From contig CAXXTN010000003.1 of the NCBI GenBank assembly GCA_963666175.2, positions 33,740 to 97,739 of the forward strand: a stretch of 64,000 nt of DNA, in the 5' to 3' direction. This DNA comes from Candidatus Poribacteria bacterium. Its GTDB lineage: Bacteria; Poribacteria; WGA-4E; WGA-3G. Below, in pieces: positions 1 to 64,000 of this stretch (positions are counted from its first letter, which is position 1; each line of letters starts with the position of its first letter). The position numbers were made by a program, and so were the translations under genes. The notes beneath the pieces are model-generated. The model worked only from the letters and a program-made list of their open reading frames with translations. It did not search any database and was not told the DNA's origin.

Positions 1-330
1 TTTTGCTTTTGAGATAGCATGCTCCGTGGCACGTACCATCGGAAGATATCCGAGTGTGCCATTTCCATCAAGCACAACAGCAGTTGGGGTTTCACGGATG
101 ATTCGTATATTAGGCTTGGGATTCAGGCTGCCGTTTTCAAAACCGCCGCAGTAACCGCTTAACGTCCGTGTCCCGTGACTACGGACACCACGCAAATCAG
201 AATTGACAAGCAAACGGCTGATCAATGCGGCATGTTCGTGTGTTATACCTGCTTTTTCAAAACAAGCTGTGCTAAACTTGAGAAGTTTCTCTTCATCTAC
301 ACGAATAAATTCTTCTGGTGGTCTATTCAT
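1..330 (-). CDS. Ldh_2-family (malate/L-lactate/ureidoglycolate-type) dehydrogenase, N-terminal part; the gene runs off the window
   Basis: Hand translation of the minus strand from ATG at 330 gives MNRPPEEFIRVDEEKLLKFSTACFEKAGITHEHAALISRLLVNSDLRGVRSHGTRTLSGYCGGF... GAGGAG RBS at 338-343. Paralogous to the complete ORF 27155..28216 (same DL.G..SHG region). Confidence 0.7.
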   Translation of the reverse strand, partial: MNRPPEEFIRVDEEKLLKFSTACFEKAGITHEHAALISRLLVNSDLRGVRSHGTRTLSGYCGGFENGSLNPKPNIRIIRETPTAVVLDGNGTLGYLPMVRATEHAISKAK

Positions 331-402
331 ATTGTTTCTCCTCTATGCTGATGATATGATTGTCAACATGTTCTTATTTTGATTATTATATCACAATCTT
401 GG

Positions 403-420
403 TTTAGACCGTGGTCTAAA
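403..420. promoter_or_regulatory. Perfect 8-2-8 palindrome TTTAGACC-GT-GGTCTAAA upstream of the Ldh_2 gene (candidate operator or hairpin)
   Basis: Read directly from the sequence; it lies 73-90 nt upstream of the ATG at 330 on the minus strand. Confidence 0.25.
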
Positions 421-520
421 TTTTGATGACAGTACAGAAACTGTGGTGAAGCATAGAATTATATCTACACTTTCTATCAAAGGTAGGCGAGGTTAGGAAA
501 CCGAACCAACAATGGAAGAG

Positions 521-1299
521 CCACATCATCGTGGTTAGAAACCCCTCCAACAATGGAAGAGCCACATCATCGTGGTTAGAAACCCCTCCAACAATGGAAG
601 AGCCACATCATCGTGGTTAGAAACCACTCCAACAATAGAAGAGCCACATCATCGTGGTTAGAAACCACTCCAACAATAGAAGAGCCACATCATCGTGGTT
701 AGAAACCACTCCAACAATGGAAGAGCCACATCATCGTGGTTAGAAACCCCTCCAACAATGGAAGAGCCACATCATCGTGGTTAGAAACCACTCCAACAAT
801 AGAAGAGCCACATCATCGTGGTTAGAAACCCCTCCAACAATAGAAGAGCCACATCATCGTGGTTAGAAACCACTCCAACAATGGAAGAGCCACATCATCG
901 TGGTTAGAAACCCCTCCAACAATGGAAGAGCCACATCATCGTGGTTAGAAACCCCTCCAACAATGGAAGAGCCACATCATCGTGGTTAGAAACCCCTCCA
1001 ACAATGGAAGAGCCACATCATCGTGGTTAGAAACCCCTCCAACAATGGAAGAGCCACATCATCGTGGTTAGAAACCCCTCCAACAATGGAAGAGCCACAT
1101 CATCGTGGTTAGAAACCCCTCCAACAATGGAAGAGCCACATCATCGTGGTTAGAAACCACTCCAACAATAGAAGAGCCACATCATCGTGGTTAGAAACCC
1201 CTCCAACAATGGAAGAGCCACATCATCGTGGTTAGAAACCACTCCAACAATAGAAGAGCCACATCATCGTGGTTAGAAACCACTCCAACAATGGAAGAG
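521..1299. repeat. Tandem array of 19 head-to-tail copies of a 41-bp unit, CCACATCATCGTGGTTAGAAACC[A/C]CTCCAACAAT[G/A]GAAGAG
   Basis: I counted the units one by one. They abut with no spacers. Only two sites vary, and all four allele combinations occur (CC/G x10, AC/A x5, AC/G x3, CC/A x1). 41 is not a multiple of 3, and no ORF of 60 aa or more crosses the array on either strand. Confidence 0.95.
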
Positions 1300-1714
1300 G
1301 GGTTGGGTAATCGCTAAATTGACGCCTATGGTTCGGTTAGGAAACCGAACCTACCGTATTGTGTAAATAATTATGATTTTTACTATGAGATAAAACGCGT
1401 TTGTAGTCGCGCAATTGATTGCGCCTCTTGCATTCACTGGTAGGACTGGTTTCTCTCCCGATTGTCCCATTCTTGCCAACATCAAGTTCAGTCTATTCCA
1501 CCAATGGTACTTTGAAACATCAGACTCATAATCCTGTAAATCTACTAATCCTGTAAATCTTGGTTCAGACAAAAAGGAATACAAACCCATAACAAGATTA
1601 ACGTTAGAGAATAATATTGAACAAGAATCCTTAAAACTAAATACCCCTGATCATCCAATGACATGTATGGATAATATTAAGACGATATGTTATCCTATAA
1701 TGAGGAGGGATAAC

Positions 1715-2203
1715 ATGAAACATTTGTGGATAAAACGCACTATACAGATTATAGGGTGTGTTGTGCTTTTTAGCATCATTGCATGGGCACAAAAGGATGA
1801 AGCACTCGTGCAGGAAGGTCTTACCTTGACGGATCTCGGTGTGACAGCGGAACAGAAGACCCAAATTGAAGTCATGTGGAAACTAAAACGTCAGAAACAT
1901 TTAGATGCAGTCAAAGAGCTCAAGACACTGAATCGACTTGTTAAGGATTCGCTAATTGGAGATGAGGAGATTCGGAAAACATTGGAGAATTTTCGATCGA
2001 AACGGAAGGAATTACAGACGCAAATTGATAAGTCAGAGACAAAGTTAATAGAAGTTTTATCCCCACGTGCACAACTTCATCTGACGGTATTAGGTGTTTT
2101 AGAAAACGGTTTACCACGTAGAATTCTCAAGACTCAAAAAGACAAATCAGCACCAGAAAAAAGCAGTGATGCTGCATCTCCTACTGAAAAACCTGCCCAA
2201 TAA
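1715..2203 (+). CDS. Secreted coiled-coil protein, Spy/CpxP-like (LTxxQ-type motifs)
   Basis: GAGGAGGGA RBS at 1702-1710 precedes the ATG at 1715. Signal peptide MKHLWIKRTIQIIGCVVLFSIIAWA. Motifs LGVTAEQKTQI and LSPRAQLHL sit in a charged helical protein. Confidence 0.5.
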   Translation: MKHLWIKRTIQIIGCVVLFSIIAWAQKDEALVQEGLTLTDLGVTAEQKTQIEVMWKLKRQKHLDAVKELKTLNRLVKDSLIGDEEIRKTLENFRSKRKELQTQIDKSETKLIEVLSPRAQLHLTVLGVLENGLPRRILKTQKDKSAPEKSSDAASPTEKPAQ

Positions 2204-2206
2204 AAA

Positions 2207-2282
<76 letters not shown>

Positions 2283-2301
2283 ACCTGCTTCAACTGATTT
2301 A

Positions 2302-2330
2302 ATGATAACACATTGGGGCATGAAAAGCAA
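2302..2330 (-). promoter_or_regulatory. Possible sigma-70 promoter for tRNA-Ala (TTGCTT-N17-TATCAT)
   Basis: Hexamers read on the minus strand about 20 nt upstream of the tRNA 5' end. Confidence 0.3.
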
Positions 2331-2396
2331 ATTATTTTCTTCTGTGCAATTATCTGCGTGACACGATGAAACAGATGTCATTGCCCACAACTCTGA

Positions 2397-2771
2397 GGTG
2401 TGTAAAGTTTTTGTCACCGTAGGTGTCAATTCAAGTGAAAAACCTGTAATCTATTGTAGGGCGTGGTCTCTGTGCCCCGCCATTCCTTGTCCTGTAAGGC
2501 ACCGGGCGGGCACAGAGACCCGCCCCTACAATTCATGGTGAGAAGTTAGTGCCAAAAACTTTACACACCATGGGCGTCAATTTAAGGATAACCGCATTTG
2601 TTGGAGGGGTTTGTAACCCCGAATTTTTGAGCAAAAACCTGAAAATCGGGGTTACAAACCCCTCCAACAATGGAAAAGCCACATAATCGTGGTTAGAAAC
2701 CACTCCAACAATGGAAGCGGGGTTGGGTAATTGCTAAATTGACGCCTATAGTGCCAAAAACTTTACACACC
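2397..2771. mobile_element. Composite MITE with terminal inverted repeats GGTGTGTAAAGTTTTTG(T/G)CAC, flanked by the direct repeat CACAACTCTG
   Basis: Left TIR at 2397-2417, right TIR at 2751-2771, plus an internal extra right-TIR copy at 2549-2569. The 10-bp direct repeat is at 2386-2395 and 2772-2781. The interior carries an approximately 28-bp-stem palindrome (2452-2531) and GGTT..AACC hairpin modules. Confidence 0.75.
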
Positions 2772-2946
2772 CACAACTCTGTTTCACCTTGACATTATTT
2801 ATGCTACGATATATAATCCATTCATTGCACATACGTCAAGAGTGGTTTCTTATTTCAACAATTTTAAGGAAACTCTATATGTAAAACAATAATAAGTTGA
2901 ATATAATCTCTTGACATATAGTTAACTCAATATAGGATAAACCATA

Positions 2947-3312
2947 ATGGAACCATTAGTTAATTTCTTTCTTATAAGTATCACTCTTATATTCCAATTA
3001 GTATTTATGGCGTGTTTTCTGTTTTTATACATTAAAACAAAGTCTAAGGGAGTCATCCTGATTTGGATAACACTGCTTATTGGGAAAACCCTCCATTGGT
3101 TAACTTTCAAACTATACTTAAATGTTTTCAGTAATAATTCTGGTATTGGTAGTTTAAGTGCTATTGAGTTGTTCTCCATAGCAAACCATATTATTGGTTG
3201 GTTAATTCTGTTACTATCTGCGTGTGGGATCATAATTATCTATAATGAATGGAAGCAAGGTAAGTTTCAGAATACTTTGCCTATACACAAACCTGGAATT
3301 GATTTACGTTAG
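2947..3312 (+). CDS. Small hydrophobic membrane protein (3-4 TM), unknown function
   Basis: ORF with hydrophobic segments (ISITLIFQLVFMACFLFLYI, VILIWITLLIG, IIGWLILLLSACGIIIIY). AT-rich, with no recognisable family. Confidence 0.4.
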   Translation: MEPLVNFFLISITLIFQLVFMACFLFLYIKTKSKGVILIWITLLIGKTLHWLTFKLYLNVFSNNSGIGSLSAIELFSIANHIIGWLILLLSACGIIIIYNEWKQGKFQNTLPIHKPGIDLR

Positions 3313-3348
3313 AATCATATCAAACACAGAATTACCAATTGACCTTGA

Positions 3349-4029
3349 ATGAAAATCTTAGGTATTGACACCTCAACTCCTATCGGCAGTGTTGCTCTCA
3401 TAGACGATGAGAACATAGTGGCCGAACATACCCTCAATATCAAACAAGCCCACTCCTCCCGATTGATGCCCGCCATTGATACCGTTCTAAAATGGGGAGA
3501 GATTACACCACACGAATTACATGGATGTGCAGTTGGTATCGGACCTGGTTCGTTTACTGGCATCCGTATCGGCGTTGCAACAGCGAAATCACTCTGCTAC
3601 GCAGCAGACAAACCGATTGTCGGTGTATCAACATTAGAAGCAATTGCATATAATCTCCGATGGACTGATGGTCTTATCTGTCCGATTCTTGATGCACGAC
3701 GTAGTGAAATCTACGGCAGTATCTTTCAAGGTGGCGAAAAATGGCAACGTCTTGCTGACGATCTCTGTTTATCTATTGATGCATTTTTGGATGAACTTCA
3801 AAGTCATATCTCATCGGATGCTACTCCCATTTTTGTAGGAGATGGACTTGCTACTTATGGAGATGTAATTCGTGAGCGACTTGGTGAAACGGAACCGTTT
3901 GCAGATCCGATCTTTAATGTGCCACGTGGGTCAACTGTTGCAATACTCAGCGCGCAACGTCTGAAACAAGGGGACACTGATAGTTATTGGACTTTAGTAC
4001 CAAACTATGTTAGAATTGGATTGTATTGA
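3349..4029 (+). CDS. tsaB: tRNA t6A37 threonylcarbamoyl-transfer protein TsaB (YeaZ)
   Basis: MKILGIDTST...GSVALI...GIGPGSFTGIRIGVATAKSL is the typical TsaB N-terminal ASKHA fold signature. Confidence 0.85.
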   Translation: MKILGIDTSTPIGSVALIDDENIVAEHTLNIKQAHSSRLMPAIDTVLKWGEITPHELHGCAVGIGPGSFTGIRIGVATAKSLCYAADKPIVGVSTLEAIAYNLRWTDGLICPILDARRSEIYGSIFQGGEKWQRLADDLCLSIDAFLDELQSHISSDATPIFVGDGLATYGDVIRERLGETEPFADPIFNVPRGSTVAILSAQRLKQGDTDSYWTLVPNYVRIGLY

Positions 4030-4101
4030 TTCTGGATACAAACCTACATTCATATTAATCTTGGATAGCCTACCTGTTTTTTCTTTTCATTCTACCATAA
4101 A

Positions 4102-5526
4102 ATGAACCGTATTCTAAAAAATACATCTACGTTGTTCGGTGCACACCTCCTCGGTGGCCTTAGTTCGCTCATATTAACACTCTGGTTGATGCCTCAGTTT
4201 TTTACGGAGAACGAATTAGGTGGCTACTTTGTTGCAATTGCCTTAACCAATCTGATCGCAAGCCTAACAGAACTCGGCATACAAAACCCATTAATCCGTG
4301 AAATGACACTCAATCTATCCCAAACGCGTCATTTTCTCGGTAACGCACTTCTTGTCCGACTTGTCTTGTCTGTAATCGCATACACGCTCATGATTGTCAT
4401 CGGTATCATTTTATGGTCTACCTCGGCAATCGTTACAATGGTCGTTTATTTAGGGTTAGCAGAGATTATCAATTCCATCGCACAACTCTATAGATCCGTC
4501 TTCCGAGCGCATGAAGAGATGAAATATGAAGCGTTGACAGTACTGGCAGAACGTGGAACACTATTTCTCGTGGGTGGTGGGGCAATCCTACTCGGATATA
4601 ACATTGTAAATGTATGTCAAGTTTGGTTATTTGCAGCTTGTCTTAACCTTGTTCTGAGTATAGCATTTGCGCGATTCCGCTTCACACCGCTAAGTTTTAA
4701 ACCGAGTCGGAAGGTGATAGTAGTGCTGATGCGGCAAGCACTCCCCTTTGCAGTTGGCAATTTGTTCAATTTAGTCTATTTTCGGATTGATGCAATCATG
4801 CTGTCAAAACTTAGTCCGGATGGCGTAGATGCGAACACTTGGTATGGATTAGCATATACGTTAGTCAACGCTTTAACAATCTTACCGGGGGCATTTCTGA
4901 TGGGAGCAATGTTTCCTGTGCTATCTCGTGTGTATGTAAATGAACGCGATAGGTTACCGCAAGCATACACATTCGCTGTGCGGTGGATGGTGATATGTGG
5001 GATACCATTAACAATTGGACTTGCCACACTCTCACACGAAATTCCAAAACTGCTGTTTTCTTCTCGGTATACACCAGATACTATAGAGAAGATTTCCTCT
5101 GCATTATTATGGTTAAGTGCAACAGGTGGCATGGTTTTCTTGTCAACTGTCGTTATAACAATGCTTCGCGCTGCGGATAAACGCCGTGTGTTTTCAATAC
5201 TTATGGGAACAACGGCACTTCTGAACATCATTTTGAACTTTATACTAATTCCGCGACTCAACCACATAGGTGCAGCAATTGCAATGGTAATCAGTGAGAT
5301 ATATCTGTTGATCATTGGGTTTAGCTACATTTCCAAACGGATTGCAAAACTGACTGAGTTCAGTTTTATTTTCAAGGTTGTTATCATTTCTGCTGTGATG
5401 GGAATAGGTTTGGTGTTGTTGAAAGGGGTTCTGTCTATATGGATTTTGATTCCGTTGGCGATGATCTTTTATTTCGGTGGAATCGTACTTTGGGGTGAGT
5501 TTTGGATTGGGTTTGAATCTGACTAA
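4102..5526 (+). CDS. MOP/Wzx-type oligosaccharide or polysaccharide flippase
   Basis: 474-aa polytopic protein (about 12-14 TM) whose layout matches polysaccharide biosynthesis flippases. Confidence 0.65.
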   Translation: MNRILKNTSTLFGAHLLGGLSSLILTLWLMPQFFTENELGGYFVAIALTNLIASLTELGIQNPLIREMTLNLSQTRHFLGNALLVRLVLSVIAYTLMIVIGIILWSTSAIVTMVVYLGLAEIINSIAQLYRSVFRAHEEMKYEALTVLAERGTLFLVGGGAILLGYNIVNVCQVWLFAACLNLVLSIAFARFRFTPLSFKPSRKVIVVLMRQALPFAVGNLFNLVYFRIDAIMLSKLSPDGVDANTWYGLAYTLVNALTILPGAFLMGAMFPVLSRVYVNERDRLPQAYTFAVRWMVICGIPLTIGLATLSHEIPKLLFSSRYTPDTIEKISSALLWLSATGGMVFLSTVVITMLRAADKRRVFSILMGTTALLNIILNFILIPRLNHIGAAIAMVISEIYLLIIGFSYISKRIAKLTEFSFIFKVVIISAVMGIGLVLLKGVLSIWILIPLAMIFYFGGIVLWGEFWIGFESD

Positions 5527-5602
5527 AAATCGCCTATGCAAACCCTGTCTTGTCCTGCGTAAAGCTATCTCCAACAAGTCATCCAAACTGGCATGGTGTT
5601 CC

Positions 5603-6050
5603 TTGACATACTCACCGAGCTAAAGCTCTGGTGATTCTTTTGAATGAATCACACAAGCGATTGTGGTATCAACGACTTTGTTTAGAAAACCTAACAGGCA
5701 TTCCAGTGACAAAAGCCTACTCCAACAGTTGATGCCCCAACTGCACCTCCAAAGGAGGTCTTAAGAAACATTTTCACGTGTGAATATCAATGGGATGAGT
5801 TTTGAAACTTCTTTCCCTAACACGCAACAGATGTTTTGAAAACTTTAGCAGTATTGAATAGCAAGGCTTTTACGTGATTGTTTCACTGCTGAGCTATCTG
5901 CCGTAGCATCAATCACAACCAATGCCGATTGCTAAAGACATTGTAGCAAAGGTTCCTGAAATTGGCAAGACTTTTTACAAAATAATTCAAAGGACGGTGT
6001 CTACATCCCCGTGCTAAAGCAACGGGGTTTTGACACCGAAGGTATGATAA
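5603..6050 (+). mobile_element. 448-bp non-coding element, copy A (starts TTGACATACTC + CTAAAG-loop hairpin; ends with a nested GGTGTC..CCCCG-TGCTAAAGCA-CGGGG..GACACC hairpin)
   Basis: Identical in length to 13694..14141, with one mismatch seen by eye (gctgaGctatc vs gctgaActatc). The flanks are unrelated. No ORF of 60 aa or more. Confidence 0.85.
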
Positions 6051-6300
6051 CGAAAAATATCAATGGAGTTCCCACAACGTTTTTGCCTAATACGAACCTT
6101 TTAGAAATCAAGTATCCTAACCTAAGTTGGTACCTACAGAGTGTGTAAAGTTTTTGTCACCGTAGGCATCAATCCAAGTGAAAAACCTGCAACCTATTGT
6201 ATGGCGGGGTCTCTGTGCCCCGCCATACCTGTCCTGTAAGGTGACGTGCGGGCACAGAGACCCGGGGAATGCCATAAGCGCATTCATACCCGGGGAACGC

Positions 6301-6423
6301 CTAATGAAGATTGATTTATTAAACGGGTAATTATAATCACGCCAAAACTGGTAGTAGGCGCGCTTTGTAAGCGCGCTGGACTTTGATCTCAAATTACCCA
6401 ATTTATTTCTTAATCTTCATTAG
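6301..6423. mobile_element. 123-bp MITE with TIRs CTAATGAAGATT / AATCTTCATTAG
   Basis: The TIRs were read directly. The interior (gggtaatttgagatcaaagtccagcgcgcttacaaagcgcgcc) recurs in reverse orientation at 14396..14543, and partially near 6660-6735, 13490-13550, 15500-15575 and 19770-19925. Confidence 0.75.
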
Positions 6424-6907
6424 GGACACTATGTTTGTAGAAAACATTACAATGAATCTCTTGAGTTCCGTAGGAACGGAATGTGGATACCCCAAACAAA
6501 GTCCAAACATTCCGTTCCTACGGAACTCAAGAAGGGATTGTATAACCTGATCTATAAACATAGCGTCCCTATGGGACTGAAGACATCAATATCAGGCAAC
6601 CATAAGCCACATAATTGATGCCATACGCGTATTCGTCAAAGGCATTCATACCGTTGATTTCTTGATTTGGCGCTTTGTAAGCGCTCTGGACTTTGATCTC
6701 AAATTACCCGATTTATTTTTTAATCTTCATTAGGAACTCAAGAAGGGATTGTATAACCTGATCTATAAACATAGCGTCCCTATGGGACTGAAGACATCAA
6801 TATCAGGCAACCATAAGCCACATAATTGATGCCATACGCGTATTCGTCAAAGGCATTCATACCCGGGGAACGCCAAAAGGCGTTCATACCGTTGATTTCT
6901 TGATTTG
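6424..6907. repeat. Mosaic of hairpin modules, including a nested long palindrome
   Basis: Inner palindrome: CTTGAGTTCCGTAGGAACGGAATGT ... ACATTCCGTTCCTACGGAACTCAAG. It sits inside GGGACaCTATGTTTgTAG ... CTAtAAACATAGcGTCCC. The block 6521-6640 is repeated at 6741-6860. Confidence 0.8.
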
Positions 6908-6965
6908 GAGGTTTCCTAACCTCGTCTATGCAGAGTGTTCAAGTAATGTCAAAATTTACTATAAA
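6908..6965 (+). repeat. Partial copy (right half) of the 105-bp REP-hairpin element, upstream of the ECF sigma-clamp gene
   Basis: ggaggtttcctaacctcgtctatgcagagtgttcaagtaatgtcaaaatttactataa aligns with 8929-8985 and 22839-22895. Confidence 0.8.
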
Positions 6966-7112
6966 TTCTGACCTTTCCTGTGTAAAATGTAAAAATGATT
7001 CTGAAATCTATCATAGTATCATCTCCAAAGTCATTCAAAATTGTGCAACAATTTCTGTAATACTCGCGTCTTTATATACGAATGAATACAGACACGTTTT
7101 ATGGAGTTATTT

Positions 7113-8852
7113 ATGAAAAACGGTGACGTTAAGTTGATCCAACGTATTCTTGCGGGAGATCAAACTGCTTTTGAGAGTTTGCTTACTAAATATCGGAAGC
7201 AGGTTCACGCGCATGCATGGCGGAGGACAGGTGATTTTCATATCGCTGAAGACATTACACAGGAGACCTTCCTGCAAGTTTATCAGAAACTGGAAACTCT
7301 TGAAGAACCAACTCAGTTTTCAAGATGGCTCCATGCAATTGTGAATCGTCTCTGTATTGCGTGGTATCGGAAAAACCCTATACATACTGAATCCCTTGAA
7401 GAAACCGATTGCTCAGAGATCGAGATTGATGCTTATTCTCGCTATGTTGCTGAAGAACAGGTGAAAACAACTGCTATAGTGCAAAGCGACGTTGTGCATG
7501 AACTTCTCACTAAGTTAAAGGAAAGCGACAGGCAAGTTGTCACGCTACACTACTTTAAAGAAATGACATATTCTGAGATTGGTTCGTATTTGGGTGTATC
7601 AGAAAGTACGATTAAAAGTCGGTTGCACCGTGCTCGCAAACGTTTGCAAAAGTATGAGTTCATGATTCAAGAAGCGTTAGACATAACAATGGAAGAGGGA
7701 CATCACTCCCACAGAGAAATAAATGGAGGTATTGGAATGAATTTAACATTTGAAAGAGACGACCTTTTATATTCGCTACAAGTGCTGCAGGATATTGGAA
7801 ATGGAGAGGATACTTCTCCGATTCTCTCAAATATATTTATCCACGCAGCTGGTGATACTATTGAGTGTATGGCAACAGACACTGAAATCGGTATCAGAAT
7901 GAAGGTAGAAGGGACAGTTAGAGAAGAAGGGAGAATTGTTGTTTCTGCCCAGAAGTTAGCAGACATTGTTAAAGGGTGGCAATCAGAGAAACCGATCAAC
8001 TTAGCTACGACGGCATCAGGTCGCATTGAAATCAGTGGTGGAAATGGCGTTCACAAAAACGTCAAGATCTCCGATGAAGAGTTTCCCAACCTCCCTGCTG
8101 TTGATGATAAAGCGATTGCGATTGATGGGGATAGCCTACGTTCTGTGCTGGACAAAACTAAATATGCAGTTCCCACAGATGAGGAAAAGATCAAGCGTTT
8201 ACCAAAAGGTCTATACTTTAATCTATTTAATGACAGAACAGAAGTTGTCGCGACCGACGGATTACAACTTGCCCTTGCGCACTGTGAACCGTTCAATTTA
8301 TCTGATGATAGTGATGGATTTATCGTTCCACTCAAAGCTGTCCAAGAAATCGAACGCACATTTGGGAATTCACCTGAGATAAAGATTGCGCGCATTGAAA
8401 ATCAGATTCTCTTTGCGGATGAACATGTTACGTTGACGACGAAATTGATAAATGCTGACTACCCACAGTATCAACAAATCTTACGAAGTTCTTATGATGG
8501 GAGAGTCGTAGTAAAGAAAGAGCCTTTTTTGAACGTCGTCCGTGAAGTTGCCTTGCTTTCAAATCCGAAATTTCCGTCGGTGTTTTTAGATATAGATGAA
8601 CAGAAGATACGGATTTCGCCTAAACTCTCCGCACCGGATGAGGAATGTGAGACTGTCGCGGTGGATTCAGGTGTTGGGAGTGTCAATATCCGTCTGATTT
8701 CGAGAATGCTGACAGAGGCGTTAGAGCACATTGAAACGGAGACTTTTTCTCTGGAGTTCTCAAGTACAGTGCTTCCTGTAGTTATTAAACCGATTGATGA
8801 GGATGAAGAAGCACAAATCTGCATAATGGCACCGATGCGTTTGGATGCTTAA
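7113..8852 (+). CDS. ECF (group 4) sigma-70 factor fused in frame to a full-length DnaN-like beta sliding clamp
   Basis: GGAG sits 6 nt before the ATG at 7113 (MKNGD, parallel to MKNDD of the paralogue at 22942). Sigma region 2 is DITQETFLQVY and region 4 is SYLGVSESTIKSRLHRARKRL. From residue ~209 the clamp motifs are MNLTFERDDLL, ATDTEIG, EEFPNLP, VATDGLQLA, KLINADYPQY and IMAPMRL. I checked the reading frame by hand across 7620-7745. Confidence 0.85.
   Translation: MKNGDVKLIQRILAGDQTAFESLLTKYRKQVHAHAWRRTGDFHIAEDITQETFLQVYQKLETLEEPTQFSRWLHAIVNRLCIAWYRKNPIHTESLEETDCSEIEIDAYSRYVAEEQVKTTAIVQSDVVHELLTKLKESDRQVVTLHYFKEMTYSEIGSYLGVSESTIKSRLHRARKRLQKYEFMIQEALDITMEEGHHSHREINGGIGMNLTFERDDLLYSLQVLQDIGNGEDTSPILSNIFIHAAGDTIECMATDTEIGIRMKVEGTVREEGRIVVSAQKLADIVKGWQSEKPINLATTASGRIEISGGNGVHKNVKISDEEFPNLPAVDDKAIAIDGDSLRSVLDKTKYAVPTDEEKIKRLPKGLYFNLFNDRTEVVATDGLQLALAHCEPFNLSDDSDGFIVPLKAVQEIERTFGNSPEIKIARIENQILFADEHVTLTTKLINADYPQYQQILRSSYDGRVVVKKEPFLNVVREVALLSNPKFPSVFLDIDEQKIRISPKLSAPDEECETVAVDSGVGSVNIRLISRMLTEALEHIETETFSLEFSSTVLPVVIKPIDEDEEAQICIMAPMRLDA
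7725..7739 (+). promoter_or_regulatory. Internal Shine-Dalgarno (GGAGG) plus ATG exactly at the first residue of the clamp domain
   Basis: GGAGG at 7725-7729, a 7-nt spacer, then ATG at 7737-7739 in the same frame as the upstream sigma domain. Confidence 0.5.
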
Positions 8853-8880
8853 GTAATAATCTAATCGTATATGCACCTAT

Positions 8881-8985
8881 TTATAGTGAATTATAAATAT
8901 AAGTTGACACTTTCGTCCCACGGTAGGCGAGGTTTCCTAACCTCGCCGATGCAGAGTGTTCAAGTAATTTCAAAATCTACTATAA
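8881..8985 (+). repeat. 105-bp element TTATAGTG...[GGTAGG-CGAGGTT-TCCT-AACCTCG-CC]...CTACTATAA (REP-like hairpin with a 5' GTAG, short TIRs)
   Basis: Near-identical to 22791..22895. The 9-bp-stem hairpin GGCGAGGTT/AACCTCGCC is preceded by GGTAG. Confidence 0.85.
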
Positions 8986-9328
8986 CAGTTATAGGTTAGT
9001 GTGAAGCGATACCATTGGCATCAACAACTTATAGAATCGGGGTTACAAACTCCTATTTTACAAGAGCTGAGGAACTGAATTGATAGTTATGAGTTTTGCT
9101 TCACTCTACCCTACGAACATCAATCAGACAGAAATGCAGGATACAACGGCATCTCCTGAACTTCTGAGGGCCATATTGCACTAAATTTGTCACGTATTTT
9201 CTTTGCTGTTGCACCAATTGCTTGTAAATATCCATACGTCTCTGTTAACTGTGACAACACATCCAAACGATAGAATACACGCCTACGAACAGCAGGCAAA
9301 CCCCAATGATTGTAGTTCGGGTTAGTCC

Positions 9329-10336
9329 TCAATGCCTTATAATCTCCGGCAGGACGATCATTGATGACATTGCTAAACACACTACCTTGGGAGGCTCAAA
9401 AAACCTATAAATACAGCGTATCGTTTCATAGACACACGCCTCTATGACGCGTCTATAATACCAATGGTCGTCTTCTGCCTCTGGACAATTTTTAGCAAGT
9501 TCTGTTCGGTAGGTGTTTTCCATCAGTTGCATTACATCGTCAGGAAGTCGACAGACCTCTGCCCACATATCAAGATGCACACGAATCTGAAACCCGCCAA
9601 TAAGCACATGTTGAAAGTGTCCAAATTCATAGTCAAATACATACGTCTTTGATTTGGATGTAGAGTGGTAGATATTTACGGGATATAGGTCTCCGTGGAT
9701 TAACACGTGAAAACGATTAGTAGCATCCAGGAATTCAGTCAATGCTTTCAATTCGGTAAGAGATTCTTGGTTGGGTTGGACATCTGCGGCACTACATATC
9801 TCCTCCCATTTCTGTGCATAAATACTATCCAAGTCTTCACGACTGTTGTCAAGCGTAACAATTGAGTCCCGTATTTTGAGGAACTTTTCCACCTCACCGA
9901 TTGAGTGTGCATGTATCTGTCCAAGACATTTAGCACCTTCAATCAAGACGTGTTTTGCAGTTTCGCTATCGTCATTGATCAGTATTGCTCTAAGATTCTG
10001 TCCATCTCCCATATCTTCCATCACGAGAAGTGGAACGTTATTTTTCCCCGAATACCCACCACCATAAAGACAGGGAGTGACACTATTTGTCCCCATCTGA
10101 TCGTTTAGGAATTGCAAACACGTCCATTCAACACGAATCCTTCGTGCGCGTTTACATTTAACGAAAACAGTATCAGGAATTCCATCCGGTCCCGATAGGA
10201 TTTTGTAACGATATAGGCTTTGCGGATGTATATTTTCAGGTTTATCAATGCAAATTTCACCACCGAATTTCTGTGCTAATATCCCTTGTACTGCTGAGTA
10301 TAGATTTTTGAATGAGACGTTTTGTTGTGTTGGCAT
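9329..10336 (-). CDS. Aminoglycoside/choline-kinase-type phosphotransferase (APH family)
   Basis: HGDLYPVNI (H.D....N catalytic loop) followed by VFDYEF. Kinase-like N-lobe region LLVMEDMGDG. Confidence 0.7.
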   Translation of the reverse strand: MPTQQNVSFKNLYSAVQGILAQKFGGEICIDKPENIHPQSLYRYKILSGPDGIPDTVFVKCKRARRIRVEWTCLQFLNDQMGTNSVTPCLYGGGYSGKNNVPLLVMEDMGDGQNLRAILINDDSETAKHVLIEGAKCLGQIHAHSIGEVEKFLKIRDSIVTLDNSREDLDSIYAQKWEEICSAADVQPNQESLTELKALTEFLDATNRFHVLIHGDLYPVNIYHSTSKSKTYVFDYEFGHFQHVLIGGFQIRVHLDMWAEVCRLPDDVMQLMENTYRTELAKNCPEAEDDHWYYRRVIEACVYETIRCIYRFFEPPKVVCLAMSSMIVLPEIIRH

Positions 10337-10554
10337 AGTATCTTACCTGTCATTTTCAAGATGTTGGTTTTGCATAGAGAATATTACTGATTCTAATAGA
10401 GGATATAAGAGGCGAAATGAATTGCGCGACGACGAACACCTGTTTTGGTAATGATCAGTTGCTATTTAGACCTGATACAATTTTCCATATTCTACTTGGT
10501 TAACGTCAGAAAATAAAAAAGAATTACGTCATTGTCAGGGATCAATAAAGGTTA

Positions 10555-11200
10555 GTTGGGTTCTGTAACCCAGAATGTGTAAAGTTTTTGGCACAGATAT
10601 AGACAGTTCTGCTTTCTTTTATCCTGTATGAAGATTGGGAAATAAGTTGGTTAATTTCCTTGAGATGTCAGGTGCAGTTAGGAAACCGAACCATAGGTGT
10701 CAAATTAGTGAGTAAAGTTTGTGTATTTATACACCTTTCGCCCCGTTGGGGCTTTCGTCTGTATTGATATTACGTGCTATACACCTTTCGCCTCTCCGAG
10801 GCTTTCATAAATCACATATCAGCACCAGCGGTGCGAAAGGTGTGTAGAAAATGTCCGTCACAAGAAACCAAGCACCAGCGGTGCGAAAGGTGTGTATGAT
10901 AATAAGAGACTTCCAAATCCTTCACAGGTAAATATATCCTTAAATTGACGCCAATAGTGCGGTTTCCTAACCGCACCATAGGCGTCAATTTAGTGATTAC
11001 CCAACCCCTCTTCCATTGTTGGAGTGGTTTCTAACCACGATTATGTGGCTCTTCCATTGTTGGAGGGGTTTGTAACCCCGATTTTCAGGTTTTTGCTCAA
11101 AAAATCGGGGTTACAAACCCCTCCAACAAAAGCAGTTATCCTTAAATTGACGCCTATGGTGCGGTTTCCTAACCGCACCTACCGCCTTAAGGCATTTAGC
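10555..11200. repeat. Mosaic of REP/MITE hairpin modules
   Basis: Contains a long palindrome TAAATTGACGCCaATAGTGCGGTT-TCCT-AACCGCACCATAGGCGTCAATTTA. Also has two forward and two reverse copies of the TACACACCTTTCG + variable hairpin module, and inverted GGGGTT..AACCCC pairs. Confidence 0.85.
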
Positions 11201-11529
11201 ATTTGTGAAAAAATACAAGAAAAACTGAAAACTATAGTAAGACTTACAATTAATGAAACATATTGTCCCAATTACAAATTTATAGAATGTAAGAGGCGCA
11301 ATGAATTGCGCGACTACAAACGCGTTAATCTAAATGTAAAATGTATTGTTAATTTCAGATTTTACTATAAATAACCCTGAGTGACAATTGAATGTCTCTG
11401 ATTTTGTTAATCTTTTCTTGTTTATTCAGAATTATTCTGCTAATATGTCTTGTTAGGAATTTCAACAATTATCGAGAATAACGTGAGTTTGATAATACTA
11501 TATCCATAAATATTAACGTTGGAGGAAAA

Positions 11530-12330
11530 ATGAAATTCAGAAGTCAGACTACGATGAAAATTGTCCTATTGAGTTCTATCGTATTTACACTGTTGATTCC
11601 TTTTATCAGTTTTGCGGCAACGATTGATGTGGGTACCGTTGAGGTGGCTTATCTATTAGACGAAAATGATGGCAACGTCGCCAAAGATATTTCTGGGAAT
11701 GAGCGACATGGTGAAATCACTGGTGCAAAACGTGTGGAAGGGGTGTTCGGAAAAGCATTAGAATACGATGGCACTGATGATAATCTCATTGTTACAGGAT
11801 ATAACGGCATAGGCGGTACAGACCCAAGAACAACTGTATTCTGGTTTAAATCTGATGTAGTTCGCGACCATTCTTGGGTTAAGTGGGGAGTGAATGTCTC
11901 TACTCAAAAATACTACATCCGATCGCATGTCCGGGGTAATGAATGCAATTTGCGTGTTGAAGTCAACGGTGGTAACAATTTCGGAACAGATAATGTCTGT
12001 GATGGTGAGTGGCATCATTGTGCCGTTGTTTTCCCTAAAGGATCGGATGCAGTGGAAGATCATGATCTCTATGTAGATGGTAAACTTCAGGCAAAAGAGG
12101 GAACCAAATTTGCAATGAACACCAACATTGACACCCAAGTAGTCAATATCGGGGCAAAGTTGGCTAACCACACTTTTATGTCCGGTTCAATGGATGAAGT
12201 TGCTATCTTTAATGTGGAGTTGAGTTTAAAGCAGATTAATTCGATTCGTAATGTCGGATTAAAAAGTGCCCTTGGCATTGACCCACAAGACAAATTAACC
12301 ACCAGATGGGGTATGATTAAGAAATACTAA
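11530..12330 (+). CDS. Secreted LamG / concanavalin-A-like lectin-fold protein
   Basis: Signal peptide MKFRSQTTMKIVLLSSIVFTLLIPFISFA. Motifs DGTDDNLIV, WFKSD, GEWHHCAVVF and MDEVAIF are typical of Laminin_G_3. Paralogue of 15599..16399 with the same 266-aa length. Confidence 0.75.
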   Translation: MKFRSQTTMKIVLLSSIVFTLLIPFISFAATIDVGTVEVAYLLDENDGNVAKDISGNERHGEITGAKRVEGVFGKALEYDGTDDNLIVTGYNGIGGTDPRTTVFWFKSDVVRDHSWVKWGVNVSTQKYYIRSHVRGNECNLRVEVNGGNNFGTDNVCDGEWHHCAVVFPKGSDAVEDHDLYVDGKLQAKEGTKFAMNTNIDTQVVNIGAKLANHTFMSGSMDEVAIFNVELSLKQINSIRNVGLKSALGIDPQDKLTTRWGMIKKY

Positions 12331-13160
12331 TCCCACAAATCAAGACCTAAAAGTTTTCGTCCTAAAGGTGTCAATTCTGGTGATCCGTAGTTTTTCGCTT
12401 CCCACCCGCGTGGGTCACCAGGATAGGGACCGTGCCCTAATGCTCTGCGTTCTCTCCATAAGGTTATTCTTTCTTGACGGCGTTCTTCATTCATAGGATT
12501 CGGTGCGCGGTAATAGTTCATATATTGTGCCAGTCTGGGTTTATCTGAAGTGTTACGGCCGTTCCCGTGTGGAAGTGCTATATGCCAAATTAACAATGAG
12601 CCGGCCTTCGCTGGTACTTGGACAAATTTTTCTCTATATATCTCTGGTGTCAATTCAGGCACCCACGGATTCTCTTCATCTATTAGCGACTTATGTGCTC
12701 CGGGCCAACAAACAAAAGACCCTTGATTTTCTGCGGTATCTCTTAGAAACAAAACTCCTTGCGTGCTGAAGTGCACCGGTAGTTTTGATGTGTCCGCATC
12801 CCAGTGATACATCCCTTTGTGATCCCATTCAGGATAGTCAGGATGTTTCGGAGGTTTCATGTTGACTCTATCTATGTGCACCCAAATACGTTCAGTGCCA
12901 TATACTTCGGTATAGATTTGATAAATCGGTGGATGTTGGTATACGTTCCACATCGCCTGATGAAAGTACATTTCAATCATACCTGCACCGGGTTTGTGAG
13001 GCGCGTGATACCAGTCATTCGGGTCGGATGAATCCATCTCCAAGAATGCAAAAATTCCATCTACGACTGCTTCACACAACTCAATCGGAACAGCATTTTC
13101 AATTACCATATATCCGTATTCATCAAAATGTTCACGGTGTGCGTCTGTTAATATTGCCAT
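12327..13160 (-). CDS. Phytanoyl-CoA dioxygenase (PhyH) family Fe(II)/2-oxoglutarate oxygenase
   Basis: N-terminus LTDAHREHFDEYGYMVIENAV and WH.D / H.ALPHGNG-type metal ligands. Convergent 4-nt overlap with 11530..12330. Confidence 0.75.
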   Translation of the reverse strand: MAILTDAHREHFDEYGYMVIENAVPIELCEAVVDGIFAFLEMDSSDPNDWYHAPHKPGAGMIEMYFHQAMWNVYQHPPIYQIYTEVYGTERIWVHIDRVNMKPPKHPDYPEWDHKGMYHWDADTSKLPVHFSTQGVLFLRDTAENQGSFVCWPGAHKSLIDEENPWVPELTPEIYREKFVQVPAKAGSLLIWHIALPHGNGRNTSDKPRLAQYMNYYRAPNPMNEERRQERITLWRERRALGHGPYPGDPRGWEAKNYGSPELTPLGRKLLGLDLWD

Positions 13161-13344
13161 TCACTTCTCTTTGATTAATGTTCCTTCTATTTAATTTAAT
13201 ACTCATACGTCCATTTTCTGTTGTATATCCATGACCAGAACAGTAGATGGAATTGTTGGCGAAAGTAGTGGAATTGGTATTACAACACACACGAAAATCA
13301 TGACAACATCCCAATATTAACACATCCAAGGAATAAGATCAATC

Positions 13345-13660
13345 ATAGATATTTAGCTTCAGGATTATTTAGTTTTCGGTAATTCTGATACATTTGTTCA
13401 CAAATCAATATAAAGCAATGCATAGTAGTAGGCACACTCCGTGTGCCGCAACCCAATCTGTGTGGACGGCACGCGGATGAAGATAAGGAAATAAAATTGG
13501 GTGTTTTGACACCAAAGTCCAGCGCGCTTACAAAGCGCCAAATCAAGAAATCAACGGTATGAACGCCTTTTGGCGTTCCCCGGGTATGAATGCCTTTTGG
13601 CATTCCCCGCCTACGGGTTTTGAGAAGAGCGTTTACAAAGCACCAAATCAAATGAGTATG
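13345..13660. repeat. Hairpin-module mosaic
   Basis: Contains GAACGCC-TTTT-GGCGTTC and GAATGCC-TTTT-GGCATTC side by side, GCGCTTACAAAGCGC, and gcatagtagtaggcacactc...ggacggcacgcgga (also at 33340-33470). Confidence 0.8.
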
Positions 13661-13693
13661 TCATTTTCAAGAATGGTATATGAAAGATGTGTA

Positions 13694-14141
13694 TTGACAT
13701 ACTCACCGAGCTAAAGCTCTGGTGATTCTTTTGAATGAATCACACAAGCGATTGTGGTATCAACGACTTTGTTTAGAAAACCTAACAGGCATTCCAGTGA
13801 CAAAAGCCTACTCCAACAGTTGATGCCCCAACTGCACCTCCAAAGGAGGTCTTAAGAAACATTTTCACGTGTGAATATCAATGGGATGAGTTTTGAAACT
13901 TCTTTCCCTAACACGCAACAGATGTTTTGAAAACTTTAGCAGTATTGAATAGCAAGGCTTTTACGTGATTGTTTCACTGCTGAACTATCTGCCGTAGCAT
14001 CAATCACAACCAATGCCGATTGCTAAAGACATTGTAGCAAAGGTTCCTGAAATTGGCAAGACTTTTTACAAAATAATTCAAAGGACGGTGTCTACATCCC
14101 CGTGCTAAAGCAACGGGGTTTTGACACCGAAGGTATGATAA
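13694..14141 (+). mobile_element. 448-bp non-coding element, copy B
   Basis: See 5603..6050. Same boundaries (TTGACATACTC ... GGTATGATAA) and different flanks. Confidence 0.85.
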
Positions 14142-14166
14142 GGTGCACAACTGCAACGTATATTTA

Positions 14167-14631
14167 ACGTGAGTTCGAATATAAGAGATTGGTTCATCAG
14201 GGGAATTCAATTGAACAAAAGCAGTTCCAACGTAACCCAAACACCTTCTTTGCTCCAGCGGAGCAATATGTTTATAGTATTCATCCGAACCAGTGTTTCC
14301 GCTCCAGCGGAGCGGTATGTGAGACTATCACACATAGCACTCCACTGGAGTGCAAGAACTTTGTGTTTTGATTTTCTATAGACATAGCACTCCGCATGAA
14401 GATTAAAAAATACATTGGGTAATTTGAGATCAAAGTCCAGCGCGCTTCCAAAGCGCGCCTACGGGTTTGACAATCGCGCTTACAAAGCGCTCCAACAAGT
14501 TTTGGCGTGATTATAATTACCCGTTTAATAAATTAATCCTCATCTGGAGTGCAAGAACATGTCCGTCATCAAATCTGTGATAAATGTGATATATTGTATC
14601 GGTTTTTCTAACCTTTATATCGAACTCACGT
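14167..14631 (+). mobile_element. MITE family 1 (TIR ACGTGAGTTCGAATATAAG / CTTTATATCGAACTCACGT), copy 1, carrying a nested 148-bp MITE
   Basis: Flanked by TA (14165-66 and 14632-33). The nested insertion 14396..14543 splits the CACTCC-GCT-GGAGTG hairpin, which is intact in copy 2. Confidence 0.85.
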
Positions 14632-14677
14632 TATATTTACGTTAAATGAGAATCGTCAAAAGAGGAGGATATTTTCT

Positions 14678-15481
14678 GTGAAACCGTGTGTATCATATCT
14701 GCTTTGTGCGACACCGCGTTGTGGTGGCTACTTGCTTTTTGAGGCACTGGAGAATACTGGACTTGCTGGTATACCTGGAGAGTATTTTTGGGACGATAAG
14801 GAATGGACAAAGAAATTTGGTGCAATGGATTATGCGGATTTTCTCAACAAAGTAATAGAGAATAGCACAACCCCAAATGGTGTTTTTGGCACAAAACTCA
14901 TGTGGGGGTACTTCGAAAACTTTATCGGCAAAGTGCGGCAAACACCAGCGTTTATTCGCCGTGACCTATCTCCAAATACCGTACTATCAGAACTATTTCC
15001 TAATCTGAATTATATCTGGATTATGCGTAGAGATAAGGTGCGACAAGCAGTCTCTTTTTGGAAAGGACTTCAGACATGCATTTGGTGGAAAAGGGTTGGA
15101 GAGCCTGTACCAAAACTGGGGAAAGAACCTGAATACAACTTTGATGCAATAGATTATCTTGTCCAGGAGATTGTTTTTCATGAGGCAGCATGGCAGGCGT
15201 ATTTTTCACAATACGAGATTACACCGTTTACGGTGATTTATGAGGATTTGGTGCAACATTATGAGAAGACTGCGATCAGAATTTTGGATTGGCTCAAAAT
15301 CTCTTATCCTGATAACCTTGTGTTTGGAGAAAGGCGTTTACTGAAACAAGCAGATAGTGTATCGGAGGATTGGGTTGAGAGATATCGTGTTGAAAAAGAG
15401 GATAAAGAGAGGACTACGAAGGGGTGTTCACCGTTTTCAATGTCATCTTGGCAGTTTAATGCGGTTGATGTCTGTAAATAA
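14678..15481 (+). CDS. Stf0-type sulfotransferase
   Basis: GTG start 9 nt after GGAGG. YLLCATPRCGGYLLFEALENTGLAGIPGEYFW matches the Stf0 PAPS-binding N-terminus pattern (..SQRSGST.L...L...G.AG.P.E.F). Confidence 0.7.
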   Translation: MKPCVSYLLCATPRCGGYLLFEALENTGLAGIPGEYFWDDKEWTKKFGAMDYADFLNKVIENSTTPNGVFGTKLMWGYFENFIGKVRQTPAFIRRDLSPNTVLSELFPNLNYIWIMRRDKVRQAVSFWKGLQTCIWWKRVGEPVPKLGKEPEYNFDAIDYLVQEIVFHEAAWQAYFSQYEITPFTVIYEDLVQHYEKTAIRILDWLKISYPDNLVFGERRLLKQADSVSEDWVERYRVEKEDKERTTKGCSPFSMSSWQFNAVDVCK

Positions 15482-15598
15482 ATGGACTGACGTAAATGGA
15501 ATTCGGGACGCGGAGACCTCTTACAAAGTAAAGAGGCGCGCTTACAAAGCGCGCCTACAGGATTTAGTAAATTAACATTACACAATTAGTGAATTAGG

Positions 15599-16399
15599 CT
15601 AATACTTTTTAATTCTTGCCCAGTTTGTTGCTAATTTGCCTTTCGGGTCAACACTGACAGAACCATGCAAGCCATTTTCTTTTACCTCATTTACTTGATC
15701 TGCATCCAAGCCAGTGCTTAGAATTGCGAGTTCATCCATAATACCGTGTAAAAAATGGTGTCCAGTGAGACGGGCACCAATGTTCACAACTTGTTCTTGA
15801 CCACCCGTGTCCATCACATGATCATTACCAATCTTTTCTTGAAGATTACCATCAACATATAGGTGGTGGTCTTGGACAGAATCTGAACCGTTGGGAAAAA
15901 CCAATGCACAATGATGCCATTCGCCGTCACAGACATTATCGTTCCCGTAATTTTGTCCACCGTTGACCTCAATTCTCAAGAAGCATTCTTCACCTGTTGG
16001 GTGTGCTCGGATGTAATATTTTGCCCCAGCAGTATTCGGTCCCCATTTGACCCATGAATGTTGTCTTGTGGAGTCTGATTTAAACCAGAAAAGGATAGTC
16101 CGTGGGTCTGTACCCCCTACCCCGGCATATCCATCAATAATCAGGTTATCATCTTCGCCATCATACTGTAGTCCGGTTCCATAAACAGCATCTACCCATT
16201 GTGCACCTATGATTGTTCCATCGCGTCCGTTTGGAGATGAATCATAAGCGACATCACCTTCTCCTTCGTCAAATAGGTAGATAACTTCAACATTTGCATC
16301 TTCAATGACACGGGCATGGGTGATAGCCGTGACAGACAACACAAATATGAGGACCCCAAAACATAGTAGTAAAGTATTACTCTGATTTCTAACTTTCAT
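15599..16399 (-). CDS. Secreted LamG / concanavalin-A-like lectin-fold protein (paralogue of 11530..12330)
   Basis: Start moved to the ATG at 16399 (GGAGG 8 nt upstream), giving signal peptide MKVRNQSNTLLLCFGVLIFVLSVTAITHA. Shares DGEDDNLII, WFKSD, GEWHHCALVF and MDELAIL with its paralogue. Confidence 0.75.
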   Translation of the reverse strand: MKVRNQSNTLLLCFGVLIFVLSVTAITHARVIEDANVEVIYLFDEGEGDVAYDSSPNGRDGTIIGAQWVDAVYGTGLQYDGEDDNLIIDGYAGVGGTDPRTILFWFKSDSTRQHSWVKWGPNTAGAKYYIRAHPTGEECFLRIEVNGGQNYGNDNVCDGEWHHCALVFPNGSDSVQDHHLYVDGNLQEKIGNDHVMDTGGQEQVVNIGARLTGHHFLHGIMDELAILSTGLDADQVNEVKENGLHGSVSVDPKGKLATNWARIKKY

Positions 16400-16697
16400 C
16401 TTCGTTTCCTCCATAATGGAAGTTTGGTTCAGGAATATAGTTTTTGTGCCTTTTGCATTGGCACAATTCTTTTCAATACATTCACCATTAAACAATAATC
16501 GGTGTTACATAATTTATTTAACGACAGTTTATCTCATGTATTTTCAACCTATCTATAACATTAGTATATTAACAATATTTGTAAAATTATACAACAAGAA
16601 AATGGATTTCAACGGTAATTTGGTTTTATAGTGAAATGTAAATACGTGCACACTCCTCGGTAGATGCGGTTTCCTAACCGAATCTATGAGACTGAAC

Positions 16698-17174
16698 CAT
16701 AGGCGTCAATTTAAGGATTTATTTGCATGGCGATAACGTTCTTTAGTCCCGTAGGGACGGGATGTTTATAGCTAAACGCCGTCATCACATTTCTTAGTCC
16801 CATAGGGACGATATGTTTGTAATAACGGAAACGTATAAACATATCGTCCCTATGGGACTAAGAAATGGGTGTTGAACGTTGTGCTATAGACATATCGTCC
16901 CTACGGGACTGAGGACACTAATAAAATGGCTTGATATTCTTAAATTACGCCAGCCATTGTAGCGCGGGGTCTCCGTGCCCCGCCCATTGTTTGAATGTAG
17001 CAGGTTTCGGTGGGACACGGAGACCCGGGGAATGCCATAAGCGCATTCATACCCAGGGAACGCCAAAAGGCGTTCATACCGTTGATTCTTGATTTGGTGC
17101 TACAATAGGAATAGTAGTTTTGGACTATCTCAAATGCGTCCAACAAGAAAAAACCACTAAATTGACGCCTATAG
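16698..17174. repeat. ~450-bp composite hairpin block bounded by CATAGGCGTCAATTTA-type TIRs; an inverted copy lies at 20421..20852
   Basis: Hand alignment of this block against the reverse complement of 20421..20852. It has long identical runs, for example tcaatttaaggatttatttgcatggcgataacgttctttagtcccgtagggacgggatgtttatagctaaacgcc. Confidence 0.8.
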
Positions 17175-17355
17175 TTCGGTTAGGAAACTGAACCTACCGT
17201 AGTACGTAAATAATTATGGTTTTTACTATAAAGTAAGTTTGGTATAAGAGAAACGAAGTAAATTGTAGGTTAGGTTAAGGCAGAGAATGTAAGAGGCACA
17301 ATGAATTGCGCGACTACTAACCAGCAATTGCTTTAGAATGCTATGTTCTTAATTA

Positions 17356-17672
17356 ACGTGAGTTCGAATATAAGAGATTGGTTCATCAGGGGAATTCAAT
17401 TGAACAAAAGCAGTTCCAACGTAACCCAAAACACCTTCTTTGCTCCAGCGGAGCAATATGTTTATAGTATTCATCCGAACCAGTGTTTCCGCTCCAGCGG
17501 AGCGGTATGTGAGATTATCACACATAGCACTCCGCTGGAGTGCAAGAACTTTGTGTTTTGATTTTCTATAGACATAGCACTCCACTGGAGTGCAAGAACA
17601 TGCCCGTCATCAAATCTGTGATAAATGTGATATATTGTATCGGTTTTTCTAACCTTTATATCGAACTCACGT
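17356..17672 (+). mobile_element. MITE family 1, copy 2
   Basis: Same TIRs as copy 1, flanked by TA (17354-55 and 17673-74). Confidence 0.85.
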
Positions 17673-17700
17673 TAATTAGAAATGGTATAATAGCACTAGA

Positions 17701-19611
17701 TTACCCTGGCAGTGCATTCTGATAGTTCACCCCCGTGAACATTCCCAACACCATCCACGCGCCGACGATGCCAAATTCACCGACTATCAATCCCATAAAT
17801 AGTGGTCGGCATCGACGATAATATCCTATTCCACCTGATTTTAGGATTAAGAACTTCACAAACCATCCGACAAAGATACATGACCAGAGGAAATATGAGG
17901 AATAGACTGCTCCCATCACATAACCGATCGGGTGCAGCTGCCACCACATAAATTGTCGTTGCATGATGAGTAAAAATGATGTGATACCAACACCTAATAA
18001 CATGCTGTATGCTTCACCTAATTTCATATCCCTGGGATATTGGATTAGGGAAACGATATGATTGAAGTATCTTGGTGCCCCGATGAATGGACCGCTTTGC
18101 AGATTTACGCCACCTTTGTCATATATCAGTGGTAGGGATGCAGCGAAGGAAACACCGATTGCGACTACGATTGCAAGCATCATTGCTCCGAGAATTCTTT
18201 TGCGATTTACTCCGACAGGGTCTGCTGCTTTGAATCCATGGAGAACACTCGGCATTAAAATGCCACCCCAATCGCGCATCATGACGCGTTGAAACCCTAA
18301 GAGTGCTAAACTGTTGGCGTTGATGATTCTTGAACCTGTAACAATCTCAAAGTATTCTACGGGATACATCGGAGCTTGAATAAGTAGCATACCACCATTG
18401 ACCACCATCCACGATAAAGCGGTGGAAACAGTCAGGAACAGGATAATGATACTACATGCGACCCATAACGACATCCCCGCATACGCGCATAGCATGATAA
18501 GCAGAAGAAAACTGATACCACCTCCGAAAACTGCCCATCTATAGGGGAGTACTTCATTCGAATCGTCAATATTTGTCGAGGAGGATTTAGTGAATGTACG
18601 TTTCAGAATGTCTATGATGTGTGCACGACTGTTTATGAGAAAGGCGATTATCATTACAACATAAGCTGCCATCGTCTGACCTCTGGCGCAAATCCAAGGA
18701 CTGATAGGGATTGCAAATGCGTTGATCATGATGTATTGCAACTTGAAAACCAAAAAGAAAAACCAACAACTAAACGACACGTCCATTGCAAGAAAATAGG
18801 TTATTCCGATAACGGAGAAATAGAGGAAAAACCGAAATTGAGGCCACCATCGCATTACAATCCAAGGACGTTCGGTGAATGGTGCGTATAGGTCGTAGCG
18901 ATTTGGAATGGAGGGGAGTGCGGGAATATATTCGTGCAGTCCGTTGAGTAGATGAAATGCTGCAGCGATACCAAACCCTATCCAGACGAGTTTCTTGTTG
19001 AAAAGAGAACCTAATTTGGCTTGCGTTGCGGATTGCTGAACTAACTCTACAGGGACAGTCACAAGCGGAAATATAAATCTTTCGCGTTCTACCCACTGTT
19101 TTCGTAGAACAATTGAGACACAGATAGTTAGAAAATAGAGGAGTAGAATGAAAACGGACCACACGATTATCGGTTTTATCCAGAGTAGCCATGGAACGAC
19201 CGACTCTCCTTCGTAGAAATTGGTAACGGCACTTTTGTCCCACACGATTAGCCATTCAGGTAGGTGTGGATGGAGTGTTTCTGCCCATTCGTTTTCAGAT
19301 GTGGCAAAATAGACAGGTGCTGCTAAATATGGAAGCAAGAATCCGATCATTCCTTTGGAGGGGATCGCTGAACTGACACACATCATCACCCAAATGACTA
19401 TGAGTTCTGCCGGATTGAGCATCGCTTTTGGTAATATCTTTTTAAAGACAGAATTGATGACGAATGTCAGGAAAATGAGCGTGAATACTGCACCTAAAGG
19501 GAAGTGGTTACCAGAGATGTCTGTCCCTTGAAGGTAGTAGTCATTGTATGGCGTGATTGCTGTTTGAACGATGACGAGTGCTAACCCGATGAGAACGGCT
19601 CTTGGGGTCAT
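17701..19611 (-). CDS. Large polytopic membrane protein (14 or more TM), permease-like, unknown function
   Basis: 636-aa ORF that is strongly hydrophobic throughout. I cannot name a family with confidence. Confidence 0.7.
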   Translation of the reverse strand: MTPRAVLIGLALVIVQTAITPYNDYYLQGTDISGNHFPLGAVFTLIFLTFVINSVFKKILPKAMLNPAELIVIWVMMCVSSAIPSKGMIGFLLPYLAAPVYFATSENEWAETLHPHLPEWLIVWDKSAVTNFYEGESVVPWLLWIKPIIVWSVFILLLYFLTICVSIVLRKQWVERERFIFPLVTVPVELVQQSATQAKLGSLFNKKLVWIGFGIAAAFHLLNGLHEYIPALPSIPNRYDLYAPFTERPWIVMRWWPQFRFFLYFSVIGITYFLAMDVSFSCWFFFLVFKLQYIMINAFAIPISPWICARGQTMAAYVVMIIAFLINSRAHIIDILKRTFTKSSSTNIDDSNEVLPYRWAVFGGGISFLLLIMLCAYAGMSLWVACSIIILFLTVSTALSWMVVNGGMLLIQAPMYPVEYFEIVTGSRIINANSLALLGFQRVMMRDWGGILMPSVLHGFKAADPVGVNRKRILGAMMLAIVVAIGVSFAASLPLIYDKGGVNLQSGPFIGAPRYFNHIVSLIQYPRDMKLGEAYSMLLGVGITSFLLIMQRQFMWWQLHPIGYVMGAVYSSYFLWSCIFVGWFVKFLILKSGGIGYYRRCRPLFMGLIVGEFGIVGAWMVLGMFTGVNYQNALPG

Positions 19612-19639
19612 CTATTTTCTACCTCGCGATATATGAAGA

Positions 19640-20301
19640 AGATAAGAGGCGCAATGATGAAGATTAGTAACTATGGTGAAGCATATAAATTATATCTACA
19701 CTTTCTATCAACGGTAGGCGAGGTTTCCAACCTCGCCTCAGCAATGTGGAGAATTAATTCAATAAATAAATTGGGTAATTTGACTCCAAAGTCCGACTCG
19801 CTTCCAAACCGCCAAATCAAGAAATCAACGGTATGAACGCCTTTTGGCGTTCCCCGGGTATGAATGCCTTTTGGCATTCCCCGCCTACAGGGTTTGTGAA
19901 GTTTATAGTTACCCGTTTAATAACTATAGTTTGGACAATTTCTTTTGGTTACATACTGAGATTTCAAGCATTTACTAAATAATGTGAGTTTTCAATAGGA
20001 TAATAACTTGACGAAAATGTGTTAGAATAACCTAAGTTGCTACCTACTGAATATTAATCATCGAATTACTTTGTCAAACGAAGAAACAAAGGAATTCTGC
20101 ATATTTTAGTGCCACTTCATAACAATCGTGGTTGGAAACCACTCCAACTAATGATAGGTGGCAACTTGCGTTAGAATATCAAAATTAGTAGCCCCAGCGG
20201 GGCGAAATGTGTATTGAAGAAATAGGTATCATGACTGTGATGCTCTTTGTCTAGACTATTATTCAAGCCTATAAAAAAACTGTCCAAACTATAGTTTAAT
20301 A
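19640..20301. repeat. Hairpin/MITE mosaic
   Basis: Contains a REP-like GGTAGGCGAGGTT-TCC-AACCTCGCC. A 16-bp inverted pair AACTATAGTTTGGACA / TGTCCAAACTATAGTT (19922-19937 and 20281-20296) encloses a module also found at 29640-29794. Confidence 0.8.
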
Positions 20302-20931
20302 ACGTGAGTTTGATAATAGGTATATGAACTTCATTTTCCTAAATATTACTCTCATAGACCCGGTAGGTGCGGTTTCCTAACCAATGCAGAATACCAAACG
20401 CGTATTCTGGCATAGGCATCAATTTAGCTATTTTTTTCTTGTTAGATGCATCTGAGATAGTCCAAAACTGCCATTCCTATTGTAGCACCAAATCAACGGT
20501 ATGAATGCGCTTATGGCATTCCCCGGGTCTCCGTGCCCCGCCTAAACCTGCTACATTCAAACAACGTGCGGGGCACGGAGACCCCGCGCTACAATGGCAG
20601 GAGTAATTTAAGAAGATCAATCCGTTTTATTAGTGTGCTCAGTCCCGTAGGGACGATATGTCTATAGCACAACGTTCAATACCCATTTCTTAGTCCCGTA
20701 GGGACGCTATGTTTATACGTGTCGGTTGGTACAAACATATCGTCCCTACGGGACTAAAAGCTGTGATGATGGCGTTTAGCTATAAACATCCCGTCCCTAC
20801 GGGACTAAAGAACGTTATCGCCATGCAAATAAATCCTTAAATTGATGCCTAAGGTGCGGTTTCCTAACCAATTCAGAATACCAAACGCGTATTCTGATGG
20901 AATACAAATATTTGATTTATCAAACTCACGT
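20302..20931. mobile_element. Composite element bounded by MITE family 2 TIRs (ACGTGAGTTTGATAA / TTATCAAACTCACGT), enclosing the inverted ~450-bp block 20421..20852
   Basis: The TIRs were read directly at both ends. The interior is the reverse complement of 16698..17174. Confidence 0.7.
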
Positions 20932-21056
20932 TTAATAAGTTAATCTCCATTATTGCGCGACTACCTGCATTTTATGGTAGAGATACTGAGTCATTAGACA
21001 CTTGCACAAGCGAGGTCAGGAACTTCGCCTGTCATTTTGTCGGTTTGCCCCATACA

Positions 21057-22517
21057 CTAATGTGAAGCGACACGAGGTATCATCTGCGGATGTGCGTAGA
21101 CAGTGGCATCAAAACTCTTTTGGAACAGTTCCCACTTGATATCTTGGTAATCGGTATGTTCGGAAAGATCGTTGTGTTCCCACGGGTCATTTTCAAGGTC
21201 GTATAATTCGCATATACCTTTCTGATGATAGGTGACGAGTTTCCATCGTCTGTCTCGGTACATTGTAGCGTGTGTCTGGTCTTCAGTTGAGAGTGCTCCG
21301 AAAAACTCAGAACGTACTGCCTCTCGATGCTCTGAGACAGGTGCTTCGCCACACAACAATGGAGCAAGTGATTTGCCTTGGACGTAATAAGGGACATCTA
21401 TTCCTAATATGTCGTATAGTGTGGGGACAATATCAAGCAGTTCTACAAGTGCTTCAGTTTGAACGTTTTCCAAGAATTGAGTTGGATATGAAATGATGAG
21501 TGGCACCCTTGCCAATCCTTCATAGAAACGGCATCCTTTATGTGCTAAACCGTGGTCTCCAAGTGATTCTCCGTGATCAGAAGTAAAGATGACGATGGTG
21601 TTTTCTCGCTGTCCCTCAGCATCAAGGTGGTCAAGTATCCGTCCGAATTCGTGGTCAAGTTGTTCAATCATGCCGTAATAAGAAGCCTGCATCTTTTTAT
21701 GGTTCCACTCTTCGGGTGGTTTTGCCTGTGATTGAAAATCGATGCCTGCGTTTGTTAATTTGTTTTGAAAAGCGATATCGCTTTCTTGATAGTGACAGCC
21801 GGGTAATGTTTCTGGGTCGTAGCGACGGTAATATTCCCAAGGTGCATCAAAACCGGGATGGGGGTCGAATGGATTTATGTTTAGCATCCAAGGTTGATCT
21901 TTCTTTCGGTTTTTGTTGATAAATTCAATTGTTTTTTCGGTGCACCAGAAGGTTTGATGTAGATGCGGCGGTATATTATCGCAATCTGGTGTGGGTTCAG
22001 GAAATTGTCCTGTCTTTTTCTTCGGTTTCTGATTGACGACTCGTTGCTGTAATAATTTCCCAAGGTCTTCACCTTGTTCGCGTAACCAATCCGCGTATTC
22101 ATGTCCATAAGCCTTCGGTTTACCGTGGTCGTGACTATATTGGAAGTAGCGATAGCCATCGTTGACACGGTTTTCTTGTCCATCAAAGGCACTTGCAAGA
22201 TGGAGTTTCCCGATCAAACCGCAGTCATAACCGTTATCTGCAAGCACATGTGAGATTAACCTGTCTTCATAATATTCAGGGAAAACTGGGTTGCCGTTGC
22301 CGGTGACGCTAATGGCTGAAGGATACATACCAGTCATGAAACTTGCACGAGAGGGTGTGCAGATAGGTGATTGGCAATAGGCGTGTGTAAATGACGTTGA
22401 TTGGCTAACAAATTCGTCCAGCCGCGGTGTGTGGATGTGCGGGTTGCCTAATGCTCCAATGGTGTCAAATCGTTGTTGGTCTGTGCAGTACCACAAGATA
22501 TTTGGTCGGTTTTCCAT
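21057..22517 (-). CDS. Formylglycine-dependent sulfatase (arylsulfatase family)
   Basis: NILWYCTDQQR ... CQSPICTPSRASFMTG (C-x-P-S-R maturation motif) ... FTSDHGE. Confidence 0.85.
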   Translation of the reverse strand: MENRPNILWYCTDQQRFDTIGALGNPHIHTPRLDEFVSQSTSFTHAYCQSPICTPSRASFMTGMYPSAISVTGNGNPVFPEYYEDRLISHVLADNGYDCGLIGKLHLASAFDGQENRVNDGYRYFQYSHDHGKPKAYGHEYADWLREQGEDLGKLLQQRVVNQKPKKKTGQFPEPTPDCDNIPPHLHQTFWCTEKTIEFINKNRKKDQPWMLNINPFDPHPGFDAPWEYYRRYDPETLPGCHYQESDIAFQNKLTNAGIDFQSQAKPPEEWNHKKMQASYYGMIEQLDHEFGRILDHLDAEGQRENTIVIFTSDHGESLGDHGLAHKGCRFYEGLARVPLIISYPTQFLENVQTEALVELLDIVPTLYDILGIDVPYYVQGKSLAPLLCGEAPVSEHREAVRSEFFGALSTEDQTHATMYRDRRWKLVTYHQKGICELYDLENDPWEHNDLSEHTDYQDIKWELFQKSFDATVYAHPQMIPRVASH

Positions 22518-22790
22518 TTCTATTGTTGTTCCTTTATCGGTTTCTGATTTTTAGTGGTGAATTGACTGTTATTTTACCAAATCTTTGTGTTTTGATATAG
22601 GAAATTCTGTTTCCTAATTTGGACTTGAAGGATAATTAATGTGTTGCTATACTGCGGTATAGTCTCTAATCATATAGACACTATTGATGATACGCCTAAA
22701 TACCACAATACTCTATCCTAAACTCTTTTTTCACCAGAATATTATCTCCTTTTAAGAATCATGCAACCGTTTTCCTCCTAATTTGCGACA

Positions 22791-22895
22791 TTATAGTGAA
22801 TAACAAATATAAGTTGACACTTTCGTTCCACGGTAGGCGAGGTTTCCTAACCTCGCCGATGCAGAGTGTTCAGGTAATTTCAAAATCTACTATAT
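22791..22895 (+). repeat. 105-bp REP-hairpin element, copy immediately upstream of the second ECF sigma gene
   Basis: Near-identical to 8881..8985. It ends 46 nt before the ATG at 22942. Confidence 0.85.
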
Positions 22896-22941
22896 AATTT
22901 GATATATGATAAATCAAACTATTGCTTTTTGGAGATAGCAA

Positions 22942-25920
22942 ATGAAAAATGACGATGTTGAACTCATCCGACGAATTCTTAATGATGATCAAACAGCATT
23001 CGCAGAACTTGTAGAAAAGCATCAAAAATCGGTTCACGCACTTGCTTGGCGAAAATTAGGGGATTTTCACACTGCTGAAGATATTACCCAAGATGTTTTT
23101 CTTACCATATATCAAAGCCTTCATACCCTGAAAGATCCAAAAATGTTTTCTGGGTGGATGTATGTAATCACAACACGTCTTTGTGCCACATGGATCCGCA
23201 AGAATCGGATAAAAACGCAACCTTTAGAGGAGACTGAGACAACGATGCTACAGAAAGACGCTTATTCACAACATGTCGCAGAAGAGCGCGCAAAAACTGC
23301 GAATCAGACACAACGCGATATTGTGAAAAAACTGCTTGCGAAGTTGAAAGAGAGTGAACGCACAGTAATGACGCTCCATTATCTTGGTGAAATGACGGTT
23401 GAGGAGATTAGTCGATTTTTAGGTGTGTCTGCGGGCACAATCAAAAGTCGATTGCAACGTGCGCGGAACCGTCTACAAAAGGAGGAGACGATGATTAGAG
23501 AAGCACTTGACCATTTTCAGATTTCACCGAACCTGACAGGTAATATCATGGAGAAGGTATCGAGGCTAAGACCGGGAGCACCCACTGGGAGCAAACCTAT
23601 AATGCCGTGGACAATTGCTGTATCAAGTATAGTAATGGTTATTTTGATGTTCGGCATTGGCAACCAATACTTAGCACGTTTCCAAAAACCTTATAGTTTA
23701 GATGCTCAGGCTGAAATGACAGTAGAAATTGTTGACGCGTCTATTGTTCAGAATGTAGATGCAAAGCAGGATGAATTAAATCAACCTGGTAATCCAAATG
23801 TCCTTAGTGTAAGCGATAGTCTCGGTAAGAAATCCGAGGAAGTTCTATTGGCTGCTGCAGAAGCGGAAGGAGAAGACAATTCTGTTTCTAAGCAAGTGTG
23901 GATACCGTCTAAACCGATGTTTGGTAGTTCCGCACATAGTTTTCTTGCATCGCCTGATGGTGATCTGTATACGGTTATTCCGTCTTCTGGGAAGATCTAT
24001 AAATTACCTGCCAACGGGAAAGGGTGGCAAGACTTCTCTAACATTGAATCTTTGTATCAAATCCCATCGGGACAACAACAACCGCTTGGGACGTGGAACA
24101 GGACTTTGTATTTTTTCCCCTCTTCTGAACTTTACGAGTCTACAGATGATGGAAAGACATGGAATTTACTTTACTCTTGGAAGGAAAAGCATCAGGATCC
24201 TATTGGGTTGATTCTAAAGGACCACGCATTCTATATTGCTTTTGACAGTGGTGTTTATAGTTCCGAAGATTGGGGTAAGACTTGGCAAAGTATTAGTAAT
24301 GGATTCTCCGGAATTAATTCTTTAGTTGAAGTTAAAAACACACTTTTTGCCGGAACAGTAGACGGATTCTATCGTTTGGACGATAACGGGTGGAAACGCA
24401 TGAAATTACCAGAATCAATCAAACAGGTGTATTCAGTTACAACCAATAAAGAGTATGTTTATGTATTGGCAGAACTTAGTGAGGGTTGGGATGTTCCTGC
24501 GAAAGTAGCGCGAGGACATGAACGAGGTTGGGGTGTATTTCGCGGAAGTAAACTCGGAGATATGTGGCATGACATAACCCCTATAAACGCTTGGCCAGTA
24601 AATGGTTTTATACCTGATGCAAAACTAATTGCTGCCGGAGAGACACTCTTATTGATGGAGAGAGGCATGGTACGATCTCTCGATGGTGGATACACATGGT
24701 TATCTCCACAATTAGCAGATTCCTCACCTCTTATGGATAGTATAAGTCCTGCTGTCGTAGTGAATTCAGATACTATTTATGTCGGTAGTAACGATGGTCT
24801 TTATCGTTCAACTGATAGCGGTAAATCGTGGAACATGGTGAACATCACTCCAGATAAGGATAAGGGATTTCTATATGATCTCGTCGTGGATAGGGGTAAC
24901 GCTAATGAACAAAACGAAGTGACAACTCTGTATGGAAGACTCGGAGCAGATGTGATAAAAACTGCGGACAATGGTAAGTCTTGGATGAACGTTCCTGTTG
25001 AAATACTCATGTCGAAACCGCATAGAGAATCATCCCCATATATTAATCATATAGTCAAATCTGATGGCGTAATTTATGCAAGTGTAAATTATCACGGCGA
25101 AAGCGGGGATAGAGTCAGTCCATATCACCTATCTGCAAAGGGTAGAACGTTCGTGCGGATTCAGGATATTCCACTTTTTGACTCAGACCACTTTGAACCA
25201 CTGGATGTTGCACTGTTTAGGAAACAACCTGTTGAACATTTACAAAATAACTTTTCAGGGGCAGACCAATTCTTTAAGCAATTGGTTAAAGTGGATAATC
25301 GGAGACAAAGGAGCCTAATGCGGGAGGGGTTAAGTGGTGCGTTTGCTGTCAGTGGTGGAACATTTTATCTGGAATACAATTTTAAACTCTTCCGATGGGA
25401 ACATGGCGATTCAGAATGGTACGATACCGAACAAGAAGAAACTGTTGAATTGTCATTGGATATAGCAAAGAGAGATCTTAAACTTGCAGCATCAGGAAAT
25501 ACTCTTTATGTCGGGAAACGTGATGGTCACCTTGTCGCATCGTTTGATAAGGGAACAAATTGGCTTGATTTCACACCGGTTCTGCCGTTTCCTGTTAACG
25601 TTTTCAATGAGATTGTGTTTGTGGGTTCCACCGTGTATGTGGCAACAGATGCAGGTGTAACTTCATCAGATGGCGGGAAAAAGTGGCTTGCTGTCACCGA
25701 TGCAGATGGTACAAATCTCATCATGGAGTACATGGCTGTTGATGGAGCGACTCTCTACGGAATCACCAAAACCACAGGTGTTTATCGCTTGGAAAGCGGT
25801 AGTTGGAAACAGATTGTCTCGGAGATACCTAATCACATTACCTCTCTTGCAATTGAGGGTAACACCCTTTACGTTGGCACGGCAAACAACGGTATGCTTC
25901 ATTTTAACCTTGAAAAATAA
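22942..25920 (+). CDS. ECF sigma factor fused to a transmembrane helix and an extracytoplasmic BNR/Asp-box (sortilin/Ycf48-like) beta-propeller region
   Basis: Sigma regions 2 and 4 (DITQDVFLTIY; RFLGVSAGTIKSRLQRARNRL). TM segment PWTIAVSSIVMVILMFGIG. Seven Asp-box motifs: STDDGKTW, SEDWGKTW, SLDGGYTW, STDSGKSW, TADNGKSW, SFDKGTNW and SSDGGKKW. Confidence 0.8.
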   Translation: MKNDDVELIRRILNDDQTAFAELVEKHQKSVHALAWRKLGDFHTAEDITQDVFLTIYQSLHTLKDPKMFSGWMYVITTRLCATWIRKNRIKTQPLEETETTMLQKDAYSQHVAEERAKTANQTQRDIVKKLLAKLKESERTVMTLHYLGEMTVEEISRFLGVSAGTIKSRLQRARNRLQKEETMIREALDHFQISPNLTGNIMEKVSRLRPGAPTGSKPIMPWTIAVSSIVMVILMFGIGNQYLARFQKPYSLDAQAEMTVEIVDASIVQNVDAKQDELNQPGNPNVLSVSDSLGKKSEEVLLAAAEAEGEDNSVSKQVWIPSKPMFGSSAHSFLASPDGDLYTVIPSSGKIYKLPANGKGWQDFSNIESLYQIPSGQQQPLGTWNRTLYFFPSSELYESTDDGKTWNLLYSWKEKHQDPIGLILKDHAFYIAFDSGVYSSEDWGKTWQSISNGFSGINSLVEVKNTLFAGTVDGFYRLDDNGWKRMKLPESIKQVYSVTTNKEYVYVLAELSEGWDVPAKVARGHERGWGVFRGSKLGDMWHDITPINAWPVNGFIPDAKLIAAGETLLLMERGMVRSLDGGYTWLSPQLADSSPLMDSISPAVVVNSDTIYVGSNDGLYRSTDSGKSWNMVNITPDKDKGFLYDLVVDRGNANEQNEVTTLYGRLGADVIKTADNGKSWMNVPVEILMSKPHRESSPYINHIVKSDGVIYASVNYHGESGDRVSPYHLSAKGRTFVRIQDIPLFDSDHFEPLDVALFRKQPVEHLQNNFSGADQFFKQLVKVDNRRQRSLMREGLSGAFAVSGGTFYLEYNFKLFRWEHGDSEWYDTEQEETVELSLDIAKRDLKLAASGNTLYVGKRDGHLVASFDKGTNWLDFTPVLPFPVNVFNEIVFVGSTVYVATDAGVTSSDGGKKWLAVTDADGTNLIMEYMAVDGATLYGITKTTGVYRLESGSWKQIVSEIPNHITSLAIEGNTLYVGTANNGMLHFNLEK

Positions 25921-26040
25921 GGTCGTAAAGACTATAATTACTTGAACATTATTGAAAGCAGTCTTACAAAATGTACCTTTATCGGAATTTCAACCATATT
26001 AGATAACTGGTACAATCCGTTTGCCAACTAAACCTAAGTA

Positions 26041-26307
26041 ACGTGAGTTCGAATATAAGAGATTGGTTCATCAGGTGAATTCAATTGAACAAAAGCAGTT
26101 CCAACGTAACCCAAACACCTTCTTTGCTCCAGCGGAGCGATATGTGAGATTATCACACATAGCACTCCGCTGGAGTGCAAGAACTTTGTGTTTTGATTTT
26201 CTATAGACATAGCACTCCACTGGAGTGCAAGAACATGCCTGTCATCAAATCTGTGATAAATGTGATATATTGTGTCGGTTTTTCTAACCTTTATATCGAA
26301 CTCATGT
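26041..26307 (+). mobile_element. MITE family 1, copy 3 (with a 50-bp internal deletion between two GCTCCAGCGGAGC direct repeats)
   Basis: Flanked by TA (26039-40 and 26308-09). The right TIR has one mismatch (ctcaTgt). Confidence 0.85.
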
Positions 26308-26346
26308 TAAATAAGAAACATACAACATACACATAAATGGAGACCT

Positions 26347-26928
26347 ATGGTGTCTGCAGCAATTCAAACCCAACTCTCCCCTGAGGAGTACCTCACTCGG
26401 GAACGAAAAGCAATTGCCAAGAGTGAATTTGTGCGCGGTAAGATCGTCGCAATGGCAGGAGCAAGTTACCAACATACTGTCATTACTATGAACATATCGG
26501 GAGAACTATACATACAACTGAAGGGGCGAGAATGTACAGTTCATACGAATGATATGCGTGTGAAAGCCACCTCTACAAGCTCCTATTTCTATCCTTATAT
26601 TGTTATCGTGTGCGACAAACCGCGCTTTGAAGATGATACCTTTGACACACTGCTCAATCCGATTGTCATTATTGAAGTACTTTCACCATCAACAGAAGAC
26701 TATGACCGAATAGATAAATTCTCACATTATCAGCAACTTGCATCGCTGCAAGAATACATCCTTGTTTCACAAGACGAAGTGCACGTTGAACACTATATGC
26801 GCCATGGAACGTTGTGGAAACCTACCGAATTCCGATCGCTTGAAAATATGTTATCTCTAACTTCTATAGAATGTAAGTTATCTCTGAGAGATATTTATAG
26901 ACGTATTGAATTTACTGAGACACAGTAA
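26347..26928 (+). CDS. Uma2-family (DUF820) PD-(D/E)xK endonuclease-like protein
   Basis: LSPEEYLTRERKAIAKSEFVRGKIVAMAG ... NDMRV ... LNPIVIIEVLSPST is the typical Uma2 pattern. Confidence 0.75.
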   Translation: MVSAAIQTQLSPEEYLTRERKAIAKSEFVRGKIVAMAGASYQHTVITMNISGELYIQLKGRECTVHTNDMRVKATSTSSYFYPYIVIVCDKPRFEDDTFDTLLNPIVIIEVLSPSTEDYDRIDKFSHYQQLASLQEYILVSQDEVHVEHYMRHGTLWKPTEFRSLENMLSLTSIECKLSLRDIYRRIEFTETQ

Positions 26929-26954
26929 TACGCGCTATTCATCCACTGTATATT

Positions 26955-27098
26955 AATGTGAGTTTGATAAAAACACGTTGTAGCGCGAACTTTTAGTTTG
27001 CGCCCATTCGACACAAACTGGAAAGTTTGTGCTACAAGGTGTGCCTCGGGATAAAATACCGTTTATAGAACGGACATCACTCATTATCAAACTCACGT
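26955..27098. mobile_element. MITE family 2 (TIR A[T/C]GTGAGTTTGATAA), 144 bp, with a long internal imperfect palindrome
   Basis: Flanked by TA (26953-54 and 27099-100). Solo or related TIRs occur at about 11484, 19982, 20302 and 20917. Confidence 0.8.
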
Positions 27099-27154
27099 TA
27101 TATTATATTTATTGATCTTGAAATCAGAAATTGTTTTTGTTAAAGGAGGCGTTC

Positions 27155-28216
27155 ATGCCGATTGTATCTCATGTTGTTTTGAGGGAGTTTGTATATGAAA
27201 TTTATCGTGGTGCAGGAGGCACCGAAGAAGATGCCCGTATCGTTAGCGACCATGTGGTAGATTCTAATCTGGCAGGTCATGATTCACACGGTGTCATCAA
27301 TGCACCGAACTACATCGGTGGGATGGCAGGTGGTCCATCAACAGATAAGATGGAGATTGTCAGAGAGAGTGGAGCAGCGACGGTTATCAATGTCAACGGT
27401 GCGCTTGGTATGGTAGCAGCGCGGAAAGCAATGGAGATGGCAGTAGAAAAAGCGAAGGCTTGTACTATCGGGGCAGTCGGTCTACATCGGTGTGGACATG
27501 CTGGACGTATGGGAGAATATCCACCGATTGCCGCGCGTGCTGGCATGATCGGTATCGTATTGCTAAATGGTGGTGGGAGGTTTATGCATCCGCATGGTGG
27601 AACATCCCGTAGACTGCCTCCGAATCCGATTGCGATATCTGTGCCTCGTGCAAATGGTGAACCGCTTCTACTTGATATGACGTTGAGTGTGGTTGCTGGT
27701 GGTAAGTTTCTTGTGAAAATTGCACGTGGTGAACCGATTCCAGAGGGTTGGATGATTGATGCCGAGGGCAATCCTTTGACGGATCCAGATGCATTTCGTG
27801 AACGCGGAGCGGATACTGCAGTTATGCCACTTGGTGGCTTTCAGTTCGGACACAAAGGTTTTGGTCTCGGGGTGATGATAGATGCTATAGCGGGTGGACT
27901 TTCTTGGGCAGGATGTAGTCGAGAGCAACCGACACGTGGTGCAAGTGGAATCGTGATGTTTGCGATAAAAATTGAAGACTTTATCGACTTAGTTGACTAT
28001 GAACAGGAGATTGAACATCTTGTGGAATGGGTAAAATCATCTGCAAAGATGCCCGGTGTTGATGAAATATATGTACCAGGTGAGTTTGAAGAACGTAGTC
28101 GTGAAAAACGTATAAAAGAAGGGATACCGATAGAAGAACCAACGTGGGATCGTCTTGTGGAAGCAGCTGAACGTTATGGTGTTGATGTTCCTAATCAGAT
28201 TAATAAAGATACCTGA
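27155..28216 (+). CDS. Ldh_2-family malate/L-lactate-type dehydrogenase
   Basis: AAGGAGG RBS precedes the ATG at 27155. SNLAGHDSHGV, full length about 353 aa. Confidence 0.8.
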   Translation: MPIVSHVVLREFVYEIYRGAGGTEEDARIVSDHVVDSNLAGHDSHGVINAPNYIGGMAGGPSTDKMEIVRESGAATVINVNGALGMVAARKAMEMAVEKAKACTIGAVGLHRCGHAGRMGEYPPIAARAGMIGIVLLNGGGRFMHPHGGTSRRLPPNPIAISVPRANGEPLLLDMTLSVVAGGKFLVKIARGEPIPEGWMIDAEGNPLTDPDAFRERGADTAVMPLGGFQFGHKGFGLGVMIDAIAGGLSWAGCSREQPTRGASGIVMFAIKIEDFIDLVDYEQEIEHLVEWVKSSAKMPGVDEIYVPGEFEERSREKRIKEGIPIEEPTWDRLVEAAERYGVDVPNQINKDT

Positions 28217-28339
28217 TGAGATTTATTTATTCTAATTGAAATGAAGAATATAAGTCGCGCAAATAAATTGCGCGGCTACAAACGGGCATAGGTTTAATGA
28301 TAACCTATAAATGGTATTACATATCTAAGGAGAAGACCG

Positions 28340-28993
28340 ATGAGAAATTTATGCGTTTTGTCCGTTCTGCTTATTGGTGTTTTAGGGTGTGCTGTCCTAA
28401 ACCAATCCACTATTGAGTTAGAGCCATCACGACTTTCTAGTCTAACTAATCCTGAACTTGTAGATGGAAATTTGGATACTGCCAGCACATTCAAAATTGA
28501 TGGGTATGTTGAGAAAGGTTACGAGGTACAAAGGGGTTTGACAACACGTGGGGATAATTCGGGTGAATTGAGATATGTTACAAGTATTAAGGGCGGTTTT
28601 AGAACAGAAGCTGTGATAAAATTAGATTCCCCGACTTACATAACGTATATTGAGATATATCCTGAATCTCGTATTCCAAGGTTAGCCTTGGTGACAACTT
28701 TGGACGATCCTCCAAAGTTTGCGACTTCCTTTGAAGTGGTACGTGATAAACAACATACCAACATAGACAGCAAGCAACCTGTCAAGATTCAGATTAATCG
28801 TGAAGTCCTTTACTTACGCCTGACTGCTGATGGCATTCAAGATAAAAAGAATTCTGTGCGAGTGAAAGATGAGACAAGTCCATTTGGTAACAAAAGCAAA
28901 AAAACAACACGGAATAAGGATACTCGTATTCAAATTCCATTAAAAGGTGCTTCAATCCGGGAGGTAAAATTTTATGCGCGTGAGAAATTGTGA
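28340..28993 (+). CDS. Lipoprotein with a discoidin/galactose-binding-like domain
   Basis: Lipobox VLGC. NPELVDGNLDTASTF and YIEIYP motifs resemble F5/8 type C domains. Tandem paralogue of the next gene. Confidence 0.6.
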   Translation: MRNLCVLSVLLIGVLGCAVLNQSTIELEPSRLSSLTNPELVDGNLDTASTFKIDGYVEKGYEVQRGLTTRGDNSGELRYVTSIKGGFRTEAVIKLDSPTYITYIEIYPESRIPRLALVTTLDDPPKFATSFEVVRDKQHTNIDSKQPVKIQINREVLYLRLTADGIQDKKNSVRVKDETSPFGNKSKKTTRNKDTRIQIPLKGASIREVKFYAREKL

Positions 28994-29615
28994 TTCCAGC
29001 ATAATCTGCAACATAATCGGGTTAATGTTATTACATTTGGTTATTCAGGGATGTGCTGTGCTTCAAAATACCCCTGTCGTTGAACTCACTCCTTCGCGTC
29101 TCACGTGTGACGCAAATCCCGAAATGGTAGATGGCGATTTACAAACGGTAGGAACCTTTAGGTCAAAGGGTTCTATTCGTAAGTTGTATCACAAGTCTGC
29201 GAAACCAGGTGCTGCTACCAATGTCGGAGATACTCAGACGACACATAGCGGTTCTTTAAAGACAGATACACTGATTAAACTGGATAAACCAACTTATGTT
29301 GCTTATATAGAAATACATGCGGGTTCTGATATACGCAAAATTGCTGTTGACTTGACAGCAGAAGAGAAATCACCGACTTGGAATAATTCGTTTGTTCCTG
29401 TAGCAGATAAACGCCACACGGACATAAAAAATCGGCAGGTTGTTAGGTTCTATATTAGACAAAAGGTGTTATATTTTCGGATAACTGCCGATGGAATTGA
29501 GGATCGTAAAAATAGAGAGAATATTACAAGTGACGATCCTAACTATTCTCATGAAATCGTTACACCTTTGAAAGGGTCTGAAATTCGTGAAGTCAAAATT
29601 TACGAACGGTTGTGA
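28974..29615 (+). CDS. Lipoprotein with a discoidin/galactose-binding-like domain (tandem paralogue)
   Basis: GGGAGG sits 9 nt before the ATG. Lipobox IQGC. NPEMVDGDLQTVGTF, YIEIHA, LYFRITADGIEDRKN, PLKGSEIREVKIY. The start overlaps the previous gene by 20 nt. Confidence 0.6.
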   Translation: MRVRNCDSSIICNIIGLMLLHLVIQGCAVLQNTPVVELTPSRLTCDANPEMVDGDLQTVGTFRSKGSIRKLYHKSAKPGAATNVGDTQTTHSGSLKTDTLIKLDKPTYVAYIEIHAGSDIRKIAVDLTAEEKSPTWNNSFVPVADKRHTDIKNRQVVRFYIRQKVLYFRITADGIEDRKNRENITSDDPNYSHEIVTPLKGSEIREVKIYERL

Positions 29616-29794
29616 GAAACCGCTTGAATTTTGTTTAACATTATTATATAATAACCTAAGTTACTACTTACTGAATATTAATCATCAAATAACTTTATTG
29701 AATGAAGAAACAAAGAATTTCTGCATATTTTGGTGCCACTTCGTATAAATCGGGGTTACAAACCCCTCCAACAAATGATAGGTGGCAACTTGCT

Positions 29795-30369
29795 TTATCA
29801 ATCTTCGGTGTCAAGACCCCGATGCTTTAGCACGGGGATGTAGACACCACTAAGGACTAAAACATGTGCGGGGTATCACTGACTGCCCAACGAAAGATTA
29901 GATGTAATACGACATCGTTAACTATGCAAGTTGGTGGAGAGCATCCATATCATGCCAGTCGAATGTGAACTGGAATACGTGAGCGGGTTGATATGCAGCA
30001 CATATCTGCGATATGCGTTACCAAAGTCGCTAAATAGCGAACTCTCAAAAGGAGCGAGTAAACATATTGTATAAAAGACCCCCAAGAGAAGTAAGTCATC
30101 TCTTGTTGTGTCGGGGTGTCTGGTAGGAAGGACAACAATGAACTGTTTCGGGTGAAGCAGTGCCACTTCACAAAAAAGAATCTTGCCATCTAAAGCAGGT
30201 GAAAATCTGTGACAGGTGAATGGGCGGGGCATCGTCCAGTGCAGTAGGTGATGGAAGATGGATAAAGGTAATATATTTTGCTGGCATTCGCATTCACTGT
30301 AGATCGCAGAATTTACCCAGTGCAGAGGGACAAAAGAATCCCCCTGCTTTAGTTGGGGGAGTATGTCAA
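29795..30369 (-). mobile_element. Third, divergent and inverted member of the 448-bp element family (575 bp)
   Basis: Both termini align with copies A and B. One end is ttatcaAtcttcggtgtcaagaccccgatgctttagcacggggatgtagacacc. The other end is aatccccctgctttagttgggggagtatgtcaa. The stem of the CTAAAG hairpin is changed with compensation (CCCCC/GGGGG vs CACCGAGC/GCTCTGGTG), and the interior is unrelated. Confidence 0.65.
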
Positions 30370-30469
30370 GATATGGAAATTAAACCAATGCCAGAGGAAA
30401 ATCGTTTAGTTCATTCTATAAAACCGTGTTAAGTTTAGCACATAACCTTCTTGGAGGATCAAAACCCGA

Positions 30470-31477
30470 TTGGAAAAACAAACATTGAAGGGTGTTCCTA
30501 TACAGAATAATGCTGAGGTACAAGCTCTCTTTGGTCAAAGTGATGCCTTCTTAAAAATGATTGAAGAAGATTTTGATGTACGCGTTGTTTTGAAAAGCGA
30601 TAGTATCGCTGTCCTTGGTGAAAACCAGAAAAAGGTCGAAAAAGTTGTGACAGTGTTGGAATCGTTACTTCACCGTATCCGAAAAGGTGAGCGCATCCAG
30701 GCAACCGATGTTAACTATGAGATTCGGGCATCGGAAGCAGATGTATCCAGCATTGATAATTATAGTCCAGCAGAATCCATACCTGTATTTTCAAAACGTG
30801 GTGTCATCCGTCCGAAAACAGCCGGACAAAAGCGGTATGTTGAAGCGATCAAACATAATGACCTTGTCTTTGGCATCGGTCCGGCAGGGACAGGCAAAAC
30901 ATATCTTGCTATGGCGATGGCTGTTTCTGCCCTTAAAAACGGACAGGTAAGTCGAATCATCTTGACTCGACCTGCAGTTGAAGCGGGTGAACGACTTGGA
31001 TTTTTACCTGGTGATATTGCTGCGAAGGTGCATCCATATTTGCGACCATTATACGATGCGTTGTATGATATGATGCCACCTGATGCACTTGATAAATATA
31101 TTGAACGGAATATCATTGAAGTAGCACCGATTGCATTCATGCGCGGAAGAACACTCAATAATTCTTTTGTTGTTCTTGATGAAGCACAAAATGCTACTAT
31201 TGAACAGATGAAGATGTTCCTGACACGACTCGGGTTTGATTCAAAAGCCGTTATAACGGGTGACATAACGCAAACAGATTTGCCTACGCATAAAGTTTCT
31301 GGACTCGAAGATGCACAAAAGGTGCTTGACGGTATCAAAGGGATTGAATTCGTATACTTCTCCAAAGTTGATGTAGTTCGGCATGAGTTGGTACAACGCA
31401 TCATTGAGGCTTATGAACAGTCAACACATCCACATCCTAAACAGATATTAGAAGAAGCAAAAGAGATCGAGGAATAA
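30470..31477 (+). CDS. phoH: PhoH-like ATPase (YbeZ)
   Basis: Walker A GIGPAGTGKTYLAM, VVLDEAQN, ITGDITQTDLP. TTG start. Confidence 0.85.
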   Translation: MEKQTLKGVPIQNNAEVQALFGQSDAFLKMIEEDFDVRVVLKSDSIAVLGENQKKVEKVVTVLESLLHRIRKGERIQATDVNYEIRASEADVSSIDNYSPAESIPVFSKRGVIRPKTAGQKRYVEAIKHNDLVFGIGPAGTGKTYLAMAMAVSALKNGQVSRIILTRPAVEAGERLGFLPGDIAAKVHPYLRPLYDALYDMMPPDALDKYIERNIIEVAPIAFMRGRTLNNSFVVLDEAQNATIEQMKMFLTRLGFDSKAVITGDITQTDLPTHKVSGLEDAQKVLDGIKGIEFVYFSKVDVVRHELVQRIIEAYEQSTHPHPKQILEEAKEIEE

Positions 31478-31482
31478 AGGTT

Positions 31483-31950
31483 TTGACCGATATTACTAAT
31501 ATCAGTAGCAATACAACTTTTGATGTAGAAAAAGTTGAACGGGCAGTGTCAGAAACGCTCATAGCACATAATTCAGAAGATGCTGAGGTAAGCGTTTTAT
31601 TGACAGACGATCCCCACATGACCCAACTCAATCGTAAATATAGAGAGATAGATGGTTCAACAGATGTATTGGCATTTGCGATGCAAGAAGGTGAGGATAA
31701 CAACCACCTGAATGCTAATATTCTTGGAGATGTAGTAATCTCGTTGGAAACTGCAGAACGCCAAGCGAAAGATGAAACCCATTCACTTGAAGAAGAGGTA
31801 GCATACCTCGCAGTTCATGGTGTACTTCATTTGCTTGGATATGACCATCAAAGCCAAAATGAAGCCTGTGTAATGTTTGAAAAACAGGACATTATTTTGC
31901 AGCGTCTTCATTTGAAGTCGTCTACGAAATCAGACAATAAAATCACATAG
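31483..31950 (+). CDS. ybeY: rRNA maturation endoribonuclease YbeY
   Basis: Zinc motif HGVLHLLGYDH; conserved position after phoH. Confidence 0.85.
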   Translation: MTDITNISSNTTFDVEKVERAVSETLIAHNSEDAEVSVLLTDDPHMTQLNRKYREIDGSTDVLAFAMQEGEDNNHLNANILGDVVISLETAERQAKDETHSLEEEVAYLAVHGVLHLLGYDHQSQNEACVMFEKQDIILQRLHLKSSTKSDNKIT

Positions 31951-31989
31951 AGATAGTATTGGAAACACAACGGAGGTGTTATTTTAGGC

Positions 31990-33264
31990 TTGGATGACCT
32001 ACATATAGTTACAAGATTAGTTCTTTTAGGTATTCTGTTAATTTTAAATGCGTTGTTTTCAGCTGCAGAAGCATTGCTTGCCCGTTTAACGAGGTCAGAT
32101 ATTCTTGATTTTGCAGAGGAAGGTGGCAAACGTTATGAGGTACTCACCTCGCTTTTACGCCATCCGAGACGTTATTCGTTGACCATTATCACGGTCAAGA
32201 TTCTACTGATAGTTGGAAGTGTTGTCTTGTTTACGACATTTTGGAACAACCGCATACTGAGTGGTGGTCTTGCTGCGTTGTGCCTTGTCGTTTTCACAGA
32301 ATTGTTTCCTAAGAACTATGTTCAAAATAGCTCCAGCGGAACGACTATTCATGCGTTACGGGCTTTGCGGGTGGTCTATTGGTGTGGTTTTCTTATATTA
32401 ACCCCGTTAAATTTTCTCGTAAATCTCATCGTGCGTATCTTTGGTGGTAAGATGACATCAGCACAAGATAGTCTTGTTTCTCCAGAGGTATTAGAAACAC
32501 TTGATAATGTTGCCGACATCCGAGATATTTTAGAGCCAGATGACCGTGAAATGATTTCTCGGATTTTAGACTTGCCAGATAAAGTTGCGAGGGAAATTTT
32601 GGTTGCGCGAACTGATGTGGTATGGCTTGAAGTTGGAACGTCTGCTGATGAAGTTCTACAAACGACGATAGCATGTAGACACACGCGGATCCCTATATAT
32701 GAAGAGACGATAGATAATATCATCGGAATTTTACACGTGAAAGACATGTTGGATTGTTGGGCAGAAAACAAACCGATCAACCTTCGTGAACTGATAGTTG
32801 GACGTCCCGCCTTTTTCACGCCAGAAAGTAAGAAGATATCTGACCTATTCCGAGAACTTAGAGAACATAAACAACACATTTCCATTGTGGTAGATGAATA
32901 CGGTGGCACAGCGGGGATTATAACACTTGAAAACATAATTGAAGAAATCGTCGGTGAAATTCATGACGAAGATGAAGCAGATGAGCAGGATGCCTTCATT
33001 CAGATAGATGTGAACACCTATTCCGTTGATGCCAGATTAAACCTCGCAGAATTAAATGAAAAACTTGAGACAGAACTTGATGCGGAGAATATAGATACAA
33101 TCGGTGGATTTGTTGTTGACCACATGGGACGCGTTCCTGAAGTAGGTGCAATCTTCACATACCGTGGCATTGAATTTACGATATTAGAAGCAGACGACCG
33201 TAGGATCCAACGTATTCAAATTCAGATGCCAAAAAACGCAGCTGAGGATGTTAATTCAGAGTAA
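31990..33264 (+). CDS. CNNM/DUF21-CBS-CorC_HlyC family protein (hemolysin-like / Mg-Co efflux-type)
   Basis: N-terminal 4-TM DUF21, CBS pair (VARTDVVWL...IPIYEETIDNIIGILHVKD), C-terminal CorC_HlyC. TTG start. Confidence 0.8.
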   Translation: MDDLHIVTRLVLLGILLILNALFSAAEALLARLTRSDILDFAEEGGKRYEVLTSLLRHPRRYSLTIITVKILLIVGSVVLFTTFWNNRILSGGLAALCLVVFTELFPKNYVQNSSSGTTIHALRALRVVYWCGFLILTPLNFLVNLIVRIFGGKMTSAQDSLVSPEVLETLDNVADIRDILEPDDREMISRILDLPDKVAREILVARTDVVWLEVGTSADEVLQTTIACRHTRIPIYEETIDNIIGILHVKDMLDCWAENKPINLRELIVGRPAFFTPESKKISDLFRELREHKQHISIVVDEYGGTAGIITLENIIEEIVGEIHDEDEADEQDAFIQIDVNTYSVDARLNLAELNEKLETELDAENIDTIGGFVVDHMGRVPEVGAIFTYRGIEFTILEADDRRIQRIQIQMPKNAAEDVNSE

Positions 33265-33573
33265 GTTCAGGGTAATTTTGTTCTATAAATTACCAGTTGA
33301 TGAGTCTTACTATGAGTTAGGTCTGGGTTTTAGTGATGCATAGTAGTAGGCACACTCAGGGGAATGCCTGAGAAGCATGCGCGTGTGGCATGCTCCATGA
33401 TTCATACCGTTGATTTGGTGTGCCGTAACCCGTTCGCGTTTGGACGGCACGCGGAGCGTGACTACTACCATGTCGTATTCACAAACAAAACCGTATCTCA
33501 CATCAATTGACGTTTGTAATGAAGGACATCAGAAAATCCGAAAACTAAATAACCTTAGAGTGAGTTAAAAGAT

Positions 33574-33603
33574 TTGACAAAGACGATTAGGGTGGGGTAT
33601 AAT
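33574..33603 (+). promoter_or_regulatory. Consensus sigma-70 promoter TTGACA-N18-TATAAT for tRNA-Pro
   Basis: TTGACA at 33574-33579 and TATAAT at 33598-33603. The tRNA begins at 33614. Confidence 0.7.
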
Positions 33604-33613
33604 TAGAGTGAAA

Positions 33614-33688
<75 letters not shown>

Positions 33689-33726
33689 TTTATCCCGCCT
33701 TATATCACACAGATACACATAAAACT

Positions 33727-34512
33727 ATGCCTGCTCAAAAAACACAAGCGATCGTAATTCGCGCCTTTACTTTACAAGAAACGAATAAGATCATCACTTT
33801 CTATACACCCGATTTTGGGAAAGTTAAAGTTGTGGCATACGGTGTAAAGAGCCCAAAAAGCAAGCTGAGTGGTAGTTTAGAACTACTCAACCACGGCATG
33901 CTTCTTTTTAACTATCGCGAAAACAAGGACTTACAGAGTCTTACAGGATTTGATCTGATTGAAGGTTTTGATGGTATTCGCGCAGATTTTACACGGATAA
34001 CTTATGGTTGCTATTTAGCGGAATTAGTTGATGCTATTGCATCAGAAGGTGATGCTAATCCCGAAGTTTTCGAACTCTTACGAAATACCTACTCTTTCTT
34101 AACAGATACCAAAGATGTGCCGTTACTGGTTCGTGTCTTTGAAATAAAGTTCCTTGATCTTGCCGGTTACGCACCCCAACTTTCTCAGTGTGCGAATTGT
34201 GGTTCAATCGTGACACCATCCCCTCTTCAAAATTCACAAAACCCCATGTTAGTTATGCTTTTCAGCGTTCGCCTCGGTGGACTGCTCTGTGGTATGTGTC
34301 AACACAGAGATACCTCAGCATTTTCAATTGCACCTGGAAGTTGCGAATTGCTAAAGAACTTACGGAAATCAGAGTTCAGTAAATTGAATAGAATTCGCGC
34401 ATCTGAACGTAATCATCGTGAACTGAAACTCATACTTGGTAGTTTTATCCAATACCATACGGAACGTAGTCTAAAAAGTCTGAAATTCATTGAAAGTGTA
34501 TTAGAAGCGTAA
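33727..34512 (+). CDS. recO: DNA repair protein RecO
   Basis: KTQAIVIRAFTLQETNKIITFYTPDFGKVKVVAYG OB-fold N-terminus, and a C-x2-C ... C-x2-C zinc module (CANCGS...CGMCQ). Confidence 0.85.
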   Translation: MPAQKTQAIVIRAFTLQETNKIITFYTPDFGKVKVVAYGVKSPKSKLSGSLELLNHGMLLFNYRENKDLQSLTGFDLIEGFDGIRADFTRITYGCYLAELVDAIASEGDANPEVFELLRNTYSFLTDTKDVPLLVRVFEIKFLDLAGYAPQLSQCANCGSIVTPSPLQNSQNPMLVMLFSVRLGGLLCGMCQHRDTSAFSIAPGSCELLKNLRKSEFSKLNRIRASERNHRELKLILGSFIQYHTERSLKSLKFIESVLEA

Positions 34513-34573
34513 AGTCTGATTAACAACTTCGGCACACTTGAGTCGTGTGCTATAGAAGAAAAGGAGTCGTCCA

Positions 34574-37500
34574 TTGAAAGTAGATAATATCTTTAGAACA
34601 GCTCTTTTCATTTTGAGTATTTCCACATCATTTGTTATTTTTGGTGCTCAAGAGATTGATGCTGCCACGATCGGTAAAATCTCCGGTATTGTCACGACTG
34701 AATCATCAAAACAACCCTTAGCGAATGTCAAGGTTGCGATTGTCGGCACAAGCACCTCTACGACAACAAACGAATCTGGCTACTATGTCATGACAAACAT
34801 TGATCCTGGTGGATATGACGTTCGTGCTGAATTATCGGGATACCTATCCAAGACCGTTGCATCAACAACAGTATTTGCGGGGCTCACCACCACTATAAAC
34901 TTTGCCTTGGAAGCTACAGAGGTAATGGAACTTGAAGGTATAACGGTGACAGCGACCAAACCGTTGATAAAAAAGGATGTCACACAGACCACACGTATTA
35001 TTGAAGCGGATGAAATTGCATCTATGCCGCGCGATACCGTGAACGGCATTCTCCAAACACAAGCGGGTGTTGCTGTGCTTAATTCATCTGGATCGCTACA
35101 TATACGCGGTGGTAGGTCAATGGAGATTAAATACCTGATTGATGGTATTCCAGTGAATGATCCGATATTTAGAGGTATGGGATTGCAGATTAGCACAAAC
35201 GCGCTTGAACAGATGGAGGTTATCACTGGTGGTTTCAATGCGGAACACGGTGATGCCCAATCTGGTGTGATTAATTTGATTACGAAAGCTGGAACAAATA
35301 AATTCTCTGGTAGGATTAGATATCGAGTAGGACAATGGGGACAGCACCATGGTGATCCCTATTACGGATCTTGGTTAGACCCAGACAACGGTTTCCGACC
35401 AGTAGCCCTTGAACCTTTCAGAGGTATATTTATCGGTAAGCCTTACGAATATCAAACACCCTATCGCGGGAACCCTGTTACAGTTGGTGAATTGGCTGAA
35501 CGAGAAGGTGATGATCAGATCATCTTCAAAGAAATATCTCCAGGTTCTAACGTATATGCGGATAGGACCGAAAACCCATTACAACCCGTGGATGATCCAG
35601 AAACGGGTGAAGACAAGGTGAATGAAGAAACGGGTGAAGTCATTATGGAACGTCAACCATTCATGGACGCTGATGGCACAGTGATTGACTATGAGAAAAA
35701 ACAGGTTACGCTGATAGATGGTTACATTGTGGATTTGGAGCAATATAGCGGATTATTCAACAACACCAAAAAATATGGGTTATCCCCAAGTCACATCGGA
35801 GAGTTCGCGCTGAGTGGACCGATATTGGGTAATCGTTTGACATTCTCCTTTGCCAGTCAGTTGCGTAGAGATGAAAGTTATCTGCCTAATAGTAATAGCG
35901 GTGGACACACACTACAAGGTAAACTCAAGTTTGAAGTGACACCGCAAATTAGACTGACTGCAAGTGGACTATATGACATACGTGAATTTAACAACTCTGG
36001 TGGAAGTCTCCGTTTCATACCTAATGCAATTGAAGTGGATAATAGAGATGGTCGGAGCCTTTCCGTTCAACTCTCACACAATATCAACTCAGGGACATTT
36101 TATACCTTAACGTTTGGACAATTCCACCGTTCTTACGATAGTCATCAACCTGATAAACTGTGGGATCCGTTGAACAAAACATTCGAAGATAACGCGTACG
36201 ATCCTGAAAAATCTTTTGAGCAGAATCAAGAAGAAGGTCGAATTAGAAACCCCGCACAACAAGCGTATAATGACACAACTTATGATGTTGCTGGAGATAA
36301 CAACTTCTGGGTTACCCGCAATTCCACGACATCCATTCTCAAAGGAGTTTTTGCAAGTCAAGTTAATGAAAACCATCAAATCCAGACAGGTATTGAATTC
36401 TCAGCGAACCATCTCTACAATCTCGGCACAACGAATTATGGTAGTTCAAACCTGTATATGGAGTATTACGATGTAACACCTACATCTGTCAGTCTTTATG
36501 CTCAAGATAAGATGGAATATGAGGGTATGATTGTCAATGCTGGATTGCGGTATGACATATATAATCCAGACGGTATCTCACCCGAAGATCCGAAAGATCC
36601 ACTCGTCCTAAACGAAGAGGATGGCACAATAAAATTGGACGAAAGTACCTATTCGGTTGGACTGCCAATTATCAATAATCCAGTTGAGGCATCAACGAAA
36701 CACATGGTCGCACCACGGCTTGGTATTTCGTTCCCGATTACAGAAAGGGCAAAGTTGCACTTCACCTACGGACATTACTATCAAATCCCACGCGGTGATG
36801 ACCTTTATGAAAATCTTAGTTTTGATATGCGAGGGGCAATCCGTAGAAGAGGTAACCCTGATTTGGAACCTGAAAGGACTATCGCTTATGAAGTTGGCAT
36901 TGCACAGCAATTCATGGATGATTTGACAGTCGACATCACAGGATTTACCAAAGACATTCAAAACCTTGTCAACAGTATCCATGTAGATATATCCAACGAT
37001 TATAGTTATTTCTTCAATGATATTTACGGACGCGTGCAAGGATTTGAACTCACAATTCGTAAATGGCGGACAGGAGGAAGCCCGGTTTCTGGTATGCTGA
37101 GTTATACTTATTCCGTTGCCAAAGGTAAAGGTTCCAGTCGAAATCTGGGGTACTTACTTTATTACCGTCAGCAACCTGAAGTGACCGAAAGTCATCCGTT
37201 GTCTTGGGATCAACGTCACATTGTTTCCGCAGCGTTAGACATACAGTTGCCTTTTACTTCTGCTGTTAACTTTGTCGGTAGATATGCCAGCGGTTTACCC
37301 TACACACCAAATCCAAGAGCACCAGTTAAACCGGCGATTAACTCAAAACGGTATCCTGCGACTTACAATGTTGATGCGCTGGTTAGCAAACGGAGTCGGC
37401 TTGGTGGGGTAACGTATACCTTCTTTGCGGATATTCGGAATATCTTCAACACGAAAAACTTATATAACATACTTGATGCAGTTACGTATGATCGTTATGG

Positions 37501-37588
37501 TATTCCGTTGACTGCACAGAAGCATTCCAATCCGGCTTCGTGGAGTTCCCCGCGTCTGATTATGATGGGTGTGAGTTTGGATTTTTAG
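34574..37588 (+). CDS. Outer-membrane TonB-dependent-receptor-like protein with an N-terminal carboxypeptidase-regulatory-like domain
   Basis: AAGGAG sits 7 nt before the TTG start. Signal peptide present. GKISGIVTT...GYYVMTNIDPGGYDV (CarbopepD_reg). Plug region IASMPRDTVNGILQTQAGV...LHIRGGRS...YLIDGIPVND. C-terminal residue is F. Confidence 0.8.
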   Translation: MKVDNIFRTALFILSISTSFVIFGAQEIDAATIGKISGIVTTESSKQPLANVKVAIVGTSTSTTTNESGYYVMTNIDPGGYDVRAELSGYLSKTVASTTVFAGLTTTINFALEATEVMELEGITVTATKPLIKKDVTQTTRIIEADEIASMPRDTVNGILQTQAGVAVLNSSGSLHIRGGRSMEIKYLIDGIPVNDPIFRGMGLQISTNALEQMEVITGGFNAEHGDAQSGVINLITKAGTNKFSGRIRYRVGQWGQHHGDPYYGSWLDPDNGFRPVALEPFRGIFIGKPYEYQTPYRGNPVTVGELAEREGDDQIIFKEISPGSNVYADRTENPLQPVDDPETGEDKVNEETGEVIMERQPFMDADGTVIDYEKKQVTLIDGYIVDLEQYSGLFNNTKKYGLSPSHIGEFALSGPILGNRLTFSFASQLRRDESYLPNSNSGGHTLQGKLKFEVTPQIRLTASGLYDIREFNNSGGSLRFIPNAIEVDNRDGRSLSVQLSHNINSGTFYTLTFGQFHRSYDSHQPDKLWDPLNKTFEDNAYDPEKSFEQNQEEGRIRNPAQQAYNDTTYDVAGDNNFWVTRNSTTSILKGVFASQVNENHQIQTGIEFSANHLYNLGTTNYGSSNLYMEYYDVTPTSVSLYAQDKMEYEGMIVNAGLRYDIYNPDGISPEDPKDPLVLNEEDGTIKLDESTYSVGLPIINNPVEASTKHMVAPRLGISFPITERAKLHFTYGHYYQIPRGDDLYENLSFDMRGAIRRRGNPDLEPERTIAYEVGIAQQFMDDLTVDITGFTKDIQNLVNSIHVDISNDYSYFFNDIYGRVQGFELTIRKWRTGGSPVSGMLSYTYSVAKGKGSSRNLGYLLYYRQQPEVTESHPLSWDQRHIVSAALDIQLPFTSAVNFVGRYASGLPYTPNPRAPVKPAINSKRYPATYNVDALVSKRSRLGGVTYTFFADIRNIFNTKNLYNILDAVTYDRYGIPLTAQKHSNPASWSSPRLIMMGVSLDF

Positions 37589-37599
37589 GGTAATTTAAA

Positions 37600-38379
37600 A
37601 TGAAGGAAATCACTATTGCAGAGTCCGATATTGATGCTGTAGTAGCATGGATTGCGGAACACGCAGAGCATCTTTCCAATAAAACGAGAGATGAAGAAGA
37701 GTCGCTACCTCCTGCTATTAAAGTTATCAGGTGCGTTTTGTCACTCCGTACAAGTTATGACAGAGTCGTGCGCCGTCGAGAGAAAACTTTTCAAGAGGCA
37801 CACCCAAATTTAAAACAGGTTACCGCTTTAGAGGCTCTTATAGCAAGTTATCCAAATCCCTATGAGTTCATGAAACAAGAACTTGAATTCTACTCTGAAC
37901 GAAAGGCAATAATGCTTCAGCAAGTAGTACAATATGTTTGCAAGATTGTTCAGAAAACACCAAGTATCCCTGAAGGAGAAAGTTTGAAAATATGGGCAAT
38001 CCAAGCAACCCCTCAGGATTGCTACTCTCTGGATATAAAGTACTTTAAAGTTGCAGGTTTTCAGTATCTCCGCATGCTCTTTGGTGCTGATACCACAAAA
38101 CCTGACATGCATATTATCAACTTATTATCAGATCTCTTATGTCGAGATGTTTCAGCAATAGAATCAATTCTCTTGTTGGAAGAATCTTCAAAACGCGTTG
38201 GACTTTCTGTTCGAGATGTTGACGCTTACATTTGGGAAATTGGTGCAAGACCACAGCAGAATAATTTTGACAAGAATCTTGTCCGTCTGGATCCAGATGT
38301 TGCTGCTGCATTTCCAAACGAAGAAGCGGTTAATGAAGTCTTACGATCTTTATTGAAAGAGAGAAACAAGGAGAAATAA
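37600..38379 (+). CDS. Hypothetical protein with an HhH-GPD-like (base-excision glycosylase-fold) core and a C-terminal LDPDVAAAFPNE.AVNE.LR tail
   Basis: VIRCVLSLRTSYDRVV...F.EAHP resembles the EndoIII-like LSAQT..ERV...L...FP. FKVAGFQYLRMLFGADTTKPDMHIINLL resembles the HhH plus PVDTHV segment. The fold call is tentative. Confidence 0.6.
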   Translation: MKEITIAESDIDAVVAWIAEHAEHLSNKTRDEEESLPPAIKVIRCVLSLRTSYDRVVRRREKTFQEAHPNLKQVTALEALIASYPNPYEFMKQELEFYSERKAIMLQQVVQYVCKIVQKTPSIPEGESLKIWAIQATPQDCYSLDIKYFKVAGFQYLRMLFGADTTKPDMHIINLLSDLLCRDVSAIESILLLEESSKRVGLSVRDVDAYIWEIGARPQQNNFDKNLVRLDPDVAAAFPNEEAVNEVLRSLLKERNKEK

Positions 38380-38381
38380 CC

Positions 38382-38843
38382 ATGTCAACAACGATTGAAG
38401 GCATATACCTCAATGGGAGAATTGAACTTTCTGAAACACCAAATGATGTATGTGAAGGCACCCGCGTGATAGTAACTTTTCTTTCACCGGGTTCTATAGA
38501 TTTGCGTGAACGTGGTATTGACGAAACCCAAGCTGCAGATTTACGTGCACGTTTTTCAACCTTTGTTGAGGATTGGGAAAGCCCTGAGATGAGTGTCTAT
38601 GACAACATGGATAAAAGAACCGAACTTAATGAAGAATTGCGTCCTGAGTATGATCAAACTGTGTTGAAGAACGGTATCCGTGGTAAATATGCAGAACGTT
38701 ATGCTGCAGGTACAAATATTATCAAACTTGATCCAGATGTTGCCGCTGCTTTTCCAAATGAAAAAGCGGTTAATGAAGCGTTACGATTTGTATTGAAAGT
38801 CATGGATGACACGAAACAACTAATCATTCAACAAGAGCAATAA
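38382..38843 (+). CDS. Fusion of antitoxin-like small-protein modules (DUF104-like N-terminus, FVEDWESPEM.YD module, GIRGKY...LDPDVAAAFPNE.AVNEALR tail)
   Basis: MSTTIEGIYLNGRIELSETP...VIVTFL, then LRARFSTFVEDWESPEMSVYDN, then LRPEYDQTVLKNGIRGKYAERYAAGTNIIKLDPDVAAAFPNEKAVNEALR. Starts 2 nt after the previous stop. Confidence 0.65.
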   Translation: MSTTIEGIYLNGRIELSETPNDVCEGTRVIVTFLSPGSIDLRERGIDETQAADLRARFSTFVEDWESPEMSVYDNMDKRTELNEELRPEYDQTVLKNGIRGKYAERYAAGTNIIKLDPDVAAAFPNEKAVNEALRFVLKVMDDTKQLIIQQEQ

Positions 38844-38871
38844 TAAATATGGTTCTGTAGCAGGAAATTCA

Positions 38872-39699
38872 ATGAACCTTCAAAAAACAAAATCACTATC
38901 AGAAATCTACACACGAGAAGAGGAGTTCTCTGCTGATCTTGCCAATACACTTGATGCGCTCAATGTTGGTAAATTTGAAGACGCAGAAACTGAAGCCAAC
39001 GTTGGCACGCGCAGAGCAGATATCGTTGCTACTGGTGAAGATGGGACACTTGTGATTGAAAACCAATTTGGCAAAGCAGATTGGGATCATTGGGGTAGAC
39101 TTGAGGCTTACGCACGGTTGAAAAAAGCCGATGTAGCTGTGTTAGTCGCTGAAGACTTTGAGGAATTGATGATCGTTACATGCAATTTCCGCAATGAAGA
39201 TAGTAACGTCAACTGGTTTTTAATTCAAGCACAAGCGAATTCACACAGTGAACTATCCTTTCATCACGTCGCCAGACCCGCAATAGATATCCAAACCGAA
39301 AAGCATTCCCAAGTAGGTTATAGTGAATTCTGGGCACCGATCCGTAATGGTGAATTCGGAGAACTATTTTCTGGGAAACCTGTACCTTTAAGTAACGAAG
39401 GTTGGATATCGAAGGCTATTAGGAATATTAGTGTGGTCCTATTCATTACTAACCAACGATGCTATACTCAATTGTACTTCCAAGGAGAAAATCCTTTAGA
39501 ACGTAGAGATAAGGTAATGGAATTATTCCCGGAATCCGACTACTCTTACGAATATAACGATTCACCGAAGCAGATAAGAGTACAATTTCCAGTCCTTGAT
39601 AAAGGCAAAAATGACCAAGAAGATTGGGATGAAATCCGAAAAGAATTAGTCGAACTTGGCACTGACATCTATAACAAAATTAGCGAATCTGACTTATAG
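38872..39699 (+). CDS. PD-(D/E)xK nuclease-fold protein with a DUF4268-like C-terminal domain
   Basis: RRADIVATGEDGTLVIENQFGKADWDHWGRLEAY (D...E.Q/K core plus the DH.H.G.L..Y motif). C-terminal FWAPIRNGEF... Confidence 0.65.
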   Translation: MNLQKTKSLSEIYTREEEFSADLANTLDALNVGKFEDAETEANVGTRRADIVATGEDGTLVIENQFGKADWDHWGRLEAYARLKKADVAVLVAEDFEELMIVTCNFRNEDSNVNWFLIQAQANSHSELSFHHVARPAIDIQTEKHSQVGYSEFWAPIRNGEFGELFSGKPVPLSNEGWISKAIRNISVVLFITNQRCYTQLYFQGENPLERRDKVMELFPESDYSYEYNDSPKQIRVQFPVLDKGKNDQEDWDEIRKELVELGTDIYNKISESDL

Positions 39700-39717
39700 T
39701 AACGAAAGGAACTTACA

Positions 39718-40719
39718 ATGGATAAGATATATAATGTTGCGATCATCGGATGCGGCGGAATTTCACACATGCACGCTGGGTGGTATGTGAATGAACCGCG
39801 GGCAAAAATAGCTGCTATTGCAGATATTGATGAAGAACGGCTTAATGCCTATGGCGAAAAGTATGAAGTAGAAGGACGATACACAGACTTCATTGAAATG
39901 CTGAAAACAGAAGATATAGATCTGGTGTCTGTCTGCACACGTCCGAAACACCATGCGCCGCTTGTGATTGAAACAGCAAAACACGGTGTGAAAGGTATTC
40001 TGTCAGAAAAACCGATGGCGGAGAACCTCGGACAAGCAAAAGGAATGCTTGAGTCGTGTTCAGAGAACGGTGTGAAGTTGGCTATTGACCATCAGGTGCG
40101 TTTTAGCACACCTTATCAGCATGCAAGACAGATGATTACTGACGGTGCTATCGGTGACATCTTCCGCATACACGGCATCTGTGGCGGGGGTGATCTGAAG
40201 GATAACGCTACACATACCGTTGATCTGATGTTGTATCTTCACGGAGACACTCCTGTCAGTTGGGTGATTGGGCAAATTGAACGTATCGGCACACCCACAA
40301 AATATGATTTGCACTCTGAAGACTTTGCAGTCGGTTACTTCAAGTTTGAAGACAACGTGCGAGGTATCATTGAATCAGGAAACGATACTGCTCCTGGTTA
40401 TCATCATATCTACTGCTATGGCACTGAAGGTGAAATAGAACTTGCAGCTCCCGGTGGACCGGGAATCCGATACCGAAGCGAAGAGACAGGTGGGGCATGG
40501 GAAACACCAGAACTGCCACCTGGAATTACGCCTGTGCGAGACATGATTATGGCTATTGAGGAAGATCGGGAACATCGTTCAAGTGGTCAATGCGGATATG
40601 CGACCCTTGAACTACTCATGGCAATTTATGATTCATCACGGAAAAGACAACGGATTCAGTTCCCAATGGAAGAGATGGAATCACCATTAACACTGATGAT
40701 TGAAGATGGGTGGGTATAA
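39718..40719 (+). CDS. Gfo/Idh/MocA-family NAD(P)-dependent oxidoreductase
   Basis: Rossmann N-terminus YNVAIIGCGGISHMH, EKPMA motif. Confidence 0.8.
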   Translation: MDKIYNVAIIGCGGISHMHAGWYVNEPRAKIAAIADIDEERLNAYGEKYEVEGRYTDFIEMLKTEDIDLVSVCTRPKHHAPLVIETAKHGVKGILSEKPMAENLGQAKGMLESCSENGVKLAIDHQVRFSTPYQHARQMITDGAIGDIFRIHGICGGGDLKDNATHTVDLMLYLHGDTPVSWVIGQIERIGTPTKYDLHSEDFAVGYFKFEDNVRGIIESGNDTAPGYHHIYCYGTEGEIELAAPGGPGIRYRSEETGGAWETPELPPGITPVRDMIMAIEEDREHRSSGQCGYATLELLMAIYDSSRKRQRIQFPMEEMESPLTLMIEDGWV

Positions 40720-40793
40720 GTTCAATACAAACAATTAGGGAATAATGTGCGGTTAGAAACCGCAACTAATGTAGGCGTTTTAGGAGCAAAAAT

Positions 40794-41420
40794 ATGGACT
40801 TTAGTTTCCAAATGTTTTCAATTTTGTTACCGATTATGTTTGGTGTGATGGCGGCATTTTTCTTGATTTTAGGGTTACGCGGCATTGTAACGAAAAATCC
40901 GTTCTTACTATCAAATAGATGGTTGTTATTAGTCATGTTAGTTAGTTTTGTACCAAGCATAATAATGCCATTCTTTTTTTCAATATATGACATGGATTTG
41001 ATGGATTGGTTAAATCCTGCCATATTTTCTGTTGTTATTGTCATGATGTTTTTCGCTCTGAAAGGATATGCTGCCTATGGTATAACCGATACGACATTCC
41101 GTGAAGCACTCCTTGCTGCTCTTGAAAAGCTGCAGTTACCTTATGAAGAATCTTTGTCTTCCATTCGGTTGACATCTATAGATGCGGATTTACAAGTTGC
41201 TATTCAGTCTTGGTTGGGGTCAGGAATGATTAAGATTAAACAACGTGAACACCGTTCTGTGCTTTCAAAAATAGTCACAGAAATGAATAACCATTTCAGT
41301 CTTTCATCCGGACCAATCAAACTTATCACCTTTATCTTTTATTTGATTATGGGAGTGTTCATGGTCATCGGTGGAATTGGGATGTTGTATTTATTTCACT
41401 ACGCTGGTGATAAGGTATAA
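40794..41420 (+). CDS. Membrane protein (about 5 TM), unknown function
   Basis: ORF with hydrophobic helices at both ends and a soluble middle; no family recognised. Confidence 0.5.
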   Translation: MDFSFQMFSILLPIMFGVMAAFFLILGLRGIVTKNPFLLSNRWLLLVMLVSFVPSIIMPFFFSIYDMDLMDWLNPAIFSVVIVMMFFALKGYAAYGITDTTFREALLAALEKLQLPYEESLSSIRLTSIDADLQVAIQSWLGSGMIKIKQREHRSVLSKIVTEMNNHFSLSSGPIKLITFIFYLIMGVFMVIGGIGMLYLFHYAGDKV

Positions 41421-41525
41421 TATAACACGTTAACATTACGACAGAACACTGAAAATATAGAACTCGGATTTCATAGAAACAGATATAAATAAACAGCTGT
41501 AGGTCAGGTATATTGAACATTACAG

Positions 41526-43466
41526 ATGAATTTTGAGAACACATTCATAAATAGCAAAAATATACATATAAAAATAATACTCTTATGTATTCTGATTGCA
41601 TCTTTTGTATTGGTATTGCGGAACCTTGGACACAGCAAGATCCACTTTTGGGATGAAGGTTTTCATGCGATTGTCGCTCGGAATCTAACAAAACATCCGT
41701 TAAAATTTACGCTTTACGATCAACCGTGGCTTGAATATGATTACAAAAGTTGGGGGAACAACCACATTTGGCTACACAAACCGCCAGTGGCTATGTGGCA
41801 AATATGTCTATCACACTTTATTTTTGGGATCAACGCTTTCGCTCTCCGTCTACCGTCTGCCATCAGTCTTGTGCTATCAGCATGGTTGACATTTAGGATC
41901 GCTTCCGATCTTTTTGATAAACGTGCAGGACTCATCGCAGCGTTCCTTCAGGCGTTTAATCCATTTCTCTTTGCTTCAGTTCACGGTTATCGTTATTCGG
42001 ATCACATAGATATTGCTTTGCTTCTCTGGGTGCAAGTTTCGTGTTGGTTTTTGCTTCGTGGAATACGCAGTGGTAAAAGGAGAAACTATATTTTGTCTGG
42101 GGTGGCGATGGGAATCGCGTATCTCTCAAAGAGTTATCTGGCACTGATTACATTCGGTCTTGCTGCTGTCGTTTGGTCTGTTGCGTTGTTCAAACGGATA
42201 ATACGTAAATACAAAGCGAAAAGAATTCAAACGATACCGTTAGAGACGCAAGAAGAAGTGAGTGATGCTGTATCAGATGAAGAAAATGTGAAGATTCGAC
42301 TGAGTGATGTCGGCATACAACTTCTTGCTGGTATTGGGACTGTCGCACCTTGGACAATCTATTGTTTAATAAAATATCCGAAGGAATTTATATGGGAACA
42401 TAAACGCGTTCTTGACCATCTCAATACAAATGTTGAAGGTTGGGCAGCATCATGGGACCGACCATTGTTTGAATATATGCCACTGTTCTATCCATTCATC
42501 TATGCTGCAATATTTGCAGTTGTGTTGTGCTTGCTTGTGGTGATGTTCAGACATTGGCAATTGCCGGAAGTGTTCCTGTTGGCATGGGGTATCGGTGTAA
42601 TTTTGCCACACACACTTGCACAGACAAAAACCCCGTCTGCGACAATGATTTCCGTGCCAGCATTGGTAATGTGTTTGGCAGCTATCATCAGTAGGGCATA
42701 TCAATACCGATATACGGAACATAATGTAAATGAGTTGTTTCCGCCACGGGGTATAATAGAACAACAAGGTTGGCTTTGGACAGCATTATGGGGTGCGTTA
42801 ATGCTGTCTATCGGTATTATATCCATTGGAGGTACGCTTGTTCATAGCAGAAAGTGGTTATCTATAGCAGTAAGTGGAAAAGGAATAGGCTTTCTTCAAT
42901 TTGATAACATCAAAGGTTTTGCACCTTTTATACACAAACATTTCGTCATTGTTGAGCAACTGATTGTTTTTGGCTTACTACTTGCCATTTTCTTTGGTGT
43001 CTATCAATTATTACGTCAAAAAGAGTGGCAAAGATGGGTATGGATGGGTGTGCGCGTTGTTGCACTGGTGCTTGCACTGTTTTATGCGGGGAGGTATGTC
43101 CAAGCAGCCTACAATGTTACTGAACGTAATGCACAGATTCCATTATATGTCCAAAGTGGGGAACGTATTCAACAGGAAATGCCTCAAAATATCTGTTTTT
43201 TCCTTGATGAACAGCGAACAGGAGCACATTTTGATTTGATGTATTATGCTGATAGGTCGACTTATCCATTGAAAATCACAAACGAAGCTGAACAAGAAAT
43301 TCTTGAAACGAAAGCAAAGGAGGCACGACAGGCAGGTGCTATTCCATACCTATTCTCTGTCACAAATAGAGAATACAGTTATCCACTGTATATTGAAGAA
43401 GAAATAGACGTTGGTAATGGCAATAACCAGAGGTATCGGATATTTGAAATCACAGAAGCAGAATAA
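41526..43466 (+). CDS. ArnT/PMT-like glycosyltransferase family 39 membrane protein
   Basis: HFWDEGFHAIVARNL and WLHKPPVAMW loop motifs, polytopic N-terminal half, soluble C-terminal domain. Confidence 0.7.
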   Translation: MNFENTFINSKNIHIKIILLCILIASFVLVLRNLGHSKIHFWDEGFHAIVARNLTKHPLKFTLYDQPWLEYDYKSWGNNHIWLHKPPVAMWQICLSHFIFGINAFALRLPSAISLVLSAWLTFRIASDLFDKRAGLIAAFLQAFNPFLFASVHGYRYSDHIDIALLLWVQVSCWFLLRGIRSGKRRNYILSGVAMGIAYLSKSYLALITFGLAAVVWSVALFKRIIRKYKAKRIQTIPLETQEEVSDAVSDEENVKIRLSDVGIQLLAGIGTVAPWTIYCLIKYPKEFIWEHKRVLDHLNTNVEGWAASWDRPLFEYMPLFYPFIYAAIFAVVLCLLVVMFRHWQLPEVFLLAWGIGVILPHTLAQTKTPSATMISVPALVMCLAAIISRAYQYRYTEHNVNELFPPRGIIEQQGWLWTALWGALMLSIGIISIGGTLVHSRKWLSIAVSGKGIGFLQFDNIKGFAPFIHKHFVIVEQLIVFGLLLAIFFGVYQLLRQKEWQRWVWMGVRVVALVLALFYAGRYVQAAYNVTERNAQIPLYVQSGERIQQEMPQNICFFLDEQRTGAHFDLMYYADRSTYPLKITNEAEQEILETKAKEARQAGAIPYLFSVTNREYSYPLYIEEEIDVGNGNNQRYRIFEITEAE

Positions 43467-43628
43467 TCTTTTTGCTGAAGTGAAAACCCCACTTTATATG
43501 GTATAATTTACGAATTATATCACACCGTTTTTGAGGAATTTTGAGAATACATTCCGGATCTGATAATTACATGAACTATTTGAAAAGATTCATTATATCA
43601 TTACACCCCAATATGGAGGTAAAGTTAT

Positions 43629-46600
43629 ATGAAGATACTGCGATATAGTCTATTATTTACGGTATTAGCATTTACCGCATTTTCGGTGAATGCAGGTGAA
43701 GATTGGAAAGCACTGGATGTAGGCAATTTTACATCTGCTATTTTCAACACTGCAGTCGTTGGGTATCCACAAAGCCCCACTTCCGTCCCATCAGGGTGGT
43801 GGCCAGCAGGTACAAACGATTCCTATATATTTGAAGGCGACATCTGGATCGGTGCGAAAAGGAATGGTAAAATCGGTGTCGCCGAATCAGATGGTAGACA
43901 GAGCGAAATTTGGCCTATTAACCACATAACAGATGAAGAGTTTGACCCTGAATTATATGAAACAAGGGATGAGGTGTATATTGACACTCCAGGTGTAACC
44001 ACAAAGGGAACACGGACAAGCCAAGCAATTAGGTTCAAATGTACAGATACCAACGCAGAAGTAAATAAAGGCGTGATACTCGGTTTAGAACTGGAAGTTA
44101 ACGGGTTTCAATGGAGTTATGCCCCGCTTTATGACTTCTTTATACTTGAGTATAATGTCAAAAATGTTGGTAGTGACACACTTGAAGATGTGTTTATGGC
44201 GTTTCGATATGACGTGGATATATCGAGCAACGAAACCGGCACAGCCAATTACTCAGGAGATGATTTCGTGGCTTTAGACCAAACACCGGACAGTCTCAAT
44301 CCGGATGCTCACCCGAACCGTTACCTCTCTTATGGTTTTTCAAACGCCTCTGCTCCCGGGTACATAGGACTACGTGTGTTAGATGCATACATGGGCGAGA
44401 ACGCAGAAGATGAGACTGCCAAAATACCCTTTACTGCACACAAACGAATTACGATAGACACAGACCCAACAACCGATGCAGAAATGTACGCACTTATCAG
44501 CACCCCTGGCGTTGAACCACTCCCAGCAAACTATGACGATCAACGTTTTATCCAATCCTACGGTCCAGTTGAATCACTTGCTCCAGGAGAGACATTCAAC
44601 GTTATCATTGCAGTGGCTATTGGGGAAGGACTTGCTGGTTTGCAGGTGGTTTCAGACGAAGCACAACAGTTATACGATGATGATTACAGTGCCGCCGCGC
44701 CACCACCCTCACCAACAGTAACCGCTTATCCTGCCGATAAACAGATTGCCCTCCTTTGGAATGGTGATGATGGTTGGATTAATGATGGAGTCAGTATGAA
44801 TATAGAAGACTATGCCGACCCATTCGATCCAGAGAAAGTATTTGAAGGGTATAGAGTCTATAGACTTGATCTTGTTTACGATGAAAAAACCGGTAAACCT
44901 GTTGAAGATTGGAAGTTGTTGATGGAGTTTGACAAGTCAAGTGTTTCCAATAATTTTTTTACTGTAGACCACGTTGGAGAGAACTCCGATGCAACCATTG
45001 AACACACGGGAGATGTGCCTGCGTTCGCTGATTACTTTGAAAGTGCAACTTATGCTATCAAATTCAATTCCAGCACTGAATTTGAGGTGATAAACACAAC
45101 ACTTTGGGAAGTGTTGGCATATAATCCCGATTTTCCATCTAATGGTGGCGGATATGTTATCGTAAAGAATCCAACTACAGGTGAACCTTTTCCAGATGGA
45201 ACATACCGGTCAGGTGAACTGATATATTTCGGTGGATTGTATGTAAAAATCACGGACGGACCTTCCGGTCCTCCTGTTGCCGGAGATATTTTTCAGGTAG
45301 TTGCCACTGCATCACATGCACTCGGTGATGATGTGGGTATCAAGAACTTCTATACGGACACAGGATTAACTAACGGAATCCAATATACTTATGCAGTTAC
45401 TTCTTATGATACAGGCAATCCGGAAAATGTACTGCCATCAATGGAGAGTAGCCAAATTGAAACGATGCTGCATGTTGTTCCACGTGCGCATCCTGCAGGA
45501 TATAAAGAGCCTGCCGTTGAAGTGGTGACAAACGAGGAAGTAGCGGTCACCGTTGAACCAATGGTGTTAGCACCAGACAAAGTTACTGGACATCAATATA
45601 AGATTGTTTGGTATGGTGCTGAACAGACTGGAGCGGCGGCATACATCACAGGTCCTGGCTACCAACCTCCTGCCTATGAGATTGTCAACACAACGACAAA
45701 TCAAACGGTCGTTGAAAAGCAAACATTTGATTGGTACGATCCAGACTACCGAGAGGCTGTTGAAACCCTTACACCGATGTTTGATGGTATCATTCTGAAA
45801 CTGATAGGAGTCGACGTATCCTACGATAGTCCGACAGCAAACTCAATAATTGACGTTAAATTGACCGAAGGTTCTGTTCCAGAGTGGACAGTGGATATTC
45901 AAAATGAAGCGACCGGAGGAAGCACTACTACCGGCCCAAATGTCTACTGGATAACATATTATCGTCCACATACGTATTCAATCACATTTATTGACGATAC
46001 ACATATCAGAGTCGTTGACGAAGACACGGGTGAAGAAATAGCCTTCAATGACCAACGTGCTGATGGGTATGCAATACTATCGGGAGCCGGTTGGGGTGAT
46101 GAATACGTTCCAGAGGACACACCAGGATTCATTAGAATATTCCTCAGCGGTGCTTATGTCTATATCTCTGATCCGAATGGTGAACTTTCTGCTGGTGATG
46201 TATTTACTATTGAAATGGGTGGTATAAGTGCACCACAGGACGGAGATGAACAGCTACTCACCACAGAAAAAGAATCACTTGAAGCAGATAATATCAAAGA
46301 AGACCTTGATCGTATTCGTGTCGTGCCAAACCCATACTTTGTCACGAATAGAGCGGAAAACGTTGAAGGATCGGATAAGATTTTCTTCATGCGACTTCCA
46401 CCACAATGTACTATCCGAATCTATACGTTGGCAGGGGAATTGGTGCGTCAAATCAAACACGACAGCACCGATGCATTCAGCCCTGATGAACGGTTAGCAC
46501 AAGGAGACAAAGGTGGAACGGCGGAATTTGATCTACTCAACCGCTATAACCAAGCTCTTGCCAGTGGTGTTTATATCTTTCATGTTGAAGCACGAGATGA

Positions 46601-46652
46601 AAATGATGAAGTCATCGGAAATAAGGTCGGACGATTTGCGATCATTCGATAA
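43629..46652 (+). CDS. Large secreted protein with a T9SS-type (or FlgD-Ig-like) C-terminal sorting domain
   Basis: Signal peptide MKILRYSLLFTVLAFTAFSVNA. The C-terminus IRVVPNPYF...TIRIYTLAGELVRQI...GVYIFHVEA...GRFAIIR matches the CTD pattern. Confidence 0.7.
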   Translation: MKILRYSLLFTVLAFTAFSVNAGEDWKALDVGNFTSAIFNTAVVGYPQSPTSVPSGWWPAGTNDSYIFEGDIWIGAKRNGKIGVAESDGRQSEIWPINHITDEEFDPELYETRDEVYIDTPGVTTKGTRTSQAIRFKCTDTNAEVNKGVILGLELEVNGFQWSYAPLYDFFILEYNVKNVGSDTLEDVFMAFRYDVDISSNETGTANYSGDDFVALDQTPDSLNPDAHPNRYLSYGFSNASAPGYIGLRVLDAYMGENAEDETAKIPFTAHKRITIDTDPTTDAEMYALISTPGVEPLPANYDDQRFIQSYGPVESLAPGETFNVIIAVAIGEGLAGLQVVSDEAQQLYDDDYSAAAPPPSPTVTAYPADKQIALLWNGDDGWINDGVSMNIEDYADPFDPEKVFEGYRVYRLDLVYDEKTGKPVEDWKLLMEFDKSSVSNNFFTVDHVGENSDATIEHTGDVPAFADYFESATYAIKFNSSTEFEVINTTLWEVLAYNPDFPSNGGGYVIVKNPTTGEPFPDGTYRSGELIYFGGLYVKITDGPSGPPVAGDIFQVVATASHALGDDVGIKNFYTDTGLTNGIQYTYAVTSYDTGNPENVLPSMESSQIETMLHVVPRAHPAGYKEPAVEVVTNEEVAVTVEPMVLAPDKVTGHQYKIVWYGAEQTGAAAYITGPGYQPPAYEIVNTTTNQTVVEKQTFDWYDPDYREAVETLTPMFDGIILKLIGVDVSYDSPTANSIIDVKLTEGSVPEWTVDIQNEATGGSTTTGPNVYWITYYRPHTYSITFIDDTHIRVVDEDTGEEIAFNDQRADGYAILSGAGWGDEYVPEDTPGFIRIFLSGAYVYISDPNGELSAGDVFTIEMGGISAPQDGDEQLLTTEKESLEADNIKEDLDRIRVVPNPYFVTNRAENVEGSDKIFFMRLPPQCTIRIYTLAGELVRQIKHDSTDAFSPDERLAQGDKGGTAEFDLLNRYNQALASGVYIFHVEARDENDEVIGNKVGRFAIIR

Positions 46653-46676
46653 AGGAACACGATTAAGGAGATACAC

Positions 46677-47822
46677 ATGCACAATGTTACTTTTTATCAA
46701 GATGGACAGAATAATAGGTTAGCAAAGGAACGGAAAGCAGATACGCCGTGCTACCATACTCCATTATTCACGTTTATTCTCGTGGTGGCTCTCATATTTT
46801 CACTGATAGTTCCCAGTTATGCGACAACGAATGTGGGAACTGCGGGGGCACAATTTCTCAAGATCGGACCGGGTGCTCGTGTGGATAGTTTAGGTGGAGC
46901 GTTCGGGGCAATTGCAAACGATGTTACAACCATCTATTGGAATCCAGCGGGTTTGAGTCAACTTGAAAAGACAAGCTTTTCAGATACACACACGATTTGG
47001 CTTGCGGACGTGCGATACAACTATCTTGCATTTGCTGTACCAATAGAGAAGATCGGAACGTTAGGAGCAAGTGTCACGTTTCTTAACGTTCCCGATACGG
47101 AAATCACTAATCTTGACTTCCCTGATGGCACAGGACTTTGGTATTCCGCGTGGGATACTGCGGTCTCGGTAGCGTATTCCAGACAACTCTACCAAAAAGA
47201 ATCTGGTGTGAATCTCTCTTTTGGCATCAATGCCAAATATATCCATCAGCAGATTCATCGGGAAAGTGCCAGAGGCGTTGCTTTAGATGTTGGCACCCTA
47301 TACCATACAGGTTGGCGTAGTCTCCGAATCGGGATGTCTTTCTCAAACTTTGGTCCTGAAATGCGTTTCAGCGGTCCTGATCTTGAGGCGGGCACCGAAG
47401 TTGCGGGAAATGAACAACTGGCAGAATATACACCGCACCCCGATACCACGAATCCAACGGTAAAGGCAGAATTGGATACCGTTGAATTTCCGCTGCCATC
47501 AAATTTCCGACTCGGAGTCGCTTATGATTTAATTGATGATGACAGTAACCTACTTACTATTGCCTTGGACGGTAATCATCCGATTGACAACAGTGAACGT
47601 CTGAATCTTGGCGTGGAATACTGGTATAGAAAGATGGCGGCACTTCGGGCAGGTTATAAATTCCGTTTAGGTCCTGACCACAGTGATGATGAAGAAGGGT
47701 TGACTCTCGGTTTAGGAATACATTTAAAGTTTGGTAACACTATGTTATTGTTGGATTACGCATTCGCAGATTTTGAATATCTGAATGACGCGCACCGTGT
47801 TAGTGTGGGACTGAAGTTTTAA
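46677..47822 (+). CDS. PorV/PorQ-family outer-membrane beta-barrel protein
   Basis: GTAGAQFLKIGPGARVDSLGGAFGAIANDVTTIYWNPAGL is the family N-terminal signature. AAGGAG RBS; starts 24 nt after the cargo gene. Confidence 0.7.
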   Translation: MHNVTFYQDGQNNRLAKERKADTPCYHTPLFTFILVVALIFSLIVPSYATTNVGTAGAQFLKIGPGARVDSLGGAFGAIANDVTTIYWNPAGLSQLEKTSFSDTHTIWLADVRYNYLAFAVPIEKIGTLGASVTFLNVPDTEITNLDFPDGTGLWYSAWDTAVSVAYSRQLYQKESGVNLSFGINAKYIHQQIHRESARGVALDVGTLYHTGWRSLRIGMSFSNFGPEMRFSGPDLEAGTEVAGNEQLAEYTPHPDTTNPTVKAELDTVEFPLPSNFRLGVAYDLIDDDSNLLTIALDGNHPIDNSERLNLGVEYWYRKMAALRAGYKFRLGPDHSDDEEGLTLGLGIHLKFGNTMLLLDYAFADFEYLNDAHRVSVGLKF

Positions 47823-47847
47823 TTCAGTCTGATTCTACAAGTTTGAT

Positions 47848-47877
47848 TAGGCGGGGCAATTTCCCGCCTATATTTGT
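47848..47877 (+). terminator. Rho-independent terminator after the PorV-like gene
   Basis: TAGGCGGG-gcaattt-CCCGCCTA stem-loop followed by TATTTGT. Confidence 0.6.
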
Positions 47878-47903
47878 ACACGACATATAATAAGACATCT
47901 GAT

Positions 47904-49304
47904 ATGACAAACAAACCCAACATTGTTTATCTCCTTTCTGACCAAATCCGTGCTTGCTCATTGCCAGTATATGGCGAAACTCAGATTGATACTCCTCACA
48001 TTGACCGACTCGCGCAGGAAGGCACAGTGTTCTCCAACGCAATCGCCACTGCACCTGTTTGCACACCTTACCGTTCTATGCTGCTCACCGGACGACACCC
48101 GCAGACAACTGGACATCTTATAAACTTCGTCAACACCCGACACGATGAGATCGGACTCGGTGATGTATTCAGTCGAAACGGTTATCGCACCGCGTGGGTC
48201 GGTAAATGGCATTTGCACACAGGTTCATTCCCAGAAATCGGTGGACGCGATTATGTCCCAGAAGGACGTGATCGACTCGGTTTCCAACATTGGCGTGGTT
48301 ATAACTTTCATACGGACTACTTCAACGGCACGGTAAATCTTGACAATTGGCGAAACGAAAGATGGGAAGGATATGAAACTGACGCGCTGAACCGATATGC
48401 CTTTCAGTTTATGGATGATGTTGACGATGATACACCATTTTGTCTGTTTATCTCTCCACATCAAGCACATAATACACCTTACGATTATGCACCACAGAAA
48501 TACTATGACCGACTCCCTGAAGAACTTCACCTACCTGAAAACGTGCCAGATAAACAGCGAGAACAATCCTTAAAGATTTACCGCCACTACCTCGCTATGA
48601 CGTTAGCAGTTGATGATATGCTTGGAGAACTGGTGGCATACCTTGAAAAAACAGGACGTGTGGAAAATACGTTACTTGTTTTTGGGTCTGATCATGGCAC
48701 GCAAGGTGGCGCGCAAGGTATCAATTTTTGGGCAAAGAAGAAACCTTACGAGGAATCCATCAAAGTGCCCTTGATAATGCGGCTTCCCGGCGTTTTTGAA
48801 GGCAATCGCACTTGCGACACACTTACATCTCCTGTTGATCTGTTCCCATCTCTATGCGGTTTATGTGGAATTCAACCACCACGGACAGTAGAAGGATATG
48901 ATTTGTCTGCATCTTGGTGTGGTGAAACGGATGCTTTTGAACAGGACGCTGTTTTGACGATGAACTTCGGTGCGACCTACGATTACTTTGTGGATGGTGA
49001 CGAATGGCGTGGTGTCAGAACAAAATCCCATAGTTACGCACGTTGGCTTGATGGTAAACGGATGTTGTATGACATTGAAGCAGACCCACTACAGATGAAC
49101 AACCTGATTGACAATCCTGATGCTAAATCGTTAGCAGATGAAATGGAAAGGACGCTCTTAAATCTTATGGATGCGCGAAACGATAAACTCCAACCTGCAA
49201 CGAGTTATACGGATTGGTATGACGCGCAACGACGCATTATTCGTAATGCACACGGTCCGCTTGGTAATCCTGAAGATGAGCCTGATTGGTCGTTATTGAA
49301 GTGA
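47904..49304 (+). CDS. Formylglycine-dependent sulfatase
   Basis: Start moved to the ATG at 47904, because the 47874 start overlaps the upstream terminator. NIVYLLSDQ ... PVCTPYRSMLLTG ... FGSDHG. Confidence 0.85.
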   Translation: MTNKPNIVYLLSDQIRACSLPVYGETQIDTPHIDRLAQEGTVFSNAIATAPVCTPYRSMLLTGRHPQTTGHLINFVNTRHDEIGLGDVFSRNGYRTAWVGKWHLHTGSFPEIGGRDYVPEGRDRLGFQHWRGYNFHTDYFNGTVNLDNWRNERWEGYETDALNRYAFQFMDDVDDDTPFCLFISPHQAHNTPYDYAPQKYYDRLPEELHLPENVPDKQREQSLKIYRHYLAMTLAVDDMLGELVAYLEKTGRVENTLLVFGSDHGTQGGAQGINFWAKKKPYEESIKVPLIMRLPGVFEGNRTCDTLTSPVDLFPSLCGLCGIQPPRTVEGYDLSASWCGETDAFEQDAVLTMNFGATYDYFVDGDEWRGVRTKSHSYARWLDGKRMLYDIEADPLQMNNLIDNPDAKSLADEMERTLLNLMDARNDKLQPATSYTDWYDAQRRIIRNAHGPLGNPEDEPDWSLLK

Positions 49305-49333
49305 TTAAGTTGAAAGAAGTGAAGAGGTTTGAA

Positions 49334-49672
49334 TCACACTTGGATCTCAATGCTAACATCCGTAAGTGTTAAAGGTGCAACCAACAACTGACACTCAAGT
49401 GCATTCAGCATAGTTCTGAGAATGTCAAATTGAGGGGTATTCTCGTCAGATAGGATACCTGAGAGGATCTCGGATTTGATACCGGTTCGTTTGGAAAGTT
49501 CAGAAACGCCTCCCTGTGATTCTATAAAGGTGCGAAGTCCCTTTAGAAAAAAAGGAAGGTCACCGTCGATTTGGTATTCCTCCAATGTCAGTTGGAGATA
49601 GTCAATTGCAGCTTCGCGGTCTTTAGCAAGTCTTTCAATTTGGTATTCGCGCCAGTTTCCCATTTCTCTCAT
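49334..49672 (-). CDS. higA: HigA-like addiction-module antidote protein (HTH)
   Basis: GGVSELSKRTGIKSEILSGILS HTH. Its ATG overlaps the toxin stop as ATGA. Confidence 0.75.
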   Translation of the reverse strand: MREMGNWREYQIERLAKDREAAIDYLQLTLEEYQIDGDLPFFLKGLRTFIESQGGVSELSKRTGIKSEILSGILSDENTPQFDILRTMLNALECQLLVAPLTLTDVSIEIQV

Positions 49673-50008
49673 CGGCGTACCTCCTTATATTCCTTCCAAT
49701 AGGTCTTTGCAAGTTCTATATCTCGTGCTTGCGATGCCTTGTCCCCACCACAAAGCCAGAAGAACGAGCGTATTTTCAATTTGACCAAAATAGATGCGAT
49801 ATCCTGGTCCAAAGTGCAAACGCAATTCAAAGACACCTGCACCGACAGATTGACAGTCACCAATATTACCATCTTCAAGTCGCTCAAGTCTTTTGTCAAT
49901 TCTGTTTTGCGTATTTTTATCTCGAATAGATGTAAACCATTCAGTAAAAGGTTGCCTGCCGTTTGGGGCACGGTAATATTGTATTTCTATCGGATGTCCG
50001 TTACCCAT
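49669..50008 (-). pseudogene. higB: HigB/RelE-like addiction-module killer protein, interrupted by a 1-nt frameshift near 49756
   Basis: Frame 1 reads ...RIDKRLERLEDGNIGDCQSVGAGVFELRLHFGPGYRIYFGQIENTLVLL. Frame 2 continues LCGGDKASQARDIELAKTYWKEYKEVRR, ending in the ATGA overlap with higA. The joined sequence matches the family pattern ...GYR.YF......VLLLCGGDKS.Q..DI..A. Confidence 0.75.
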
Positions 50009-50136
50009 TTACAACCATCCACATTTCAGCACATACGGAAAAAATAAGCAGATTCACTAGAATTAATTATACTTCAATTGTCTTTAATAATACAAGTGAA
50101 ATATACGATTTTGCTTCTAAGCATTGCTGAAATGAT

Positions 50137-50165
50137 TTGACAATATACAACGAAAAAGATATAAT
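50137..50165 (+). promoter_or_regulatory. Perfect consensus sigma-70 promoter TTGACA-N17-TATAAT
   Basis: TTGACA at 50137-50142 and TATAAT at 50160-50165, about 42 nt upstream of the ATG at 50208. Confidence 0.7.
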
Positions 50166-50207
50166 TCTATGAACTGTAGCATATCACTTGTAGAGGGAGA
50201 AGCATAA

Positions 50208-50459
50208 ATGTCTAACGAACGTATGACTCTTGAAGAGATGACTGAGAAATATCCTGATCAATGGTTGTTTATCATTGACTGTGAAATCAGCGAAAATACC
50301 GAACTGTTGTCAGGGGTTGTCTTTGCTCATAGTGAAGCGCGAGATGATATTTCTGAAGTTTCAAGTAAATATGAAGGAAGCGCAGCCATACATTATACAG
50401 GTGGACTACCGGAAGGAATGCACTATATGTTATCTCCTTGGGTTTTTCATAGGGATTAG
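50208..50459 (+). CDS. Small acidic protein (83 aa), unknown function
   Basis: GGGAGA RBS and a consensus promoter upstream. Convergent with the OLD-like gene. No family recognised. Confidence 0.5.
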   Translation: MSNERMTLEEMTEKYPDQWLFIIDCEISENTELLSGVVFAHSEARDDISEVSSKYEGSAAIHYTGGLPEGMHYMLSPWVFHRD

Positions 50460-50534
50460 TTGAAATATCTTTATTTCTCCAAGCCATTCTAATTTGCCGC
50501 AATTGGTAATTACGGGCATCACTATTCATTATTA

Positions 50535-52391
50535 TTATGGTGTAGGTTGTTTAGTAGTTTCCACAAACTCCTTGATGATTTCCACGACTCTGTCAAACTT
50601 TTCAAAATCCTCAACACTCCCGTTTTCACAAATCCAATCACAGAATTTTGGCTTATCAAGATTTTCCACATGTCCACCATCATCTTTTGATGTTCTACTA
50701 TAATACTCATTTCTAAATTCAAACTCTTCATCAAAAAACTTTATTGGGAAAAGGTTTTCAATCCCCTTTGGAACTGCAGAATTTTCATTATTTTTCTGAA
50801 TTGATCTCACCCAAAGTTTTTCGATTTGTTCAGATGGTTTTTCTGTATCACAATCATAAAGAAGCAAAATAGGACGATGATACAAAGTTGGATTAGCCTC
50901 ATAGGTGCTGCGTAAATTATTTAGCCACGTATCTCCACCATAACGGGTTTTTCCACCATCATCTTCAATGCCGACAAATTCAATATCCAAAGAATTAAGA
51001 AGTTCATCCTTTCCTAACATGTCCAGAGCATGACGTATATAATTCACATCAAGCGGTCCCTCTGTCAAAACAAGAGGTCTGGTTCCGTCCGCAAAACGTC
51101 GTTTTGCCTCTTCTTCAAAGTGTTCTGTCTTTTGATAGAATTTAAATGCTTTTCCAAATTCCGTGTATCGTTCACTACTAATCCGTCTTGCTTCTGGCAT
51201 TTCAAGAATTTTAACTCTGTCTAAACCGAATCTTTTTTCCATACCGAGCAGAAATAGTGGAGAATGAGACGAAACGATAAACTGAACCTTTGGAAACATT
51301 TCAATGAGTTGTGGGAGAACATCGTGTTGGAGAGTTGGATGCAAATTAGCATCAATTTCATCTATTACAACAATTCCCGTAATGTCAGGGATATTAATGC
51401 TATTGTTTAGATCGTCACTTTCACCATATCGAATAATTGTTGTGAATAAGTGGAATAGTTGAGATTGACCAGCTGATAACGAAATTGGACTAAGAATTGT
51501 TTGACCTGCTTTCAAATCGATCACAAGTCTGGATAACGAGTGATTGCGAAAGGTATGACGAAACATTGCAGAAGAATCTTGAAGTATAATTTTCAAAACG
51601 TCATCTACATTTCTTATGGACTTACGAAGAATTATACGATTTTCTATATCTCTAATTTTTAGTTGGTCCACGTTTGGTAGAATCCGTTCACCTCCTTCTC
51701 TAACTTGAAGTTTTAATAGATATTCTACGTCAACAGAGGAATCAAGAAACACGTCTAATATCCATCCAATATTTTCTTCAGCACAAGTTTCTACCCAAAT
51801 GGGTTTTTCAAGTTGACCAGCAAAACGGCGATGTGCAGAGGCATCGAATCCTACTTTTAGACTTTTAGGGTTTAACCAGTCTGGGTCTTCATGTCGACTT
51901 GCGGGGAAAAAAGCGTGTACTCCGTTATTCATTTCAGACTCAACAGTCTGTTTATTCACAGAAACATATTTAGGCTTTTCTTTTGTAGGTTTGTTCCATA
52001 CTGGAGAAAACACAGATTTCAAATCATCGGAATAGATTGACATATCTGGTGTTCCAATTTTCTCGCTATAAAAAAGATCACTGTCATTAGCATTGAAATG
52101 GAGAAGACTCAGGCTATAAGATTGTCTACTTCTTACTGTAGACGACCCAACGACTCGGAAATATGGGGTGCCTAACCCGTCAGTAGGCACAATATCATCA
52201 AAGACCTGCTTAGCAAATTCCGTAAGTGCATCAACGATATAGGAGAGAAAGATAGTTTTACCTGAACCGTTCGGACCGACAATTACAACAGGGAGTGGTC
52301 TCTCATCATCACCATCTTTGATAAACGGTAGTTTAACATGACATTCTGAGATGGGACCTGTATTCTGTAAAAATACTTCTTTAAGATACAT
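50535..52391 (-). CDS. OLD-family / PARIS-like ABC-type ATPase fused to a Toprim nuclease domain
   Basis: GGAG sits 7 nt before the ATG at 52391. Walker A GPNGSGKT, signature LSAGQSQ, Walker B VVIDEIDANLHP, H-loop VSSHSP. C-terminal Toprim motifs LVLTEGPLDVNYI and LLLYDCDTEK. Confidence 0.75.
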   Translation of the reverse strand: MYLKEVFLQNTGPISECHVKLPFIKDGDDERPLPVVIVGPNGSGKTIFLSYIVDALTEFAKQVFDDIVPTDGLGTPYFRVVGSSTVRSRQSYSLSLLHFNANDSDLFYSEKIGTPDMSIYSDDLKSVFSPVWNKPTKEKPKYVSVNKQTVESEMNNGVHAFFPASRHEDPDWLNPKSLKVGFDASAHRRFAGQLEKPIWVETCAEENIGWILDVFLDSSVDVEYLLKLQVREGGERILPNVDQLKIRDIENRIILRKSIRNVDDVLKIILQDSSAMFRHTFRNHSLSRLVIDLKAGQTILSPISLSAGQSQLFHLFTTIIRYGESDDLNNSINIPDITGIVVIDEIDANLHPTLQHDVLPQLIEMFPKVQFIVSSHSPLFLLGMEKRFGLDRVKILEMPEARRISSERYTEFGKAFKFYQKTEHFEEEAKRRFADGTRPLVLTEGPLDVNYIRHALDMLGKDELLNSLDIEFVGIEDDGGKTRYGGDTWLNNLRSTYEANPTLYHRPILLLYDCDTEKPSEQIEKLWVRSIQKNNENSAVPKGIENLFPIKFFDEEFEFRNEYYSRTSKDDGGHVENLDKPKFCDWICENGSVEDFEKFDRVVEIIKEFVETTKQPTP

Positions 52392-52584
52392 AGTGAACTC
52401 CAATAATATATTTTACTCATATCTCTGATTTTGCAGCATAAATTATAACCTATGGTTAACTATTTGTCAATTTTTTTGTACATTTATAGCTGTCTTGAAA
52501 ATCCATTGCTTAAAATGTCTCTCTCATGCTAAAATAAATATCCGAAACAACCAATAGAAACGGAGCAGACAACAAACAACAGAT

Positions 52585-55500
52585 ATGACCTTACAAGAAA
52601 TAATATTAGCATTAGAGAAATTTTGGGCAGAACAAGGATGTATAATTCAACAACCATGCGATATAGAAGTCGGCGCAGGGACATTTAACCCCGCCACATT
52701 TTTACGATGCCTCGGACCAGAACCGTGGAATGTAGCGTATGTAGAACCTGTTAGGCGACCTACCGATGGCAGATATGCTGAAAACCCCTTTCGCCTCGGT
52801 GCATACTACCAATATCAAGTCATACTCAAACCAGCACCCGAAAATGTGCTACCACTCTATCTTGAAAGTCTATATCATCTCGGCATATCACCCCGCAAAA
52901 ACGACATCCGCTTTGTAGAGGACGACTGGGAATCTCCGACACTCGGTGCATCTGGACTCGGTTGGGAAGTGTGGTGGAACGGTGCAGAAGTTACACAGTT
53001 CACCTATTTCCAACAGATGGGTAGCATAGACCTTGCCCCGATTTGTGCTGAGATAACATACGGACTTGAACGGATCGCACTTTATCTACAGGATGTTGAT
53101 ACCTTTTTTGATATTCGCTGGAATGAACACCTGAACTATGGTGATGTCCACCATCAAAGTGAAGTGGAATACTCAACCTACAACTTTGAACACGCCAACG
53201 TTGACATGCTTTTTGATCAGTTCAGCACCTATGAAAAAGAAACGCACGCGTGTTTAGATGCGGGTTTAGTTCTGCCCGCAACCGACCATGTTCTGAAATG
53301 TTCCCATACCTTCAACATGCTGGATGCTCGCGGTGTTATCAGCGTCACGGAGAGGGTGAGTTATATTGAACGTGTGCGTAGGTTGGCACAACGTATCGCA
53401 CGCGCTTACGTCACACAGCGTGAAGAGATGGGACACCCACTGATGGGACGATTTGACGACACAGAGGATGCCTCTACCACGGTAGGTGCGGTTTCTAACC
53501 GCACTGAAGCAACTTCAGGTGAGGTATCTAACCTATCGGAAACCGCAGACCTTCTCTTTGAAATCGGCACGGAGGAGATACCTGCGAGTTACGTGCCACC
53601 TGTTCTTGACCAACTCAGCAAAATAGCGGTCGATTCCCTCGAAGAACATAGAATTCCGTTTGGCGATATTCAGACCTTCGGCACACCGAGACGTATAACA
53701 CTGACTATCAAAGACATCAAAACGCTGCAGGAAAGTGTGGAAACAGAAATCGTTGGACCACCTAAAAGCATTGCTTACGATGAAAATGGAGAACCAACGA
53801 AGGCAGCCATCGGTTTTGCAAAATCACAAGGTGTTGAACTCTCAGACATTCGCATTGTTGAAACTGAACGTGGCGAATACATTGCTGTCTCCAAACTTGA
53901 AGAAGGATTGTCAACACAGGAACTATTGGAAACACTCCTACCCGAATGGGTTGAAGCACTTCGCTTTCCCAAAACGATGCGGTGGGAAACAGAATCATCA
54001 GAACCACACGCCTTTGCTCGTTTTGCCCGTCCTATCCGTTGGTTAGTCGCGCTCCTCGGAGATGTACTCGTCAACTGTACTTATGGGGCAGCACATGCAA
54101 GTAATATTACTTATGGACACCGATCTTTACATCCCGACTCAATTACTTTGTCAACCGCAGACGTGGACATCTATATCCAGAAATTGCAGGAAGTTGATGT
54201 TATCGCATGTCAAAAGCAACGACGTGACACCATAGAAAAACAGGTGCGGAAAGTTTTTGAAGCCGAAGGATGTTTGCCTGCGATAGATGAAGAATTGTTG
54301 GATACGGTAAACTATCTCGTAGAAAATCCTCAGCCTATTATTGGAGATTTCAGCGAGTCTCATTTGGAATTACCACCTGAAGTGCTGATTACCGCTATGA
54401 AAAAACATCAACGTTATTTTCCGATGTGGAAAAGTGAAACTGAACTTGCACCGAAATTCATCACTATATCCAACGGAACAGATGGTAATATTGATGGTGT
54501 TCGGCACGGTAATGAACGTGTGCTACATGCACGACTCAACGATGCAGAATTCTTTTATAATGCTGATCAGAAAACAACACTCGCTGATAAAGTTGAACGT
54601 TTAGGTGCGGTTGTCTTTCACGCTAAACTCGGTTCGCTTTTGGACAAGGCAAATCGTATGAAGGCATTAGTGAAGTTTATTGCCACAGAATTGAAACTAT
54701 CGGAAACTACCACCCATCACGCAGAACGTGCAGCGTTACTCTGTAAAGCAGATTTGACAACGCAGATGGTGATAGAATTCCCATCGCTACAGGGGATTAC
54801 GGGACGGTACTACGCTCAAAACTCTGGTGAAACTACAGAGGTCACTGAGGCTATCGCTGAGCATTACCAACCATTGGGTGCGGATACACCGCTGCCCGAA
54901 ACCGAGGTCGGGGCAATACTCGCTATCGCTGACAAAATTGACACCATAGTAGGATACTTCGGCATAGAGGAACGGCCGACTGGTTCGCAAGACCCGTATT
55001 CTTTACGACGGCATGCCCTCGGCACAATACGTATTCTACAAGATCGGCAGCTTCCCCTCTCATTGGACGCAATAGTTGAAAAAGCGATCTCACTATATGA
55101 TGTGGATTTAGTTGACGACACGAAAACAAGTATTCTGAATTTCATCAAAGAACGTCTACGCATTATCTTACAAACACAGAAATATACCCCTGACCTTGCT
55201 GATGCAGTATTAGCAGTCGGTGATGTTAATATTACAGATATCCTCAAACGTGCAGGTGCACTTGCTGAATTTCGCTTGACATCCAATTTTGAAGACATAT
55301 ATAATGCACTCAATCGTGTGCTTAGGATTTTGCCTGAAAATGCACCGGAAACTGTGGATACTGGGTTGCTAAAAGACAATGCTGAAAAAGAGTTAAACGC
55401 TCATATCACCGAAGCAGAACCTAATTTTGAGAAAAGTATCCAGTTGAGAGAATATTCAGAACTCTTGAATCAGTTAGCAGCGTTGCAACTTACAATTGAC

Positions 55501-55635
55501 AAGTTTTTTGACGATGTTCTTGTTATGGCAGAAGATGCTGACCTTCGTACAAATAGATTAGCATTGCTAAATCGTATAGCGAAACATATCTATGCCGTAG
55601 CCGACCTGACGAAGTTGGTAATTGCCGGGGAGTAG
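52585..55635 (+). CDS. glyQS: Fused glycine--tRNA ligase, alpha (GlyQ) plus beta (GlyS) in one polypeptide
   Basis: N-terminus [24 protein letters not shown]...GAGTFNP (GlyQ). After about 300 aa and a ~30-aa linker, [12 protein letters not shown] begins the GlyS part. 1016 aa. Confidence 0.9.
53481..53539 (+). repeat. REP-like hairpin (plus a degenerate second copy) embedded in frame in the GlyQ-GlyS linker
   Basis: GGTAGGTGCGGTT-TCT-AACCGCAC (53481-53504) matches the intergenic GGTAGGTGCGGTT-TCCT-AACC family. A degenerate copy CAGGTGAGGTATCTAACCTATCGG is at 53516-53539. Translated, they give the internal peptide repeat [10 protein letters not shown] / [11 protein letters not shown]. Confidence 0.75.
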
Positions 55636-55645
55636 ACACTCTTTT

Positions 55646-64000: not shown

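Follow-up and report, generated by a model that had tools for sequence, protein, structure and literature searches.

Late transcription of phage T4 combines the sliding clamp gp45 with the sigma-like protein gp55 and the co-activator gp33. The gp55 protein has no sigma4, and the late promoters have no -35 element. For decades clamp-coupled transcription was represented by phage T4 alone, until in 2026 the bacterial beta clamp was added by way of phage Mu (PMC12867686). MuC of phage Mu is a separate activator that carries clamp-binding motifs, works with sigma70 and the housekeeping clamp, and needs a nick (PMC12867686). On the side of the sigma factors, the closest described proteins are ECFs with fused C-terminal extensions, among them ECF41 and ECF56 (both SnoaL-like), ECF44 CorE and ECF243 IutY (PMC7826278; PMC8999054). 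The C-terminal extensions of ECFs have been reviewed as regulatory (PMC8999054).

In the window, i.e., the whole stretch of 64,000 nucleotides that was analysed, the gene at 7113..8852 (+) encodes a complete ECF sigma factor (sigma2 and sigma4), a 22-aa linker and a three-domain DnaN-type clamp. Poribacteria, the source of this DNA, are an uncultured phylum best known as sponge symbionts. The sigma-clamp protein may connect the switching of genes with DNA replication machinery, or it may use a clamp-shaped domain as the built-in regulator of its sigma factor.

Reading frame and domains of the sigma-clamp gene

The ORF listing of the window contains a single stop-free ORF of 583 aa at 7101..8852 (+). 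The first-pass annotation had proposed one unbroken frame from 7113 to 8852 for both proteins, and this frame was recovered. The ATG at 7101 lacks conservation, and MKNDD opens the homologous proteins; 6 nt ahead of the ATG at 7113 lies a GGAG that is kept in seven of seven aligned loci. This ATG, also the earlier choice, is probably the true start codon and yields a fusion of 579 aa. The motifs quoted in the first-pass annotation are all present in the translation, namely DITQETFLQVY, SYLGVSESTIKSRLHRARKRL, MIQEALD and ITMEEGHHSHREINGGIG as well as the clamp motifs MNLTFERDDLL, ATDTEIG, EEFPNLP, VATDGLQLA, KLINADYPQY and IMAPMRL. Public annotations name the fusion proteins 'DNA polymerase III subunit beta'; the name hides the sigma domain and could thus mislead genome-based inference.

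Table 1 Features of the sigma-clamp locus and its paralogue in the window. Domain residue numbers, here and in the text, follow the 583-aa numbering; all Pfam matches exceed the gathering cut-offs.
Feature	Position	Strand	Evidence
ECF-type promoter TGCAAC (-35) N17 CGTC (-10), then TTATATA	7044..7070	+	conserved in the window and L001-L006
SD GGAG (7103-7106) and ATG (7113-7115)	7103..7115	+	GGAG invariant in a 7-locus alignment
Sigma region 2 (core binding, -10 recognition)	7179..7376	+	Pfam PF04542 Sigma70_r2, 52.1 bits, residues 27-92
Sigma region 4 (helix-turn-helix, -35 recognition)	7491..7652	+	PF08281, 65.8 bits; PF04545, 55.4 bits
Inter-domain linker EALDITMEEGHHSHREINGGIG, 22 aa	7671..7736	+	first half EALDIT.E..H conserved
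Internal SD GGAGG (7725-7729) and ATG (7737-7739)	7725..7739	+	probable separate start of a free 371-aa clamp paralogue
Clamp domain I	7737..8096	+	Pfam PF00712, 63.5 bits
Clamp domain II	8121..8468	+	Pfam PF02767, 71.8 bits; holds the residues conserved only in the fused family
Clamp domain III, cleft motif IMAPMRL and stop codon	8490..8852	+	Pfam PF02768, 41.4 bits
Paralogous ECF sigma with large C-terminal region	22942..25920	+	Pfam BNR/Sortilin/beta-propeller-type matches

Regions 2 and 4 were the only sigma regions in the Pfam scan of the fusion protein, which gave no region 3 match. Region 2 has a mean majority-residue frequency of 0.84 in 51 homologues, and region 4 spans residues 131-184 with the Sigma70_r4_2 match at 131-182. 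The ECF model TIGR02937 (NCBIfam) was matched with 109.6 bits against a cut-off of 42.9 and over its positions 2-164 of 165; the alignment to the PDB structure 5wuq of SigW covers residues 11-184. Judged by these matches, the sigma half is a bona fide ECF (group 4) sigma factor of the sigma-70 family. The length of the linker is constant in almost all of the 51 sequences, with two exceptions among those listed. L193, I195 and M213 are invariant in this region, while E191, A192, D194, T196, H201, G209 and G212 are each conserved in at least 90 % of the sequences; the conserved first half of the linker is common to sigma-coiled-coil paralogues. QEALDI was considered as an intramolecular ligand resembling a clamp-binding motif and was rejected, since a large clade has P in place of the Q.

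The Pfam matches of the clamp cover residues 213-332 (N-terminal), 341-456 (central) and 464-573 (C-terminal) of the fusion protein; domain III is the least conserved, with a majority-residue frequency of 0.70 in 51 homologues. Fused clamps match the dnaN model TIGR00663 over all 367 positions with 185-187 bits (cut-off 137.65). An AF2 model of the clamp reached a pLDDT of 89.5 and a pTM of 0.86, with a Foldseek TM of 0.88 to 7ybd, and in this model the fused clamp keeps the clamp fold. The full-length model of the fusion had a pLDDT of 52 and a pTM of 0.30 from a shallow MSA of 51 sequences and gave no information on a docking of sigma to the clamp.

Distribution, expression signals and sister fusions

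A search of related genomes for the fusion found at least 120 protein clusters (90 % identity) with the sigma and DNA_pol3_beta domain sets, the most distant being 59 % identical to the window protein. Their length is 529-595 aa throughout, and many lie on contigs of 3-6.7 Mb. According to the NCBI names the carriers are Candidatus Poribacteria, including complete chromosomes of 5-6.6 Mb. The clusters come from NCBI, ENA, JGI and Logan assemblies, among them closed long-read chromosomes, and with so many independent clusters an assembly or sequencing artefact, i.e., a lost stop or an indel joining two genes, is practically out of the question. A phage origin was rejected as well: no sigma-clamp was present on IMG/VR contigs, and the PHROGs matches were generic. 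Fused clamps form a single clade (NJ bootstrap 100/100), and by the evidence of the sequences the fusion arose once, within Candidatus Poribacteria, and purifying selection has maintained both of its halves.

Three contigs of 6,597,616, 6,023,443 and 5,746,478 bp each carry the fused and a stand-alone dnaN, thus the fused clamp is a paralogue and not the housekeeping clamp, as the first-pass annotation had supposed. Its argument had been the motif ATDGLQLA in place of ATDGHRLA. The motif reads as it was given, but both positions (E. coli H175/R176) vary in stand-alone poribacterial clamps, so this weak argument is replaced by the co-occurrence of fused and stand-alone genes. In Pfam scans of 35 window ORFs dnaA, recF and gyrB were missing, in line with the earlier statement that none of them is nearby. 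A recO gene is located at 33727..34512, 25 kb from the sigma-clamp gene. In a close genome pair the fused clamps are 90.9 % identical, the stand-alone clamps 98.9 %, hence the fused form changes more quickly in evolution than its housekeeping counterpart.

At the junction of both halves, the GGAGG is placed 7 nt ahead of the clamp ATG, as had been noted before. GGAGG and ATG are kept at the nucleotide level in 11 of 11 sigma-clamp loci; the first Gly codon at the junction is GGA in each of them, a codon that accounts for 33 % of the Gly codons in these genes, and the clamp Met is invariant in 51 of 51 proteins. Similar junctions with SD and ATG occur in sigma-coiled-coil (3/3) and in sigma-FtsZ N-domain fusions (2/2). 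From this conservation a free clamp paralogue is probably also made, and the dual product proposed in the first-pass annotation, fusion and free clamp, appears plausible. With the conserved SD and ATG at the fusion junctions, these genes illustrate neatly how nested products are probably encoded by a single gene.

The promoter TGCAAC-N17-CGTC upstream of the gene is conserved in seven of seven loci amid diverging flanking DNA. In a scan of 564 kb of poribacterial DNA, the motif family had 28 matches where 0.4 would be expected, and almost every one of them precedes an ECF paralogue gene. The conserved ECF-type promoter suggests that the sigma-clamp gene is autoregulated by its own sigma domain. 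Since the paralogous sigma factors share the motif, cross-recognition is not separable from autoregulation and a regulon specific for sigma-clamp is not assignable. Apart from the presumed autoregulatory promoter, the 564 kb scan revealed only one ABC-exporter operon: in one lineage (L014) an ABC exporter gene and, behind it, the sigma-clamp gene are under the control of the promoter. Three further matches were not upstream of an ECF paralogue gene. One of them, antisense within a Laminin_G_3 gene (window 16202), was rejected as a regulon promoter and is probably a chance match; the other two lie at locus ends, the downstream gene being beyond the sequence. The genes neighbouring sigma-clamp differ between lineages. 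PhyH was dismissed as a conserved partner gene, because it adjoins only in L003 and L004 and PhyH paralogues are abundant across these genomes. Neither the window nor the loci L003-L006 had an anti-sigma-like gene beside the sigma-clamp gene; a missing anti-sigma gene is typical for ECFs with fused C-terminal extensions.

The sigma half of the window protein has a relative in the ORF at 22942. The first-pass annotation had put the identity of the two at about half, which proved too low (60 % over 190 aa), while the end of the similarity at EALD was placed correctly. Four metagenome loci (L019, L022, L024 and L025) are of the same type as this ORF, with a hydrophobic stretch past the sigma part. 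As a paralogue with a different C-terminal partner, the ORF shows the sigma module to be a reusable unit. The sigma-clamp gene belongs to a phylum-specific radiation of ECF modules with FtsZ N-domains, coiled-coil/wHTH, or TM and sensor domains as partners, the TM types being sigma-TM-propeller/Redoxin/lectin fusions. In a family with such varied partners, which the first-pass annotation had not recognised, the clamp is better read as a C-terminal module for regulation or sensing than as a dedicated coupler of replication and transcription, and this context matches the known principle of regulatory C-terminal extensions in ECFs (PMC8999054). A DnaN-FtsZ fusion, driven by sigma54 and with a bEBP gene adjacent, was also observed in Poribacteria.

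Candidate roles of the clamp module

Overall entropy is alike in fused and stand-alone clamps (0.88 vs 0.86). Of 116 sites conserved to at least 95 % in stand-alone poribacterial clamps, 28 are lost in the fused family. They cluster at the interface (E. coli 101-110, 269-273 and 297-302) and further take in R24, K73 and, within the cleft, N320 and R365, while invariant sites specific for the fused family occur in domain II (E. coli positions 127, 166, 186, 191, 218 and 226). At the interface residues E. coli F106, L108, I272, L273 and E298, stand-alone poribacterial clamps have Y/I/L/L/E in 90-100 %, whereas in the fused family these residues are a plurality only (43-49 %) and the window protein has H/N/L/L/A. 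Each fused lineage retains one side of the dimer interface in the canonical form, with the other side altered. This pattern could also stem from a remodelled yet functional homodimer, and weak-interface clamps such as T4 gp45 still function on DNA. In the DNA channel, positions 24 and 73 are R (98 %) and K (97 %) in stand-alone poribacterial clamps, but E and Q in the window protein; the family has mostly Q or E at position 24 and mostly E, Q or G at position 73. Summed over the six channel helices, the window protein carries a net charge of -1; the mean of the fused family is +2.9, against +5.1 for stand-alone clamps and +6 for E. coli. K198 and R205 persist, and R96 and K80 often remain. In the cleft, T172, L177, P242, P346, P363, M364 and L366 are for the most part preserved; constraint is relaxed at R365, N320 and M362, and the window protein has A362 and I320. 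From this pattern we infer that constraint has been lost where the ring closes and at the channel residues R24 and K73. Together with the channel charge of the window protein, it speaks against the initial idea of an ordinary clamp ring that is loaded where DNA is replicated or repaired.

The reading that we prefer, with about an even chance of being correct, takes the clamp paralogue to act in cis on the sigma factor, as a module that regulates or targets it. The sigma domain would transcribe its own gene, and the clamp paralogue would fill the C-terminal slot that is held by TM/sensor or other partners in the sister paralogues. By clamp-type contacts it would control when or where the sigma factor engages RNA polymerase; candidate contact surfaces are the peptide-binding cleft, which is retained in large part, that half of the dimer interface which has stayed canonical, and the newly constrained surface of domain II. 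The fused clamp would not be a canonical, stably closed ring that encircles DNA. A free clamp paralogue, made from the same mRNA by the internal GGAGG and ATG, may form pairs with the fusion protein or the housekeeping clamp and thereby set the amount of sigma factor that is held or released.

A DNA-loaded tether as in T4 or Mu ranks below the cis-acting module: it is possible, though rather unlikely and less supported. The fused clamp, by itself or paired with a free paralogue or a housekeeping clamp in a mixed dimer, would be loaded on DNA at nicks or primer-template junctions, slide along it and deliver the attached sigma factor to RNA polymerase and the cognate promoters, which would turn on the regulon in step with replication or repair. 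The completeness of the clamp, its fold, most of the peptide- and loader-binding cleft, and K198 and R205 would suit this role, and a co-made free clamp would permit rings bearing a single sigma factor. The point of attachment would be suitable too, as the 22-aa linker to the clamp N-terminus leaves from the C-terminus of sigma4, and sigma4 sits on the beta-flap, where the promoter complex has its upstream edge. In T4, gp33 tethers gp45 at this place. Against a mobile tether stand the replacement of R24 and K73, invariant in stand-alone clamps, by E and Q in the window protein and by Q/E in most of the family, a channel-helix charge of -1 where true clamps have +5 to +6, and an interface hydrophobic core (Y106, I108, L272, L273) that is relaxed on one side in every lineage. 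Sister paralogues with TM-sensor or FtsZ half-domains indicate that the sigma module needs no clamp, and clamp-loader and replication genes were absent nearby in the window scans. Also, the T4 analogy drawn in the first-pass annotation is weakened: sigma4 is intact, and the conserved upstream promoter combines a -35 with a -10 element, unlike the T4 late promoters. In a wider version, which we regard as unlikely, cellular covalent clamp-coupled transcription would proceed from a mixed ring of the fusion with the co-translated free paralogue or the housekeeping clamp, which follows replication or repair forks and fires the ECF regulon in time with DNA synthesis. This would be one part of a broader wiring that ties transcription modules firmly to paralogues of two cell-cycle machines (sigma-DnaN, sigma-FtsZ N-domain, sigma54-driven DnaN-FtsZ).

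The fusion may also have little function of its own, if a stop was lost between an ancestral sigma gene and a downstream clamp-paralogue gene. The working products would then be the sigma factor, perhaps released by proteolysis, and the free clamp from the internal start, with the covalent form as a tolerated by-product. Junctions with SD and ATG in all 11 loci and in the sister fusions, together with the invariant Met1 of the clamp, do resemble former gene starts. Neutral fusions are expected to break up across such divergence; here, however, the frame is continuous and the 22-aa linker constant in at least 120 clusters down to 59 % identity, no split version was found among these clusters, and the linker sequence itself is conserved (EALDIT.E..H). 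In an exhaustive search, the fusion family was the sole clamp group with this N-terminal sigma extension, close short matches being fragments. These findings make a mere by-product improbable.

Least probable of the functional explanations, quite doubtful and argued by analogy, is an integrated decoy or guard, in which the diverged clamp, like the FtsZ half-domain of sister proteins, would mimic essential host proteins that are frequent targets of phage inhibitors; binding of a phage inhibitor would release or activate the attached sigma factor for a defence or stress regulon. DnaN and FtsZ, both partners of the sigma module, are classic phage targets. The faster evolution of the fused clamp, the loss of housekeeping constraints while fold and cleft stay, and the ABC exporters and other accessory genes around sigma-clamp in some lineages are consistent with a decoy. 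Yet PADLOC gave no defence-family match for sigma-clamp, only a generic HTH model (E = 2e-5), and had no matches for the DnaN-FtsZ and sigma-FtsZ N-domain proteins; the neighbourhoods are neither defence islands nor conserved, and IMG/VR contigs gave no phage-derived evidence.

Comparison with described systems

As core parts of two information-processing machines, sigma factors and sliding clamps are joined here in a conserved cellular covalent link that is apparently undescribed. No description of the sigma-clamp architecture was found in the full texts searched, where the coverage of subscription journals is thin. The protein is a natural and genetically simple test case for clamp-coupled transcription. 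In the conservative reading it is a new, unusually large type of built-in regulator for the ECF family, and it shows that an essential replication protein was duplicated and repurposed as a signalling domain. Together with the sigma-FtsZ and DnaN-FtsZ fusions it suggests an unusual coupling of gene regulation to components of replication and division in Poribacteria.

The fused clamp shares with housekeeping DnaN (TIGR00663) the three-domain fold, a cleft motif of the MPMRL type and a match above the equivalog cut-off. It differs in not being the sole copy, in lacking dnaA, recF and gyrB as neighbours, in a lower HMM score (187 bits vs 233-280 for stand-alone poribacterial clamps) and in its faster evolution; nor does it conserve those residues of the interface and channel which never vary in stand-alone poribacterial clamps. 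With T4 late transcription it has in common a sigma-family protein coupled to a sliding-clamp fold at the upstream flap side of RNA polymerase. The T4 coupling is non-covalent and made by C-terminal clamp-binding peptides, while sigma-clamp is covalent and joined at the N-terminus of the clamp, with sigma4 and a two-element promoter. Moreover, gp45 is a trimeric PCNA-type ring loaded by gp44/62, whereas the fused clamp has relaxed constraints at the ring interface and channel. Like Mu MuC (PMC12867686), it would bring a bacterial DnaN-type clamp to transcription initiation by the host RNA polymerase, but with a dedicated clamp paralogue fused to an alternative sigma factor in a cellular genome.

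The likeness to ECFs with C-terminal extensions comprises a minimal sigma2-sigma4 core with an in-frame C-terminal domain, an AAC/CGT promoter upstream and the lack of a separate anti-sigma gene; in both, the extension is expected to control the sigma factor in cis. The extension of sigma-clamp measures 393 aa past sigma4, far above the 50 aa taken as threshold, and is conserved throughout the at least 120 clusters. The words 'clamp', 'DnaN' and 'polymerase III' do not occur in PMC7826278, PMC7671368 and PMC8999054, i.e., a DnaN extension is absent from the ECF classification, the evolution paper and the review, and sigma-clamp is accordingly classed as a new group or variant. Its partner domain, a beta-clamp paralogue of full length (371 aa), the SD and ATG at the junction and the restriction of the family to Poribacteria set it apart from the extension types described so far (SnoaL-like, TPR, Cys-rich, fused anti-sigma/TM), none of which a DnaN paralogue fits.

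Sigma factor and clamp in one reading frame

An ECF sigma factor, a linker and a DnaN-type clamp are encoded in one frame of the window; this product and its homologues are called sigma-clamp here, and the features are collected in the table. Two NCBIfam models exceeded their cut-offs on the window ORF, TIGR02937 (ECF; 109.6 bits, cut-off 42.9) and TIGR00663 (dnaN equivalog; 185 bits, cut-off 137.65, whole model covered). The first-pass annotation had proposed an uninterrupted fusion at 7113-8852, and this observation was borne out in every point: all peptide motifs quoted there are present in the translation, a GGAGG at 7725-7729 lies 7 nt ahead of the ATG at 7737, the sigma half resembles the N-terminus of the second ECF sigma paralogue in the window (ORF 22942) with 60 % identity over 190 aa, ending at EALD, and neither dnaA, recF nor gyrB was found among the 35 window ORFs scanned with Pfam. 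The proposed translation start at 7113 is probably correct, since the GGAG upstream is invariant, the alternative ATG at 7101 lacks conservation and the homologues begin with MKNDD. Elsewhere, the window carries recO (33727..34512) and a gene for a 1016-aa fusion protein of the alpha and beta subunits of glycyl-tRNA synthetase (52585..55635).

A search of 5.8 billion proteins revealed at least 120 clusters with the sigma and clamp architecture at the 90 % identity level. These proteins of 529-595 aa shared from 99 % down to 59 % identity with the window protein and originated from NCBI, ENA, JGI and Logan assemblies, many of them from contigs of 3-6.7 Mb. Two closed chromosomes labelled Candidatus Poribacteria encode the fusion (96 % and 92 % identity), while it was not found on IMG/VR viral contigs. 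When the clamp part was used for an exhaustive HMMER scan against 1.84 billion representatives, matches with an N-terminal extension of sigma size occurred only in the sigma-clamp family. Thus, the fusion is real and cellular, and it appears confined to Poribacteria; an assembly artefact is refuted by the recurrence of the architecture in so many clusters and has practically no probability left. At NCBI the proteins are named 'DNA polymerase III subunit beta [Candidatus Poribacteria bacterium]', a name that does not reflect the sigma domain.

Features of the sigma-clamp gene and of related poribacterial fusions (positions refer to the window unless a numbered poribacterial locus, L, is named)
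Feature	Position	Strand	Remarks
Sigma-clamp ORF	7101..8852	+	single uninterrupted frame, 583 aa
Sigma70_r2	residues 27-92		Pfam, above gathering cut-off
Sigma70_r4_2	residues 131-182		Pfam, above gathering cut-off
Three DnaN domains	residues 213-332, 341-456, 464-573		Pfam, each above gathering cut-off
Upstream GGAG	7103-7106	+	invariant in 7 aligned loci
ECF-type promoter TGCAAC-N17-CGTC, then TTATATA	7044-7070	+	kept in all 7 loci examined first; surrounding DNA diverges
Intergenic repeat copies	6908..6924, 8929..8945, 22839..22855 (+); 488..504 (-)	+/-	4 copies vs 0.01 expected
Sigma + FtsZ N-terminal GTPase half only	L005 20486..21715; L006 16418..17644	+	408-409 aa
Sigma + coiled-coil/weak wHTH (HTH_20)	L016 4644..5885; L017 10001..11176; L018 10001..11188		partner about 200 aa
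Sigma + TM helix + BNR/Sortilin propeller	22942..25920; L019, L022, L024, L025, L027		about 1000 aa
Sigma + TM + Redoxin/AhpC	L023, L030		753 aa in L023
Sigma + TM + C-type lectin	L029		689 aa
Direct DnaN-FtsZ fusion	L090 10001..12121; L091 10001..12082		687-710 aa; protein family P0127, P0425-P0436

Divergence of the fused clamp from stand-alone clamps

The fused clamp is a paralogue and not the housekeeping clamp. Its closest stand-alone relative, the database protein P0122 (373 aa), shares 50 % identity, and members of the P0122 cluster occur on the 6,597,616-bp and 6,023,443-bp contigs, from which the fused proteins P0038 and P0047 also come. On one chromosome of 5,746,478 bp, the stand-alone P0387 (367 aa) and the fused P0061 are encoded 294 kb apart. 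TIGR00663 scored stand-alone poribacterial clamps with 233-280 bits versus 187 bits for the fused clamp, and in a closely related genome pair the stand-alone clamps were 98.9 % identical, the fused clamps 90.9 %. In an NJ tree, the deep branching order of which is not resolved, the sigma-fused clamps formed one clade (bootstrap 100/100) nested within the poribacterial clamps, which points to a single event of duplication plus fusion inside the phylum Poribacteria. Stand-alone dnaN genes can be multiple: three lie in tandem in the MAG GCA_022825825.1 (10001..11122, 11252..12358 and 12389..13495 of locus L009; 373, 368 and 368 aa), and several other contigs carry two or three different ones. Stand-alone dnaN in the loci L007 and L008 is likewise not located beside dnaA.

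An alignment was built from 51 fused clamp domains, 119 stand-alone clamps of Poribacteria and the E. coli beta sequence, the last being identical to 1MMI chain A. Both families are equally deep and overall equally constrained, with a mean entropy of 0.88 for fused versus 0.86 for stand-alone clamps. Among 116 sites conserved to at least 95 % in stand-alone clamps, the fused family keeps 66 and loses 28. Losses cluster on both sides of the interface that closes the ring (E. coli positions 101, 104, 106, 108, 110; 269, 270, 273; 297-302; 81-83), at the DNA contacts R24 (to Q/E) and K73 (to E/Q/G) and, in the cleft, at N320 and R365; the majority of the cleft residues are kept (T172, L177, P242, P346, P363, M364, L366). 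Invariant residues specific to the fused family are mostly in domain II (E. coli 127, 166, 186, 191, 218, 226). Every fused lineage has one canonical and one altered side of the interface: the window clade is polar at 106/108 with L-L at 272/273, the other fused clades have Y-I at 106/108 and A-F, S-L or P-L at 272/273. The net charge of the six channel-lining helices is -1 in the window protein, +2.9 on average in the fused family, +5.1 in stand-alone clamps and +6 in E. coli, with helix boundaries taken from a confident model and with a Mann-Whitney P that ignores phylogenetic non-independence. An AF2 model of the clamp alone (pLDDT 89.5, pTM 0.86) matched a solved beta clamp with a TM of 0.88 in Foldseek, and the clamp fold is intact according to this model. 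In our reading the fused clamp would be a neofunctionalised paralogue, which probably still makes protein contacts of the clamp type and in which selection for a ring that closes stably around DNA appears relaxed.

Promoters, probable internal start and sister fusions

Across 564 kb of poribacterial sequence the promoter motif TGCA[AC]C-N13-16-[CT]GCGTC had 28 matches versus 0.4 expected, nearly always immediately upstream of ECF paralogue genes, and such a placement has the sequence layout of classic autoregulatory ECF genes. The motif is common to sigma-clamp, sigma-coiled-coil and several sigma-TM paralogues and therefore cannot tell sigma-clamp from the paralogous sigma factors. A near-copy in the window, TGCACC-N13-TCGCGTC at 16202..16227 (+), lies within and antisense to a Laminin_G_3 gene (15599..16495), is not followed by TTATATA and probably matches by chance. 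In L005 (about 9884..10000), L006, L012, L017 and L018 a distance of 115-147 nt separates the promoter from the start codon downstream. An inverted repeat, GATAGGGTG...CACCTATC, is conserved within this long leader and may fold into a regulatory RNA.

A conserved anti-sigma gene was not found beside the sigma-clamp gene in the window and the compared loci. In L014 (7977..11719) an ECF-type promoter is followed by an ABC exporter gene (590 aa) and the sigma-clamp gene, and the two genes have the appearance of an operon. The sigma-clamp genes of L005 and L006 are embedded among genes for ABC2, MacB-FtsX, ABC exporters and DUF5916, and a TnpB/IS605 OrfB gene (11882..13012) adjoins the one in L005. 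Two copies of an intergenic repeat of 110-130 bp flank the sigma-clamp gene in the window and one is immediately upstream of ORF 22942; the repeat has the core GAGGTTTCCTAACCTCG, a 9-bp stem GGCGAGGTT/AACCTCGCC and TTGACA and TACTATA boxes, occurs also upstream of the sigma-clamp gene in L002 and resembles REP or MITE elements.

Sigma half, linker and clamp half are all constrained: among 51 aligned homologues the majority-residue frequency was 0.84 for sigma2, 0.81 for sigma4, 0.77 for the linker and 0.79, 0.80 and 0.70 for clamp domains I, II and III. The linker length of 22 aa was fixed in nearly all sequences, its first half EALDIT.E..H was conserved and the initial Met of the clamp was invariant. 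The GGAGG followed 7 nt on by an ATG was conserved in 11 of 11 sigma-clamp loci. All 11 use GGA for the first glycine of the junction, a codon that accounts for 33 % of the glycine codons in these genes, and synonymous positions nearby vary. The junctions of sigma-coiled-coil genes read AAAGGAGA plus ATG (3/3), those of sigma-FtsZ N-domain genes a Shine-Dalgarno-like AGAGGG(G/A)GA plus ATG (2/2). From these junctions we infer that, besides the fusion, a free clamp paralogue is probably translated from the same mRNA.

Sigma-clamp belongs to a radiation of poribacterial ECF modules with various fused partners, the sigma parts being 50-71 % identical. The sigma parts of L016-L018 share 63-71 % identity with the window sigma half, and their linker, DITIE.EH.SQ.QLKGEI[SN]M, is of the same type. 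The FtsZ N-domain partner covers about positions 9-204 of the 353 in TIGR00065 (225-249 bits); in L005 and L006 its gene is located amid ABC transporter genes, 5-9 kb away from sigma-clamp. A hydrophobic stretch separates sigma module and sensor-type domain in the loci examined, and in L019 such genes form a tandem of three (3394.., 6706.., 9925..), each with its own ECF-type promoter. The direct DnaN-FtsZ fusions consist of a full clamp and a full FtsZ globular domain with a junction devoid of Met. Their clamps form a related clade, and the closest relatives of these fusions belong to Poribacteria. A perfect sigma54 promoter (TGGCAC-N5-TTGC; L090 9890, L091 9861) precedes each gene by 100-140 nt, and the gene directly 3' in both loci encodes a sigma54 activator (bEBP) without a receiver.

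Proposed role and comparison with known systems

In sister ECF paralogues the position of the clamp is taken exactly by sensor-type extensions, and the C-terminal extensions of characterised ECFs are regulatory (PMC8999054). We give about even chances, more than to any rival, to an autoregulated ECF sigma factor that would transcribe its own gene from the upstream ECF-type promoter, with the fused clamp paralogue regulating or targeting the attached sigma in cis and the co-translated free paralogue modulating sigma-clamp. All statements on function derive from sequence, and the AF2 support concerns the model of the clamp only.

With a changed ring interface, changed channel residues, and sigma4 and a -35 element present, the protein is unlikely to be a DNA-loaded tether as in T4 or Mu, the main rival explanation, which would agree with the retained clamp fold, the mostly retained peptide cleft, the attachment of the clamp on the flap side, at the sigma4 C-terminus, and recent work showing that a bacterial clamp is capable of serving transcription (PMC12867686). 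Sigma-clamp has a low but real chance, put slightly below that of the tether, of being a cellular clamp-coupled transcription system. A tolerated operon fusion is improbable in view of the conservation of the reading frame and of the length and sequence of the linker. An integrated decoy for phage inhibitors, which received no support from PADLOC, is the least probable of these explanations.

The terms 'clamp', 'DnaN' and 'polymerase III' do not occur in the ECF classification (PMC7826278), the evolution paper (PMC7671368) and the review (PMC8999054), and no description of a sigma-DnaN fusion was found in the full-text literature, a coverage that includes few subscription journals. Sigma-clamp was assigned neither to T4-type late transcription nor to housekeeping DnaN, since the features that define them are lacking. 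The general layout is shared with the known ECF sigma factors that have a fused C-terminal domain; a complete DnaN paralogue as partner, however, is absent from these three papers and distinguishes sigma-clamp from the ECFs with C-terminal extensions that they cover.
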